Of a DNA stretch of 64,000 bases, positions 1 through 64,000 are shown one piece after another. Both the position numbers and the translations under genes were made by a program. The notes beneath the pieces were generated by a model. It had not been told where the DNA came from. It did no database searches and saw nothing but the letters and a program-made list of their open reading frames with translations. Source of the stretch: Coleofasciculus chthonoplastes F2-STO-03 (GTDB taxonomy: Bacteria; Cyanobacteriota; Cyanobacteriia; Cyanobacteriales; Coleofasciculaceae). The DNA is taken from the NCBI GenBank assembly GCA_040222015.1, contig JAVJWO010000195.1:32001-96000 (forward strand). Reading direction: 5' to 3'. Each line of letters begins with the position of its first letter. The stretch's first letter is position 1.

Positions 1-607
1 GATCATCCAACTGAATCCCATCCACATCATATTGGCTGACTACTTCCTTAATTAGCTCAAGAATCAGCCTTTGTACCTCTGGATGCAACGGATTTAGCCA
101 TAAGAGTTGGGGATTCTCCGGATCAGATTTTTGAGTTAAACTCTGAGTTATCCAGGTGGGATGACGCCGCGCTAATTCCGAATAAATCGGTGTCATAAAT
201 CCATACTCAAACCACGGAATAACCCGTAACCCTTGGCGATGTCCCTGCTGTATAATATCTGCCAAGACATCTCCATTGAGGCGCATAATTGCCAGCAAAG
301 GTTCTTGTGTCGCCACCGCACTCGGATAAAACGTATGTCCCCGATTCCAAACCACCGGATAAACCGTGTTAAAGTTCAGTTTAGACAATTGCGCGATCGC
401 TCGGTTAATTCCCCACGGCGAAAATAATACACCACTGGCGACATTTGTCAACCAAACGCCTCTAATTTCTGTAATTTTTCTTGGCGTTTGGGAACGCGCC
501 AAAGATGGGGAAAATACAATCGATTTAGCAATCAGTAGGACAATAGTTAATAACAGCCCCAATACGAGAAAAACCCTGAATCTACGTTGACGTTTATCAT
601 TCGTCAT
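1..607 (-). CDS. Glycoside hydrolase family 10-like (DUF187) protein, runs off window start
   Basis: Hand translation from ATG at 607: MTNDKRQRRFRVFLVLGLLL...EIRGVWLTN...DGIQLDD. EIRGVW and DGIQxDD are typical GHL10/DUF187 motifs. Not in the ORF track because it has no stop in the window. Confidence 0.85.
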   Translation of the reverse strand, partial: MTNDKRQRRFRVFLVLGLLLTIVLLIAKSIVFSPSLARSQTPRKITEIRGVWLTNVASGVLFSPWGINRAIAQLSKLNFNTVYPVVWNRGHTFYPSAVATQEPLLAIMRLNGDVLADIIQQGHRQGLRVIPWFEYGFMTPIYSELARRHPTWITQSLTQKSDPENPQLLWLNPLHPEVQRLILELIKEVVSQYDVDGIQLDD

Positions 608-706
608 TCGTCATTTGTTTATGTCTTATGTCAATGCATTAACATTACATCCAGAAACCGTAGGGGCGCACGCTCCGTGCGCCCGATTCTAGGGTATCAA
701 TTTTCG

Positions 707-1606
707 TCACACAGCCGTTGAATAAACAAATTGGTTGTTGGCTGGAAATCCAACGCCTTGGTTACTGACTGGAAATCCTCCCCCATGACTCCCCTGCATC
801 TCGTTAATATCTAAACCATAGAGTTTTGCACCTTCCAAATTGGCATCTAGTAACTCAGTTTTTCTGAGAATTGCCCAGGTTAGATTTGCATTCTCCAGAT
901 TCGCATTCTCCAGATTCGCGCCCGTCAAATCTGCGCCTTGGAGATTTGCCCAATCCAGTTTAGCGGATTCTAAATTCGCCGCAATCAAACTTGCGCCTTC
1001 TAAATTCGCCCGACTCAATCTCGCGCCACTAAAATTAACCCCTTCTAAATCAGCGCCCGCTAAATCTAAATCTTTTAACCAGGCGTAGCTGAGATTGACA
1101 AAACTCAGTGCTGACCCATAAACCCTAGCACCAATCAGCCTTGCTTCCGATAAATTCGCCCATTTAAAATTCACGCCCGTTAAATTTGCATCCCGCAAAT
1201 TCACCCGTTCTAACTGCGCTCCGCAAAGATTTGCACCCCATAAGTTAGCCCGTCGGAGGTTTGTACCATTCAATATTGCTCCACTGAGTTTAGCACCGGT
1301 GAGCTTTGATTTGACCATAAAAGCACCACTCATATTCGCTTTAGTCAAATCAGCGTCAACCAGTTTGGCATCGCTCATTTTAACGTAATTAAGATTCGTC
1401 CAATTCATCTGAGCGCCACTCAAATCAGATTTGAGTAAAAATGCTCGCGTCAAATCAGCGCCTCTGAGATTCGCCCCCGTTAGGTTAACTCCGATTAACA
1501 TAACTCCCCTGAGGTTAACCCCACTGAGGTCAATCCCGGTGAATTCTCGATTTCCTTGTTCGTACAGTTTGAGAAGTTGTCTAACGTTCATAGCTACAAC
1601 GTCCAC
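707..1606 (-). CDS. Pentapeptide repeat protein
   Basis: Continuous A(N/D)LxG pentapeptide repeats after an N-terminal LLKLYEQGNREF cap. Confidence 0.95.
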   Translation of the reverse strand: MDVVAMNVRQLLKLYEQGNREFTGIDLSGVNLRGVMLIGVNLTGANLRGADLTRAFLLKSDLSGAQMNWTNLNYVKMSDAKLVDADLTKANMSGAFMVKSKLTGAKLSGAILNGTNLRRANLWGANLCGAQLERVNLRDANLTGVNFKWANLSEARLIGARVYGSALSFVNLSYAWLKDLDLAGADLEGVNFSGARLSRANLEGASLIAANLESAKLDWANLQGADLTGANLENANLENANLTWAILRKTELLDANLEGAKLYGLDINEMQGSHGGGFPVSNQGVGFPANNQFVYSTAV

Positions 1607-2018
1607 TAAGTATTTATGATTGGGGCAAAGTTGAATGGATTGATAATTTTAAGGGGATTCTCTTTCTACTTTAATCCTAATAGTTAATGAATAAACCTTC
1701 TTTGAAAAAATTTACGTTTATACCCAACGTCCTTAAACTGTAGTATAATCCATTCTTTATCTCTGAGTCAGTCAATCTGACTTTACTAATAAATATTATA
1801 CTGCTATGCGATTGCCATTTCGCCCAAATCGCTGCCTTCTTTATCAAGCTTAAAGAAAATGTTAAGTAACATTAAATATCCACACTGTACCCCTAATAAT
1901 TCAGATTACACTGAAATACTTGTCATACACCCTATAACATTTAAATTTGCCATTAATGGGTTGATATAGTGATGATTATAAAAAACTAGATAATTGTACG
2001 ACAAATGACGACTGATTT

Positions 2019-3164
2019 TTACGTCAGGGTGCGAATTTGACCCGCTTGAACAGAAAGAATTTGCGAGGAGTTCAACCACTGAGAATCAAATGCGCCTAAG
2101 TGAGTGGTTGTAATCAGGGTTTGAAACCGATCTTGAATCGCATCCAAAAGCTGATTTTGGCGGTTAGGATCAAGTTCTGCTAAAACATCATCCAGTAATA
2201 ACAGGGGCGGTTCACCCACAACTTCTTCTATTAGTTTTAACTCTGCCAATTTTAGTGCCAAAACCAACGTCCGTTGTTGTCCTTGAGAACCATAGGAACG
2301 GGCAGGTGTTTGGTTAATTGTAAATTCCACATCATCTCGGTGTGGACCAACCAGAGTTATCCCCTGACGCTGTTCGGGAAAACGACGATGGTGGAGTTTA
2401 TCTAAAAATGCCTGTTGAACAGCTTCTGGGTCATCCTTCTCTAGGTTGACATTTGGCGCGTAGGTCACTTCCAGTAACTCTGTTTTACCACTAATACTAC
2501 TATGCCAAGATTTAGCAAGTGGTGCTAATCGTTGCAACACTCTAGCACGACGCCGAGTCACACGCGACCCGGCTGTTGCCAGTTGTGCATCCCAAAGAGC
2601 CAGTTCTGTCTGGGGTTGTTTCGATACTACCCCCTCTGTCCTCTCTTCCTCCTGCTTCCGGATGGTTTTGAGCAAGGCGTTGCGCTGGCGCAAGACTTGA
2701 TTATATTGCTGCAAAATATAAGCATAAATCGGTTCAAGTTGGGTGAGAATAGAATCCAGCCAATTCCGGCGTCGTTCTGGACTTCCGCGCACTAAATCCA
2801 AATCCAGACTGGAAAACTGTACCGCATTCAAAATCCCCAAAAAATCAAGCTGGCGACGTAAGGATTCGCGATTTAGAGCAACAGTCCGACGTCCCTGACT
2901 GCGAAGCGTTAAACTTAGCTCAATAGAACCATAAGCCCGTTCCAAGATAGCCTGAATCTGACCCATAGAGGCATCCTCCAACACCAATTCGCGATCGCGT
3001 CCTGACCGATGAGTTTTCAGCGTTGAGAGTAATTCTACCGCTTCTAGCAGATTAGACTTTCCCTGAGCATTATTTCCCACCAAAATCGTTTTCGGTGCCT
3101 CAAAATTAACCAAGCAATCCCGATAATTCCGAAACTGGCGCAACTTTAAGCGTTTTAAGTACAT
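2019..3164 (-). CDS. recF: DNA replication/repair protein RecF
   Basis: FRNY, Walker A GNNAQGKSN, GPHRDD, SQGQQRT, LLLDDVLAELD. Confidence 0.98.
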   Translation of the reverse strand: MYLKRLKLRQFRNYRDCLVNFEAPKTILVGNNAQGKSNLLEAVELLSTLKTHRSGRDRELVLEDASMGQIQAILERAYGSIELSLTLRSQGRRTVALNRESLRRQLDFLGILNAVQFSSLDLDLVRGSPERRRNWLDSILTQLEPIYAYILQQYNQVLRQRNALLKTIRKQEEERTEGVVSKQPQTELALWDAQLATAGSRVTRRRARVLQRLAPLAKSWHSSISGKTELLEVTYAPNVNLEKDDPEAVQQAFLDKLHHRRFPEQRQGITLVGPHRDDVEFTINQTPARSYGSQGQQRTLVLALKLAELKLIEEVVGEPPLLLLDDVLAELDPNRQNQLLDAIQDRFQTLITTTHLGAFDSQWLNSSQILSVQAGQIRTLT

Positions 3165-3325
3165 TGGTCATTCGTCATTGGTCATTCGTCATTGGTCATT
3201 TGTCAGAGTTTGAGGACTATTTACGGTACGTAATACTTGGGGATTTATTTTCACAAACTAACTAAGTGTTAAATCACCTGATAACTCCCCCATCTACCGA
3301 TTCATGCCTAATGACAAATGAGAAA

Positions 3326-6169
3326 TTACCGATTTTTATACCAACGAATAAACAGTTTTTCCAACTCAACCCAAACAAACAATGACGTACTAAATCCTAA
3401 ACAAATCAGCAATTCAGTAAGCGTGAGCGGTTCTGTACCAAAGAAATTTTGTAAAAATGGCACATAAACCAATGCTAATTGTAAGATAGTCGTGACCGTG
3501 ACTGCCCAGATTAAATAGGGATTCGAGAACGGATTTATCTCAACAGTTAAACGAGTATTGGAACGAACCGCGATCGCGTGTCCCATCTGAGCCACACATA
3601 ATGTAGTAAAGACCATCGTTTTCCAGTGGAGTGGAAAATAGTCAAACGCCAACGCCATTAACGTAATCGTGACAATGGCGAAAATAATCCCAATGCGAAC
3701 CATATAGGCTCCTAATCCCCTAGCAAAAATACTCTCACGGGGACTAAAGGGAGGACGCTTCATTACATCCGGTTCAGCCGGTTCTACTGCTAAGGCTAGG
3801 GCGGGTAAACCGTCGGTAACTAAGTTCATCCAGAGAATTTGTAACGGCGACAGGGGAACATCCGGGAGTCCCATAATCGGTGCAGCGGCAATGGTTAACA
3901 CCTCACCAATATTACTGCCCAAGATATAGCGAATAAAGCGGCGGATATTATCATACACCGTGCGACCTTCTTCAGTCGCAGCAACAATCGTGGCAAAGTT
4001 ATCATCCAGCAGTACCATATCACTGGCTTCTTTACTCACATCGGTTCCGGTAATCCCCATGGCAATGCCGATATCTGCTTGTTTCAAGGCGGGAGCATCA
4101 TTCACCCCATCACCCGTCATTGCCACGAATTCACCTTGACGCTGAAGCCCTTGTACAATCCGCAGCTTATGTTCCGGAGAAACACGAGCATAAACGCTCA
4201 CCTCTTCCACCTGTTTGTCAAGATCAGATTGTCCAAGCTTTTGTAACTCCTGACCCGTGAGAACCCGATCATGTTGATCCGCAATACCCAAAGCATGAGC
4301 GATCGCGCGAGCCGTAAGCTGATGATCGCCTGTAATCATCACCGGGCGGATACCCGCATTCCGACAGCGGCGCACAGCATCCAAAACTTCTGGACGAGGG
4401 GCATCTAACATCCCCACCAGTCCTAACCACACTAATCCTTGCTCTGTCGCTTCATGCGCCTCTACCCCGTCATCAGGTGCAGCATCTAGAGGCTTATAGG
4501 CAAACCCCAAAACCCGCAATCCCGCCCCAGCCATTTGATTATTGTGCCGCAGAATTTCCGTTCGTTGCTCATCGGTCAACACCTCAGTGCGATCGCCCGC
4601 CTGCAAAGAATGGCAACGCTCCAAGACTAACTCAGGGGAACCCTTGGTAAACATCAGGTAGGTTCCTTGTCCATCATTGGTTACCCCTGAGCCATTTGAC
4701 CCTTGACATATTACACTCATGCGCTTCCGCTCTGAGGAAAAGGGAATTTCACCGACCCGAGGAAACTGACGCCGCAACGGTTCTTTATCCACACCGCCTT
4801 TACCGGCGAGGGTAATTAATGCTCCTTCAGTGGGGTCTCCTAAAATTAACCAATCCTCCTGTTCATACTGCAAGACGGCATCATTACAGAGGGCACACCC
4901 TTGAAGTAAGACCTGTAATTCGGGATACTCTTGGGCAGAAACCCCTGTCTCGGCGATGAGAAACTCCCCGTTAGGCGCATAGCCTTCGCCCGTAACTTGG
5001 AACGTGTGGTGGGGCGTGATTACCCATTGCACGACCATCTTATTTTGAGTCAGAGTCCCAGTTTTATCTGAACAGATCGTCGTCACACTGCCTAAGGTTT
5101 CCACAGCCGGAAGTTTCCGGATCAGAGCATGGCGACGCACCATGCGTTGAGTTCCCAGTGCCAAGGTTACAGTAATCACCGCAGGTAAGCCTTCTGGCAC
5201 TACCGCTACCGCCATACTGAGAGACACTTCCACCAGTTGTTGCAGAACACCTAAATCGCCGCCACTTTTAATCAAGCCACCAACAACAACCAGCACCACC
5301 AGGATCAGAGAACCACTGACTAAGACATTCCCCAATTGGGTCATCCGCTGTTGCAGGGGTGTCGGTTCACTTTCCACCCCTTGCAACATTTCGGCGATGC
5401 GTCCCAATTCCGTCTTCATCCCTGTGGCTGCAACCAGGACGGTTCCTCGACCTTGAACCACTTCAGTTCCCTGAAACACTAAATTAATGCGATCGCCTAA
5501 GGGGGTATCCTCAGCTAAGGTGACAGCGGCCTCCTTATTCACCGCGTTCGCTTCTCCAGTTAACGCGGATTCCCGGATCTGGAGGTTTGATTCCTCAATT
5601 AACCGTCCATCTGCCGCAACTTGCACACCTGCTTCTAGGAGCATAATGTCTCCAGGGACAAGCTGTTTGCTATCCACCTCCATAGGTTTACCCTCGCGGA
5701 GGACACGGACTTTAGGAGAGGCGAGGTTTTTCAGGGCGGCGAGGGCTTTTTCAGCACGACTTTCTTGGAGATAGCCCAAGACACCGTTAAGAATAACGAT
5801 TAATAGAATCGCGATCGTATCCTTAAACGGAACTTGACCCGCCTCTAACCCGCCTTGTCGCCAATCGATCAGGTCGATGACTCCGGAGATGATTGCCACC
5901 ACAATCAGCATGATTAGCATGATATTGGTGAACTGCTCCAGAAGAATCGCCCAAGAACTGCGACCAGCAGTTTCTTCGAGTTCATTCAATCCGTAGTATT
6001 GCGATCGCAGGCTGATTTGTTCAGAGTTCAAACCCGTCTGCGAATTGCTCTCCAGTTGAGCAAGCGACTCGTCTATGGATTGGGTATGCCATGCATTTAA
6101 AGGATCAGGCAGCGAATGGGAAGGATGAGATGAAGTCACGGGGCAGGTTTGCATAAACACGATACCCAA
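3326..6169 (-). CDS. Cation-transporting P-type ATPase (P2A, Ca2+-ATPase/PacL-like)
   Basis: [27 protein letters not shown] motifs; the start may be the ATG at 6154. Confidence 0.95.
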
Positions 6170-6303
6170 TCAATCATAGTCTTTTCAGACAACAACTGTA
6201 ATTTGTCATTGGTCTTATGTCATTCGTCATTGGTCATTCGTCAGGGAACAGTGAACAGGATCAGGTAGTAGAGACGTAGCATGCTACGTCTCTACACCCC
6301 CGC

Positions 6304-8466
6304 TTAAAACTGATAACGAACTGAAAAGTGAAATCCTTCATCTTGAGCATTCTGACCTTGATCCTCCAGTTCCACTAAGGGTAAACCATAGTCAAGGCGC
6401 AAATCTAATCCAGGTAGCGGTTGCCAAAGTATTCCTATACCCAGACTGGCTAAAAACTGCTCTTGAGGCAGAGGGTTCTGATTATCGGGATTATTCCACA
6501 CCCAACCCGCATCAAAAAATGGCGCAATTTGAAACGTTGACGCACCGGATGCATTTTTCTCTAAGGTGATCCGGTCTTCTAAGAACAATCGCACCCCGTT
6601 ATCTCCAATTCGAGCATTCTGTCGATAGCCTCGCACGGATTGAGCGCCACCAATAACAAATTGCTGAGACGGCAAAAGAGTATTGGGAGTCAGTTGAATG
6701 TCAGCCCCCATAATTAAAAAATGACCATCACTGAAAATTTGAACTCGTTGGATCTGACCCAGCCAGGTCAAAAAACGTCCATCCGGATCAGGATCGGGAT
6801 TAACAGTCGCATCCAACCACCCTGTACCCAGACTAAAGAGCGATCGCACTGACCACGCTCCCCTGGAATCACGACGTAGGTAGTCTTGTCCAAATTGAAT
6901 TACACTGGTGCGCGTTATCCCGTCAATATCAGCACCAGGACTTAAAGGGGCAGGCATATCCAAAAAAAATGTCTGACTGTTCCTAAAACTAAAAGCTAGG
7001 GATAGGGAGAATTCTTCACGGGAGGTGCGAATTAAGGGTTGACTAAAACTAATCTCATACTGTTCTGATTCCCCCTCAATCCCGAATTGAGCAAAGGGTT
7101 CGGCTGTGACTTGATTGCGATCAACGCTGGCTTGCACTTGCAGGGTGCCATTTTTCGGATTCAGGGGAAGGCGATAGCCCATGTTGATCACCTTTGAACC
7201 GCTCGTGGTGGAATAGGAGTAACTAGCGGTTAGTTCATCCCCATACCCGGTCAGATTACGATAGCGTCCATTTACGCCCAATCGTTCTGAACCTACACTC
7301 GGCGGTGAATAGTTATCGGTGGTAAGACTACTTTCAAAGGGATTGGCTTCAACAACACGAATAATTAAATTGCTCTTTCCCGATTGACTACCCGCGCGAA
7401 GACTAGCTTCTACGGATTCAAATAAGGGATTCGCCCGCAGTAGCCGCAATTTATCTTCCAAGCGAGCGGTATTTAAGGGGGTGCTGACACCAAGCTGAAT
7501 CCGATTCCGGATGTAACTGGGTTTAAGGCGACGAATTCCCTCAATTTTAATCTCCTCCAGACTCCCTTCTAGGACAAAAATCTCTACGACACCATCAGTA
7601 ATCACCTGGTCTACTAGAATGGCTCTTGAGGTGATGTAACCACGATTTAAATAGAGTTGAGTGATGGCATCAGCAGCCTCTTGCAATTGTTGTAGGGTAA
7701 CCGCTTCTCCTTCCAAGGGTTGGACAATGGGATTGAAGTCATCGAGTTCAAAGATGGTGCTACCTGTGACATTGATTTTCTCGATTTGAATAGTCTCCAC
7801 GTTAGAATTTGTGGGACGAGAGGGAGTGGGTTCGGGTTGGGTCAACGGTGGGGACTCATCAGGACGTAAGGGTTCAGGACTAGGCGTGGGTTGAGGAAAA
7901 CGATCGTCTGGACTGGGTTGGATGGTTTCGGGGTTGGGAATCGTGGACGGGGTTTGTGCGATCGGAACCTCATCCAGGTAAGCGTGATCTGGGGTAAAAA
8001 TAGGGTCGAGTTTGGAGTGAGACGCTTCTGGATCAAAAGAGCGATCGCAAGATTCGAGTTCAGCACGATTGGGCTGCTCTCTACAGGCTTCCTCAGCTTC
8101 TCTCTCCCCGTACTGGAGATCCTTAGTTAGCTCCTGTTCGTTTAAAGCGTGATTATCTCCGTCTACTCTGCCATTTAACTCTTGTCCTGGGAGCCAGTCC
8201 TCCTCTGTCCTAAAGTCATTTTCTGCCTTCTGAGAGCCTTCTACCTTCTGAGAGCCTTCTACCTGCTGAGATTGCTGGTGAGAGAGTTCCATAAGATTAG
8301 GGAAATGAACAGGGTTTTGGCTCACTTGTGACACAGACATTGGAGTTGTACCCAGCGCCGTTGGTGCATTTAAACCCATAATACCCACCCAAACAGGTGT
8401 CAGTTGTCCCAGAATTTGCCTCTTCAAAAAAATATGCACTAAAAGCTTACTCCCCGACTCTTTCAT
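6304..8466 (-). CDS. ShlB/FhaC/HecB family two-partner-secretion outer membrane protein with long N-terminal extension
   Basis: POTRA-like ITQLYLNRGYITSRA, VRGY motif, C-terminal beta strand ending RYQF. Confidence 0.92.
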   Translation of the reverse strand: MKESGSKLLVHIFLKRQILGQLTPVWVGIMGLNAPTALGTTPMSVSQVSQNPVHFPNLMELSHQQSQQVEGSQKVEGSQKAENDFRTEEDWLPGQELNGRVDGDNHALNEQELTKDLQYGEREAEEACREQPNRAELESCDRSFDPEASHSKLDPIFTPDHAYLDEVPIAQTPSTIPNPETIQPSPDDRFPQPTPSPEPLRPDESPPLTQPEPTPSRPTNSNVETIQIEKINVTGSTIFELDDFNPIVQPLEGEAVTLQQLQEAADAITQLYLNRGYITSRAILVDQVITDGVVEIFVLEGSLEEIKIEGIRRLKPSYIRNRIQLGVSTPLNTARLEDKLRLLRANPLFESVEASLRAGSQSGKSNLIIRVVEANPFESSLTTDNYSPPSVGSERLGVNGRYRNLTGYGDELTASYSYSTTSGSKVINMGYRLPLNPKNGTLQVQASVDRNQVTAEPFAQFGIEGESEQYEISFSQPLIRTSREEFSLSLAFSFRNSQTFFLDMPAPLSPGADIDGITRTSVIQFGQDYLRRDSRGAWSVRSLFSLGTGWLDATVNPDPDPDGRFLTWLGQIQRVQIFSDGHFLIMGADIQLTPNTLLPSQQFVIGGAQSVRGYRQNARIGDNGVRLFLEDRITLEKNASGASTFQIAPFFDAGWVWNNPDNQNPLPQEQFLASLGIGILWQPLPGLDLRLDYGLPLVELEDQGQNAQDEGFHFSVRYQF

Positions 8467-8794
8467 CGTTGAGCGCCCCCAGCGACTAATTGTTCTGGAA
8501 TAACTGCCGTTACATAAAACTTAATGTGATATTTTTATCATACAGCACACCATCTTGTCTTTCAGGAAAAAATAAGTTCAAAACATTTTTCCTCCAAATA
8601 TCTAGAAATTACCTGTGAATCAGGCTCTAAGTTTCTTATCCCACCACTCTCAGTTGAGGTGTTTCCACTTGCCACGTCCCTGATTCTACCTGTTGAACCG
8701 CCGTGGAATTAAAAAGTTCTGCCAGCTTGACAGTAATTTCTTCGGGTTTCATCTTGTTTTTTCCAGATATAGCAAGTCGCTAGGCGTGTATTTA

Positions 8795-8896
8795 TAGCAA
8801 CCGCCATGGCTGTTAGGACACATCATTTATGTAGAGACCAAACATGGACGGTCTCTACAATGGTGCCGAACGTCCTAATCGATGTGTCTATTGCTA
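8795..8896. mobile_element. MITE-like element carrying an internal GTAG palindrome
   Basis: Ends ATAGCAA..TTAGGAC / GTCCTAA..TTGCTAT enclose GTAGAGACC..GGTCTCTAC (8831-8858). Confidence 0.5.
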
Positions 8897-8984
8897 TACA
8901 ACTCTCGTAGCTGAAACTTAGTCCAGGTAAGATGTTTCTGAATCCAAAGTGTAAATAGATCAGCGCGAAGCGCTATAATTTCGT

Positions 8985-9014
8985 AAAAAAATCCCCCGAC
9001 AGTTATCAGGGGAC
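8985..9014 (-). terminator. Probable intrinsic terminator downstream of the DUF4912 gene
   Basis: Minus strand reads TCCCCTGATA-AC-TGTCGGGGGA followed by a T run. Confidence 0.55.
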
Positions 9015-9106
9015 ACTTCTAGAAGTATGAAAGATTCGGGATCAAGTGTGAAGGGGCAAGATTGACGATAGTTCTTGGTTATCCTTTGTCCTTCACACTT
9101 TAATCG

Positions 9107-10375
9107 TTAGAGCCATTCGGGAACAGCTTCTTCTTTGGTGTTGGTGTTGCGTGAGGGCGTCTCGCGGGTAAATTTCATCTGAATCGAGCGAGTTTGTTCG
9201 CCATCTGCTGCTACTGCCATAATCGGGTAGTCGATCAAACCATCTTGGAAGGACATCTGGAAGCGGAAGGTTCCGTCTGGATTCAGTTTAATTGGACGCC
9301 CACCAATGGTTACGGTGGCATCGGGTTCGGTTGCCCCGTAGACAATCAATTCAGCATCGGCAACCAACCAGAACTGACGAGGACGAATCGGTGGCATAGA
9401 AGCCGACATCCCCATCCCGACTCCGGACATGCCAACACCGGACATGGTTAAGCCAGACATGGTGGGTACAGCCCACATCCCTGCCCCAGAGGGGAAGATG
9501 TAGGAACTGACGGATTGAGACGGAGCCATCGATCCGGGAACATGCTGCATTGAACCGTACATAGAACCCGCGACGCGCTGAGCTTCGGCAGATTTTGCCA
9601 TGCCAAAGATTTCGTCGTAGATGGGGTTCTCGGTATGTGCGGTATCTGCGGTAACAGGTTGGCGCTTTCTGGGAGGAACCAACTCGTATAAGGTTTTGCC
9701 TTGGAGTTCTTCATCCCAATTAACGGTGATGAATTGGTCTTCAATCCAGTCGCTGGGATAAACCGGGGGAACATGGACGGGTGTAGAACGGGCTAGGATT
9801 AACCAACGACCATCGGCACAACGATAACCGATATCCACTACGTAGTCGCGATCGCTAACGGGTAGAGGTAAGTACCATTCTCTTGCTAGTTCGTCACAGG
9901 GATATTCCTGAATGCTATGGGCGCTTTGGTATTCCAGGTTAATATCGGTGACATCATAAATCCGCAGCGCTAATTGCTGTCCTCCCTGACGCCGCAGCTC
10001 TTCCTTGTGTTCGTTAGGAATATCCCAGTAGGTATACGCCCATTGGGGATCGCGGGGCATGAGTACGATCCGACTTTCACCATAACCAGAGGGTAAATCT
10101 GGTAATCCTTCGTCTACAGATGCTAGATCACCACCGGTGCGATCGTCTTGACCGAGTTCAAATTTAGATGCTTCCACTTCTGGTTGTGCCTCCACTGTGC
10201 TAGTTGGACTGATTGAGATTTTGGTATGTTGGACTTTTTGAATTTCTGCCAGTAACTGTGCTTTACGCATCCGGCTATACCGTGAGATGCCGTACTCACT
10301 GGCAACTCTACGCAGTTGCCGTAAGGTCATCTCTTCTAAAGGTGGGCGTTCTTTTGCCATGAATATGCTCTCCAA
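9107..10375 (-). CDS. DUF4912 domain protein with N-terminal Rho-N-like domain
   Basis: LEEMTLRQLRRVA...MRKAQLLAEI (Rho_N-like); LPSGYGESRIVLMPRDPQWAYTYWD (DUF4912); C-terminal FWLVADAELIVYGATEPDA; probable start MAKERP at 10360. Confidence 0.88.
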   Translation of the reverse strand: MESIFMAKERPPLEEMTLRQLRRVASEYGISRYSRMRKAQLLAEIQKVQHTKISISPTSTVEAQPEVEASKFELGQDDRTGGDLASVDEGLPDLPSGYGESRIVLMPRDPQWAYTYWDIPNEHKEELRRQGGQQLALRIYDVTDINLEYQSAHSIQEYPCDELAREWYLPLPVSDRDYVVDIGYRCADGRWLILARSTPVHVPPVYPSDWIEDQFITVNWDEELQGKTLYELVPPRKRQPVTADTAHTENPIYDEIFGMAKSAEAQRVAGSMYGSMQHVPGSMAPSQSVSSYIFPSGAGMWAVPTMSGLTMSGVGMSGVGMGMSASMPPIRPRQFWLVADAELIVYGATEPDATVTIGGRPIKLNPDGTFRFQMSFQDGLIDYPIMAVAADGEQTRSIQMKFTRETPSRNTNTKEEAVPEWL

Positions 10376-10788
10376 TTGTTAGGTCGGTAGGTTGTATCTC
10401 TCCTGGTGAATCAAAAGATGGGGATCATAATTTAACAACATCACATTTGATAAAGGTTAATGATTCCTACCGCCTTGGAGTAAGTCAGTCTCGGTGACGC
10501 ATTGCATTCGTCTTTCGTTTGGGCAGGTACAAACTCACGCACGACTTACTGTTTAGGCTGACGTTGGGGATTTCTCCCGATAACACTTAGGTTTCTCCAG
10601 TCAGGATCACAGAAATACTCATAATCAGTATTTCTTTGGGATCGCTTTATTTATCTATGTACCAGAAATGCCTTAGGTATGGTCAAGGGGATCAAGACGC
10701 CAATTTTCACGAATTGACGAATTTACAAGCTTATCGGGGATCGCAATGTCATGAAATCATGACATTTTGACGACAAGGGGATCGCTTA

Positions 10789-11110
10789 GGGGAGCAGGGG
10801 GAGCAGAGGGAGCGGGGGGAGCAGAGGGAGCGGGGGGAGCTGGGGGAGCAGAGGGAGCGGGGGGAGCTGGGGAAGATGAGGGAGATGGGGAAGATGAGGG
10901 AGATAGAGGAGTCATGTTCCAGGCGTGATTACAGAAGCATCTGTCTGTAGGGGCGGGTTTAGGGACTAATATTGATTGTTATCCCTAGCTTGGCAGCAAA
11001 ACCCGCCCCGACCAAATGACAAATGACAAATGACAAATGACAAATGACAAATGACAAATGACAAATGACAAATGACAAATGACGAATGACGAATGACAAA
11101 TGACGAATAA
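10789..11110 (+). repeat. Composite repeat: purine 9-mer array, GTAGGGGCGGGTTT hairpin element, TGACAAA/TGACGAA heptamer (STRR) array
   Basis: GGGGAGCAG/GGGGAAGAT units 10789-10910; inverted repeat 10947-11012; heptamers 11013-11110. Confidence 0.9.
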
Positions 11111-11111
11111 C

Positions 11112-12527
11112 CTAGAAATTAAAAAACCCCTCATCAGAGAAATCCTGCTGTTCTAGCCAATCTTGACCCAACTGAATGGTCACATCGGAGGCGAGAGAAC
11201 CCGTACTCTCGACCCGCACCTCACCAAATCCCAAATCAGCCCGGATAGCCGCAGCGCTGGTTTCGTCTCCTTTTTGGGCAATGATGCGTGTAACCTTTAA
11301 GGGTTCTGCCCAAGGTTCGCCGACATAATTATTTCGATAACCGGCTTCTCTTAGGGTACTGATTAGGGATTGAACAGCTTCTGAATTATCCGTACTATCT
11401 TGAATCGCCACCCGCAAATAAGCTGGATCAATATCGGAGAGTTCGCTATAACCTTGATCGAAATGTTGAGCCACCATTTGTCGAATCTGGCGGTGGTTGG
11501 GTAGCCAGTAACTGACTTCATTTTCACCGGTACCGTTAAACCGACCTGGAACCATTAACATTTGTACGTCAGACCGTTTACTATCAACAGCAAATCCAAT
11601 CAAAGCCACCAATTCTTCAACGCTTAAGTTGGTGTCAATGTGAGACTGAATCACCGATAAAATTTTAGGTAGTCGGGCTAAAGTTGTAGGATTAAGGGCT
11701 TGCTCGATTAATGCCCGCATCAGGATTTGTTGACGCTGTACTCGACCGACATCACCATATTTGTCATAGCGAAAGCGCAAAAATTGCATCGCCTGATCGC
11801 CATTCAGATGCTGTTTACCTTGCTTAAGGTTGATATAGAGATGTTGAGAATCATCTTGATATTTCATATCCTTGGGAACATACACAGTGACGCCACCCAA
11901 GGCATCTACGAGCTTTTCCACACCTTGGACATTCACTCGCACATAACGGTCAATCCCTACACCATCGAGGAGTTCACTGGCTGCCTTTGCCGTTAATGCT
12001 GGTCCACCATGATAATTAGCCGCATTAATTTTAGTGACACCATACCCTTCAACGTAGGTTTGGGTATCACGGGGAATGGAGAGAACATTTAATTTTTGGT
12101 TATTAGGGTCAAACCGAACCAACAGCATGGTGTCGGAATGCCCATCAAAGGAATTGACCAGTGCATGGTAGCCTAACTCGTCCTGTGTCGGTTCATCCAA
12201 GTCAGAGGTAAGAACCTTCGTCCCCAATATCAAAATATTAACAGGTCGCGTCAATTCGGGCAGTCGCATACTATTGCGGGTCATACTACCCTTTTCACTA
12301 AAGACAGCTGCCTCATCATCACTCAGTTGGCTTTGCAGTAAAGGCATACTCGATAGCGAAACAGCAAGCATTGCCCCGGCTGTCGCGGATAACATGGCGA
12401 CGCCAGTAAAGCCTAACCACAGCCAAAGCCAATGTCCTCGTTTAGCTTTAGTCGGTTTTTTTTTCGGCGGTTGACTTCTCTTTTTCTGTCCTGGGCGGGG
12501 TTGTTCGTAGGTTTTTCGAGCTGACAC
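11112..12527 (-). CDS. LytR-CpsA-Psr (LCP) family protein with LytR_C domain
   Basis: N-terminal TM helix, SDTMLL, LSIPRDT, KINAA, RFRYD..GDVGRVQRQQ. Confidence 0.95.
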   Translation of the reverse strand: MSARKTYEQPRPGQKKRSQPPKKKPTKAKRGHWLWLWLGFTGVAMLSATAGAMLAVSLSSMPLLQSQLSDDEAAVFSEKGSMTRNSMRLPELTRPVNILILGTKVLTSDLDEPTQDELGYHALVNSFDGHSDTMLLVRFDPNNQKLNVLSIPRDTQTYVEGYGVTKINAANYHGGPALTAKAASELLDGVGIDRYVRVNVQGVEKLVDALGGVTVYVPKDMKYQDDSQHLYINLKQGKQHLNGDQAMQFLRFRYDKYGDVGRVQRQQILMRALIEQALNPTTLARLPKILSVIQSHIDTNLSVEELVALIGFAVDSKRSDVQMLMVPGRFNGTGENEVSYWLPNHRQIRQMVAQHFDQGYSELSDIDPAYLRVAIQDSTDNSEAVQSLISTLREAGYRNNYVGEPWAEPLKVTRIIAQKGDETSAAAIRADLGFGEVRVESTGSLASDVTIQLGQDWLEQQDFSDEGFFNF

Positions 12528-12769
12528 TTGGTTTCCTCACACACACATAAGCGATCAGGATGGGTTTAGGCAGATGATACACGCTGATGCCCTCATTGCT
12601 TACCCTAAGTTTGATTGAGAGAGTTTGACACAAACACTCCTATCAGGTTTTCTCACCGTTTGGGGCAAAACCAGGCAAATACGGCAAAAGATGAGAGCAG
12701 TTGATCAACTTCAGGCAAAAAGCCCGTCACCATTTTCCTATAACCGGACAACCCAAACGCTGAAATCGT

Positions 12770-13147
12770 TTACTCGGACAGATGCTTTCGCACTTTTCCT
12801 TCCGCCACCTGGCTAATCCCAGGCAGACGGGGTAACTTCCCTTGCCACAAGCGCACCATGAGCCAAACACTCACTAAAAAATACCCAGAGGTGAGCATGG
12901 TATTCATAAATAACAGGCGGAAGCTCCAAAACTCGGTGAGCTGTGCCCCTGACAATAATAAAATGTAGCCTACTAGCCAAGCGAAAGCCAAGGTTACAGA
13001 CAAACGACTCACCGCTTGCTGTTCTCGCGTTCCTTGGCGACGGTAGATTGTCCACAGTGCCGGAAAAAAGCCGATCACAGGCAGCAGGTAGGCAAATAGC
13101 TGTAAACGTTGCAGGTTTTGATTGTCCAATGGGTCGAGTTGATTCAT
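12770..13147 (-). CDS. Hypothetical membrane protein
   Basis: 125 aa with three hydrophobic segments and a YLLPVIG motif. Confidence 0.7.
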   Translation of the reverse strand: MNQLDPLDNQNLQRLQLFAYLLPVIGFFPALWTIYRRQGTREQQAVSRLSVTLAFAWLVGYILLLSGAQLTEFWSFRLLFMNTMLTSGYFLVSVWLMVRLWQGKLPRLPGISQVAEGKVRKHLSE

Positions 13148-13259
13148 TGTGCTTTGATTTAAGGCATAAAAACCTGATCAGGTGGGAATTTGCTCATTGC
13201 TCATCAGTGCTAAAAAAAGGAATAATATCACAACCGCATACCAGGTAGCCTAAAAACGT

Positions 13260-13463
13260 ATGGGTATTCAGTTCACTTTCATTATCAAAGTCTTAATTCT
13301 CGCCCTAGGCATTTCCCTGCTGATCAAGTACGCCAGTCCTAGTTTACCCCCTATTCCGGCAACATCCGGGAATGCCCTGATTGCCGTACTCACACCCGCT
13401 ATAATTTTAGCGATCGCTCTTTTATGGCGCTTCTGGAAATTTCATCAGCCTCCGGTTGAATAG
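13260..13463 (+). CDS. Small hypothetical membrane protein
   Basis: 67 aa, ATG start, two TM segments. Confidence 0.65.
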   Translation: MGIQFTFIIKVLILALGISLLIKYASPSLPPIPATSGNALIAVLTPAIILAIALLWRFWKFHQPPVE

Positions 13464-13482
13464 AGGGAGTCAACACTTAGTC

Positions 13483-13546
13483 AGGGCGGGTTTTGCACAA
13501 ACGTGATCATCAATAACTAAATGCAAGTCCCTAAACCCGCCCCTAC
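13483..13546. repeat. REPIN-like hairpin element (GGGCGGGTTT...AAACCCGCCCCTAC)
   Basis: Same inverted arms as copies at 10947, 21516, 31245, 45490 and 56049. Confidence 0.85.
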
Positions 13547-13640
13547 GAATTTTGGATTTTGGGTTCACCGAAACCCTGGATATACCCTAGGGTGGACAAT
13601 GCCCGCCAGTAGAGACGCGCCATGGCGCGTCTCTACACCC

Positions 13641-16600
13641 TTACCAAGGACTTCCTACTAACGTAAACGCGCTCCAAAAATAAGGATGAGTCAACGCCTT
13701 GTCCTCAATTCCAGCTAATTCTTCCGGTAAATCAATTGTCCCATTGGGAGTGATCAATTGCCCATTTTCAATTCTAACTTTACCCTGAATCATCGCTAAT
13801 TGGGTCTGTCGCAGCGCTTCGGCTTTAATCGGGACTTGCTTTAAGTTTTGATAAAAAGTGGTCATTAATCCCAATGTCCCCTCATCACTGACATACCAGA
13901 GACTTCCTAACGCTGATTTCACCCCCGCTTGTACCGCTAACCCAGTAAATCCTAACTCCGCCTCTTCATTTCCTAATGCGGTTCGACAAGCACTTAATAC
14001 CATGAGTTCTACAGGTGGATTATGCAGTCCAAGTTGGCGAATTTGATCCAGGGATAGTCTCGTATTCCAAAATTGGATATAGGAATTTTCCGGTTGACCC
14101 GGTTTAAATTCACCATGAGTTGCCAAATGCACAATACCAAAGGGTTGAGACGCCCGTGCTGCTTTCAGATTTTCGGGAGTAAACGTAGAATTCAGGAAGG
14201 ATTCACCTTGCCATAGATTATCTGCGATCGCGGATAATTCCACAGGCACAGCAGGTAACGGATTTTGCTCCGTAAATTCCGACGCCCCCATTGCCAAAAC
14301 CTGTAAATCCCTCACATCCACATAACGAGTATCCGTTAGCGACAAACTCGGCATAAACCCAATACTATAGCGTTCAACAATAAAACCATTGCCATCATGG
14401 AGCGCCGCTACTGGTAATGAGCGCAAACCCTGATCCATAATAAAAGCCAAATTATTAATCTCCCTCTTTTGTAACTCCGCCTCCAAAGGAGCAATTAACC
14501 ACTGATATAATTGTTGTGCGCTGGCAAGATACGGACGAGGAATGCGAGTATCCGTAACCGCACGACGGAAACCTTGTACCATTTCCATCACCCTTTTCCG
14601 ACTTGCCCCCGGAACAACAAATCGCATCGGTTCCCCACCAGCCGTCACCAAAATCAACTCCAATGTATCCGTATCTTCCCAAACCTCCTGAGCCAAAAAC
14701 ATCTCATCCCAACCACCAACCCCCTCTGCGAACCTCTGCGCTTCCCTCTGCGCCCCTCTGCGTTTTCTCGTCTCAACTTCCACTCTCCCACCATCATCTC
14801 CAACACCATCTCCTGGCACAAACACCGCATAAATCAGAGCTGGTTTCACCCCAGCCGCCTGTTCAATCTTTTGTAAAGTATTTTGAGCTTGTATCAGCGT
14901 AATAATTGGCGTCTCACTTAACCCCCAATACTCTTCATACTCATTCGTGAACGCGGTTTCAGTTTCCGCGATCGGACTCAAAACTGGAGAAGTATCGCAG
15001 TCGCCAGGATTATTAGGACATACTGATAAATGCAATGTATGGTTTTGAGATAGACTGAGTGTTCTAACCGTTATAGCGGTTGCTATATCAGTCCCGAAAT
15101 CCTCAGTGATATCCTCAGATTCATCTATATCGTCTGGTTCGGTATCTAAACAGTCGGGAGGGCAAGAACCTGTAATAAATTCATCCGTGATAATCTGAAT
15201 ATTTCCTGCGGTTTTATTCTCAGTAAACGATTGGAAAGGCTCAAGATTAGACTCGCCACTGGTAATCGCACCTGCTGTACCATTAATGGAGGCATCACCC
15301 ACATTAAAAGGAATCAAACCTTGACCGCCATGTTGGATGCTAATCCCACCTCCGCCGTTACCTCCGGCTGTAGAAATACTGGTATTTTTCTCATTTTGGT
15401 CGATAAATGTGTCGGTTATCTGGATGAATCCGCCAGCGGTAATGTCAACGTTTCCGCCTGTACCGTTAATTCCGGCTTGGGTATTAATTGCGGTAACTTG
15501 AATATTATTTTCAGCATTAAGGGTAATGGAACCGCCATCACCTGAACTGGAACTTGTGTCTAGGGATTGAGTCGTAATATCTTGACTGGCTGTTAGGTCA
15601 ATACTATTGGCAGCTATTGTCTCATTGGCTATGATATTGGCGGCATTATTGACCGTCAATCCAGCAAGTTTTCTTGAGGTAGCCGTACCTGTTCCTGTGG
15701 TGTATTGAGCCGCCACTTCTGAGGGGGATAAGGCAGAATCGTAAATGGCTACTTCGTCAATACTGCCCCGGAAAAAATTATCAACTGCGTTCCCCCCTCT
15801 ACGTGCTAGAAAAAGTGGAGAATTATTTTGTGTCGGGCTATTTATAGTATCGGTATTCGTATCTTCTAGAATTCCATCAACATATAAAGAGAGTGTCGAA
15901 CCCTCTTTGATAAAAGCAATGTGATGAAACTGTCCATCGTCTATGGATACTGTTGAGTTAACGGTAGGACTCAGATTTGTAGGAACACCATCATATCGCG
16001 CAGCAAGGATTTTTCCTGATTGGTAGAAATAGCGAATCACATAAGGGTATGGCTCGCCTCCACTCCATTTTTCAATGACATCCTTATCACCGGCTACCGT
16101 ATCCAATTGTTCAGGCGACACTTGAATCCAAGCGGTTATCGTAAAATCTTCATTCGTGCCAAAATCAATAAAATCTGAATCGGGAATTTCTACATACCCT
16201 GTCGTACCATCAAAAAATGGGGCTGGATTAGCATCATCCACTAACGCCCCCTCTTGATTACGATTTACCCCACCAAAGTAAGTGCCATCTATATTGTTTC
16301 CAGACGAGTCAAAAGCTGTCTCCCCCTCTTCATCCAAACGCCAATATCCTACCGGATCATCTAACAGTACCGCCACATTATAAGGTAACGCTCCACCTAC
16401 AGCACCATTAAACGTAATATTCCCGGTTCCAGCTTCTAAAGTTAACGTATCCGTACCTGGATTAAAGGCATGAAGACTACGATTAAATGTAATATCCCCG
16501 CCCACTGTAGAACCTGTGCTGAGTGTCTGACTACTGCGAAGAATTACAGGTGCTTCAAAGGTGAGATTTCCACCATTTAAGTAAACTGAGGCATCCAAGT

Positions 16601-18206
16601 TTATGAACGCCGCCTCAAATGATAAATTGTTGCTGCTACTAGAATTAATATCACTGATAATATCAATATTTTTACTCGCAGCAATTGAGACATCCCCAGA
16701 ATTTAATGCAGTTAACAGTGAATTAGCAGAAATCAGGAAACTCCCGCTACCTTCTCCCGACAGGATTTGATTATCGTTGAGTGCTGTATCATTGGTTCCA
16801 CTTGTGCCAATAATCACGCTAGTGGGATCTAATAATAACTGTCCCGCTTCACCCCCACTGCTACTTACATCGACAAAACCGTCAAAGGCTAACTGTTGCT
16901 GACTGGATATTTCGACAAAACCGCCGTTGCCAGAATTATGTCCGCCACGAGTGCTAATGTTGCCATAAAATGCAGTTTGCTCATCTGCCCAGATAATTAC
17001 AGTTCCACCATCGCCTGCGGTTACAGCATCAGCTTTAATCGTAGAATTTTCATTAACTAATGTGATATCAGCATTCGGGATTATTCCTGCACCTTGATAG
17101 TCGCCACCAATGCGAATAGTACCGCCGTTATTTGTACCGGATGCGTCAATATTGGCGCTGATTAATCCTACAGTTTTGCCAATAACATTTATCTCGCCGC
17201 CAGTTGCAGGTGAAGGCGCATGTAGGGGCGCATAGACGTGCGCCCCCACTGGTGTTCCAGCATTTCCGATCTGGGAAACGTCAATTGTGCCAGAGATAAT
17301 AGTAACGTCTGTTTCATTGGGGAGAATTAATTCCGAATCCGTTAATTTCACCGTTTCGGCTGAATCTACCTCAACGCCTGTCTCCAGGTTTTCCTCTGTC
17401 CCCGTCAACAATTCAGCTAAATCTAATGGTGTAAAGGGAATAACTTGTCCCGAACTATTCACCAATGGTTCAACTTCCAAAGACAGCAATTGTCCCGGCT
17501 GAGAAATCTTGACCCGATGAGAACCCGGAACTGCTGCAATCGTAATTCTTCCTCCCGGTGCTGTCAGTTCTCCCGTATTAATCACTGTACCACCGAGTAA
17601 AGTTAAATTCTGACCCTGGGAGATAGCTAAATTTCCGGCATTAACAATACTTCCGGGCTGAGATACATCAAAAATAAACTGTTGCGGATTTCCGACTAAT
17701 TGCTGATACTCATTTGTGCCAAATGCATTGAACCAAAGATTCTCGCCAAACCCAATCCCTGTCGCTGTTGTCATCATAAAATCAGCCGGGACATTTAACT
17801 GGGCATTTTGCCCAAACACTATCCCCGCTGGATTCATTAAATATAAATTGGCATTTCCCCCCGTCACCTGAATCAAGCCATTAATCAGCGATGGATTTCC
17901 CCCCATCACTCGTCCGAAAATATTATTGAGGTGAGGATTTGCCAAAAAGTTAGCGGTTTCACCTGCATCTAAACCAAACTCCTGGAAACTGTGGAATAGA
18001 TTGGTTTCGTCGCTTGACAAACTACCGCCATTAATGTTATGTATATTTCCCTGTTGGTCAATAATCGTACCCGTTCCATCGGATGCTGGGATAATTGATT
18101 GCGCCAGTGTTTCTACACCAATAAGACTCACCACTATTGGCAGAAGAATTGCTGGAGTAACAGACAGCCATCTCAAGTACCATTGAGCAGATTTCATGAA
18201 ATACAC
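13641..18206 (-). CDS. Filamentous-haemagglutinin N-terminal (TPS) domain, LamG and CHAT (caspase-like) domain protein
   Basis: NLFHSFQEF and NPAGIVFG (TPS); GYWRLDE...GSIDEVAIYDSALS (LamG); VHLATHG and LSACRTA (CHAT His/Cys), HPYFWSAF. Confidence 0.92.
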   Translation of the reverse strand: MYFMKSAQWYLRWLSVTPAILLPIVVSLIGVETLAQSIIPASDGTGTIIDQQGNIHNINGGSLSSDETNLFHSFQEFGLDAGETANFLANPHLNNIFGRVMGGNPSLINGLIQVTGGNANLYLMNPAGIVFGQNAQLNVPADFMMTTATGIGFGENLWFNAFGTNEYQQLVGNPQQFIFDVSQPGSIVNAGNLAISQGQNLTLLGGTVINTGELTAPGGRITIAAVPGSHRVKISQPGQLLSLEVEPLVNSSGQVIPFTPLDLAELLTGTEENLETGVEVDSAETVKLTDSELILPNETDVTIISGTIDVSQIGNAGTPVGAHVYAPLHAPSPATGGEINVIGKTVGLISANIDASGTNNGGTIRIGGDYQGAGIIPNADITLVNENSTIKADAVTAGDGGTVIIWADEQTAFYGNISTRGGHNSGNGGFVEISSQQQLAFDGFVDVSSSGGEAGQLLLDPTSVIIGTSGTNDTALNDNQILSGEGSGSFLISANSLLTALNSGDVSIAASKNIDIISDINSSSSNNLSFEAAFINLDASVYLNGGNLTFEAPVILRSSQTLSTGSTVGGDITFNRSLHAFNPGTDTLTLEAGTGNITFNGAVGGALPYNVAVLLDDPVGYWRLDEEGETAFDSSGNNIDGTYFGGVNRNQEGALVDDANPAPFFDGTTGYVEIPDSDFIDFGTNEDFTITAWIQVSPEQLDTVAGDKDVIEKWSGGEPYPYVIRYFYQSGKILAARYDGVPTNLSPTVNSTVSIDDGQFHHIAFIKEGSTLSLYVDGILEDTNTDTINSPTQNNSPLFLARRGGNAVDNFFRGSIDEVAIYDSALSPSEVAAQYTTGTGTATSRKLAGLTVNNAANIIANETIAANSIDLTASQDITTQSLDTSSSSGDGGSITLNAENNIQVTAINTQAGINGTGGNVDITAGGFIQITDTFIDQNEKNTSISTAGGNGGGGISIQHGGQGLIPFNVGDASINGTAGAITSGESNLEPFQSFTENKTAGNIQIITDEFITGSCPPDCLDTEPDDIDESEDITEDFGTDIATAITVRTLSLSQNHTLHLSVCPNNPGDCDTSPVLSPIAETETAFTNEYEEYWGLSETPIITLIQAQNTLQKIEQAAGVKPALIYAVFVPGDGVGDDGGRVEVETRKRRGAQREAQRFAEGVGGWDEMFLAQEVWEDTDTLELILVTAGGEPMRFVVPGASRKRVMEMVQGFRRAVTDTRIPRPYLASAQQLYQWLIAPLEAELQKREINNLAFIMDQGLRSLPVAALHDGNGFIVERYSIGFMPSLSLTDTRYVDVRDLQVLAMGASEFTEQNPLPAVPVELSAIADNLWQGESFLNSTFTPENLKAARASQPFGIVHLATHGEFKPGQPENSYIQFWNTRLSLDQIRQLGLHNPPVELMVLSACRTALGNEEAELGFTGLAVQAGVKSALGSLWYVSDEGTLGLMTTFYQNLKQVPIKAEALRQTQLAMIQGKVRIENGQLITPNGTIDLPEELAGIEDKALTHPYFWSAFTLVGSPW

Positions 18207-18362
18207 CGAGACCTATTCGGTTGAATTTTACCCCCCCTGACAAGGGTTTAATCGATAAGCAAGAAAACGCTAGAAAACGATACGATACTTTAAATTTTGT
18301 GATTTTACGATACTTTGGGATGGTTGGTGGAAATTAACTCAACACCCGACAAGTTCTGTCAA

Positions 18363-18456
18363 CAGGATTTACGCACAAACGCCATTTATAGTAGGGGCAC
18401 GGCATTGCCGTGCCCCTACAGGTAGTGCCTGTGCCGTAAAGAAAGCGTAAGTCCTA
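18363..18456. mobile_element. MITE with AGGA(C/T)TTACGC terminal inverted repeats carrying a GTAG palindrome
   Basis: CAGGATTTACGC...GCGTAAGTCCTA; internal GTAGGGGCACGGCA-T-TGCCGTGCCCCTAC; near-TSD GTCAA/TTCAA. Confidence 0.65.
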
Positions 18457-18609
18457 TTCAAGCCTCTCCAACCCTTACCAATGACATAGCTGGCTTCGTT
18501 TCGGGAAGCGAGTATGACATAAGACAAATGACGAATGACGAATAACGAATGACGAATAACGATCGCAAACGAGTACAATAACTCTTACTTGTGATCATCC
18601 TGCTTAATT

Positions 18610-18819
18610 TTGACCACCTGGATCACCCTAAAAACAACTCATACCCGCTGGGAAGCCGAGCTGATGCAGCAGGTTCTGGCAGCTCACGACATCCCTAGTC
18701 GGATTATTGACCAGGGTATCCCATCCTATTTTGGCGCGGGAAGTCCGGCTGCGTTGCAAGTTCGCTCTTATGATCAATGGACAGCTTTGCTATTACTCAG
18801 TTCTCCAGACGAGGAATAA
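18610..18819 (+). CDS. DUF2007-like putative signal-transducing protein
   Basis: WEAELMQQVLAAHDIP...LQV pattern; TTG start; directly upstream of accD. Confidence 0.75.
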   Translation: MTTWITLKTTHTRWEAELMQQVLAAHDIPSRIIDQGIPSYFGAGSPAALQVRSYDQWTALLLLSSPDEE

Positions 18820-18860
18820 GCAGAAATATCGGATAATTATTAAGGAATTAAAAACGTTTC

Positions 18861-19799
18861 ATGTCTTTATTTGACTGGTTTGCCAATCGACGAAAATCAG
18901 AACCGATGCCCCAACAACGACGGGAACGGGAGATTGCTGATGGATTGTGGACAAAATGTGAGGCGTGCGCGGTTCTCACCTATACTAAAGACCTAAGAGC
19001 CAATCAAATGGTCTGCTCAGAATGTGGTCATCATATCCGGGTATATAGCGATGAACGGATTCGCCAGCTTATCGATGAGAATACCTGGATACCCCTTGAT
19101 GAGCAAATTCGCCCCACTGATCCGCTAAAATTCCGCGATCGCAAATCCTATACAGATCGGCTACAAGATTACCAAGACAAGACTAAACTCACCGACGCCG
19201 TGCAAACGGGGATCGGACAGCTTCATGGATTACCCATCGCCCTAGGCGTCATGGATTTCCGCTTCATGGGCGGTAGTATGGGTTCAGTCGTAGGTGAAAA
19301 ACTGACCCGCCTGATCGAACAAGCTACCCGCCAACGCTTACCTGTGGTGATTATATGCGCCTCTGGGGGGGCGAGAATGCAAGAAGGGATGTTAAGCCTA
19401 ATGCAGATGGCAAAAATCTCTGGGGCGCTGGAACAGCATCGTCAAGCTAACCTACTCTATATCCCGGTGTTAACCCATCCCACCACGGGAGGCGTTACGG
19501 CTAGTTTTGCTATGTTAGGGGACATTATCCTAGCTGAACCCAAAGCTACCATCGGTTTTGCGGGACGCCGAGTGATTGAGCAAACCTTGCGCGAAAAACT
19601 CCCCGACGACTTTCAAACCTCTGAATATCTACTCCAGTACGGCTTTGTCGATGCGATTGTTCCTCGCACCCAGTTGCAAAAGACGTTAGCGCAGCTTATC
19701 CGCCTCCATCAACCCTTCCCTACCTCACCTACTGTGGTTTCCCATTCTGAACCGATGACGTTGATGGCGAAAGGCGCTGATCACAAAACTGAGTTTTAA
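18861..19799 (+). CDS. accD: Acetyl-CoA carboxylase carboxyltransferase beta subunit
   Basis: C4 Zn finger [40 protein letters not shown]. Confidence 0.98.
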
Positions 19800-20238
19800 G
19801 GGGGGGAGCGTTTTGTGAGTTTTTACCTATAAATCTTTGACGTAAAAAACTTCTTGAGAGAAAGGCGTCCCCAAGATGGCATCATATTCATAGTCAAGTG
19901 ACTCAATCTCAATTTCGTCAGTTAATTATTATGGGGTTTGCAGACCGATCAAAGGTGGACATTACTGCCGAATACACGGTTCCCACAAAAAAGATACCCG
20001 ATCCAGGTAAACCGTTGGGAATCATTGAAAGACTGAAAATGGGCGGCTTGTGCATTCCCTGTTTTCTGTGAAGAGTTCACTGAAAATCCGTAGTGTGACA
20101 TCTTTAAACGTGCAGACTGTCGGTTTGATCCCCAGAAGTGGTTGACGTCGATGCCCTTCAGGTAGAGGATAAGCTACAGGTTGAGCAATTTTCATGCATT
20201 TAAAACGAATGAGCCAAATTTTCCAAGGAGAACCCCCA

Positions 20239-20727
20239 ATGAAACGATTGATATTGCTGGCTGTGGCAATGGTATTGTTTGTGTTTCAAGTAGCGGTGAG
20301 TAGCGCCAGCGCTCTTGAACTCAGTGAGGACGTTCGCACCGTTCCCGTCAATGAACAGGGTGATACTACGGTTGTCAGCCTAGGCGAGTTCAAGACAGGT
20401 CAACGCCTGTTTAACGATACCTGTAGTCAATGTCATCTCGGCGGCAGAACCAAGACAAACCCCAACGTCACTTTAAAGATGGAGGATCTCAAAGGAGCAT
20501 TTCCTCCGCGAGATAACATTGCCGCTCTCGTAGACTACATAAAAAACCCCACAACCTATGACGGATTTACAGAGATTTATGAGTTGCATCCTAGCACTCG
20601 CAGCGCAGATATCTTCCCGGAGATGAGAAATCTCACAGAAGACGATCTGGAGGCGCTCGCGGGTTATATTCTGATCCAACCAAAGGTTCAAGGTATCATG
20701 TGGGGAGGCGGTAAGGCTGTCAGCTAA
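20239..20727 (+). CDS. psbV: Photosystem II cytochrome c550
   Basis: Signal peptide MKRLILLAV, CSQCH heme site, KTNPNV, PTTYDG, WGGGK; AAGGAG RBS before 20239. Confidence 0.95.
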   Translation: MKRLILLAVAMVLFVFQVAVSSASALELSEDVRTVPVNEQGDTTVVSLGEFKTGQRLFNDTCSQCHLGGRTKTNPNVTLKMEDLKGAFPPRDNIAALVDYIKNPTTYDGFTEIYELHPSTRSADIFPEMRNLTEDDLEALAGYILIQPKVQGIMWGGGKAVS

Positions 20728-20865
20728 GTCCGGATTTTTTTGAATGATGCATCGAAGGGTTGGAAGTAGACGATTAAACGGTTGGAGGTAAAATCCTTTA
20801 ACGTTTAATTGGCTAGTATTCAACCCTTCAGTAACCCCAAACAAAAGATAAAAAACTAGAAACTA

Positions 20866-21402
20866 ATGCTGACTAATTGGATTAAAATATTTCCCCTGGG
20901 TCATTTACTCCGCTATAAATTTTTTTCAGCTCGCGGTCTTTTCGCTACGTTGATGGCTATCTCTATCGTCTTTATAGTCAGCTCTCCGGCTTATGCGATA
21001 GATGACTACGTTAAACGCTTCTTAAAGGTGACTGAACCCATTGCGTTAGATTTAGATGGACAGGGACAAACCCAGCAATTTACCCCAGAGGATTTGGCTG
21101 AGGGGAAAGAACTGTTTAAAGCCCATTGCATCAATTGTCATGTTGGCGGAACAACCCTACAAGATCCCAGAGTTTCCCTGGAAATAGAAACATTGGCGGG
21201 AGCAACCCCACCTCGCGATAATGTCGATGGGATTATCTCTTTTCTCAGAGAACCTATGACTTATGATGGCAGCGCCCCAAGTTTTTGGTGTCGCCAAGTC
21301 CCAGACACTTGGATGCCACGGGAGCAAATTGAAAAGTTAGCTGCATTTGTCCTGAGAGCGGCTCAAAAGGCTCCAGGTTGGGGTGGGAAGGCTTCATCTT
21401 AA
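20866..21402 (+). CDS. psbV2: Cytochrome c550-like protein PsbV2
   Basis: CINCHVGG, GATPPRDN, MTYDGS..WCRQV; directly downstream of psbV. Confidence 0.9.
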   Translation: MLTNWIKIFPLGHLLRYKFFSARGLFATLMAISIVFIVSSPAYAIDDYVKRFLKVTEPIALDLDGQGQTQQFTPEDLAEGKELFKAHCINCHVGGTTLQDPRVSLEIETLAGATPPRDNVDGIISFLREPMTYDGSAPSFWCRQVPDTWMPREQIEKLAAFVLRAAQKAPGWGGKASS

Positions 21403-21407
21403 ATTTG

Positions 21408-21669
21408 TGGAGCAGGGGGAGCATGGGAAGCGGGGGAAGCGGGGGGAGCGGGGGGAGCAGGGGGAGCAGGGGGAGCAGGGGGAGATAAGGGAGATGGGAA
21501 GCTGGGGAAGATTGTGTAGGGGCGGGTTTCACTACTATCTTTTCGGTTACACCTAGATGTAACTAAACCCGCCCCGACTTTACAAATGACGAATGACGAA
21601 TGACCAATGACCAATGACGAATGACCAATGACAATCCTCGCCGTTAACTTTAATTGTCCCTACCTACTA
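21408..21669 (+). repeat. Composite repeat: 9-mer array, hairpin element (21516-21578), STRR heptamers, MITE-like end
   Basis: Same order as 10789-11110; ends in TTAATTGTCCCTACCTACTA. Confidence 0.85.
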
Positions 21670-21721
21670 TTAGGTCATAATAAGGAGTAAATTTTGAGAG
21701 TAGCGCTCAAACTTTGAGCAA

Positions 21722-23536
21722 ATGAAAACAGCGACGCGCCCAGAGGAATTAACGGATTTAGGCAACTGCTTACAGGAGGACTTGCAGTCATACCTGCATG
21801 AGAGCATTCCTGTTCAAGTTCGGTGTCGGCGAAGTGATGAAAAGTTAGCGATTTGGGTACAGCATCCCGCCGAGGCGACGCTGGATAAAGACCAGATTCT
21901 GGCGTTTTTAGAACAAACGATCCGCAGCCAATATCCATTGGTGGCTCAACAAGTAAGAGTTAACCTGCTGCGATCTGGCGAAAAGAAACCTTACGTCTCG
22001 CAATCGCTCTCCCTAGATTTGCCTGAACCTGAACCCGAAACGACGACACCCTCTGAGGTGGATTCGGTAGAAACAAAGGAGACAGAGGAGACTAACTCCT
22101 CCTCTGAGGCGGAAACTCCGCCAAACCTAGACTCAGAAAAAACACAAGCTGAATCATCCCATCCGTGGAATCAACCGATTCCGGAGGTAAACGATAAAGC
22201 CGATGAGTCAAAATCCGAACAACCGCCGTCAGTCAAGCTCAGGTTAAAATCATCCTGGCTACCGTTAGTAGTCGCGGGTGCTGGGTTGAGTTTGGTGGTT
22301 TTCTTTAGCACGCTTTATCTCCTGACTCGCCCTTGTGTCATGGGTAAATGCACGGTTTTGTCAGAAGCGGAACAGTTAAGTCAGACATCAGCAGAAACCC
22401 TGCAAAACCCAGCATCGGGAAAAGCGGTTTTGGAAGCCCAGGAGCAGTTACAAGAGGCGATTCAATTAGTGGCGGCGATTCCGTTTTGGTCCGGTTACCG
22501 CAGCCAAGCGCAACAAAAACTGCAAGTCTATCAGTCCCAATCCGAAACCGTGGCGGATATGGTAGAGGCGCTGAAAACAGCAGCTAGAGCGGGGTATGAG
22601 AGCCAAAACCCGCCGCATCCAGAATCGAAGTGGCGGGAAGTTCAGAACCTCTGGCGAGACGCGATCGCGAAATTGGAACAGCTACCTACGGATAGCAATC
22701 TTCAACCTTTAGCCAAAACTAAAATTAAAGCATATAAGACGAATTTAGAGGAAATTAATCAGCGACTGCTTAAAGAACGAATTGCCCAGGAACATTTAAA
22801 AGCGGCTCAAGAAGCGGCGCGGATGGCTGAAGTGCGTCAAGGAATTGCCCAATCCTTATCAGACTGGCAATTGGTTTATGCGACTTGGCAAGCGTCGATG
22901 CAGCGCCTGAAACAGATTCCCCAAGGGACAACTCCTTATGAGGAAGCCCAAGAGTTATTGGCGCTGTATTTACCCAATCTTGCCAAAGCCCGCGATCGCA
23001 AAACTCAAGAGCAAATTTCTGCTAATGCCTATAATCAAGGCGTGCGGCTGGCTCAACTGGCGACAGACTCTCAATCCGATCAGCAATGGTCAGTCGCTCT
23101 AGTTCACTGGCGGAATGCGTTAACTTATGTCAATCAGGTACCCAAAGAGACCTATTTCTATGCTAAGGCACAATCGTTGGTTGAACCCTACCGAGGTGCG
23201 CTCAAACAGGCTCAAAACCAGCTTCAGTTAGCTGTCAAGATGCAACAAGCCCGTCGGGATCTTAATCAAACTTGTTCGGGGACACCCAAAATTTGTACCT
23301 ATACGCTTGACAACAAGATGATCAAGGTGAGGTTAACCCCTGCTTACGTCCAGATGGTACAACAACGAGCGTTGAGTGCTAGAACCCAAGGAGACTCAGA
23401 GGCTCATGCGGGTATTGTGAATCACATTTTGACCTTGGGAGAAGCCTTGGAAGTGATTAGTGATAATGCCAAACTGCGAGTAGAGGTTTATACACCAGAG
23501 GGTGTGATGATCCAATCCCATAATCCGGCTCAGTAG
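21722..23536 (+). CDS. Hypothetical membrane-anchored helical-repeat (TPR-like) protein
   Basis: Acidic/Pro linker, one TM segment, repeated W..A...L..IP..T..Y..AQ units. Confidence 0.8.
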   Translation: MKTATRPEELTDLGNCLQEDLQSYLHESIPVQVRCRRSDEKLAIWVQHPAEATLDKDQILAFLEQTIRSQYPLVAQQVRVNLLRSGEKKPYVSQSLSLDLPEPEPETTTPSEVDSVETKETEETNSSSEAETPPNLDSEKTQAESSHPWNQPIPEVNDKADESKSEQPPSVKLRLKSSWLPLVVAGAGLSLVVFFSTLYLLTRPCVMGKCTVLSEAEQLSQTSAETLQNPASGKAVLEAQEQLQEAIQLVAAIPFWSGYRSQAQQKLQVYQSQSETVADMVEALKTAARAGYESQNPPHPESKWREVQNLWRDAIAKLEQLPTDSNLQPLAKTKIKAYKTNLEEINQRLLKERIAQEHLKAAQEAARMAEVRQGIAQSLSDWQLVYATWQASMQRLKQIPQGTTPYEEAQELLALYLPNLAKARDRKTQEQISANAYNQGVRLAQLATDSQSDQQWSVALVHWRNALTYVNQVPKETYFYAKAQSLVEPYRGALKQAQNQLQLAVKMQQARRDLNQTCSGTPKICTYTLDNKMIKVRLTPAYVQMVQQRALSARTQGDSEAHAGIVNHILTLGEALEVISDNAKLRVEVYTPEGVMIQSHNPAQ

Positions 23537-23860
23537 CTTGGACTACTACCTTGACGGTCAAGGTGCGATCGCGTATGAAGCAGCGTGGTGAAATGAGTAG
23601 TCTTTCTTGGAATTCAAGTATTTTAAGAAATACAGTGTAATGTAAAAAAAAATAAAATTAAGTAACAAAACAAGAAATAATAGCAGTTTAAGTCACTCTA
23701 AAACCTTAAGATACCTAGTAGTGTTAGCTAAAAAGTAAAAGCTTCTACAATCCAAAATTCCCAAGGAAATTCTCCTCGTTAAAAGGGATGTTCATTATCC
23801 ATTGTTAATTTGTGAATTTATCTAAATTATAACGATCAAGTTACTTTCTATTAACTTTAA

Positions 23861-24859
23861 ATGATACAGAAAACTAAACCCTTACACGTATCCCAACCTC
23901 AGCTCAATCCTAGTCCAACGATGATGGCTCTATTGGCTATATTCACCGCCATCGTAGCTTTATCCCTGGCGGCTATATTGATCCGATTGAGTGAACGGGA
24001 ACTCGGTCCGTTTGCCACCATCTTTAATCGCTTCTGGATTGCCTTTATCGTCTTATGGCTATTGAACCAGTCAAAGGCGCGATCGCAACACGATGAACAA
24101 TCGTCTAGACCTCAGTCAGATTATACCGTTCGCGACTGGATCATGTTGATCTCGGCGGGAGTAATGTTCTGGGGGTGTTTGGCACTTTGGGCATGGTCTC
24201 TCACCCAAACAGGCGTTGCTAATTCCACCATCTTACATAACCTGACTCCCTTATTCACAACATTAGGAGTATGGTTGATATTCGGTCAGCGTTTTGACAG
24301 TCGGTTTCTGATGGGGTTGATGATGGCAATGGTGGGGGCAACTGCCCTAGGACTTGATGATTTACAAGTCGCCACAGATAACTTTGCCGGAGATATTGCC
24401 GCGTTGTTATCCGCCCTGTTTTCCGCCGCCAACTTGATGCTGATTGAAAAACTGCGTGCCAAGTGGGATGCCACCACCATTATTATGTGGTGCTGCTTAG
24501 TCGGAACAGTGGTAACGTTGCCCGTTGTCCTGCTAACTGAAGACAGACTATTCCCGATTTCGGGTTCAGGATGGTTATCGGTTATCAGTTTAGCGGTTGT
24601 CTGTCAAGTGGTCGGTCAAGGACTACAGGCATATAGTCTCAAACGCTTGTCTTCTGGATTAGTGGGTGTGTTCCTGCTCCTTGATCCCGTACTGGCGGCG
24701 TTGGTGGCGTGGGTTCTGTTTGCCGAACATTTAAGTTTGTTTAACGGATTCGCGTTTGCTGTGGTTTTAGTCGGCATCTATGTGGCTAAATCGAGTCACT
24801 ACGCCTCTCAGGTTATGGCACAAGACTCCCAACCCGCGCTTTGTGTCGCTGGGAAGTAA
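23861..24859 (+). CDS. DMT (EamA-like) family transporter
   Basis: About 10 TM segments in two EamA-like halves. Confidence 0.9.
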   Translation: MIQKTKPLHVSQPQLNPSPTMMALLAIFTAIVALSLAAILIRLSERELGPFATIFNRFWIAFIVLWLLNQSKARSQHDEQSSRPQSDYTVRDWIMLISAGVMFWGCLALWAWSLTQTGVANSTILHNLTPLFTTLGVWLIFGQRFDSRFLMGLMMAMVGATALGLDDLQVATDNFAGDIAALLSALFSAANLMLIEKLRAKWDATTIIMWCCLVGTVVTLPVVLLTEDRLFPISGSGWLSVISLAVVCQVVGQGLQAYSLKRLSSGLVGVFLLLDPVLAALVAWVLFAEHLSLFNGFAFAVVLVGIYVAKSSHYASQVMAQDSQPALCVAGK

Positions 24860-24956
24860 TTCGGGTCTGCTGAAATCAGTCTTGTGGGCAACTTTGGGAA
24901 AGTCTTATGTAACGGTAAAATGAGTATGAACATTACTTAGCAAGGATTAAAGTTCT

Positions 24957-25076
24957 ATGACGCCCTCATTAGCCAACTTTTTCTGGAGTCTCGTTTTGGG
25001 TGGAGTAATTGTGGTGATTCCCGCCACTGTTGCTCTGATCTTTATCAGCCAGAAGGATAAAATCCAACGCTCCTAA
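24957..25076 (+). CDS. psbX: Photosystem II reaction centre protein X
   Basis: Hand translation [39 protein letters not shown] (39 aa); sits upstream of ycf66. Confidence 0.93.
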
Positions 25077-25289
25077 GCTTGAGCGGTCGTTTTTGAACCC
25101 TTTGTCCAGGAACAGGGTAGCCCAGTCAGTCGCTGCCCTGTTTTCCCTATCTAGCTTCCTGAACCTCAACTTTTGAGTAGAATAGACTAGGCGTGAAGCT
25201 TTATTCTCTCAAAAATTTTGGCATAGCCAGTTAAGGTAGAGATTTATGGGCAAAACTCGCTACCATAGGACTGACTTAGGAGAGCAGCA

Positions 25290-26111
25290 ATGGTAAATTT
25301 TGGGCTGAACCCAGCCAGTATTCTGGGTATTTTCTTGGCAGTTGCCGGAGCAGGGCTTTATTTCCTGCGATCGGTACGTCCGGAGTTAGCACGAGATCAC
25401 GACATATTCTTCGCCGCTGTCGGACTATTGTGCGGCTTTATTTTGGTATTTCAGGGATGGCGACTTGATCCGATTCTCCAGTTTGGTCAGTTTCTGTTAA
25501 CGGGTTCTGTCATTTTCTTTGCGGTTGAAACCCTGCGTCTACGAGGAATCACCACCGAACAAGCCAAGCGCAATACAAAAGTTGTCGATGACGAACGCCC
25601 CGTGAGCAACGTTTATCGCCAGGTGGCTGAGTTGGACGAACTCGAACCGATGGAAGATGAAGATCCCTACATTGGTCGTCGCCTCCGGGGAACCGCCGAT
25701 TCGCGCTATAACCGCAGCGACAGGTACGAAGCCGAGGTTCGCCGTCCTAGAAGTCGCAGCGTTTCCGATGACTTCCCCCCAGAAGAACGCTCCCGTAAAC
25801 GCCGTCCACGTCCTGCAACTCGTTCCTCAAGACCGCCTGTGGACAGATGGGAGGCTGACGTAGATAATGACTGGGATGATAGACCAACTCCGAGTCGTCG
25901 TCCTCGCCCTTCGCGTCCACCGAGTCGCAGCCCCGAACCTGATATAGAACCCCCACCCAGAAAAAGACGTCGTCCTCCCCAAGAAGCAACGGTATCTGTG
26001 GCAGATCAAGAGGTAGAACCGCCTGCCAGCGATTATGTGGATTATAAACCCATTGATCCGTTGGAGGACGAAGACGAGGATGACTACGTGCCTAGAGGTT
26101 CAGAATACTAA
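25290..26111 (+). CDS. ycf66: Ycf66 family protein
   Basis: LYFLRSVRPELARDHDIFF..QGWRLDPILQFGQ plus Arg/Pro/Asp-rich tail. Confidence 0.92.
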   Translation: MVNFGLNPASILGIFLAVAGAGLYFLRSVRPELARDHDIFFAAVGLLCGFILVFQGWRLDPILQFGQFLLTGSVIFFAVETLRLRGITTEQAKRNTKVVDDERPVSNVYRQVAELDELEPMEDEDPYIGRRLRGTADSRYNRSDRYEAEVRRPRSRSVSDDFPPEERSRKRRPRPATRSSRPPVDRWEADVDNDWDDRPTPSRRPRPSRPPSRSPEPDIEPPPRKRRRPPQEATVSVADQEVEPPASDYVDYKPIDPLEDEDEDDYVPRGSEY

Positions 26112-26216
26112 ATCAAATTAGGTATAAGCTGTTCGGCATTTAAATTTTAATGTCAATAATGACGAACTCCTTGGTGTGCGAGCCAGAAAGCTCGCTACTA
26201 ATACCCAATTTAAATA

Positions 26217-26430
26217 GGGTCTGCTGAATAAGTCTTGTGGTGGGGAGAGGCAACAGGGAACAGGCAACAGGCAACAGTTTCAAGCCTCTGTTGAGGTAAA
26301 ATTCGGCGCTTAGGTCGGCGAAAATCCCAAGATGCAAGAGGGTGCTAGTGTAAAAACCTTGCACTTGTTGGATGAAAAAATAGATTGAAACCCTTATCTG
26401 GTCTACCTTCCACACTCATGCAGCAAGCCC
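26217..26430. mobile_element. 214-bp MITE (GGGYYTGCTG TIRs, TAAATA TSD) nested in a second small element (26127-26447)
   Basis: TAAATA|GGGTCTGCTGAAT...ATGCAGCAAGCCC|TAAATA; outer ends AAGCTGT..ATTTAAA / ..ACAGCTT. Confidence 0.75.
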
Positions 26431-26514
26431 TAAATACATGACAGCTTACCACCCACGTCAGTAGAGTTGGGTTTCGTTCCTCAACCCAACCTACCAATCA
26501 TCATAATTCCTAGC

Positions 26515-27126
26515 CTAATTGCTAGCCAAAGCCGCATTTAACAAAATAGCCAGAACAGAACGAATTGCTCGCAGTTCTTCTGGCGGTTCCCGTAAAAACT
26601 CGAAACTACTAGCATTAATTAAAGCATTATAAGCATCCACAACAGCCACAAACTGAGCCGGATTAACATTACCCCCTGCTGTCAATCCCGCTAGGCTAGT
26701 GGCTAGATTTTGGGCAAGGGTTGGATTTGCCCCAGCATTAACAAGGGAATTTTGAATTTGACTCATCCCTGCATCAACGTTACCCGTTCCCGTCAAAACC
26801 TGGGCAAAGTTTTGCTGAACTGATGCGGGAATGGGAGACGTATCATTACCAACACCGGGCAAATTTCGTTGGGCAAGTCGTTCATTTACGAAATCCGCTA
26901 CCTCGAACACATCCTCTCGTATCTGAGGTGTTTCATACACGAGAATGAGTTCACCACCTCGACTTGGAGCAAAAGCACCACCCGCTATATCGCTAGTGGT
27001 AATAATATTGCCCGTAACATCTGATAGGACAGGCTGGGCTTGGCTCGATGTTGTCATCGATAAAATTCCTGCTACTCCCACAGCTAAACCTAGTCCTAAC
27101 TGAAATGCTAAATGTCTCTTTTTCAT
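26515..27126 (-). CDS. Hypothetical secreted protein
   Basis: Signal peptide ending SSQA-Q; GGAG RBS; helical C-terminus. Confidence 0.75.
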   Translation of the reverse strand: MKKRHLAFQLGLGLAVGVAGILSMTTSSQAQPVLSDVTGNIITTSDIAGGAFAPSRGGELILVYETPQIREDVFEVADFVNERLAQRNLPGVGNDTSPIPASVQQNFAQVLTGTGNVDAGMSQIQNSLVNAGANPTLAQNLATSLAGLTAGGNVNPAQFVAVVDAYNALINASSFEFLREPPEELRAIRSVLAILLNAALASN

Positions 27127-27217
27127 TCGTCTTCTCCTTATATAACTGACTTGAGTAATGGGTATCGCATTGCTATGCCCCTACGCCAAGAATTGGAGGT
27201 GAATCAATCTACACGCT

Positions 27218-28906
27218 TTAGAACGATAGCCCATAACCAATCCCCAAAATGAACCGAGGGTCATCGCCAGCATTACCCGTCACATCAGCTACAGCCGGGG
27301 TAATTACCAGAGGAACACCCTGAATTGGCACAATTGAAGCGCCTAAATATAAATCTTGACCCGTCCAATCGGCAATTAAGGTAATGGGTTCTACAACTTG
27401 TAAACCAACGCTACCAAATACATTCGTCGAACCCTCTTTATCCTCAATATCATTTTCGGAGCGGAAGCGCCCCCCACCGAGACCAACAGAAGCAGTTAGG
27501 CGACTAAAGGGATCACTGGGATTTTCCCGCAAACGGAAGACTTTACTGACAACTCCATAAACACTTTGGTCACCATCGGTATTGCCCCAAACAATGGCAT
27601 TCTCCACACCAACTGCCACAGCGAGATCATCACCAATTAAGCGGTGAAGTTTGAAGCTAACTCCGCCATCTTCAAAGGTATCGCCAAATAAGTCATAAAT
27701 GGAAACAGCGGTTTCTAGAGCAACGATTTTCTTAGCATCACCGACGCCAAAACCGACAACAACAGCACCATCGTCTTCATCGAAAAACCGCACTTGCTCT
27801 TGATAGGTAGCACCGAAGAATATATTTCCCGTTTGAGCGCCAAAGGCTGTAGGAGTATTAATACTGGAACCCCCGCGTACAATCCGACGCAATTGCTCTT
27901 CCACAGGTGGTGCTGGTAAGAGATACTGCCGTCGCAAAGCAGCAACTTGTTCCGGTGTCGGTGGTGGTGGTTCTTGGGCAATGGGTTCATACCCCACAAT
28001 GTAACGGCTTGCCACAGTGGTGGGCGGGATTTGGGGTAATTGCCCTTGGCTGACTAATGCTTGGTAAATAAAGGCAGCTACATCGGCACGAGTGGCCGTC
28101 TGATTCGGATTCAAGAACGCCACATTCGGGTAATTCACTACCATCTGGTTTACCGTTGCTGCCGCGATGCTAGTCTGCGCCCAGTCCGGAATTTGAGCGG
28201 CATCCTGAAAGGCTTGATTTAATAGGGCTGTGCTTTGAGCGGGAGCCGATAAATCCAATCCACTGACTAATGCCACTAGCACTTGCACACGGGGGATATT
28301 TTGATCCGGAAGGAAAATATTATTGGGATATCCTTCCATAAATCCCATGCGATATGCTTCTTGAATCGCATCCAATGCCCAGAAGTTAGCTGGGATATCC
28401 GAAAACTGAGTGGCTGGACGTTCCAAGGGTTGCTCAAACGCCTGACGAATCATCGCCGCAAACTGAGCGCGGGTGACTGGGGCGTTAGGTCGAAATGTCC
28501 CATCGGGAAATCCCTGGATGATTCCCCGTGCAGCTAGGGCTTGGATAAAGGCTTGCGCCCAATTGTCTTGAATATCTGGAAAGGTTGTGGCTTGAACGAT
28601 TTGCCTGCCACGACTAGGCGTCGATGTCGGTGCTGTTTGTGCGGGTTGAGTTGTATTTGGGGCAGAGTTTTGGGGGCGCAGGGCATCAGCCCCCAGCATA
28701 TTATTTAGGAGTGATTCTCCTAATGAGTCTTTTTGATTAGCTTGTGGGTTGGTTTGGGCTTGGGCAATACTCTGAGGACTGGCTATGTTAGCTGCCACAC
28801 TGAGTAAGGTGCTGCCCACCACTGAACCAATGACTATATATCCCCAATGGTGCATAGTTTTGCCGATTGGCTGGAAACAACCCTTAAACCTATATCTCCT
28901 CATCAC
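27218..28906 (-). CDS. S-layer homology (3x SLH) protein with C-terminal beta-barrel-like domain
   Basis: FPDIQDNWA..GFPDGTFRPNAPVTRAQFA and two more SLH units; C-terminus GIGYGLSF; start uncertain (ATG at 28855 is plausible). Confidence 0.88.
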   Translation of the reverse strand: MMRRYRFKGCFQPIGKTMHHWGYIVIGSVVGSTLLSVAANIASPQSIAQAQTNPQANQKDSLGESLLNNMLGADALRPQNSAPNTTQPAQTAPTSTPSRGRQIVQATTFPDIQDNWAQAFIQALAARGIIQGFPDGTFRPNAPVTRAQFAAMIRQAFEQPLERPATQFSDIPANFWALDAIQEAYRMGFMEGYPNNIFLPDQNIPRVQVLVALVSGLDLSAPAQSTALLNQAFQDAAQIPDWAQTSIAAATVNQMVVNYPNVAFLNPNQTATRADVAAFIYQALVSQGQLPQIPPTTVASRYIVGYEPIAQEPPPPTPEQVAALRRQYLLPAPPVEEQLRRIVRGGSSINTPTAFGAQTGNIFFGATYQEQVRFFDEDDGAVVVGFGVGDAKKIVALETAVSIYDLFGDTFEDGGVSFKLHRLIGDDLAVAVGVENAIVWGNTDGDQSVYGVVSKVFRLRENPSDPFSRLTASVGLGGGRFRSENDIEDKEGSTNVFGSVGLQVVEPITLIADWTGQDLYLGASIVPIQGVPLVITPAVADVTGNAGDDPRFILGIGYGLSF

Positions 28907-29195
28907 TTTTGCTATGCTCCCGAAGCTGAGTTGTTATCTCAAAGGTACATGAGTTTTGCTGATTAATGCCTTAATTTATCTAAAAAATTGCCGTGGATAC
29001 TTCTGTTATGACCCAACAGGGTTTAAAGGAAGTCTCTGTTCCAATGCACAACAGGCACTAAAATGTCAAGTCCTACTGATGACTAATTTCGCTTTTATCC
29101 CGTGTGAACCTTTAGGTTTATTTAATGGTAATTTAACAATAGTAGCTGGCTTCGGCTAGTATGGCTGCTTTTGGGTTAAACGATACATATAGTTA

Positions 29196-29412
29196 GGGGC
29201 TGCTGAATAAGTTTTGTGGTGAGGGGAGGGAACTGCTTAACAGGGAACTGCTTAACAGGGAACTGCTTAACAGGGAACTGTTTCAAGCCTCTGTTGAGAG
29301 AAAATTCGGCGTTTAGGTTGAATGTCACTGACTGGTAGGCTGGTGGGCAATGCCCACCCTACGGCACATCAAAGGTTTTGGCTATATCACAATGCTTATT
29401 TCAGTGCCATTC
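29196..29412. mobile_element. Truncated second copy of the 26217 MITE, interrupted by a GAATG(T/G)CACTGA-TIR MITE with REP cargo (29320-29412)
   Basis: Shares CTGCTGAATAAGT..TGTGGTG..TTTCAAGCCTCTGTTGAG..AAAATTCGGCG with 26217; internal tandem CAGGGAACTGCTTAA repeats. Confidence 0.7.
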
Positions 29413-29457
29413 AGTGTAGGTTGGCTTGCAATGCCAGGGTGAGAAATCCCCGTTCGT

Positions 29458-30696
29458 TCACGCCAGGGAGGATGTCAAAGAGATAGGTAGCTCAATCCGA
29501 AACTCTGTATCTTTACCGGGTTCTGAGAAACATTGGATTGAGCCTTTATGCTGTCCGACAATAATTTGGTAACTAATGGCTAGTCCTAAACCAGTACCCA
29601 TACCAATGGGTTTAGTAGTGAAAAAGGGATCAAATATGCGAGCTTTAATGTCTGAGGTGATATGAGACCCGTTATTGGCAATGCGAATCATAACACGCTC
29701 GTTTTCTAATTGTTCTGTCCAGAGAATAATCCGAGCGGGTATTGTATGCGGTTCTTCTCTGATAGCATCAATGGCGTTGTTCAGAATATTCAGAAACACT
29801 TGATTTAACTGACAAGCATAACATTCGACTAAGGGTAAGTTGCCGTAGTCTTTGACTACCTCAATATTCAATTCGGGTTGATTCGATTTTAAGCGATAGT
29901 GCAACATCAATAAGGTGTTGTCAAGTTCTTGATTAATATCAACCGATTGCAAACCAGAACGGTTTTGCCGGGAAAACTCTTGTAGAGAAAGAACCATCTT
30001 CTGGATGCGTTGGGTTCCTCGGCGCATTGATGATAAAACTTTCGGCAAGTCGTCAATGAGAAAGTTCAGATCGACGGTTTCAATTTTGTCAATAACATCG
30101 CGGGGAGGGTTGGGGGTGATTCCTTGGTAGAGATTGAGGAGTTCAATTAAGTCTTGGGTGTAGCGTTCAGCGTAACTGAGGTTACTGTAGATAAATGTGA
30201 CGGGGTTGTTGAGTTCATGGGCTAAGCCGGCGATAAGCTGCCATAAGCTTGCCATTTTTTCCGTTTGCACTAATTGTGCCTGAGTTTGTTGTAATTGTCG
30301 CAGGGCTTGACTTAACTGTTGAGTTAATTGGCGCGATCGCAGCCCCGCCCTAACCCGTGCCAATAACTCTTCGACATCAATAGGTTTGGAGATAAACTCA
30401 TCAGCACCTGCATCTAAGCCTTGAACGCGATCGGTAATTTGATCGCGCATGGTGAGCAAAATTATAAACGTGGTTGCCAATTCTGGATCAGCTTTCACTT
30501 GCCGACAGACTTCTAGTCCATCCAGACGAGGCATAATCCAATCACATATCATCAAATCGGGATAGAGCAATTTGACCTGGAGTAGGGCTTCTTCTCCGTT
30601 TGGGGCGATCGCGACGTCGTGATTTTGACTCGTGAGTAGATTTTTCAGCACAAGCTGAACCGTCAAATCATCATCAACCACTAAAATTTTCGCCAT
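29458..30696 (-). CDS. Response regulator receiver - histidine kinase hybrid
   Basis: REC domain (ILVVDDD, CDWIMP, SKP); H-box AHELNNP; FDPFFTTKP, GTGLGL. Confidence 0.95.
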   Translation of the reverse strand: MAKILVVDDDLTVQLVLKNLLTSQNHDVAIAPNGEEALLQVKLLYPDLMICDWIMPRLDGLEVCRQVKADPELATTFIILLTMRDQITDRVQGLDAGADEFISKPIDVEELLARVRAGLRSRQLTQQLSQALRQLQQTQAQLVQTEKMASLWQLIAGLAHELNNPVTFIYSNLSYAERYTQDLIELLNLYQGITPNPPRDVIDKIETVDLNFLIDDLPKVLSSMRRGTQRIQKMVLSLQEFSRQNRSGLQSVDINQELDNTLLMLHYRLKSNQPELNIEVVKDYGNLPLVECYACQLNQVFLNILNNAIDAIREEPHTIPARIILWTEQLENERVMIRIANNGSHITSDIKARIFDPFFTTKPIGMGTGLGLAISYQIIVGQHKGSIQCFSEPGKDTEFRIELPISLTSSLA

Positions 30697-30719
30697 AGCT
30701 GATTAACCGCAATTCTACA

Positions 30720-31094
30720 TCAGGGGAATTCTTGGGAAAGATATGATTTTACCCCTAACCTCTGGCTTTCGAGTGCAACAACCAGATCCGCCGCATTGGA
30801 CAAATACTCGGCTTTTGCCTGACGCTCCAATTCAGTCGCGATCGCGTGGAGAGATGAAACACCCACATTAGCCGCCGCTCCTTTGAGCTGATGGGCGCAT
30901 CTGGCGACAGTTGGATAATCATTGACAGCTTCAGCTTGTTTAATCGCTTCTAAGTTAACGCGAATGACCTCCAGCAAGGCGGCGAGCAGCTCACCTTTTA
31001 ACTCCACTTCACCTAGACTTACTTCCTCTAAGCGATCAAAGTCGATCTCGATAGCGTTGGTAGAATTGCTCGGTGAAAAATTCGATTCAGACAA
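30720..31094 (-). CDS. Hpt (histidine phosphotransfer) domain protein
   Basis: AHQLKGAAANVG motif; TTG start; 23 bp upstream of the REC-HK gene. Confidence 0.9.
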   Translation of the reverse strand: MSESNFSPSNSTNAIEIDFDRLEEVSLGEVELKGELLAALLEVIRVNLEAIKQAEAVNDYPTVARCAHQLKGAAANVGVSSLHAIATELERQAKAEYLSNAADLVVALESQRLGVKSYLSQEFP

Positions 31095-31244
31095 AAAGCT
31101 TCTATTCCGATTTTTATTGGGCAGTAGATAATTATAGCCTGATCATGAACGGATCACGCTGGTGGTTCAGTGGAAATGCAGGGAAGCCGAAGGACTCCAT
31201 GTGCAGGGGACGGAGCGAAGTCTCGTAGTTTACCTGCAAACTGA

Positions 31245-31311
31245 GTAGGGGCGGGTTTTGCACAAATGTTACCATCAATAGCCCACAGAAAATCCCCAAA
31301 CCCGCCCCTAC
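31245..31311. repeat. REPIN-like hairpin element
   Basis: GTAGGGGCGGGTTT...AAACCCGCCCCTAC. Confidence 0.85.
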
Positions 31312-31397
31312 AAGTATCACGAATCACCTTTTCCCCTTAGATTCCCGACGCCTTAATTAAATCGGTCGGGGATTGAGTCGGGACGTGAATCTAACTG

Positions 31398-32941
31398 TTA
31401 ATGACTAAACCATGATTTGCCAGCAATTTCTAGATTTTTCTGGAAATATCTCCTCTTGTGTGGTAGGATATTGAGTGATTTATCAAACACTAACATTAAG
31501 ATATGCCACGCCGAGGGAAGCGTCTCAAGTCCTCCAAGTCTCTCCAAAAACACTGCGAAACTGGGACAGAGACGGCGAGAACCGAACAATTAGAACTCCT
31601 GCGGGTCATCGACGGTACGATATCGATTCCGTCGTCAATCCAGAGGGCGATACAAGAATCAGAGTCCTCTATGCCAGAGTTAGCTCATACAAACAAAAGT
31701 CAGAGATGGTGCGACAAGCCGACTACCTGCAATCCCTGTTCACAAACGGAAAGCTTATCAAAGAAGTCGGCTCAGGACTCAACTACAAGCGCAAAGGACT
31801 TCTTTCCCTTTTGGGACAAGTTTTGTCAGGAAACGTCAGAGAAGTTGTGGTCTCGATCAAAGACCGACTTGTCAGGTTCGGTCTTGACCTTATCGAATGG
31901 CTCTGTCAACAAAAAGATTGCTTCCTCGTGGTTCTCAACCGAAGTGACTTGTCTAATGAGCGAGAAATGGTTGAAGATATCCTTGCCATCGTCCATGTCT
32001 TCAGTTGCAGATTGTACGGTCTCAGAAAGTACAAGTCTGCTATCAAAGAAGATCCGAGTTTATCCAGAAACAACGCTGGCTAAAGCCTGGTTTCAGTGGA
32101 TTTCGGCTGCACGATGGTGCTTTAATCAGGCAATAGCCATACTTAAGACCCAGAAAATTGGCAAATACGACCTCCGAAAAATGGTCATGGACATGGCTCC
32201 ATCTTGGGTAAGTCAAACCCCTTATAACCCACGCCAACTGGCGGTATTTCAAGCCTTTGAAGCACATAAAGCGGCAAGGAAGTCGGGGGGAGATGCTCAA
32301 TTCAGATCTGTGCGTGAACCCGTTAAATCCATTCGGTTTCAAAAGGACAATTGGAAGAAGGGAGCGTTTTACCCGACACAGACCAAGGGATTAAGCTTTA
32401 AGGCAAGTGAGCCAATCATCGATAAAATGCAGCATGAACCTGCCTTGGTCTTGGACAGAGGGCGCTGGTTTATTTGTTATGCCATAGACGCGCCTAAGCC
32501 CGAACCTTTGGATAGCCAACTGGCTATCGCCCTTGACCCTGGCGTGAGAACATTCTTGACCGGGTTCGACGGTTCTGAAGTCTGGGAGGTTGGCAAGTAT
32601 GACATAGGGCGCATTTATCGGTTAGCCAGTCACCTTGATCGGTTGATGTCTCGAATCGGTCTATCTAAGGGACGCCAGTTTAAACACTTGCGGTATCAAG
32701 AGTACACCAGTAAAACCTGTTCAAAATGTGGTCATGTTCACACAAAATTAGGAGGCAACAAACGATTCGTTTGTCCCTCCTGTGGTCATACTATTGGGCG
32801 TGATATCAATGGCGCTTTCAACATTCTGTTGAAGGACTTTGAGAGATACCTCCACATCTGGTGTGATAGCTTCATTCCAGATTGTGCCATACTCAGAAAC
32901 TTCCGGAGCCATACCAGATTTTTCCGGGTTAAATGTATCTG
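31398..32941 (+). mobile_element. IS607-family element (tnpA serine recombinase plus pro-Fanzor-like tnpB), internally deleted
   Basis: CTG core at both ends (31395-31397 and 32939-32941); short TTC(T/C)GG-like repeats near both ends; removing the element restores a glgA stop. Confidence 0.85.
31475..32083 (+). CDS. tnpA: IS607 TnpA (MerR-like HTH plus serine recombinase)
   Basis: PKTLRNWDRDG..RTPAGHRRY, catalytic YARVSS, EVGSGLNYKRKGL, DRLVRFG, HVFSCRLYGLRKY. Confidence 0.93.
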   Translation: MIYQTLTLRYATPREASQVLQVSPKTLRNWDRDGENRTIRTPAGHRRYDIDSVVNPEGDTRIRVLYARVSSYKQKSEMVRQADYLQSLFTNGKLIKEVGSGLNYKRKGLLSLLGQVLSGNVREVVVSIKDRLVRFGLDLIEWLCQQKDCFLVVLNRSDLSNEREMVEDILAIVHVFSCRLYGLRKYKSAIKEDPSLSRNNAG

Positions 32942-32942
32942 A
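31503..32942 (+). pseudogene. tnpB: IS607 TnpB (pro-Fanzor-like), overlapping tnpA, missing the segment between RuvC-I and the Zn finger
   Basis: KKIRVYP, ALDPGVRTF, YTSKTCSKCG..CPSCG..RDINGAFNI; only about 60 aa from the RuvC-I Asp to the first Cys, versus about 140-145 aa in the other two TnpBs here. Confidence 0.85.
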
Positions 32943-34371
32943 TAACACCTGTAAGGGTTGAATCAGCCTCTTGTGTTTGGGCAGTTTCGTCCTCTGGCGG
33001 TAATCCTAAAACCTCTCGGTAGGTGCGGATATACTGTTTGGCTGATTTATCCCAACTGAAATTCTTACGCATACCGCGTTGCTGTAGTGTTGTCCATTGT
33101 TCTTTAAAGCGGAAACCTTCCCAAGCCCGTACCATACAGGTATAAAAGTCTAACGGTTCATAGCGGTCAAAACAGTAACCTGTCCCAGTTTGGCTAACAG
33201 GTTCATGGTGAAAAACCGTATCCACCAGACCCCCGGTGCGCCGGACAATGGGGACACAACCATAGCGCATAGAGAGCATTTGAGTAATGCCACAAGGTTC
33301 AAAGCGGGATGGCATTAGGAATGCATCACAACCCGCATAAATACGTCGGGACAGAGCATCACTATAAAGGAGTTGGACAGACATACGACCCCGATAGCGA
33401 GATGCCAATTGCCACATTTGGGTTTCGTAGTAGCGTTCACCAGATGCCAGCAATATAAATTGGGCATCGGTATAAGCTAAGAAGCGATCAATGACTTGTA
33501 ATAATAGGTCAATCCCCTTTTGCTCCACGAGGCGCGTGACCATGCCCATGAAAAAGGCATTGGAGTTGACTTCTAAGCCCACTTCTTCTTGCAAGGTCAC
33601 TTTGTTTTTGCGACGTAATTCCAGCGTATCGGCGCTGAATTTTTGCTCGATATATTTGTCGGTTTCTGGGTCATAACTATCCGTATCAATGCCATTAATA
33701 ATCCCGACGGTTTTACCACTAATGAAAGACATTAAGCCTTCTAGGGTTTCACCGTATTCAGCCGTGCGGATTTGTTCTGCATAAGTTGGCGACACGACAG
33801 TCACTCGATCCGCAAATTGTACCGCTGCTGCCAGCGTATTATGACCTTGCATATACCAGGGACACCAGGTTATCTGCTGTAAGCGCCAGCGCCAGGGACC
33901 TTGATACGCCAAGTTGTGAATCGTAAAGACGGTGGAAATATCCGGGGATTGATTCATCCACACCGGAATCATGCCTGTATGCCAATCGTGACAATGAATA
34001 ATTTGCGGTTTCCAGTAGTTCCAGGCAAACTCAGCCGCGCCATTAGCAAAGAGAGTAAATCGCCAGTCTTCATCCGCTCCGGCGTAAATATGGCGTCCTG
34101 AGAAGGCGAGATGACCAAACAGATAGAGGGGGACATCGGTTCCGGGTAATACCGTCTCATAGACAGCGAATGGCTCAAACATGGCAGATCCCCACCAGAC
34201 AGGTTCTTTGGGAATCTCCATCTTGTCGGGTAAAAAGCCGTAATACGGCATAAAAATCCGCACATCATGTCCCAAGCGCTTCAGGAACTTAGGCAATGCG
34301 CCCACGACATCCCCCATACCGCCGACTTTTGCCAGGGGCGCTACCTCTGCGGCAACAAACAGAATATTCAT
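32929..34371 (-). CDS. glgA: Glycogen synthase
   Basis: [39 protein letters not shown]. Confidence 0.97.
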
Positions 34372-34548
34372 AATGATGGTTGTGTACGATGAAGTCTCAA
34401 GTAGTAATACTATCCTTCAGAGGGACGTTTACAATGACGAATCCTTGAATTCGGGGCATTTTTGCGTCAATGTGGGGAGATAGGATGCTCCGTGCGATCG
34501 CCCGTGTCAGGTGTAAGATGGGAACCGATGGCGGACGCGATCGCATCC

Positions 34549-35505
34549 CTAACCTTCCATCACCTGATTAAACCGATCTCTCCCCGCATGATAATCTTTA
34601 CTTTCATACCCCATAACATGCCGGACAATCCACTTTTGTGATCTGCCATCCTCCATCAGTAAACGAATCGCCTTCCTCAACACCTGCTCCTGATCAATAA
34701 ACCGTTCAACAAACCAGTTTTCGGTTTCCGCAAATCCCCGCTTATCATTTTCAGCACTGCGATTCAGATAAAAGGCGGCTAATAATGCTTTAAATGATTT
34801 GCCTAAAACTTTCTCATTTCCCAAATTTAGCGCCGTCAACTCTTCAGTCGTGATTTGATTGATAAAGTTGGATTGATTCTCTTTAGAGGTCAATTCCTTA
34901 AATAAGTCATTTAAATTGCCCACTTTAACATTGGGAAGATAGCCATACAAATAATCCGCAACTATCCCCTTCAATACCGCATCTCCCAGAAATCTTAACT
35001 GTTTATTCGGTGACGAACGCTCTTTTATCTTTTTTAAATGACGCTCCAGCAAGGGCGCAATCAACTGCTTAACTAACCAATTCCGCGCCTGAGAAAACCC
35101 CCGATCCTGATGAATCGCCCCAACTAACGCTATCAATGCTTCTTCAAAGGGATTATGATTTTGTAAACGCAAGCGATGCCGTTCTTGCGTCAGTCCCAGA
35201 AACGGATACCCTTCGCCTAACCCCAATTTATCCCACAGTTTGGTTAACCGTTGTCCTTCGACTAACTTGTCCCGTAAGCCTTTAAAATTACTCACCTCTA
35301 AATAGGGACAGTTGTGATATAAATAGTCAGTAATTACCAGATTAAAAATAGCATTTCCCATAAATTTTAATCGCTCATTATTCTGTTCAGATTCTCCAAT
35401 TTGTTCAGCATAAGAACGATGCATCAAAGCAAGTCTAAGCAGATCACTATGCTTAAACTGAATACCGATTTGGCTTTCTAAAGATTCAGGATTCCATTCC
35501 ATCAT
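34549..35505 (-). CDS. Tandem RNase III-like domain protein (degenerate catalytic residues, no dsRBD)
   Basis: ALMHRSY..NERLKFMGNA and NKQLRFLGDAVL resemble the RNase III signature NERLEFLGDA. Confidence 0.85.
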   Translation of the reverse strand: MMEWNPESLESQIGIQFKHSDLLRLALMHRSYAEQIGESEQNNERLKFMGNAIFNLVITDYLYHNCPYLEVSNFKGLRDKLVEGQRLTKLWDKLGLGEGYPFLGLTQERHRLRLQNHNPFEEALIALVGAIHQDRGFSQARNWLVKQLIAPLLERHLKKIKERSSPNKQLRFLGDAVLKGIVADYLYGYLPNVKVGNLNDLFKELTSKENQSNFINQITTEELTALNLGNEKVLGKSFKALLAAFYLNRSAENDKRGFAETENWFVERFIDQEQVLRKAIRLLMEDGRSQKWIVRHVMGYESKDYHAGRDRFNQVMEG

Positions 35506-35515
35506 TTTTACAGGA

Positions 35516-36025
35516 TTAAGACGTTTTAACAGTAGATGATTGCACCGTCAGGACTGAACAGGGAGCATGGTGAAGAACGTAATTACTGGCACTCCCCAAA
35601 ATTAACTCCGAAAGCCCCGACAAACCCCGATGACCAATGATAATGAGATCAGCTTGCCAATTCTTCGCCACCTTACAGATGGTTTCCCCCGGACTTCCTG
35701 GCACCTGGGTAAACTCCGCCATGACACCAGCCGCCGTAGCGTCACCTGTGCGCGATCGCAAAATCTCCAGACATTCGCTTTCAAATTCGTCCCACTGCTT
35801 GCGGTAGGCAATATTCACATCATCTAATCGCCACGGATAGTAGTCTGCCTCGGAAAATCCTGGCATACCCGGACTCGTGTCTTCCTCCGGAGACAGAACA
35901 TGCAACAGTAATAGATGACCCTTGAGCGCTTTGGCTAACTCTAGGGCTTGATCAAAAACATGATCACCCATACCAGAGGTATCTATGGCAACAAGCATTT
36001 TTTCAAACATAACCACTTTCTCCAA
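35516..36025 (-). CDS. Universal stress protein (UspA family)
   Basis: MLVAID, LLHV, ADLIIIGHRGLSG..LGSASNYVLHHAPCSVL. Confidence 0.95.
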   Translation of the reverse strand: MEKVVMFEKMLVAIDTSGMGDHVFDQALELAKALKGHLLLLHVLSPEEDTSPGMPGFSEADYYPWRLDDVNIAYRKQWDEFESECLEILRSRTGDATAAGVMAEFTQVPGSPGETICKVAKNWQADLIIIGHRGLSGLSELILGSASNYVLHHAPCSVLTVQSSTVKTS

Positions 36026-36299
36026 AACCCTGGTAAATAGTAGGGTTGTTACCCCTCTGACAATGGTATAATGAATGTCAACTCTGGATAGTGCCGCTCG
36101 ATTTCGGCAAAGCCCTAGCTTATAGATACTAATTCTAATCTAGCGATTGTGTCGGAATCTGGCTCGAAAATATACAGAATAATTAATTTTTGTGAAAATC
36201 TAGATACCAGAAACATCTCAGGTTTCACAGAAACTTTTGCAGCCAATACAAATCCGAGACTTAACCTGGAAACCAAAGGCTGAGAGAGGGAAAAATTTC

Positions 36300-37403
36300 A
36301 TGAGTTTAAATGCCCGCTTTGCCGTAATCAGTGACTTACACATCGCCCTGCCCCAAACTATTTGGGATATTCCCAACCGCTTCCATTTAGTGGAAATCAG
36401 TATCCCTGCCCTAGAGTTAGTATTCAATCATTTAGAACAGCTTAATCTAGATTTTCTCCTACTTCCAGGAGACTTAACCCAGCACGGCGAACCGACGAAC
36501 CATGACTGGCTACAAAGGCGATTGTCCCAGCTACCCTACCCGGTTTACGTTGTACCTGGTAATCATGATGTCCCCACGCTATTACCTGATGAACGTTCGA
36601 TTGGATTAAAGGAGTTTCCCCACTACTATCGTCAATTTGGCTATAACAATCCAGATCAACTCTACTACACCTATGAAATTTTCCCTGGTGTGCAGCTTAT
36701 TAGTTTAAATTCCAACCAATTTGACCAGATGGGTAAACAACTCGGTTGTCTCGATGCACCCCAATTGGCATGGCTTGAGGATGTACTTGCCCAGACTAAG
36801 GATAAGTTGATTGTGGTCATGGTACATCACAATGTTATTGAACATCTACCGGATCAAGCCAAGCATCCATTGGGACGCCGCTATATGCTGGATAATGCCC
36901 CCGCCCTGTTAAATCTGCTCAAAGCGGCTGGGGTGAATTTGATTTTTACGGGTCATCTTCATGTCCAGGATATCGCCTATCACCAGGGAATCTATGATAT
37001 TACCACTGGATCATTAGTCAGCTATCCCCATCCCTACCGAGTCTTAGAACTGCGAACCGATAATTTAGGAAATCGCTGGTTACAGATAGAATCCCATCAC
37101 ATCACCTCTGTACCCGGTTGGGAGAATTTGCCGGAAATTTCGCGAAAATGGATGGGCGATCGCTCTTATCCGTTTATGGTAAAGTTACTAACAGCTCCAC
37201 CGTTATGTTTACCCCGACACGACGCCGATAAACTTGCCCCCAGTTTACGTAACTTTTGGGCAGATATTGCTGTGGGTGACACCTATTTTGATTTTCCCGA
37301 TTTCCCTCTGCCTGTCCGTCGCTATTTCCAAACGTTCAGCGCGATGGATAATCAGGGTAAGCCGGCTTTTATCGATAATCATACAACATTACTCTTGGAG
37401 TAA
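36300..37403 (+). CDS. Calcineurin-like metallophosphoesterase
   Basis: SDLH, GDLT, GNHD, HH and GHLH motifs; ATG at 36300 preferred. Confidence 0.92.
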   Translation: MSLNARFAVISDLHIALPQTIWDIPNRFHLVEISIPALELVFNHLEQLNLDFLLLPGDLTQHGEPTNHDWLQRRLSQLPYPVYVVPGNHDVPTLLPDERSIGLKEFPHYYRQFGYNNPDQLYYTYEIFPGVQLISLNSNQFDQMGKQLGCLDAPQLAWLEDVLAQTKDKLIVVMVHHNVIEHLPDQAKHPLGRRYMLDNAPALLNLLKAAGVNLIFTGHLHVQDIAYHQGIYDITTGSLVSYPHPYRVLELRTDNLGNRWLQIESHHITSVPGWENLPEISRKWMGDRSYPFMVKLLTAPPLCLPRHDADKLAPSLRNFWADIAVGDTYFDFPDFPLPVRRYFQTFSAMDNQGKPAFIDNHTTLLLE

Positions 37404-37514
37404 TGCCCTTTTTGCCCTGGCGACTGAAGTCGCGGAACCACACAAACAAAGTCCGCCTACGCGGACTGAACTATAAAGGGGGTACTAAAAGCAAAACGCT
37501 TTATCAGCGAGTCT

Positions 37515-37946
37515 TTAGCCACAAGAGATCAGGACGCGATCGCACGTTAATAAACTAGCATAGCCCTGCGTCTTGGCAACGGGTGGTATCTCTGGGGAAA
37601 TGGCTTCCAGACATTTCAACCTAATTTTGTCCAGGAATGGCAAGACAGAGGCGACATATTGTTTTTGATGCTTCGTGTGATCAAATTTAATCGCCTTCCG
37701 CAGATGTTCTAACTGTTCCCAAGTTGAGCATTTTTGCAGGTGACAGGCTACAGCATTTTTCCTTTGTTCCATTTGGCGATAACTGATAAATTGTCCGCCT
37801 TTGTCCAAGCGGTGAACGAATATAACATAAAGCCAGGATTCAACTTTAACAATTAGGGATTTGGAAATTCCCAGGAATTGGGCGATTTGGCGTTTGGTGA
37901 TGCGGAACTTTTGTGCGGGGTTAATACGGCGGAATAAGGCAGTCAT
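37515..37946 (-). CDS. Hypothetical basic protein with HTH-like segment
   Basis: ITKRQIAQFLGISKSLI HTH-like stretch; ATG start; 143 aa. Confidence 0.65.
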   Translation of the reverse strand: MTALFRRINPAQKFRITKRQIAQFLGISKSLIVKVESWLYVIFVHRLDKGGQFISYRQMEQRKNAVACHLQKCSTWEQLEHLRKAIKFDHTKHQKQYVASVLPFLDKIRLKCLEAISPEIPPVAKTQGYASLLTCDRVLISCG

Positions 37947-38007
37947 TGGATTTTAGATTTTAATTTTTAACCCTGAGCGAAGTCGAAGGGTTGAATAGGT
38001 GGATGGG

Positions 38008-38163
38008 TCATCGTTTTTGGGCGGGATTAAGGGCTGTGAAAACGTTGCCAGTTGACCGTTTCCGGCGTTGGCGCTGGTAATCACCGTCAGGAGGAAAAAC
38101 GGTGCGAATGGCAGCAAATTGTGGCGCGACAGCGAGTGCCGAGCTTGCGTTTAATTTCTTCAT
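38008..38163 (-). CDS. Small hypothetical protein (about 51 aa)
   Basis: ATG at 38163 (MKKLNASS...TALNPAQKR); C-terminus resembles the N-terminus of the next ORF. Confidence 0.4.
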   Translation of the reverse strand: MKKLNASSALAVAPQFAAIRTVFPPDGDYQRQRRKRSTGNVFTALNPAQKR

Positions 38164-38418
38164 AGGGTATGTATGGATAGACTGAGTGCGATCGCCCTTT
38201 TGCGGCATCGCTTTTTGGTCATATAAGATAAGATGTCTAATGCGTAAGCTATCTAGACAGCCAGACGAAACCTAGCCAATGGCTAAACTAACCGTTGGGC
38301 TAGCTAGCCAATGGATAGGGTAGACGTTAGGTTTGCGAGTCCTAACAGGTGAAGGAAATGGACAAGTTAATCGAAGGTCTAAGCCGACTCCTCGATTCGC
38401 CTGTCTTTTTCTATGTCC

Positions 38419-38450
38419 ATATTAATTAAGTCAACTTAAAATTGTCAACT
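38419..38450 (-). promoter_or_regulatory. Sigma70-type promoter overlapped by a GTCAACT direct repeat (candidate XRE operator)
   Basis: Minus strand TTGACA (38448-38443), N18, TAATAT (38424-38419); GTCAACT at 38430 and 38444. Confidence 0.55.
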
Positions 38451-38485
38451 AATTTGCTTCAAGTTACAAAACATGAGAATATGAC

Positions 38486-38713
38486 ATGGTAAAGGACGGA
38501 AAACGAATCACATTTGCATACTTGAGAGAGCGTGCGGGTTTAACCCAGCGCGAGATCTCCATTGCAATGGATGTAACCGTTACGACTGTTTCCCAGTGGG
38601 AGACGGGCGCACGAAGACCGCGTTTGTTTCCAGAGCAAATTCAGAAATTATTACAGGTACTCGACTGCACCCTTGAGGAATTCGTCGAAGCGTTTAGCCA
38701 AAATGAGCAGTGA
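38486..38713 (+). CDS. XRE/Cro-family HTH transcriptional regulator
   Basis: LRERAGLTQREIS..VTVTTVSQWETGARRP. Confidence 0.9.
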   Translation: MVKDGKRITFAYLRERAGLTQREISIAMDVTVTTVSQWETGARRPRLFPEQIQKLLQVLDCTLEEFVEAFSQNEQ

Positions 38714-38894
38714 AAGCCGGATTTACCCAAAAATCCCACTCCTTTAAAATGATGGTTGACTAATACTTGCCTTTCCCAAACAGATTTGGTGTGTAATGGC
38801 GCTTCTCCTGGCTTCTGAGTCGTCAAGTTGAGCTAGCGCTAAAAGATTACAAATAGTCTACTAATTGAAAAAAAATAAAAAAGGAATTAAAGTC

Positions 38895-39158
38895 ATGAAA
38901 CAATTTTGGTTAGAAGATTGGCTAGACGGTTTACCTTATACTGTGATGGCAATAATTATTTCATTATTGGCAATTTTAAATTCAAATTTAGGATGGTTTG
39001 TAAATATAGTCGTTACAGTTTGGAGTATAGGTTTTTTAATATCTAACCTTGATAAGTATAAAAAGACGCACTTTCCTGATTACGCAAATGGGTCGGAAAA
39101 AGGCTTTGGTTACTTACTGAGTGCTGTTCTTGCTTGGTTTGTGATTTTAAGTCTTTAG
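38895..39158 (+). CDS. Small AT-rich hypothetical membrane protein
   Basis: Three hydrophobic segments; AAGGA RBS before the ATG at 38895. Confidence 0.55.
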   Translation: MKQFWLEDWLDGLPYTVMAIIISLLAILNSNLGWFVNIVVTVWSIGFLISNLDKYKKTHFPDYANGSEKGFGYLLSAVLAWFVILSL

Positions 39159-39486
39159 TTGGGCGAAAACTATAGCCATTTATATCAACCCTCGTAACTA
39201 TCCCCAATCAATCCTTGGGAGCGATCGCCACCCAAAACCCCAGCTCATTTAATAGTTCGACAGTGGATAAATTTGCGGGTAAATCTTAAAATTCCCCAAA
39301 TACTGTTGTTGGTGGGTTACGGCGGATATTGAATTAAACAGTTATGTTGCCGATTGAGTTTCCGCCTAACCCACGATGGCGGCGTGGCACACCTTAATTG
39401 GTGAATTAGCATTGTAGGAGCGCAAGGCTTGCGCCCGGTTTAAACGTTAAATCTATTCCACAATTTTAGTTGTGTCAGTCCACTAC

Positions 39487-39667
39487 TAAGTAGGTTGGTG
39501 GAAATAAACTTAACTAGATTAAGTTATGTAAACAAGCCTCAAACCCTTACTGTTCCCTGTTCCCTGTTCCCTGTTCCCTGTTCCCTGTTCCCTGTTCCCT
39601 GTTCCCTGTTCCCTGTTCCCTGTTCCCTAATCTCCACCGCTAACTTTAATTGTATCCACCTACTTAA
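39487..39667. mobile_element. MITE with TAAGTAGGT TIRs enclosing 11 TGTTCCC heptamers
   Basis: TAAGTAGGTTGG...(TGTTCCC)11 at 39551-39627...CCACCTACTTA; related half-ends near 21640-21669, 39702-39737 and 50307-50366. Confidence 0.7.
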
Positions 39668-39734
39668 CTACAAATGACGAATGACATAAGACAAATGACG
39701 ATTTCCACAGTTAGCTTTTATTGTGTCCACCTAC

Positions 39735-40997
39735 TTAGGGTTGCCGACAAATGCCAAATACTGACGTGTAGCCGTGTAAAAATGTCCTCCCGCCAACGGG
39801 TCCAATCTCGCCATTACAGAAAAAACCGCCAACGGAAATATTATTGATATAGCGACACAAGAGTTGGGAATCAAAATCGGGTTTGCCATACAATCCTTGA
39901 CCCCGCCCTAAACAGGAAAACATTAATGCACCCGCCGTTTCTGGGGTGGAATTGACTTGGTTTTGATAATTCTGTAAAAGTAATTCTAAATCTTCCTCAG
40001 AGGTGCGAGCGTCTCGCAGATGGAACTGAATCCGTTGACCAGGGCGCACCCGATCGCCGATCGCGATCGCACCCAGTCTGGGATCAACGCCCAACAGATT
40101 GCGAATCAGGAAATCCCCTTGACCCAGACTTTGCTTAAATTCATCACGGGCAATGCCAATAAATAGGGAATGTTGCGCCAATTCGCGATCGCTCTCACTC
40201 AGGTTTTGAATTACGTCACGCAGCACAGCTAGCGGCGGCTGGGATTCCACCTCACTGAAGCTCATCCCGTTACTATCCGCTAGTTCCAGTACAATATTTC
40301 GTTCGCCTTTGGTGATTTGATAAGGTTGACCAATGGGACGACAGCCTTGGGAAACAATTGGGTCTAGTACCACATTCCCACTTAACGCCACGCCGATTGT
40401 ACCTTCTCGATGTAGCGTACCTCCAGAGTATCGTTCCGAATCACGATAAAATAACCCACTCTGAACTCCCATGGCACTGGCACTGGCTAATCCTCCCACC
40501 TTAACCGAACCCGGATAGGCAAAATCTAGCCCTTGTAACAAATCATTGATTTTCGAGGAAAAGGGATCGGCTAATAAGATGAAATGGGGTTGATCTTGGG
40601 GGGAAACACCAATTAAATCCACCCAAGTACTGGGTGAACTATCCAAGTCCGGCAAATCACTTCCCGGAATATGAAACGCCCGCACTGAAACTTCTGGCAT
40701 ACTTGCCAAACTAATTGATATAGCGGGTTCTGCTTCAATTTCTTGAGGTTGCCCTTGGACATTCATCCCAATCACGCCACCTCCCCCACAACCAATGATC
40801 ACGGGTACAGATAACCGTTCTTGTAGCAGGGGCATTAATCGGGAATACTCGCTGGCATAAGCTGAAGAGATGAACACCAAACCCAAATCCGCAGGCATCG
40901 ACAAGGATTGTTCCAGACGCTCTACCACCTCCGCGATCGCTGTTTCCAATGACGGACGAGTTGATAAGGCATTTACCCACTTCATCAAATTTGCCAT
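39735..40997 (-). CDS. FIST signal transduction protein
   Basis: IIGCGGGGVIG, GGLAS, VSQGCRPIG, FSCLGRG, GFFCNGEIGP. Confidence 0.93.
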   Translation of the reverse strand: MANLMKWVNALSTRPSLETAIAEVVERLEQSLSMPADLGLVFISSAYASEYSRLMPLLQERLSVPVIIGCGGGGVIGMNVQGQPQEIEAEPAISISLASMPEVSVRAFHIPGSDLPDLDSSPSTWVDLIGVSPQDQPHFILLADPFSSKINDLLQGLDFAYPGSVKVGGLASASAMGVQSGLFYRDSERYSGGTLHREGTIGVALSGNVVLDPIVSQGCRPIGQPYQITKGERNIVLELADSNGMSFSEVESQPPLAVLRDVIQNLSESDRELAQHSLFIGIARDEFKQSLGQGDFLIRNLLGVDPRLGAIAIGDRVRPGQRIQFHLRDARTSEEDLELLLQNYQNQVNSTPETAGALMFSCLGRGQGLYGKPDFDSQLLCRYINNISVGGFFCNGEIGPVGGRTFLHGYTSVFGICRQP

Positions 40998-41377
40998 GAC
41001 TTTTACTGAGGTTTTCCCTGGGTAGGGTTTTTTCGGGTTGGCTACAGGTGCAAAGCCTTATGATAACTCCAATTTGGCTAACTCCCAAGGGACTGGGGTC
41101 AGAACGCAGGGAAGCCAAGGTGGAGGGGAGGAGAAGAAATGAGATTTTACGATATTTCTAGGCTTGGGGGATAAATACTGCTAAACAGCCCCTACTTCCG
41201 GTAGTCAAGTAGATCGTGTAGAATTGTAAACAGCGTATCGGCTTCTGCGAAACGCTAAACTATAGAATCTTAATGATCTCTAAGTACCGACTTGGATATA
41301 TTTCAGGGCGGTCAACACCAAATAAATAGGCGTTCTGTACAATACATTAGTGCAGTAATCAGGAAAAAAGGAAAGCC

Positions 41378-41602
41378 ATGAGTGATATTCAAGAACAAAT
41401 TGATCGGGAGCGTCAGCAAGCTAGAACTGTTTGTGACGCTCAAGGCGCAGAGTCCCCAGACTGTGCGGTAGCTTGGGATTCTGTAGAAGAATTACAAGCT
41501 GAGGCAGCACATCAGAAGCAAAAAGGCACAAAGAAAACCTCCTTCGAGAAGTATTGCGAAGAAAATCCTGATGCAGATGAGTGCCGCGTCTACGACGAAT
41601 AA
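41378..41602 (+). CDS. cp12: Calvin cycle regulator CP12
   Basis: Two Cys pairs, CAVAWDSVEELQA, YCEENPDADECRVYD. Confidence 0.96.
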   Translation: MSDIQEQIDRERQQARTVCDAQGAESPDCAVAWDSVEELQAEAAHQKQKGTKKTSFEKYCEENPDADECRVYDE

Positions 41603-41661
41603 TGACTCTTCATCTGCTATCCGTGCATATTTTGTATGGATGAATTCAGTGAATCAGTTTG

Positions 41662-41701
41662 GTGGCTGGAACTCCTTCGGGTGATTCCGGCTGCTTTTTT
41701 T
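41662..41701 (+). terminator. Intrinsic terminator after cp12
   Basis: GTGGCTGGAA...TTCCGGCTGC stem followed by T7. Confidence 0.7.
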
Positions 41702-41864
41702 GTTCCTGAGAACCCCTTGTCCAGGACACTAGTACACCCGTCCAGTAATTGAAATCGATAATATTCCCGAAGCGGAAATGGCAAGATTACCGTACAATTT
41801 GGGAGGTGAACCGATCGCGGTGTCACTATATTGTTAAATCAAAGGAACTCGTCGGCTATTAGCT

Positions 41865-42458
41865 ATGCCCGATCAACTTCTGCAAGCATTAGTCTGGACA
41901 GACTATCGGTTAGCCGTTTTATTTACGGTGTTGATTCCCCTGATCCTAATTGTATGGGCTTTTGTCAAAAAAGCTGATGCCATGGTGCGCCTATTAATTA
42001 TCTACTGGCGCGTGTCCAGTTTACTGGCAATTACGGTTTATATCATGATCGCCTCGTGGCCCATTGGTTTTATATCGGGTTGGCTTGCCCGAGTTTTGAT
42101 TCCCATCTCCCTCTGGTTCTGGGTAGATGTGAATGAGGATATTGAGGATCAACCGACGAATCCGCTCAAACTTACGCTGACGGCTTGGCGCTGGGCAATA
42201 ACTATTTACTGTGGGATTGGTGTCTTGTGGAGTCTTCCGTCTCTGGGATGCGCGTTTACTCCAGAAGCTTTGGAAACATTTGCCTGTAGAGTTTGGCTAG
42301 AACCTCCCTTTCTCTTTAAACAATATTTCCATCCTGAGTCTTCTCCTCAATTTTTGGGTTTTATTGGAATTGTTGGATTATTGATTTATGTTCTGTACTT
42401 GATCTATTTTGTTTTAATTCGCTTAGGGAAACAGGGACGAATCGCGATGGAACAGTAG
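41865..42458 (+). CDS. DUF3177 family membrane protein
   Basis: LVWTDYRLAVLFTV..IYWRVSSLLAIT..SLWFWVD. Confidence 0.85.
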   Translation: MPDQLLQALVWTDYRLAVLFTVLIPLILIVWAFVKKADAMVRLLIIYWRVSSLLAITVYIMIASWPIGFISGWLARVLIPISLWFWVDVNEDIEDQPTNPLKLTLTAWRWAITIYCGIGVLWSLPSLGCAFTPEALETFACRVWLEPPFLFKQYFHPESSPQFLGFIGIVGLLIYVLYLIYFVLIRLGKQGRIAMEQ

Positions 42459-42465
42459 CCAGAAA

Positions 42466-42703
42466 CTGGGGAAGATGAAGGAGATGGGGAAGATGAGGGA
42501 GATGGGGAAGATGAGGGAGATGGGGAAGATGAGGGAGAGATTTTCCAATCAACAAATGACAAATGACAAATGACAAATGACAAATGACAAATGACAAATG
42601 ACAAATGACAAATGACAAATGACGAATGACAAATGACAAATGACGAATGACAAATGACAAATGACAAATGACAAATGACAAATGACGAATGACGAATGAC
42701 AAA
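42466..42703 (+). repeat. Purine 9-mer array (GGGGAAGAT/GAGGGAGAT) followed by about 21 TGACAAA/TGACGAA heptamers
   Basis: Directly visible tandem repeats. Confidence 0.92.
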
Positions 42704-42716
42704 TTACCAGTCAACC

Positions 42717-43022
42717 ATGAACCAAGGAACTTCTATTGGACAGCGTTTAGAACAATACACAATTAAGTATCCTCAAGAAGTCTTACTCGTTACCGCTCAA
42801 ATTGCTGGCGAAGAGGATCAGATTGCTATTTACAAGGGGTTTTCTAGTTCGTTGATGCGTCCAACGGCTTTCGATCCGGATGTGCCTGTCATACCACCCG
42901 AAGCAGAAATTGTTAAAATTGATCGCGTCGCTAGTCCATATAATCCGGATGCACCTCGTTACATTCAGCAGGGGTTAACTTGGGAAGCGATTCAGCCCTT
43001 GTTGGTAGATGCTGGTGTTTAA
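42717..43022 (+). CDS. Conserved hypothetical protein
   Basis: RLEQYT..PQEVL..YKGFSSSLMRPTAFDPDVPV..PYNP; alternative in-frame ATG at 42696 inside the repeat. Confidence 0.8.
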   Translation: MNQGTSIGQRLEQYTIKYPQEVLLVTAQIAGEEDQIAIYKGFSSSLMRPTAFDPDVPVIPPEAEIVKIDRVASPYNPDAPRYIQQGLTWEAIQPLLVDAGV

Positions 43023-43226
43023 AATTAAGCCTTACCAACTGGCTTGGGTTTTAACTCAAGGATCAACGCGAAAGTCAGCTCAAACATACGGTTTATTGAA
43101 TCAGAACAACGAGTCTTTTGTCAACTCAGTTCTAGGGTAATCAATACAAAATGCTATTAGTTAACACGACGCTTCGCGTACAGTGAGAAGTAGTTCACAT
43201 GCTGATCAAACGGAGTTGACCGAGTT

Positions 43227-44594
43227 ATGAGTTACGATTTTAATCTGTTTGTTATTGGTGGCGGTTCAGGCGGAATTGCCACAGCACGACGAGCAGCACA
43301 ATATGGGGCAAAGGTAGGAGTAGCCGAATTCAGCCGCTTGGGAGGAACCTGTGTGAATCGCGGCTGTATTCCCAAAAAACTGATGGTTTATGCCTCTCAT
43401 TTTCCGGAGGTGTTTGAAGAGGCGCAAGGGTATGGCTGGAGTCCTGTACAAAGCACTCTCGACTGGCATAAAATGATCGAGGCGGTGCAAAAGGAACTCG
43501 AACGCCTCAATGGAGTTTACCTGCGGATGTTGGATAATTCCGAAGTGCAACTGTTTCGGGGTTATGCCAAATTTGTTGACCCTCATACGTTAGAGATTTT
43601 TGAGTCTCCCAATAGCAGTACGGCGTCACAGAGAGTGAGTGCGGACAAAATTTTGATTGCCGTGGGCGGACATCCGGTTACGCCCAATATTCCGGGTATA
43701 GAACATGCGATTATCTCCGATGATATGTTCCTCCTCAAGGAGCAACCGAAGCGAGTCGTGATTCTCGGTGGTGGCTACATTGGTGTGGAATTTGCCTGTA
43801 TTATGCATGGCTTGGGTTCTGAGGTAACTCAGATTATCCGCAAAGAAAAGATTTTGCGGGGGTTTGATGACGATATTCGCACTCAAATCCAGGAGGGAAT
43901 GCAGCAACACGGTGTCCGGATTTTGGAGGGTAGCGTACCGACAGCGATTGAAAAAACAGAAGATGGATTAAAGGTTACAGTCTGTGGCAAGTATGAGGAA
44001 ACGGTAATTGGAGATATCTTTCTCGCTGCTACGGGGCGCAAGCCGAATCTCCAGAATCTAGGGCTGGATAAGGCTGGAGTCGATCTCTGTCAAGATGCGA
44101 TCGCGGTGGATGAGTATAGCCGTACTTCTCAACCTCATATCTATGCGGTTGGGGATTGCACAGATCGGATTAATTTGACGCCAGTTGCGATTAACGAAGG
44201 GCGTGCCTTTGCCGATACAGAATTTGGCGGCAAATCTCGGGTGATGAGTTATGAAAATGTCCCCTCGGCAGTATTTAGTACCCCAGAAGCGGCAACGGTG
44301 GGGTTAACCGAAGCTCAAGCCAGGGAAAAGCATGGCGATGCGGTGAAAGTCTATCGCGCCCGTTTCCGCCCCTTGTACCACACTCTCACGGGTCGAGAGG
44401 AACGGGTTATCGTCAAGTTAGTGGTTGACGAAACCACGGATAAAGTGTTAGGAGCGCACATGGTTGGAGCATCAGCGGCTGAGATTATTCAGGGCGTTGC
44501 GATCGCTGTGAAAATGGGAGCGAAAAAAGCCGATTTTGATGCTACCGTTGGTATTCATCCCTCGACCTCTGAGGAGTTTGTTACCTTGCGGTGA
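43227..44594 (+). CDS. gor: Glutathione-disulfide reductase
   Basis: GGGSGG, GGTCVNRGCIPKK, GGGYIGVE, GIHPSTSEE. Confidence 0.96.
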   Translation: MSYDFNLFVIGGGSGGIATARRAAQYGAKVGVAEFSRLGGTCVNRGCIPKKLMVYASHFPEVFEEAQGYGWSPVQSTLDWHKMIEAVQKELERLNGVYLRMLDNSEVQLFRGYAKFVDPHTLEIFESPNSSTASQRVSADKILIAVGGHPVTPNIPGIEHAIISDDMFLLKEQPKRVVILGGGYIGVEFACIMHGLGSEVTQIIRKEKILRGFDDDIRTQIQEGMQQHGVRILEGSVPTAIEKTEDGLKVTVCGKYEETVIGDIFLAATGRKPNLQNLGLDKAGVDLCQDAIAVDEYSRTSQPHIYAVGDCTDRINLTPVAINEGRAFADTEFGGKSRVMSYENVPSAVFSTPEAATVGLTEAQAREKHGDAVKVYRARFRPLYHTLTGREERVIVKLVVDETTDKVLGAHMVGASAAEIIQGVAIAVKMGAKKADFDATVGIHPSTSEEFVTLR

Positions 44595-44791
44595 ACTCCC
44601 TGCACTCCCAATACTGTTCGATTAAGGAGAGCAGGGGAAGCAGGGGAAGCAGGGGGAGCAGGGGGAGCAGGGGGAGAATAAATGCAATTAAAGCTTGTCC
44701 GAGCAGTATTGCCTGCACTCCTCTATGAGTGAGTGCAGGCTTCCTACCCAACAGAATGCTTAATCGTGGATTTCTTGCGTCCTCCGCGATT
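44591..44791 (-). mobile_element. IS200/IS605 right-end remnant interrupted by a 103-bp MITE (44609-44711) with 10-bp TSD
   Basis: Minus strand GAAGCCTGCACTC..GAGTGCAGGGAGTTCAC; MITE CAATACTGTTCG..CGAGCAGTATTG flanked by CCTGCACTCC on both sides. Confidence 0.75.
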
Positions 44792-44898
44792 AATTCTTAA
44801 GTCGTCTTTAGACGACTTTTGCTTTTAGCCTTGGGTTTGAACCCAAGGCGATTGGTGAGACTTGGACTGTTAGAAAGCTGAGAGTAATAAATCAAATT

Positions 44899-45453
44899 AT
44901 GAACCACAAGCGTCTAATTACTACCATTTTCCTGATGCTACTCTCACCTGTGGCTACAGTTAACGTCAACGCTGTAGCCACAGCAGCAACCCATCTCCAG
45001 AAAGATGCAGATACAGTACGCCAATTGCTAGAAACCAATAGCTGTATGGGGTGTGATTTACGAGAGGTAAATCTAGAAGACGCTCAACTCAAAGGAGCCA
45101 ACCTGCGAGGTGCTAATCTCCGGTTGGCTCAATTAAGCGGTATTGAACTCAGCCGTGCTGACCTTGTTAATGCTATTCTCAGAAATGCCGACTTGATTAA
45201 TGCTTCTCTGGTGGATACCAACCTCAGTAATGCGGACTTGAGAGATACAAACCTGATCGCTAGTTTTCTCACCCGCGCCAATTTGAGTAGCGCTCGATTA
45301 GAGAATGCCAATCTCACCAATGCTTATCTCAAAGGCGCGAACTTACAGGGCGCAAATTTACAGGGGGCTAACCTAGAAGGGGCTGACTGGCGAGATGCTA
45401 TTTTATGCCAGACGACGCTAGCAGATGGTACGATATCAAATCGAGATTGTTGA
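44899..45453 (+). CDS. Secreted/lumenal pentapeptide repeat protein
   Basis: Signal peptide, CMGCDL cap, ANLxG repeats, LCQTTLADG. Confidence 0.92.
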   Translation: MNHKRLITTIFLMLLSPVATVNVNAVATAATHLQKDADTVRQLLETNSCMGCDLREVNLEDAQLKGANLRGANLRLAQLSGIELSRADLVNAILRNADLINASLVDTNLSNADLRDTNLIASFLTRANLSSARLENANLTNAYLKGANLQGANLQGANLEGADWRDAILCQTTLADGTISNRDC

Positions 45454-45454
45454 T

Positions 45455-45623
45455 TGGTCATTTGTCATTTGTCATTTGTCATTTGTCAAGTCGGGGCGGG
45501 TTTAGTTACATCTAGGTGTAACCGAAAAGATAGTAGTGAAACCCGCCCCTACACAATCTCCCCCATCTGACACACCGAGCGAAGTCGAGGTGTTCCCCAT
45601 CTTCCCCATCTTCCCCTTCCCCA
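45455..45623 (-). repeat. Composite repeat in inverted orientation; hairpin 45490-45552 is the exact reverse complement of 21516-21578
   Basis: Direct comparison of the two 63-bp sequences. Confidence 0.88.
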
Positions 45624-45627
45624 TTGC

Positions 45628-46506
45628 CTAAAACAATTCTGGACGTGCCTCAACCGATGGAGTATTATCCGTCACCACGCAATTTGGAGCGGCTACTGTG
45701 CCATCAGGAAGCATTGTTCGGCATAACTGCGCTCCCTGCAAATTGACACCTGTTGCTCCCCGCAAATCAGTTTCAATGAGTTTTGCTCCTGTCAAGTTCG
45801 CGCCGCTTAAATCAGCTTCACTGAGATTTGCCCCATTGAAATTGACATTGGTTAAGTCTGCTAATGTCAAATTGGCTCGGAAAAGATTCGTATTGCTTAA
45901 ATCAGCACCTGTCATTCTCGCCGAGCTAAAATTTCCCAAACTCAGAGTTGATCCACTCAAATTTGCCCCGTATAAAATGACATAAGAGGCAAACGTACCA
46001 TCTAAACTAGCACCAACGATTTGAGCGCCACTCAAATTGGTATCGTACAACCGAGCGCCGCGAAAATTAGCATTAGCTAAAATGGCACGAGTCAAGTTAG
46101 CATAATCTAACTTGGCATTGCTCAGATTTGCTCCTGTAAGATTGGCGGGAACTTCTGTGACAATTGCCCGATCCACCGATGTTTTAGGACTAAAGTTGGC
46201 AGCGCTGAGATCAACACCTCCTAAATTGGCTCCTCTGAGGTCAGCCGATCGCAAATCACAACCGACTAAACTTGGTCGATTTTGCCTCGGCAAAACATAC
46301 GCTTGTTCAAGACGCCTGTCGTATTCAGTTCTTTCACTCAAATTGGCACCGGGAGCTTGTCTGGCTCGCTGACATTGTTGTTGAAAGTCTTGCTCAAAGT
46401 CCTCTCGAAACTGGGCGTTAGCTGGTAGTGTCGAAACACCAAAACCCAGGGCTAGGTAAAATCCTAGGATTTTGATTATTGGCCGAAACAGGGGATGTTT
46501 ATTCAC
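45628..46506 (-). CDS. Secreted pentapeptide repeat protein
   Basis: Signal peptide, ANLxG repeats, LCRTMLPDG. Confidence 0.9.
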   Translation of the reverse strand: MNKHPLFRPIIKILGFYLALGFGVSTLPANAQFREDFEQDFQQQCQRARQAPGANLSERTEYDRRLEQAYVLPRQNRPSLVGCDLRSADLRGANLGGVDLSAANFSPKTSVDRAIVTEVPANLTGANLSNAKLDYANLTRAILANANFRGARLYDTNLSGAQIVGASLDGTFASYVILYGANLSGSTLSLGNFSSARMTGADLSNTNLFRANLTLADLTNVNFNGANLSEADLSGANLTGAKLIETDLRGATGVNLQGAQLCRTMLPDGTVAAPNCVVTDNTPSVEARPELF

Positions 46507-46538
46507 GACTCTTCAGTCACTACTAACGTTTAATTATA

Positions 46539-47851
46539 GTAAACTACCCCACGCATAGAATGCGGGGGCTTTCGGTAGCCCTAGAATTGATCGGACAAGC
46601 CAACAATTCTGAGCCTCTGGGCTGGTTTACACTCAACCCCACTAAAGCAATCATTTTTGAGCCATTATCATCTGCATCGCCAGTCCATCCACATCGGCTA
46701 TTGCTGCATTGAAAAGACTTATTGCTTCTTAGTCCTATATGTAGACAGCAATGACACGTTTGACTGGTATAAGCTGGATTAACTGCTAATACCTCAACTC
46801 CTTCTTTGATTCCCTTGTATTCAAGGAAAGTCCTTAGTTGGTAGAAAGCCCAAGAATTAGAGCGTCTGCGCTCAGTTTTATTTCTTGGTTTTTGGTTGGT
46901 TCGTTCTCGAATTCCCGTTAAATCTTCAAGGCTTACGAAGGATTGAGTTGTTTTGGCTTCAGTTATGATAGATGAGCTTATATTGTGGTTTAGCCATGCC
47001 TGATACCTTCTCTCTCGACCCGATAACCGTTTCAAAATCTTTCTAGCTCTACGTCGAGTTGATCTTGTGCCTTGGGACGCTTTTCTTTGAAGAGAAGCTC
47101 GGACTCTGGCGAATTTATCTCTTTTGTCTTGAATCTCTTTTCCTGACCATGATTGCCCTGTGTTAGTTACAGCTATATCTCGTCTACCAAAATCCACACC
47201 GATTACGTTATCAGTCTTAATTGGTTTTGGCGGTTCAGATTTCAATTGGATATGAACATACCAGTTACCATCACGATGTAAACATACTTGAGCCGATGTC
47301 GGCTTTTGTCCTTTCAGTTTACCTCGATGATAATTACTAGCTCTAATTGGCGCAGTTAATCTTTTGCCCGTGGTGCTAATGCTAACCGTCCAATCTTCCT
47401 CAATAAAGCGAAACGTTCTAGCATCACAATCAAAACTGGTTGGTTTAATAGATTTAACCTTTTTCCCTTTTTGCTTTGCTGTTAGACGATTAGCTGCTAC
47501 TCTGGCACAAGCTCTAACCACATGATTAGCTGTTAATCTAAACTGGTATTTTACGTCTTTGTAGCAGCAGGCTTGGATTGAGTTTCTATTGGTAAAATAT
47601 GGATTGACATTTTGATTAATCCAATTACAAGCTGACGCAAAAACCCTAGCTGTATCAAGTAACAATTGCTGCTGTTTGATATCAACTTTCACTTGCACAA
47701 CTAGCGTCAGAACTTGTTTCATGCACAATTCAAACTTCACTCTCTAGATTATAGTATAAAAGCGGATGTCCTCAGCAAGCGTTTTATTTGTTGGCGCGAC
47801 GTTCCTCCCTACATCTGAAGCTGAGGGCTTCCCGTCGCGCATTTTCGGTGA
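46539..47851 (-). mobile_element. tnpB-only IS200/IS605-family element (IS1341-type)
   Basis: Right end CCCCGCAT-TCT-ATGCGTGGG-GTAGTTTAC; left-end hairpin GCGACGGGAAGCCCTCAGC...; left boundary inferred. Confidence 0.75.
46544..47740 (-). CDS. tnpB: RNA-guided endonuclease TnpB
   Basis: RuvC triad GVDFG / LEDL / DADDNG; Zn finger CHCC..CSNSRC; probable start MKQVLT at 47722. Confidence 0.92.
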   Translation of the reverse strand: MKFELCMKQVLTLVVQVKVDIKQQQLLLDTARVFASACNWINQNVNPYFTNRNSIQACCYKDVKYQFRLTANHVVRACARVAANRLTAKQKGKKVKSIKPTSFDCDARTFRFIEEDWTVSISTTGKRLTAPIRASNYHRGKLKGQKPTSAQVCLHRDGNWYVHIQLKSEPPKPIKTDNVIGVDFGRRDIAVTNTGQSWSGKEIQDKRDKFARVRASLQRKASQGTRSTRRRARKILKRLSGRERRYQAWLNHNISSSIITEAKTTQSFVSLEDLTGIRERTNQKPRNKTERRRSNSWAFYQLRTFLEYKGIKEGVEVLAVNPAYTSQTCHCCLHIGLRSNKSFQCSNSRCGWTGDADDNGSKMIALVGLSVNQPRGSELLACPINSRATESPRILCVG

Positions 47852-48044
47852 ATCATAATGCGACTCAGACCGCATCTCATTTGAGATTTTAGATCTTAGC
47901 AGCTTAACTGAGCCTCTTTTGTCAATAGTGTGATAACAAAAATTTATTGACTGAGTTTTACTATCAAATGATAGATGATATTGAGTCTTTGTTCTTTTAG
48001 AGTAGAAGTGACAACCACCACAATGTATAAAAATTAACTGAAAT

Positions 48045-48806
48045 ATGACAGCACAGCGGAAAAATAGTTCATTTACAGACCATATCAGTAACGCGATCGC
48101 AACAACCACTCAAGTCGCCACGTTTGCCACTCAGTTGGCGACTAAAGCCACGCAATCGGCGGCTGATACCATTACCAGCACAAGCAAGGCTGTAGGAGAA
48201 GTTGTTCGCCCTGCGGCTGTGCGATTCCTAGAACCAGGAACGGAAACGGTGGGCAAAATCGTGGCACCGATCGCAGAACACCCGTTGACTAAATATGCTG
48301 CTAAAGTACCAGGGATTAACTTACTTGTTGCTGCACTGGGTCAAGTGGATTTGGAGCAAGCTCAAAAAGACGTAGACAAGCTGCGACAGGAGTACCCGTT
48401 TGACACCTCGGAACAGCTTGCTCATCGGATTATGGTGGATACAGCAATCCAAGGAGGTAGGCTGGGATTAATCACCAACTTTATCCCCCCTTTAGCGCTA
48501 GCTTTATTTGGGATTGAGCTAGCGGCGGTTACAGCACTCCAAGCACAGATGGTTTATCGCATTGCGGCGGCTTATGGATTTTCGCTAAAAGAGCCAACGC
48601 GACGCGGTGAAGTTCTAGCAATTTTTGGCTTATCTGTAGGGGGTTCCGGAGTTCTTAAAGGGGGTTTAAGTTTTGTCGAAATTTTGCCAGTCATTGGCGC
48701 AGCCGTGGGAGCTTCTAGTAATGCAGCTCTCATTTATTCCCTCGGATTCGTTGCCAGTCAGTTTTATGAAGAAAAAAGAAACACCTTGACTCGATATCAT
48801 GAATAG
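48045..48806 (+). CDS. EcsC/DUF697-like membrane protein
   Basis: LQAQMVYRIAAAYGF..RRGEVLAIF, PVIGAAVGASSNA. Confidence 0.75.
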   Translation: MTAQRKNSSFTDHISNAIATTTQVATFATQLATKATQSAADTITSTSKAVGEVVRPAAVRFLEPGTETVGKIVAPIAEHPLTKYAAKVPGINLLVAALGQVDLEQAQKDVDKLRQEYPFDTSEQLAHRIMVDTAIQGGRLGLITNFIPPLALALFGIELAAVTALQAQMVYRIAAAYGFSLKEPTRRGEVLAIFGLSVGGSGVLKGGLSFVEILPVIGAAVGASSNAALIYSLGFVASQFYEEKRNTLTRYHE

Positions 48807-48849
48807 CTACATTCCCCCAGCGCCGCCCCTACAATTGACTCATTACTTT

Positions 48850-49034
48850 TTTTATCGCTAACTGGGATTACTAGACCGATGCTTTAGTGATCGCTATCAC
48901 TAAAAAGTCCGTTGTTACTACACAGTAGCGGAAATTTAGATCACAACAATTTCCCCTAGAAATTTCTACCCTAGAAGTGAAGCCCACATTTCGATTGACG
49001 TACGTGCTGTCAATCAGAATGTGGGCGGCTGTCA
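48850..49034 (+). mobile_element. Orphan IS200/IS605 right-end / PATE-like remnant
   Basis: GAAGCCCACATT-TCGATTGAC..GTCAATCAG-AATGTGGG-CGGCTGTCA terminal hairpin; 5' boundary uncertain. Confidence 0.5.
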
Positions 49035-49279
49035 GGGTTTCAGGGGTGCATCTGCCCTTTCATATTCATTTAGGGTCTTTTTTCAGGCAGGGTGCATCTG
49101 CTTTCTCTAGTTTCGATCAATCATCAGCAAAATGGGTAGAGTTACGATGAAATCTAACCCCCTGAATATAAAAATTTAGTAAAGTTTTATATTTTCCGAC
49201 ATGCTCTCCAAAGCCAGTCCGTCTACGGGGACTCTAGTATATTAAACTATCAGACAATCTCAGTGAGGCAATTGGTGTT

Positions 49280-50281
49280 TTGAGAACCCTTTACTTTTTA
49301 GTCCCTGGAACTTATGGCAAGTTTGCTTGCGGCGGTCTTTGGGCGGAGTTGAAAACCCTGAGTCTGGCAAAGCAGGTTTGCCCTGCGGAGGTGGTCACCT
49401 ATCGTCAACGGGAAAAGAATACGCTGTTCCTAGATGATTTGCTCAAAAAACAGGATTTAAATAATGTTATTTTTGTGGTCAGTTGGGGATTTGATAGCCC
49501 CAAACTTGTAGCAAAGTTAAAGTTATATCCGGTTATTTACCATGCCCATAGTGCTGGGTATCGATTTCAACTTCCGGCGCGTATCCCTATTATTACCGTT
49601 AGTCGCAATACTATGGGATATTGGGGACAGAGATCGCCTAATTCTTTAATTTACTATTTACCCAATCATATTTCGGAAGAATTTCAGAACTTCAATCGAG
49701 AACGGGATATTGATGTGTTAGTTCAGGCGCGGAAATCGTCTGAGTATTTACTCCAGGATTTGATACCAGAGTTACAGAAGCATTGTCGCGTTAAAGTTGT
49801 TGATTCCTACGTCGAGGATTTAGTGGGACTCTTCAATCGGGCTAAAGTTTATTTGTATGATTCGGCTGAGTATTGGGCGCAACAGGGGGTAAGTGAAGGC
49901 TTTGGGCTGCAACCAATGGAAGCCCTTGCTTGTGGCTGTCAGGTTTTTTCGAGTGTGAATGGGGGATTATCGGATTATTTAGATCCGGGGTTTAATTGCT
50001 ATAAAATTGCGGTATATTCTCAAGAGTATGATATTAAACGCATTCTCAGAGTTATAGAAAATCCGTCACTCAAGCCTTTAGATGAACATTTTTTGGCGGA
50101 ATATCGGTATAACAATATTATCCATCGCCTGAAAATAATTTTAGCGGATGTCAATGATTTTTTTGATTTAAGCCAAAATAAACCGGGGAGTATTCCCCGT
50201 TTAACAAAGATACGGTTAGCTAAATTAATGACCCAGAGTTTTTTTGATAAGCTGCGACAAAAATATATCCTTAAAAAATAA
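49280..50281 (+). CDS. Glycosyltransferase (GT-B, family 4-like)
   Basis: SEGFGLQPMEALACG (E-x7-E motif); TTG start. Confidence 0.85.
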   Translation: MRTLYFLVPGTYGKFACGGLWAELKTLSLAKQVCPAEVVTYRQREKNTLFLDDLLKKQDLNNVIFVVSWGFDSPKLVAKLKLYPVIYHAHSAGYRFQLPARIPIITVSRNTMGYWGQRSPNSLIYYLPNHISEEFQNFNRERDIDVLVQARKSSEYLLQDLIPELQKHCRVKVVDSYVEDLVGLFNRAKVYLYDSAEYWAQQGVSEGFGLQPMEALACGCQVFSSVNGGLSDYLDPGFNCYKIAVYSQEYDIKRILRVIENPSLKPLDEHFLAEYRYNNIIHRLKIILADVNDFFDLSQNKPGSIPRLTKIRLAKLMTQSFFDKLRQKYILKK

Positions 50282-50400
50282 ATTTTTCTCAACAGATGGC
50301 AGCCAATAAGTAGCTTGGTGAAAATAAACCGAACGAGGTTAGGTTCTGTAAATGTTCCTCAAACCTTGACAAATGACAAATGACAAATGACAAATGACTA

Positions 50401-53400
50401 TTAATCATCCTCTTCATCCAACATAATCGTATCTTCGTGAAACACGCCAGTCTCTTGTTCCGCGCCCGCTTCTAACTGTTCCTCTTCAGTTTCCGACTCG
50501 GATAATTCCCACTTATTCACTTGGGCTGTCTCCCCAGCATACTGCTCTGTATCCGACACAGACGGGTATTGTCCCATCTCGTCCAATTGCTGCGTATCGC
50601 CACTATACTGCTCTGTATCCGAAACCGGGGCTTCAGTTACCCACTCATCCACTTGGGCTGTCTCCCCAGCATACTGATCCGTTTCCGACACTGTAGCTTG
50701 GGCATTTAACCGCTCACGGTCAAACTGTTCAGTTTCCCCATCATAGCGATCGCTTCCTTGCGAGTAAATGGTTGGTAACATGAGTTCCCCTTCGGCACTC
50801 TCAATGAAAATCATCGGATCATCTTCAAACAAATGCTCCTCTTCGATAGTTTTCACGAAGGGAGAGACAACCAAAGATTGGTAATAGGACTGAAACTCGT
50901 CCCAGGAAAAGAACGCTCCACTTTTAACCGCAAACTGTTGATTCGGTTCATCTAACTGGGCATCTACTAAACAAGCATTGGTTAAATTCGCTGACGTTAA
51001 ATTAGCACCCCGCAAATCTGCCCCCAATAAATTCGCCCCTTCTAACTGCGCCCCTTTGAGATCCGCATCCGCTAAATTTGCCCCAACTAAACTTGCCCAG
51101 GCTAAATTTGCCTGTTGTAAATTAGCCGCCGCTAAGTTAATCCCACTTAACTCAGCCGTCGATAAATCGGCATGGACAAGATTCGCCTCTGCCAGCATTA
51201 CCCGATTTAAACAAGCTTGGGGTAAATGAATCTGCGCCAAACTTCCTCTCGCCCGTTGCCAAAATGTGGTAGGAGATAGGGCAACGGTACGACCCATAAA
51301 ACTTAACAATTGATCGGCATCAAATTCCTGGGGAATCTCTGGGTTGCCACAGGGCCAGAAGGGGAGATTGGCTTCTCTGGTGGCTGAACAGAGGACTAAA
51401 AAGACATTTAATCCCACGGTGGCATCAATTTGTAACGTATTCAAGGGATTATTCAGATCCCGCAACTGTTCGTGAACCCGATGAGCCACCCCTTCATCAA
51501 ACCACCGTCCGCGACAGTAGGCGCGATAAAAGCGATAGAGTCGTTGAAATAATACCGGGAAGGAAAAGGCGTCCGCATTGCGCTGTTGCTCCCGTCGTAG
51601 TCTCTCAATTACCAATTCCTCAATTTGAGGAGACAACAAACCATACCCCAACAACTGATAAAGATGTTCAGCCAGATGGAGGGACGAATCAATCACAAAC
51701 GAGACTTCCCCATACGGGTTGGGCAGCTTTTGCGTTAATGCCTTCAGTTGCAGGGCAATTTCTTCGGCAGCTAAATAGTCTCCTAAACTAGGGTGAGAAA
51801 ACTCAATGGAGAGGGGTGCTGATGCCGCTTTCTGGGACGCAAATGATTGGCGCGGTGAGGACTTCATCCAGTCTCCGGCTTTATCTCTGGGCTGGGTGCG
51901 GAAAAAGAACGTGGGTAGGGGTTGGGTAAAGGAATCCGTCGTCGTTTCTTGATTCTGGAACCGATTCTGGATTACCGTTTGTGTCACTTGATTCTGACCC
52001 GTCTGCAAAATCGTCAGGGCTGTCCCCTGCATTTGACGGCGTAACTTTTGCGGGGAACGTCCTTCCAAGAGATTCGCGATCGCTTCTAGAGAACGCCCTG
52101 CATGGGACAACCCTTCGCGAATTAACTCCAAGGGCGGTCCACTCCCGCTCGTCGGTTCACCTAGCAACCAGCGACATATCCGGTCATAGATTTCAAACTT
52201 AACCTCAGCCGGACTCATTTTAAAGATGCGATCGTCAATTAAGGCATCTCGATGTAAAATGCCCACCAAATACAGCATCAGGGGACGAGTCAGCAGCGCC
52301 ACTAAGTCGGGATGGGGAGATTGCGGCTGAAACACACCACCATGTTTTAAGAAATTAAAATACGACTGAGCAATGGATTTAGATTGCAGTTTCGCCCACT
52401 GGAGAAACCACTTGCGGAATTCCTCCTTCGCCATCGGTTCAATAGCAATCCGTTGGAGTCGGCTTTGTAGCGGCGGTAGACTACTATGGCGATATTTACG
52501 CGCCAACACGCCATCCAAAGTAACCGGGCGACTGGTAAGGATAATCTTGTGGCGAGGCGAATTTGACCCGCTCTTCTGAGTATGAAATCGCATCACCTGA
52601 TCCATAAATGTCCACAAGTGACGCTCCGTCTGGGGAGAACGGGGCAATTCATTCAAACCATCTAAAATCAGCAAACAAGGGGGGGAACTGCGAGAGAACC
52701 ACCCGTCTGTATCCGTGAACCGTCCCACCGGGAAGGCTGTCTCCAAGGTTTGCTCCAAGGTTTGACCTAACGTCACATCCCGCAGGCGAATAATCACAGG
52801 CATCCACTGGGGATACAGCTCTTGCGCTACCCGTGCAGCTAACATCTGACAGAAACTGGTCTTACCACAGCCACCATCGGCTTCAATCACCGCAATACTG
52901 TTTTTATCATTCAGTTGAGACATCACCCATGCCATTAAATCCGTCGGTGGCGAGGAAGCAGCGGCGAGATAGGCAGGGTCAAGATCGTTTTGGCGGCGTC
53001 GTTCCCGGTTTTCTTGTCCCAGGGTGGTAGGGAGGCGTCTGCCGTTCAGGGACACGTAGATTTCCTTGAGGGAAAAGGGTTCCGCAAATAAGGGTTCGCT
53101 TAAGGATCGGGAAAGTTCCGCCCGATAATATTCCCGATCCAAATCCAGGGTCAATTGGGGCGTGGAAAACTCTTCCTCCTCATCCTCTTCTGGAGGGGTG
53201 GTGAGGGTGTTACTTAAATGACCCAACCGGACAAACTTTTGTAGTTGTGCCAAGGGTAGCGCATTTTCGGCAATCACCTTGAGTAAATGACCCGCGAGTC
53301 CATTACTCAACCGTTGGGTTAATAACTTCGCTTCCGTTTCCTCCGCCCCATTCGCCACAAACCAGGCGATCGCTAAATTATTCATCTGCTGCACCAGAAA

Positions 53401-53895
53401 GGAATTCGCTACAGATGACAGGGCTTGTTCGGCTTGGGAATCACTGAGACGTCCCGGACGCAGGGTTTTCAGCAAGGCAATCAATTGGGGATCAACCAGA
53501 GGTTCCTCAGCATTCGGTGACGCCGGAACTTGGGCGCGATTCACCCAAGGTCTTCGCAGTTGGGCTTCTTGGGCTAAAAGTCCTTGTAAAGCGTTCAGAT
53601 ACGCCACCTGAAAACTCAGCCAGGTGCCTTCACTCCGGCGTAAGGGCTTCTTGCGACTCAAAATCCGCAGCAACCCCACCGTTAACTGAGACAAAATCGG
53701 CGCGACTTGCCAAGCGACAGTTAACGGTAACTCCAACACTTCGGTCAAGACACTAATCGCAAAGGGATTCAGACTCTTAACCTCCATGTCTTGGGCAATG
53801 CGAAACGCAATGCCCGCCAACTGGGCGTTATCCTGTCCCAGTTGGGCAAGTTCAATGTGGCGTTCTGCTAGCCAATTGCGAATGCTTAGGCTCAT
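50401..53895 (-). CDS. NACHT-like NTPase plus pentapeptide repeat protein with acidic C-terminal tandem repeats
   Basis: Walker A ADGGCGKTS, Walker B LLILDGLNE, IILTSR, EFSHPSLGDYLAA; ANL repeats. Confidence 0.88.
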   Translation of the reverse strand: MSLSIRNWLAERHIELAQLGQDNAQLAGIAFRIAQDMEVKSLNPFAISVLTEVLELPLTVAWQVAPILSQLTVGLLRILSRKKPLRRSEGTWLSFQVAYLNALQGLLAQEAQLRRPWVNRAQVPASPNAEEPLVDPQLIALLKTLRPGRLSDSQAEQALSSVANSFLVQQMNNLAIAWFVANGAEETEAKLLTQRLSNGLAGHLLKVIAENALPLAQLQKFVRLGHLSNTLTTPPEEDEEEEFSTPQLTLDLDREYYRAELSRSLSEPLFAEPFSLKEIYVSLNGRRLPTTLGQENRERRRQNDLDPAYLAAASSPPTDLMAWVMSQLNDKNSIAVIEADGGCGKTSFCQMLAARVAQELYPQWMPVIIRLRDVTLGQTLEQTLETAFPVGRFTDTDGWFSRSSPPCLLILDGLNELPRSPQTERHLWTFMDQVMRFHTQKSGSNSPRHKIILTSRPVTLDGVLARKYRHSSLPPLQSRLQRIAIEPMAKEEFRKWFLQWAKLQSKSIAQSYFNFLKHGGVFQPQSPHPDLVALLTRPLMLYLVGILHRDALIDDRIFKMSPAEVKFEIYDRICRWLLGEPTSGSGPPLELIREGLSHAGRSLEAIANLLEGRSPQKLRRQMQGTALTILQTGQNQVTQTVIQNRFQNQETTTDSFTQPLPTFFFRTQPRDKAGDWMKSSPRQSFASQKAASAPLSIEFSHPSLGDYLAAEEIALQLKALTQKLPNPYGEVSFVIDSSLHLAEHLYQLLGYGLLSPQIEELVIERLRREQQRNADAFSFPVLFQRLYRFYRAYCRGRWFDEGVAHRVHEQLRDLNNPLNTLQIDATVGLNVFLVLCSATREANLPFWPCGNPEIPQEFDADQLLSFMGRTVALSPTTFWQRARGSLAQIHLPQACLNRVMLAEANLVHADLSTAELSGINLAAANLQQANLAWASLVGANLADADLKGAQLEGANLLGADLRGANLTSANLTNACLVDAQLDEPNQQFAVKSGAFFSWDEFQSYYQSLVVSPFVKTIEEEHLFEDDPMIFIESAEGELMLPTIYSQGSDRYDGETEQFDRERLNAQATVSETDQYAGETAQVDEWVTEAPVSDTEQYSGDTQQLDEMGQYPSVSDTEQYAGETAQVNKWELSESETEEEQLEAGAEQETGVFHEDTIMLDEEDD

Positions 53896-54039
53896 GCCAC
53901 CCTAACTACTCCAAAACGATTCCTCATCCTATTGTGGACTCTATTGAACTCAATACGAATCACCCAAATTTACGGTTGATTGGGAATACAATGATGCACA
54001 ATAAACGGTGAACAATGAATTATCAGTTGTTGTCTATCT

Positions 54040-55860
54040 GTGTCCAAACGAGACGTGCCCCGATTTCATCTCCATACTTCCCTGCCTGCTCGCAAACCTC
54101 GGGGACATAAGTTAGTCATCCGACTTGCAAGAGGCTCTAAGGCATCGAGTTTAGCAGAAACGGGACACTTAAACGCTAAAGTTGTCCGCAACAGGCGCTC
54201 AAACCCAGACCGCCAACGCCGCCAACGGGAGTTGTGGCGATGGTCATTGCTGTGGTTGATCATTGTGTCCGTTGTTGGCAGCATGGTTGTTGGTGGTACA
54301 TTATTACTCACCCGATTGCCACCTCCGGCAAATTGCCAACGCATTTCTCCTTTATCCACGGATAGCGAACGATTATACTGCGCTCAACTGGCTGCCCAAT
54401 CCGGAGAATTTGAGCAACTGCTAAACGCGATCGCGATCGTGCAATATTGGTCGCCTAACCATTCCCTATATCCCCAGGCGCAGCAACTGCTACGGGAATG
54501 GTCCGAGAGGGTGCTGCAATTTGCCCGGGAAACCCTGAATCAGGGAAACTATACCGATGCCCTGAAAATGGCGATGCAAATTCCGGTCAGTAGTCCCCTG
54601 TATCCCGAAGCTCAAGCCCAAATCGCCACCTGGAAACAGGAACGAATCGAGGCTCAGGCAATTGTCAGTCAAGTTCAAGATGCCCTGAAAGTGCAAAACT
54701 GGCAACAGGCAGCTAAGTTAATTAGCCAACTGTCACGCTTCAATGACCAATACTGGAGTGTATCCCGCTATGATACCCTGACCCAACAGTTGGCGGCGGA
54801 AAAACAGGCGTGGACGCAACTGCAAGAAGCACGAGATTTAGCCCAATCGAATCAATTGGCAAAGATCGAGCAAGCGATCGCTTTGGCTGCCAAGGTTGAT
54901 CCTAACAGCTATATTAAAGCCCAAGCTCAGAGTGATCTGTCGAATTGGAGTCGCACGTTACTTAAAATTGCTGCCACTCGCTTCCAAAATCAAGAGTATC
55001 AGGGGGTTATTGAGGTTGCTCAAGGAATTCCGATTAATACATCCCTGTATCAAGAGGCTCAAGATTGGTTACGTTTAGGGCAAGCTGGGAAACTGGTACA
55101 ACAAAACACCATTCTTGCCTTCATCGACGCCTTAACTGCCGTTCGTCAACTGGATGACAACAGTCCGGTGCAGCCGTTAACCGCCGCCCAAGCCATTCAG
55201 TGGGAGGCTCAACTCCAAGATCGCCTCCAGTTACGCCTTGCCCAAATGACTGCCAGCTTTGAGCAACGCCCCTTGCTACAGATGGCAATCGACCAAGCTA
55301 CTCTCATCACACCCGATCGCCCCCAGCGTATCGAAGCACAGACACACATTGCCCAATGGCGCAAACAAATTCAACATATCGACGATCGCAATACCCTCAG
55401 AACTGCCCAACAGCTTGCCGCAGGTGGCACCATTGATCAATTAAACGCCGCCGTCACCCAAGCCCGTAAAATTGAGCCAGGTCAACCCCTACGCCCCGAA
55501 GCCCAAACTTCGATCACCCAATGGAATCGTCAAATCGAAACCCTAGAAGATCAACCCATCCTCGACTTAGCCCGCGCCTTCGCCCAACGCCGGGATTTAA
55601 TCGCCGCCATTTCCACCGCCAATCAGATTCGTCCAGGTCGAATGCTGTATGCTGAAGCTCAAAGCGCGATCGCCCAATGGGTTGCCCAAATTCAAACTGC
55701 CCAAGATCGTCCCATCCTAGAAGCCGCCGCCGCCCTAGCCGCCCAAGGACGATTTGACGCCGCCATAGCCACCGCTGCCCAGATTACCCCAGAACGGGCG
55801 CTTTACCAACAAGCCCAAGCTGCAATTAGTCAGTGGCAATTCCAACAGAATGGAGGGTAG
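54040..55860 (+). CDS. Hypothetical membrane-anchored helical-repeat protein
   Basis: One TM segment, C..SERLYCAQ, repeated A..IP..xLY.EAQ..I.QW units. Confidence 0.8.
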   Translation: MSKRDVPRFHLHTSLPARKPRGHKLVIRLARGSKASSLAETGHLNAKVVRNRRSNPDRQRRQRELWRWSLLWLIIVSVVGSMVVGGTLLLTRLPPPANCQRISPLSTDSERLYCAQLAAQSGEFEQLLNAIAIVQYWSPNHSLYPQAQQLLREWSERVLQFARETLNQGNYTDALKMAMQIPVSSPLYPEAQAQIATWKQERIEAQAIVSQVQDALKVQNWQQAAKLISQLSRFNDQYWSVSRYDTLTQQLAAEKQAWTQLQEARDLAQSNQLAKIEQAIALAAKVDPNSYIKAQAQSDLSNWSRTLLKIAATRFQNQEYQGVIEVAQGIPINTSLYQEAQDWLRLGQAGKLVQQNTILAFIDALTAVRQLDDNSPVQPLTAAQAIQWEAQLQDRLQLRLAQMTASFEQRPLLQMAIDQATLITPDRPQRIEAQTHIAQWRKQIQHIDDRNTLRTAQQLAAGGTIDQLNAAVTQARKIEPGQPLRPEAQTSITQWNRQIETLEDQPILDLARAFAQRRDLIAAISTANQIRPGRMLYAEAQSAIAQWVAQIQTAQDRPILEAAAALAAQGRFDAAIATAAQITPERALYQQAQAAISQWQFQQNGG

Positions 55861-56250
55861 AAGATGGGGAGATGGGGAAGCAGGGGAAGCAGGGGGAGCA
55901 GGGGAAGCAGGGGAGATAGGGGAGATAGGGAAGATGGGGAAGCTGGGGAAGCTGGGGAAGATGGGGAAGATGGGGAAGATGGGGAAGATGGGGAAGATGG
56001 GGAAGATGGGGAAGGTAAATGATCCATGACTAGAAAAGGGTTTTATGTGTAGGGGCGGGTTTCACTACTATCATTTTTTTGTTCACCCTAATGTCACTAA
56101 ACCCGCCCTGTCTAAATGAAGAATGACAAATGACGAATGACAAATGACGAATGACAAATGACGAATGACAAATGACGAATGACAAATGACAAATGACGAA
56201 TAACGAATGACGAATGACAAATGACGAATAACGAATGACAAATGACGAAT
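55858..56250 (+). repeat. Composite repeat: 9-mer array, hairpin (56049-56112), STRR heptamers
   Basis: Same order as 10789 and 21408. Confidence 0.9.
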
Positions 56251-57990
56251 CAATCCACTCAAATCCTACTTATTGACGATGACCCAATTTTCCGATTAGG
56301 TTTAGTCACTGCCCTGGAAGCCTTTGCTGATTTAGATATCGTGGCTGAAGTTGATACAGCAACGGTGGCATTGGAACGCCTAACCACCTTACTACCCCAA
56401 GAACAGGTTAATTTAATTATCTTAGACTTGGCACTAGGGCGATCGCTCGGCAGTCCCCTAACCGGACTATCCTTGTGCCAGCAACTTAAGACGGATTATC
56501 CCAATCTGTCCATCTTACTGCTAACCGCCCCATCTGAATTCAACCAACTCACTGCCGCCAAACGCTTGGGCGTGGAAGGGTACTGTGCTAAAGGATGTGC
56601 TATCACCTTAATTGTGGAAGCCATTCGACAAGTTAAAGCGGGTGAATCCTATTGGCAGATGTTACCTACCCCTGCCAATTCATTACCTCCTCCCCGTTGG
56701 CATACTCAATTACGACAGTCAGGATTACAACAAATTGAAGCGGCTTTAAAACAGGTAACGGCACAACTTCAACAGGGTAATTTATCCCGCCTAGATTGGT
56801 TATTTTGGACGGGACGCCGCCGAGAGTTATTGACAGCCCGTTGGCTGGTGAATCAGCTATTACCTATAGATTCCGGACTTGTCCCCTCTAATAATAGTAA
56901 TAGCCCTGCTGAACCTTTACCCCTTTTAAACCCTTCATCGTCTCGTCCTCCTGTCTCCCAAAATCGTCTGCGTCAATCCCCCACCAGTGCCTTATCCAAA
57001 ACCTCCTCTGAGGCGTTGCAGTTTCAACCGTCCACACCCCAGGCGGTGACGTTGACCAAACTGGATTCTAGTTTGGCAAATTTGACGAATACTCCCTTGG
57101 AAATCGATATTCTGCAAGTGGAGAGACGCCGGGAATTACTGCGTACTGTCTTATACAAGTTCGAGGAAATGCTGGATGCTTTGCGCTTTTCCCAGGTGAC
57201 GATGGAGCAATTGACCCAGAAGCGATCGCGCTTATTACATGATTTATGGCAGGTTTCTCTAACTGACTTTTTTGGTCAATACTCAACCTTAGTTATCGGC
57301 AATCAAACCATCGAAATGGTTGAGATTTTGCGGCAAGATCGGGATGTAGTGCAAACGGCTATTTTGGATAAAATTCCTTTGGTAATTGAGGTGTTAGAAA
57401 ATCGCCTTTTTGAAGCACCCTTGATGATTGATAATGTATCCTATCCTGCACATACGCCTGAAGCAATGGCGCGAGCAGAATTATTGTTACAGAATCTAAT
57501 CATTCAAGTTGCTAATGGGGTAATTCAACCCCTGCTAAACGAATTTTCTGATATTGAAATTGTTAAACATAATTTTTATGACAAACGATTAATATCCTCA
57601 CGAGAAATTACCAGATTTAGAAATAATTTATCCTGGAAATATCGGCGGAACCAATATATCGATGAACCCCAAGCAATTTTTGAAAGTCGCTATGATTTAT
57701 TTGTTTTGAGCGATATTGGCATCAAAAAAGTCGCCATTTATTCCCCTAGACGCCAAGAATTAGAACAACTACAGGGTACTCAACTAGCCGTCACCATCGC
57801 CTATGAACTTCGGGATGCGATCGCGCCGCGTTTACGGGGAACAGTCGCCTGGGTTGGTAAAGGTGTGGTTTATGTGTTGACGCAAGTCTTAGGGCGAGGA
57901 ATTGGTTTAATTCTACGGGGCGTTATTCAAGGCGTGGGTAGCGCATGGCAAGATACATGGTTTGGTAAAAATGGGGAACGGGGGAAGTAA
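56242..57990 (+). CDS. REC plus DUF3685 (Ycf55-like) protein
   Basis: N-terminal REC ILLIDDDPIFRLG; SSREITRFRNNLSW, PQAIFESRY, ELRDAIAPRL. Confidence 0.88.
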   Translation: MTNQSTQILLIDDDPIFRLGLVTALEAFADLDIVAEVDTATVALERLTTLLPQEQVNLIILDLALGRSLGSPLTGLSLCQQLKTDYPNLSILLLTAPSEFNQLTAAKRLGVEGYCAKGCAITLIVEAIRQVKAGESYWQMLPTPANSLPPPRWHTQLRQSGLQQIEAALKQVTAQLQQGNLSRLDWLFWTGRRRELLTARWLVNQLLPIDSGLVPSNNSNSPAEPLPLLNPSSSRPPVSQNRLRQSPTSALSKTSSEALQFQPSTPQAVTLTKLDSSLANLTNTPLEIDILQVERRRELLRTVLYKFEEMLDALRFSQVTMEQLTQKRSRLLHDLWQVSLTDFFGQYSTLVIGNQTIEMVEILRQDRDVVQTAILDKIPLVIEVLENRLFEAPLMIDNVSYPAHTPEAMARAELLLQNLIIQVANGVIQPLLNEFSDIEIVKHNFYDKRLISSREITRFRNNLSWKYRRNQYIDEPQAIFESRYDLFVLSDIGIKKVAIYSPRRQELEQLQGTQLAVTIAYELRDAIAPRLRGTVAWVGKGVVYVLTQVLGRGIGLILRGVIQGVGSAWQDTWFGKNGERGK

Positions 57991-58097
57991 TAGTAATTAT
58001 GGGTATTCAAGCGAACATGATATTAAACCTTATTTGAATCATGGCAAAATTATTGTAGTGCGAGCATCTTGCTCGCTACTACAACATAGAGGCGGAT

Positions 58098-59514
58098 GTG
58101 AACTACTCAGGCTTACTTCGTTGAAGCCTGAGCTTCTGACTTCACTGGGGATTGCGTCAGCTTAGTACAGACGCGCCATGGCGCGTCTCTACGCCCAAGC
58201 TTCGGTCTCACATCCCCTCTATCAGCAGCAGTCCCAGTCCCTGAGACCGATAAAATTCTGATACCCTCTGCTCTAATGTTTATTGAGGCATTGCCGTCTC
58301 TATCATGATGAGTGCCGCAGCTAGGACAAGTCCAACTCCTAACCTCCAAGGGCATCTCGTCTACCTGATAATGACAGTTTGAGCAGAGTTTAGAGCTAGG
58401 AAACCATCGGTCAATCTCTACCAGTACCTTGCCCTCTTTTTCGAGTTTGTACGATAGAAAATTGACAAACATTCCCCAGCCTACATCAGAAATAGATGCA
58501 GCTAGTTTGTGGTTCCGAACCATGCCTTTAGTATTTAGACTTTCGACTACAATGACTTGGTTTTCGTCAACAAGCTTTCTCGATAGCTTATGTAAGTAGT
58601 CTTGGCGGACATTTGATACTCGTTCGTGAACCCTAGCTACCAGTTTTCTGGCTTTATTTCGTGACTTGCTTCCTTTCTCCTTTCTGTCTAATTTCCGTTG
58701 CTTCCGTTTGAGGTTGCGCTCGTGTTTGACTAAATGCTTGGGGTTAGCAAACTTAGAGGTTTTGACTCCATCATTAACAATGGCAAAGTCCTTCAGCCCT
58801 AAATCAATCCCGGCTACTTTGCCATCGGTGCTAACCGGTGGGCTATCCCCTTCTACCTCGGTCAAGACGGATGCAAAATACTTACCCGATGGGGTCATGC
58901 TGACTGTTACCGTCTTGATAGTTCCTTCAATTGGTCGGTGTATTTTAGCTTTGACTATGCCGACGCGACCGGGAAACTTGAGGCAATCATCAATAACCTT
59001 AACCGATTGGGGATACTGTATGGACTGCTTATTCCTCTTGGCTTTAAACCTTGGGTATCTAGCTCTACCCTCGAAAAAGTTTTTATAGGCAGTTACTAGG
59101 TTGAGTGTAGTAGCCTGTAATACTTGAGAATAGCACTCAGCCAACCATTCTGTTTTCTCCTGTTTTTTAAGTTGAGGAAGGAAGGCGTTTAGTGCTGAAC
59201 GTGTCAAGCCTTTACCCGTTGCCTGATAGGTTTCAATGGACAAATTGAGTGCATAATTCCACCACCAACGGCTACAGCCAAAGTGTTGAGCTAATACCAC
59301 TTGTTGTTCAATTGTCGGATATAGCCTGACAATGACTGCTTGATGTCGCATCGCTTTCACCTTATCTTACCACTATATACTATTTAGGGTAAGCTGGTCG
59401 GGAAGATGGGAAATTTCGTTCCTCAAATTTAACCCTGAGCGGAGTCGAAGGGTTCCCGCTGTCCATCCTCACCCTACTATCGTTGAGGGTGAGGACTTCC
59501 GCGACTACGTTAAG
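58098..59514 (-). mobile_element. tnpB-only IS200/IS605-family element
   Basis: Right end CTCAGGCTT-CAACGAAGT-AAGCCTGAG-TAGTTCAC; left-end hairpin TCCTCACCCT..AGGGTGAGGA; left boundary inferred. Confidence 0.8.
58113..59360 (-). CDS. tnpB: RNA-guided endonuclease TnpB (HTH_OrfB_IS605 type)
   Basis: RLYPT..AQHFGCSRWWWN; RuvC triad GIDLG / VVESL / DRDGNA; Zn finger CSNC..CPSC. Confidence 0.95.
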   Translation of the reverse strand: MKAMRHQAVIVRLYPTIEQQVVLAQHFGCSRWWWNYALNLSIETYQATGKGLTRSALNAFLPQLKKQEKTEWLAECYSQVLQATTLNLVTAYKNFFEGRARYPRFKAKRNKQSIQYPQSVKVIDDCLKFPGRVGIVKAKIHRPIEGTIKTVTVSMTPSGKYFASVLTEVEGDSPPVSTDGKVAGIDLGLKDFAIVNDGVKTSKFANPKHLVKHERNLKRKQRKLDRKEKGSKSRNKARKLVARVHERVSNVRQDYLHKLSRKLVDENQVIVVESLNTKGMVRNHKLAASISDVGWGMFVNFLSYKLEKEGKVLVEIDRWFPSSKLCSNCHYQVDEMPLEVRSWTCPSCGTHHDRDGNASINIRAEGIRILSVSGTGTAADRGDVRPKLGRRDAPWRVCTKLTQSPVKSEAQASTK

Positions 59515-59534
59515 ATGTGCCTGGATCAGACTCC

Positions 59535-59625
59535 CAGGACTTACGCAGGTACACCACATATCGTGGCAATGGTGCGTTACGCTACGCTAACGCACCCTAC
59601 AGATAGAGGTGTTGCGTAAGTCCTA
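59535..59625. mobile_element. MITE with AGGACTTACGCA TIRs, ACTCC TSD and internal GTAG palindrome
   Basis: ACTCC|CAGGACTTACGCA...TGCGTAAGTCCTA|ACTCC. Confidence 0.75.
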
Positions 59626-59785
59626 ACTCCGTTACATAAGACTTACTCAAACTGGGCAATAGTGGTTAAAGGTGTCCAGCTTTTTAATTACAGCTAACCA
59701 CCCTTGAAATGGCTAAACTTGCCCCGATAAAGGCAGAATAGTTGGGCTTGCCCCGATATTTAGAGGCTGATTAATTGGAAACTCC

Positions 59786-60175
59786 TTAGGCTAAAGTTTC
59801 TGGGCAGTATCCTAGTCCCATGGTAAACTGTTGGCGAAACGCTTCAATATCAGTCTTGTCAGGGTTACCATGAGATACCACAGCGACTTGATAGCGACGC
59901 ATGACATCGATGGGAGATTGTCCGGTATCGAGGCTCCAAAACGCCATTTGCAAGCGCATGTCGGGTTGGAACGGAATTCCCAATTCGCGCATGAAGGCTT
60001 GGAAATCTCCATGTTGCTGAGGCGTGAGGGGATGGTTCATTTTAACTTTAATGACCCAGCCGTCAATTTGATGAATCACTGTTGTATATTGAACGGGAAG
60101 CTGGATCATGGAGTGGAGGTACTCAACCACTCGCAGTGTCAAACTCGCATTGGCTAAAAAATAAAGGTAATCCAT
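59786..60175 (-). CDS. Conserved hypothetical protein
   Basis: 129 aa, ATG start, normal globular composition (YLYFLANASLTLRV..LGYCPETLA). Confidence 0.75.
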   Translation of the reverse strand: MDYLYFLANASLTLRVVEYLHSMIQLPVQYTTVIHQIDGWVIKVKMNHPLTPQQHGDFQAFMRELGIPFQPDMRLQMAFWSLDTGQSPIDVMRRYQVAVVSHGNPDKTDIEAFRQQFTMGLGYCPETLA

Positions 60176-60445
60176 AGGGCAGCTAGGGGTGGAGTCCAGG
60201 GAAGTGCTATACCTTCATTCTGACAACGGGGATCAGGAATTGGTAGGGGAAAAGCCCCCGCTCTCAACTGGGGGATCATACCCAATTCCGTTATTTTAGT
60301 TCTTGGTCATCTGTCTTTGGGGATTAGTACCCGATGGCACAAGACAAGTCGCGGTATAGAGTAGAGCTAAAACCATGAACCGTTTATTACCTACCCAATT
60401 TATCAAAAATTGCTCATAAGCTGTACTTGATCCGAAGAACCACCC

Positions 60446-61591
60446 ATGACCAATGACCTATTGCTTTCCAGCTATAACTATGATCTGCCAGAGGGTCAGA
60501 TTGCTCAAACACCCATTTCTCCTAGAGATAGTTCTCTTTTGCTCGTGGTTCAGTCTCCAACTCATCACCAACACTTCATTTTCCGAAATTTACCTCAGTT
60601 ATTGCGTTCCGGCGACCTGTTGGTTTTGAATAATACCCGGGTGATCCCGGCTCGACTTTATGGGCGGAAGGTAACGGGTACGCCTGTGGAAGTGTTGTTG
60701 CTAGAGGAACGGGGACAGAACTGTTGGTTGGCATTGGTGAAACCGGGACGACGGCTAAAAGTGGGTTCAACGATAGTCTTTGAACCGGATCAACCTATCG
60801 TTCAAGCCAGTCATGGAAAGACTCCCCTATCTTCAGAGGATACAGAAACACCAAGACAGGACAATACAAAGAATAGATCTCCCCTGAAGGCAACAATTAT
60901 TGCCAGAGATGATGCAACCAGTGGGCGTCTATTGCAGTTTGACCTACCCAAGGGGGAGTCCCTAGTCACCCTGTTAGCCAACTATGGTCAAGTGCCTTTT
61001 CCGCCTTACATCACCCACTCTCAAGCCACACCCGATCAGTATCAAACCGTATACGCCCAAATCCCTGGTGCAGTAGCTGCGCCGACAGCCGGATTACATT
61101 TCACCCCTGAACTGTTGGAGAGGTGTCACATAAGCGGAATTGAGCAGGCGTCGATTACCTTGCATGTTGGTGTTGGCACATTTCGCCCAGTGGAGGTAGA
61201 AGATGTAACGAATCATCAAATGCATGGCGAGTGGTTGGAGATACCCCCTGCAACGGTGGCACAAATTCAGCAAACAAAAGCCGCCGGGGGGCGGGTGATT
61301 GCCGTTGGCACAACCGTGGTTAGGGCGTTGGAAGGGGCAGCGGCGAGTGGGGAATTGCAACCCTATTGCGGCAAAACCGAATTATTTATTTATCCGGGCT
61401 ATCAGTGGCAGGTGGTTGATGGGTTGATTACCAACTTTCACTTGCCCCGTTCCACGTTGTTGATGCTCGTAAGTGCATTGATTGGCAGAGAACGACTGTT
61501 GAAGTTGTATGCTGAAGCGATCGCGTATAATTATCGATTTTATTCCTTTGGTGATGCCATGCTGATTTTGCCAGAAGCTGTTAACCATTAA
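60446..61591 (+). CDS. queA: S-adenosylmethionine:tRNA ribosyltransferase-isomerase
   Basis: [58 protein letters not shown]. Confidence 0.97.
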
Positions 61592-61698
61592 AGGGCAACC
61601 AATCGGGGAGTGAAATTGGCACTATTAAGTAGGATAAAACGCTATAAACCCTTTCCCCCGCCCACATTCTTTATTCAATTTCCCAATCGTCTTCTACC

Positions 61699-62982
61699 AT
61701 GTCTAAACATTACCATCTCCGCTTTGGACTTGCCGCCGCCGCGATCGCACTCAGTTTCCTGTCGGTTAGTCCCGCCTTGTCCGATAGTCTACCCAAGCGC
61801 CAGCACAGTAAGCAGTTAGTTGAGGGACTATACACGAATGACCTCGAAGCGGCGACATTTTTTCAACAAGGTGTCATGCGCTATAATCGCAGCGACTTCA
61901 AAACCGCCGAGTTAGCCTTTCGCAAAGCCCTCCAGGAAGATCCGTTTATCCCGATGGCACGGTATTTACTGGGGAATGCCCTGTTTCAGCAAGGTCAAAT
62001 TGACTCGGCGGCTGAACAATACCGCATGGCTATTGGTCTTGATCCGAATATGACAGAGGCGCATTACAATCTGGGCTTGATGTTATACCAGCAAGGCAAT
62101 ATCGAGGAAGCGATTAGTGCCTATCAACAGGCGATCGCGCTTGATCCCAATTTAGCCGCCGCTCGCTATAATTTGGGCTTAGCATTAGAAGCCCAAGGTG
62201 AGACCGAAGCAGCGCTGAGTGAATACACACAAGCCGTTCGCCTCAATCCCAACTCCGCTGTTGCTAAGTACAATTTGGCTTTACTCCTGGCAAAAGAGAA
62301 CCAAACAGATTCCGCGATCGCGGCACTACGGCAAGCCCTTCGCAACGATTCCCAATTCATACAAGCCCATTACCAACTAGGATTGCTGTTAGCTCAACAA
62401 AACCAGATTACTGAAGCCAAAAATTCTTTTCTCAGAGCAACTCAAATCAATTCACGATTTGCACCGGCTCACTATCGGCTGGGGCTAATTTTTCTGCAAC
62501 AAGGGGATGTAGAAGAAGCTATTCGTCGATTTAATTGGGTAACGCAGCTCGATCCAGACAATGTGGATGCTTACCGCCAATTGGGAGCCGCGCTGATTAA
62601 AAACAGGGAATACGAGAACGCGATCGCGGCACTGGAACGCGCCATATCACTCGATCCTTACGATTCGCTAGCGCACTACAATTTAGCAGTAGCGCTGCAT
62701 CGAAATCAGCAGTATGAGGACGCGATTTCCGAATATCAACAAGCCATTCTACTCAATCCAAAACTATCACTCGCGTTTTACAATATGGGAATTGCCCTCC
62801 AGCAAGTTGGACGGGGACAAGAGGCAGTTTCTTTCCTTTTAGAAGCGAGAAATTTGTTTATTGAAGAAGGTAATTTGGAGAAAATTGATGCGGTTAACCA
62901 GTATCTAACCCAACTGAATATTTCATCAAACCCATTGCCCAATTCATTCCAGCCAATGCCTGCAATAACCGCAGAACCTTAG
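61699..62982 (+). CDS. Secreted tetratricopeptide repeat protein
   Basis: Signal peptide plus about 10 34-aa TPR units (AHYNLG..L...G...EAI..Y..AI.LDP). Confidence 0.93.
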   Translation: MSKHYHLRFGLAAAAIALSFLSVSPALSDSLPKRQHSKQLVEGLYTNDLEAATFFQQGVMRYNRSDFKTAELAFRKALQEDPFIPMARYLLGNALFQQGQIDSAAEQYRMAIGLDPNMTEAHYNLGLMLYQQGNIEEAISAYQQAIALDPNLAAARYNLGLALEAQGETEAALSEYTQAVRLNPNSAVAKYNLALLLAKENQTDSAIAALRQALRNDSQFIQAHYQLGLLLAQQNQITEAKNSFLRATQINSRFAPAHYRLGLIFLQQGDVEEAIRRFNWVTQLDPDNVDAYRQLGAALIKNREYENAIAALERAISLDPYDSLAHYNLAVALHRNQQYEDAISEYQQAILLNPKLSLAFYNMGIALQQVGRGQEAVSFLLEARNLFIEEGNLEKIDAVNQYLTQLNISSNPLPNSFQPMPAITAEP

Positions 62983-63182
62983 TCAACTTAACGGTTAACT
63001 GAGCGGTTGTAGACGTGGAGGTAACCGGAGCCGACTCCCTTGGCTGAGACGGGAAGAAAACATCAGATTTTAGCTTTAGCTAGGTTTGAGTAAGTTTTTC
63101 GGAGCAGTCCTACGCTAGATAGTGTTGCTTGCGCTAGATTGTACTGTTATATAAAGACTGCCAGTACCTTGGAGTGTCATTC

Positions 63183-64000
63183 ATGTCCGTAGAATCCGCT
63201 ATCAGCGAAGCTGCCATTGAGCAGAATCTGGAACAATTTCTCTTGGTGCTGTCGGTGTCTCTGAGTGTCGCCACGGTTTCCCGGATTTTTCCGTTGTTCC
63301 GCAAAATCCCTTATACCTTACTTCTGGTTATTGTCGGCTTAGGTTTAGCCTTTGTAGATGTGCGCCTGGTGAACCTATCCCCCGAACTGATTCTAGAGAT
63401 TTTCCTTCCCCCCCTCCTCTTTGAAGCAGCCTGGAATATCCGTTGGCGGGATTTGCGGCGGGATTTAATCCCGGTGATTCTGTTTGCAGTGGTAGGGGTG
63501 GTGATTTCGGTGCTGGGAATTGCCTTTACCATTACCCAATTCACCGAATTACCCCTAGCGCTCGCATTATTAGTCAGCGCGAGTCTAGCCGCAACTGATC
63601 CGGTATCAGTAATCGCCCTATTCCGGGAACTGGGTGCGGATAAACGCCTGAAAACCCTCATGGAGGGGGAAAGCTTATTTAATGATGGTGTCGCCGTCGT
63701 CGCCTTTCTCTTATTAGTCGGTATTCCCCTCGGTACGCAGGAATTTTCCCTATCCACCACAGTTGCCCAATTCTTTACCTTTATCGGAATTGGTATCGGT
63801 GTCGGTTGCTTAATCGGGTTTGGTATTTCCTTTCTTACCCAACGCTTTGATTTACCCCTCGTCGAACAATCCCTGACGTTAGTCTCTGCCTATGGCACCT
63901 ACCTGATTACCGAAGAACTCGGTGGTTCTGGGGTAATTGGCGTAGTAACTGTGGGGTTAGTTCTGGGAAACTTTGGTTCCCGGATTGGCATGAACCCCCG
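63183..64000 (+). CDS. CPA1 Na+/H+ antiporter (NhaP/NhaS1-like), runs off window end
   Basis: Hand translation MSVESAISEAAIEQNL..IFLPPLLFEAA..ATDPVSV..EGESLFNDG; not in the ORF track. Confidence 0.92.
   Translation, partial: MSVESAISEAAIEQNLEQFLLVLSVSLSVATVSRIFPLFRKIPYTLLLVIVGLGLAFVDVRLVNLSPELILEIFLPPLLFEAAWNIRWRDLRRDLIPVILFAVVGVVISVLGIAFTITQFTELPLALALLVSASLAATDPVSVIALFRELGADKRLKTLMEGESLFNDGVAVVAFLLLVGIPLGTQEFSLSTTVAQFFTFIGIGIGVGCLIGFGISFLTQRFDLPLVEQSLTLVSAYGTYLITEELGGSGVIGVVTVGLVLGNFGSRIGMNP

Follow-up and report, generated by a model that had tools for sequence, protein, structure and literature searches.

How did the front of a pro-Fanzor nuclease gene come to lie inside the gene of its partner transposase, and is the protein stretch encoded there related to the N-terminal domains of the Fanzor2 nucleases? 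The question is raised by a 64,000-nt stretch of Coleofasciculus chthonoplastes F2-STO-03 DNA (the window), in which an IS607 element carries a tnpB frame that stays open through nearly the whole of tnpA. In an intact IS607 element TnpA would excise and insert the DNA at a TG core, and TnpB with its ωRNA would cut the empty donor sites and thereby drive retention. The original prediction, made from the letters of the window, held that the open frame adds about 180 residues to TnpB, that these resemble Fanzor2 N-termini, and that, if so, the domain arose by overprinting the serine-recombinase gene. Why this particular clade reached eukaryotes is left open in the available parts of Yoon et al. 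(2023, bioRxiv 10.1101/2023.08.09.552727).

The IS607 element of the window and its damage

Translation of the window confirmed that the tnpB ORF, which lies in +1 relative to tnpA, has no stop, including where it runs over the final 581 nt of that gene (Table 1). The tnpA product belongs to the IS607 transposases, matching NF033518 at 177 bits (cut-off 110) as well as the Resolvase and MerR domains. The TnpB protein carries PFW at residues 102–104, SSWFS at 141–145 and KKIRVYP at 182–188, and the DPG of RuvC-I and the YTSKTC..RDxNGAxNI end that had been noted were located at 345–347 (DPG), 399–406 (QEYTSKTC) and 433–437 (RDING). The overprinted N-terminal domain is read from the second half of the tnpA catalytic domain, and the start of the leader ahead of it differs in position among subfamilies. 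The closest relatives of the element are in Oscillatoriales-type records (Laspinema, Oscillatoria and Hormoscilla), which places it among cyanobacterial hosts as is typical of pro-Fanzors.

Table 1. Features of the IS607 element, in window coordinates
Feature	Position	Strand	Observation
Left end of element, approximate, from a TG dinucleotide	31396..31474	+	Similarity of 8 homologous loci starts here
Short direct repeat (D13) in left end, recurring at right end	31432-31443	+	Repeat listing
Putative extended −10 element, TG-N-TAGGAT (TATAAT in relative L009)	31459..31469	+	Conserved block
tnpA, serine recombinase with MerR-like HTH and resolvase domain	31475..32083	+	YARVSS at 31670
tnpB (pro-Fanzor) ORF, +1 frame of tnpA	31503..32942	+	479 aa; intact homologues 558–563 aa
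Overprinted leader, residues 1–88, Ser/Lys-rich, predicted disordered	31503..31766	+	Stop-free, weakly constrained
Overprinted N-terminal domain, residues 89–181	31767..32045	+	Selection, model, match to Fanzor2
PFW..LW helix; SSWFS plus strand	31806-31850; from 31923	+	Inside overprinted domain
KKIRVYP, first WED strand of TnpB core	32046..32066	+	Still within tnpA
RuvC-I DPG motif	32535..32543	+	
In-frame deletion junction	32697..32699	+	Removes much of RuvC, cuts shifted catalytic Glu codon
EYTSKTC zinc finger and RuvC-III RD motif	32700..32813	+	
One extra base, shifting frame of last codons	32836..32836	+	
Predicted ωRNA scaffold and right end of element	32810..32941	+	Overlaps tnpB 3′ end

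The element has the TG ends of IS607 and a direct repeat at 31432 and 32916; among the repeats listed for it there is no terminal inverted repeat. On the right it closes with TATCTG at 32941, where similarity ends sharply in 12 loci, just beyond the repeat copy at 32916–32927, and it adjoins the 3′ end of an opposite-strand glycogen synthase-like gene (32929–34371). On the left, the putative −10 element would leave a leader of 20–30 nt ahead of both start codons; a consensus scan returned no canonical sigma-70 site. At the 3′ end of the element genes overlap once more, as the predicted ωRNA runs across the final ∼40 tnpB codons, and the secondary structure of its stem-loops (RNAalifold) is weakly supported, with 3 of 43 pairs covarying.

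Judged by its coding sequence, the window copy encodes a dead nuclease; it derives from a pro-Fanzor IS607 element but is defective and no active member. About 86–88 codons of the intact homologues are absent after 32697 through an in-frame deletion, and at its junction Gln stands in place of the invariant Glu of E-x-YTSKT. This catalytic Glu (E487 in the intact relative L009) is invariant in homologues and aligns with E467 of the mimivirus Fanzor2 ApmFz2, and the DPG motif is invariant in 33 full-length homologues. The pro-Fanzor assignment thus holds for the family, which has DPG, an IS607 tnpA and, in intact homologues, the Glu beside the zinc finger, whereas the window copy itself has lost that Glu. 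An extra A at 32836, present in none of 11 homologous loci, shifts the TnpB C-terminus, and the tnpA ATG of the homologues reads TTA at 31496–31498, so that the GTG at 31475 is the only start left. Near-identical public contigs from runs X1, X2 and X3, with the same right flank, have 264 letters at the deletion and no extra base, and the two lesions are therefore either strain-specific or assembly errors. Two of these runs instead have a change at 31583 that, read from the sequence, ends tnpA prematurely and leaves the +1 protein unaltered. The sister strain (runs X1 and X3) has a nuclease without the deletion or frameshift of the window and a tnpA with a premature stop and no ATG; it may carry a fixed copy that retains only the nuclease. 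RNA contigs of run X2 span 31499–33100 and not 31328–31498, which, coming from one study, shows neither a start nor expression. No intact copy of the element was found in the genome from which the window comes; the four other tnpAs there are only 33–44% identical (one of them, L095, was used as a control and has 14 stops in +1). L009 occurs as several near-identical copies within one genome. Because the window copy is broken, its relatives have to serve as the source for the biology.

The +1 frame of tnpA is open across the clade

Three sets of loci were compared. A TnpB core-only query against 401 cyanobacterial genomes gave 50 loci (L033–L082, window included), the IS607 TnpA family model gave 30 control loci (27 intact), and viral and metagenome contigs searched with a profile of TnpA only gave 160 loci (134 intact, 111 after dereplication). 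Truncated or stop-containing tnpA genes were left out before counting (38 of 82 in L001–L082, 3 of 30 controls and 26 of 160 viral and metagenome loci), and near-copies above 85% identity were removed after this filter. The patterns used to retrieve loci L001–L032 contained +1-frame sequence, which biases this group; the headline counts come from the core-only and TnpA-only sets.

All 31 intact full-length tnpA genes of the core-only set are free of +1 stops after codon 28, against 13–24 stops in each of the 27 intact controls. Among the viral and metagenome loci the frame is open over tnpA codons 95–185 in 103 of 111, and the domain HMM matches in all 103. When codons were redrawn from host usage with TnpA held fixed, in 19 dereplicated bacterial elements (a close relative standing for the window copy), 6–10 stops were expected per element and 0 were observed, with P between 1e-4 and 5e-7 for each; a conservative null that shuffled each gene's own codons gave P ≤0.064, mostly <0.02. 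The elements are kin, and these P-values are therefore not to be multiplied and, like the z-scores below, overstate. A chance origin of the open frame is excluded.

The TnpA family also occurs in the controls, two archaeal control genomes among them, with the +1 domain closed in the control tnpAs; a quick, unfinished TnpA tree gave two changes and is compatible with a single origin. The new frame accordingly has a narrower distribution than tnpA, and it is open beyond chance and under selection of its own, which are the marks of overprinting. No Pfam or NCBIfam family matches TnpB residues 1–180. The overlap-bearing family spans cyanobacteria, phages and giant viruses.

Selection acts on the second half of the overlap

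Fourfold third-position identity in 52 dereplicated elements is 0.27 over tnpA codons 10–40 and 0.33–0.37 over codons 41–100, rises to 0.57–0.59 over codons 101–160 and is 0.44 over codons 161–190, compared to 0.28 for the core of tnpB and 0.33 for tnpA of the controls. Given the absence of stops, conservation exceeds the synonymous expectation at z >4 in 42 of 95 positions within residues 86–180 and in 7 of 86 within residues 1–85. The constraint peaks (z 6–12.5 on the same condition, 52 elements) at P102, W104, S112, L115, P118, T121, S142, W143, F144 and S145. Without the condition, z >4 was reached in 6 of 191 control columns and 41 of 191 columns of a size-matched overlap subsample. From this distribution it follows that the second half of tnpA encodes a real domain and the first half a leader that is kept open. 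Both the +1 stop depletion and the suppressed synonymous variation that overprinting predicts are thus present, and relatives with frequent +1 stops were not found; of the proposed extension of about 180 residues the open frame stands in full, but amino-acid constraint is confined to residues ∼90–190, the first ∼85 being a drifting, disordered, stop-free leader.

TnpB start codons and their pairing with the tnpA start

In all 52 dereplicated elements the last +1 stop lies upstream of residue 77 and an in-frame ATG occurs at or before residue 88, often 1–4 codons past that stop (in L033 just before the aligned part). The position of the ATG drifts, being found at residues 1, 21–24, 39–49, 57, 67 and 81–88, and where a Tyr TAT reads TAC another ATG is found nearby. 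In the subfamily of the window the ATG is residue 1, 7–10 nt past the tnpA ATG in intact relatives, and in L016 this is the sole ATG of the whole overlap. A start near 31957–32040 would have spoken against a translated overlap, but neither internal ATG (31956 or 31995) is conserved: residue 152 is ATG in fewer than 8 and residue 165 in 11 of the 52 elements. No SD-like site lies upstream of ATG 31503, at which translation of TnpB probably begins, given this pattern of ATGs.

Contigs of giant-virus MAGs (GVMAGs) keep the overlap in 19 of 22 dereplicated loci, and the architecture, first proposed as a bacterial example of dual coding, therefore persists in giant-virus Fanzor2 elements as well. 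With a mean GC of 0.31, 18 of the 19 open elements have no +1 stop anywhere across tnpA, and in 17 of 19 the first Fanzor-frame ATG lies 4, 7, 10 or 13 nt past the tnpA ATG, against a background chance of ∼0.12 per element (these being kin and so not independent). The paired-start ATGs are assembled from different codons. At some of seven GVMAG loci scanned, flanking genes encode U-box, RING or cytochrome b5 domains (5 of 21 proteins matched anything). Elsewhere the layout is mixed, with pairing in 14 of 33 other viral and 31 of 47 metagenome loci. Among 20 cyanobacterial elements, 7 have a start spacing of 7–13 nt, 9 start 22–121 nt in and the rest were unscored. Shared descent could account for part of the enrichment in giant viruses, and cyanobacterial elements already have paired starts.

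In yeast, AUGs within about 17 nt of each other compete for initiation (PMC9743702). On this analogy we hypothesize that the overlap would make the element expressible from one mRNA by scanning eukaryotic ribosomes, and the paired starts may explain why the clade entered eukaryotes.

The domain outlives tnpA and decays without tnpB

Ten loci that have lost most of the HTH half of tnpA (L005, L007, L024, L036, L038, L060, L122, L130, L142 and L143) still have a stop-free +1 domain, and of the 37 rows flagged in this survey, a number that counts duplicates and contig-edge cases, 32 are free of +1 stops and 5 have stops. Conversely, in L279, L295 and L414, where tnpA has no downstream tnpB, +1 stops stand beside a residual domain score. 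The viral loci L340 and L321 have tnpB on the strand opposite to tnpA; the tnpA +1 frame contains 30–35 stops, and the nucleases retain only a TWF or TNSWF piece. These losses show that the +1 domain outlives the loss of tnpA and decays after the loss of tnpB. The opposite-strand layout is a possible route to the mimivirus-type Fanzor2.

Rearranged copies also occur. L004, L006, L022 and L421 have frameshifts or deletions that join the HTH of tnpA in frame with the overprinted domain and the nuclease; they could be accidents or HTH-nuclease fusions. L022 and L023 have compensating frameshifts inside tnpA, so that each frame contains a stretch of the other's sequence, both largely open.

The overprinted domain and the N-terminal domain of Fanzor2

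The domain profile matched 1,378 protein clusters (clustered at 50% identity). To relate the domain to known structures we used an AlphaFold2 model of the intact L009 protein (residues 93–539, 114 sequences, no templates), an earlier model from 33 sequences having been dropped as poor (pTM 0.49). The model has a pLDDT of 87.5, about 90 in the PFW..LW helix and SWFS strand, with disordered linkers. ApmFz2 (PDB 9B0L) is its best PDB match by profile and by fold (Z 28.9, rmsd 3.4, 402 aligned, model 8–447 on chain 53–518; the search gave no residue-level output), and among the 50 rows returned 9B0L is the only one to align from the start of the domain, the other 49 beginning at 45 or later and nearly all at 74–89. 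The region covered corresponds to the ApmFz2 N-terminal domain, residues 53–130 with RuvC-R at 65–91. In full-length profiles ApmFz2 72–130 or 77–117 aligns to the domain and the SWF motif falls on N82-S83-W84; Schargel et al. (PMC11832414), in the sections available to us, describe N82 and S83, within RuvC-R, as contacting the ωRNA pseudoknot. The model accordingly predicts that the PFW..LW helix and SWFS strand pack on the core like RuvC-R of ApmFz2, and that the N/S-S-W motif contacts the ωRNA pseudoknot.

ApmFz2 differs from the overprinted domain in having a basic thumb and no PFW helix motif, retaining only W-x-P-T and NSW pieces at a shorter spacing (16 versus 27 residues). Domain-only searches of the PDB, with a single sequence and three profiles, gave no match and missed 9B0L at E ≤10, so that the link to ApmFz2 rests on the core-anchored alignments and the aligned range. 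The comparison by HMM and structure asked for at the outset thus succeeds for the model and for full-length profiles and fails for the isolated domain. ESM Atlas matches (0.90–0.91) were weak and included HTH_OrfB residues, and are not counted as support; a second protein search returned no named eukaryotic protein.

The predicted resemblance to Fanzor2 N-termini is borne out further in NlovFz2. Four Naegleria lovaniensis Fanzor2 rows (Saito 2023, supplement file 5) open, by eye, with PFW..S..LW..WF, and NlovFz2 and the window protein share P-F-W-D, Q, S and K-L-W in register, followed by a WF motif (likewise by eye). Saito et al., in the available text (PMC10432273), describe this segment of 96 aa as unique and disordered, whereas our model predicts two ordered elements within it. 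The tnpA-less viral Fanzors L156 and L176 have the motif with shortened spacing. By eye, the two Mercenaria Fanzor2 rows of the same supplement (MmeFz2) lack a clear motif; so do several giant-virus Fanzors (L161, L163 and L181), and the domain is therefore not universal in Fanzor2. With respect to what defines a Fanzor2, an N-terminal domain that completes RuvC (RuvC-R) is indicated by the model and the profile alignment, and a eukaryotic or eukaryotic-virus host is lacking for the bacterial window and found for relatives on GVMAG contigs.

Comparison with known systems

Canonical IS607 elements share the TnpA family, and their tnpB usually starts near the end of tnpA, mostly in the +1 frame, but the overlap is at most about 70 nt, the tnpA +1 frame has 13–24 stops and RuvC-I reads DLG or DVG where seen. 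The pro-Fanzors (TnpB2) of Yoon et al. agree with the present family, as far as the accessible text goes, in the IS607 tnpA partner, the cyanobacterial host, the DPG in RuvC-I and the Glu beside the zinc finger of intact homologues; the window copy differs in having no Glu. A tnpA/tnpB overlap or N-terminal extension is not mentioned in the available portion of the bioRxiv version, nor are overlap, frame, N-terminus, start codon or extension in that of the NAR main text (PMC10711439), although its supplements may draw the overlapping ORFs. Schargel et al. call the N-terminal domain of ApmFz2 unique to Fanzor2 and offer no origin, and the word TnpA is absent from the main text, in each case as far as the article is accessible (PMC11832414). 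The accessible parts of PMC3627910, PMC10530073, PMC10432273 and PMC13565253 do not mention the overlap either, and PMC11071296 is irrelevant. Our literature search, which had subscription papers, ISfinder/TnPedia, figures and the Yoon supplements outside its scope, found no description of the overlap; the kind of element (pro-Fanzor IS607) is already known, and the texts searched gave no account of its dual-coding architecture or of how the Fanzor2 domain originated.

The ApmFz2 gene is not known to overlap a tnpA. To our knowledge, long functional out-of-frame overlaps have rarely been documented in bacteria. Known cases of overprinting with competing AUGs within about 17 nt likewise have a frame that arose de novo across an older gene; unlike in these cases, the new frame here encodes a domain integral to a second conserved enzyme, went on to become a coding sequence standing on its own, and sits in a transposon common to bacteria, phages and giant viruses.

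Discussion

Taken together, it is very probable that this IS607 clade is dual-coding and that its overprinted domain is homologous to the N-terminal domain of Fanzor2. Since the front of tnpB lies in the second frame inside tnpA and is under selection, the Fanzor2 N-terminal domain likely arose by overprinting of tnpA, as had been proposed; the open frame, its own selection and the Fanzor2 match all support this. The process would have started from the short overlap of ordinary IS607 elements, only some codons long and usually also in +1, for which the short overlaps of the controls are a plausible starting point, and the tnpB start would then have crept upstream as +1 stops disappeared. The new stretch, we propose, became fixed because it stabilises the nuclease: the domain is predicted to dock on the nuclease core and brace RuvC and the guide RNA. 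One short-leader mRNA likely yields both TnpA and a TnpB of ∼560 aa, and the overprinted domain is likely the ancestor of the Fanzor2 N-terminal domain. The fuller scenario, in which that domain was born de novo in the tnpA +1 frame and the overlap let the clade enter eukaryotes, we offer tentatively, at somewhat less than even chances; in it the leader, being basic and disordered, may also have brought a nuclear localisation signal with it.

If ribosomes instead reached the +1 frame by frameshifting or slippage from tnpA, TnpB would have no start of its own and would be made as a TnpA(HTH)-TnpB fusion. Such in-frame fusions of HTH, domain and nuclease do exist as DNA, and ATG 31503 has no SD ahead of it, but the presence, in every one of the 52 elements, of an in-frame ATG after the last +1 stop and no later than residue 88, its replacement by a neighbour where Tyr TAT has become TAC, and its reconstruction from different codons at the four giant-virus spacings make this account improbable. 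We give still less weight, close to none, to the idea that the open frame and the fixed wobbles reflect an RNA or DNA element in tnpA or codon bias, with TnpB starting near residues 152–180. Nucleotide constraint can imitate dual coding, and stop avoidance accounts for part of the Ser enrichment; against this, a start near the core is not conserved, L016 offers only its residue-1 ATG, the motif survives at the protein level in NlovFz2 and in viral Fanzors that lack tnpA, the domain docks with high confidence in the predicted model, and even AT-rich giant-virus elements are, with one exception in 19, free of +1 stops.

The link to the mimivirus lineage is open to a different objection, namely that the bacterial domain is real and that the mimivirus-type Fanzor2 N-terminal domain is independent and converged on a similar docking site. 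The failure of domain-only profiles to find 9B0L and the few residues of shared identity are what one would see in that case. Convergence nevertheless seems unlikely to us, as intermediates exist in the shortened spacing of L156 and L176, and in L340 and L321, with their opposite-strand tnpB, closed tnpA +1 frame and only the TWF/TNSWF piece, while the full motif is present in NlovFz2.

On the preferred reading, dual coding with common descent of the Fanzor2 domain, a eukaryotic RNA-guided nuclease would owe a domain that is structured and contacts RNA to a traceable event, de novo birth inside the gene of another conserved enzyme, and all stages can be seen today: elements with a short or a full overlap, copies with a dead tnpA, and genes that have separated. 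If TnpB does start within a few bases of tnpA, a two-gene bacterial element would be readable from one capped mRNA, and the paired starts make the colonisation of eukaryotes by this clade, left open by Yoon et al., addressable by reporter assay. In practical terms, pro-Fanzors cloned from an annotated short start would miss about 90–180 residues and may appear inactive.

Two further observations concern the surroundings of the element. An intergenic repeat of ∼70 nt at 31240–31312 has more than 100 similar copies genome-wide, some in tandem; it is REP- or MITE-like and unrelated to the IS. On the other side, 34549–35505 encodes a protein with two tandem RNase III-like repeats.
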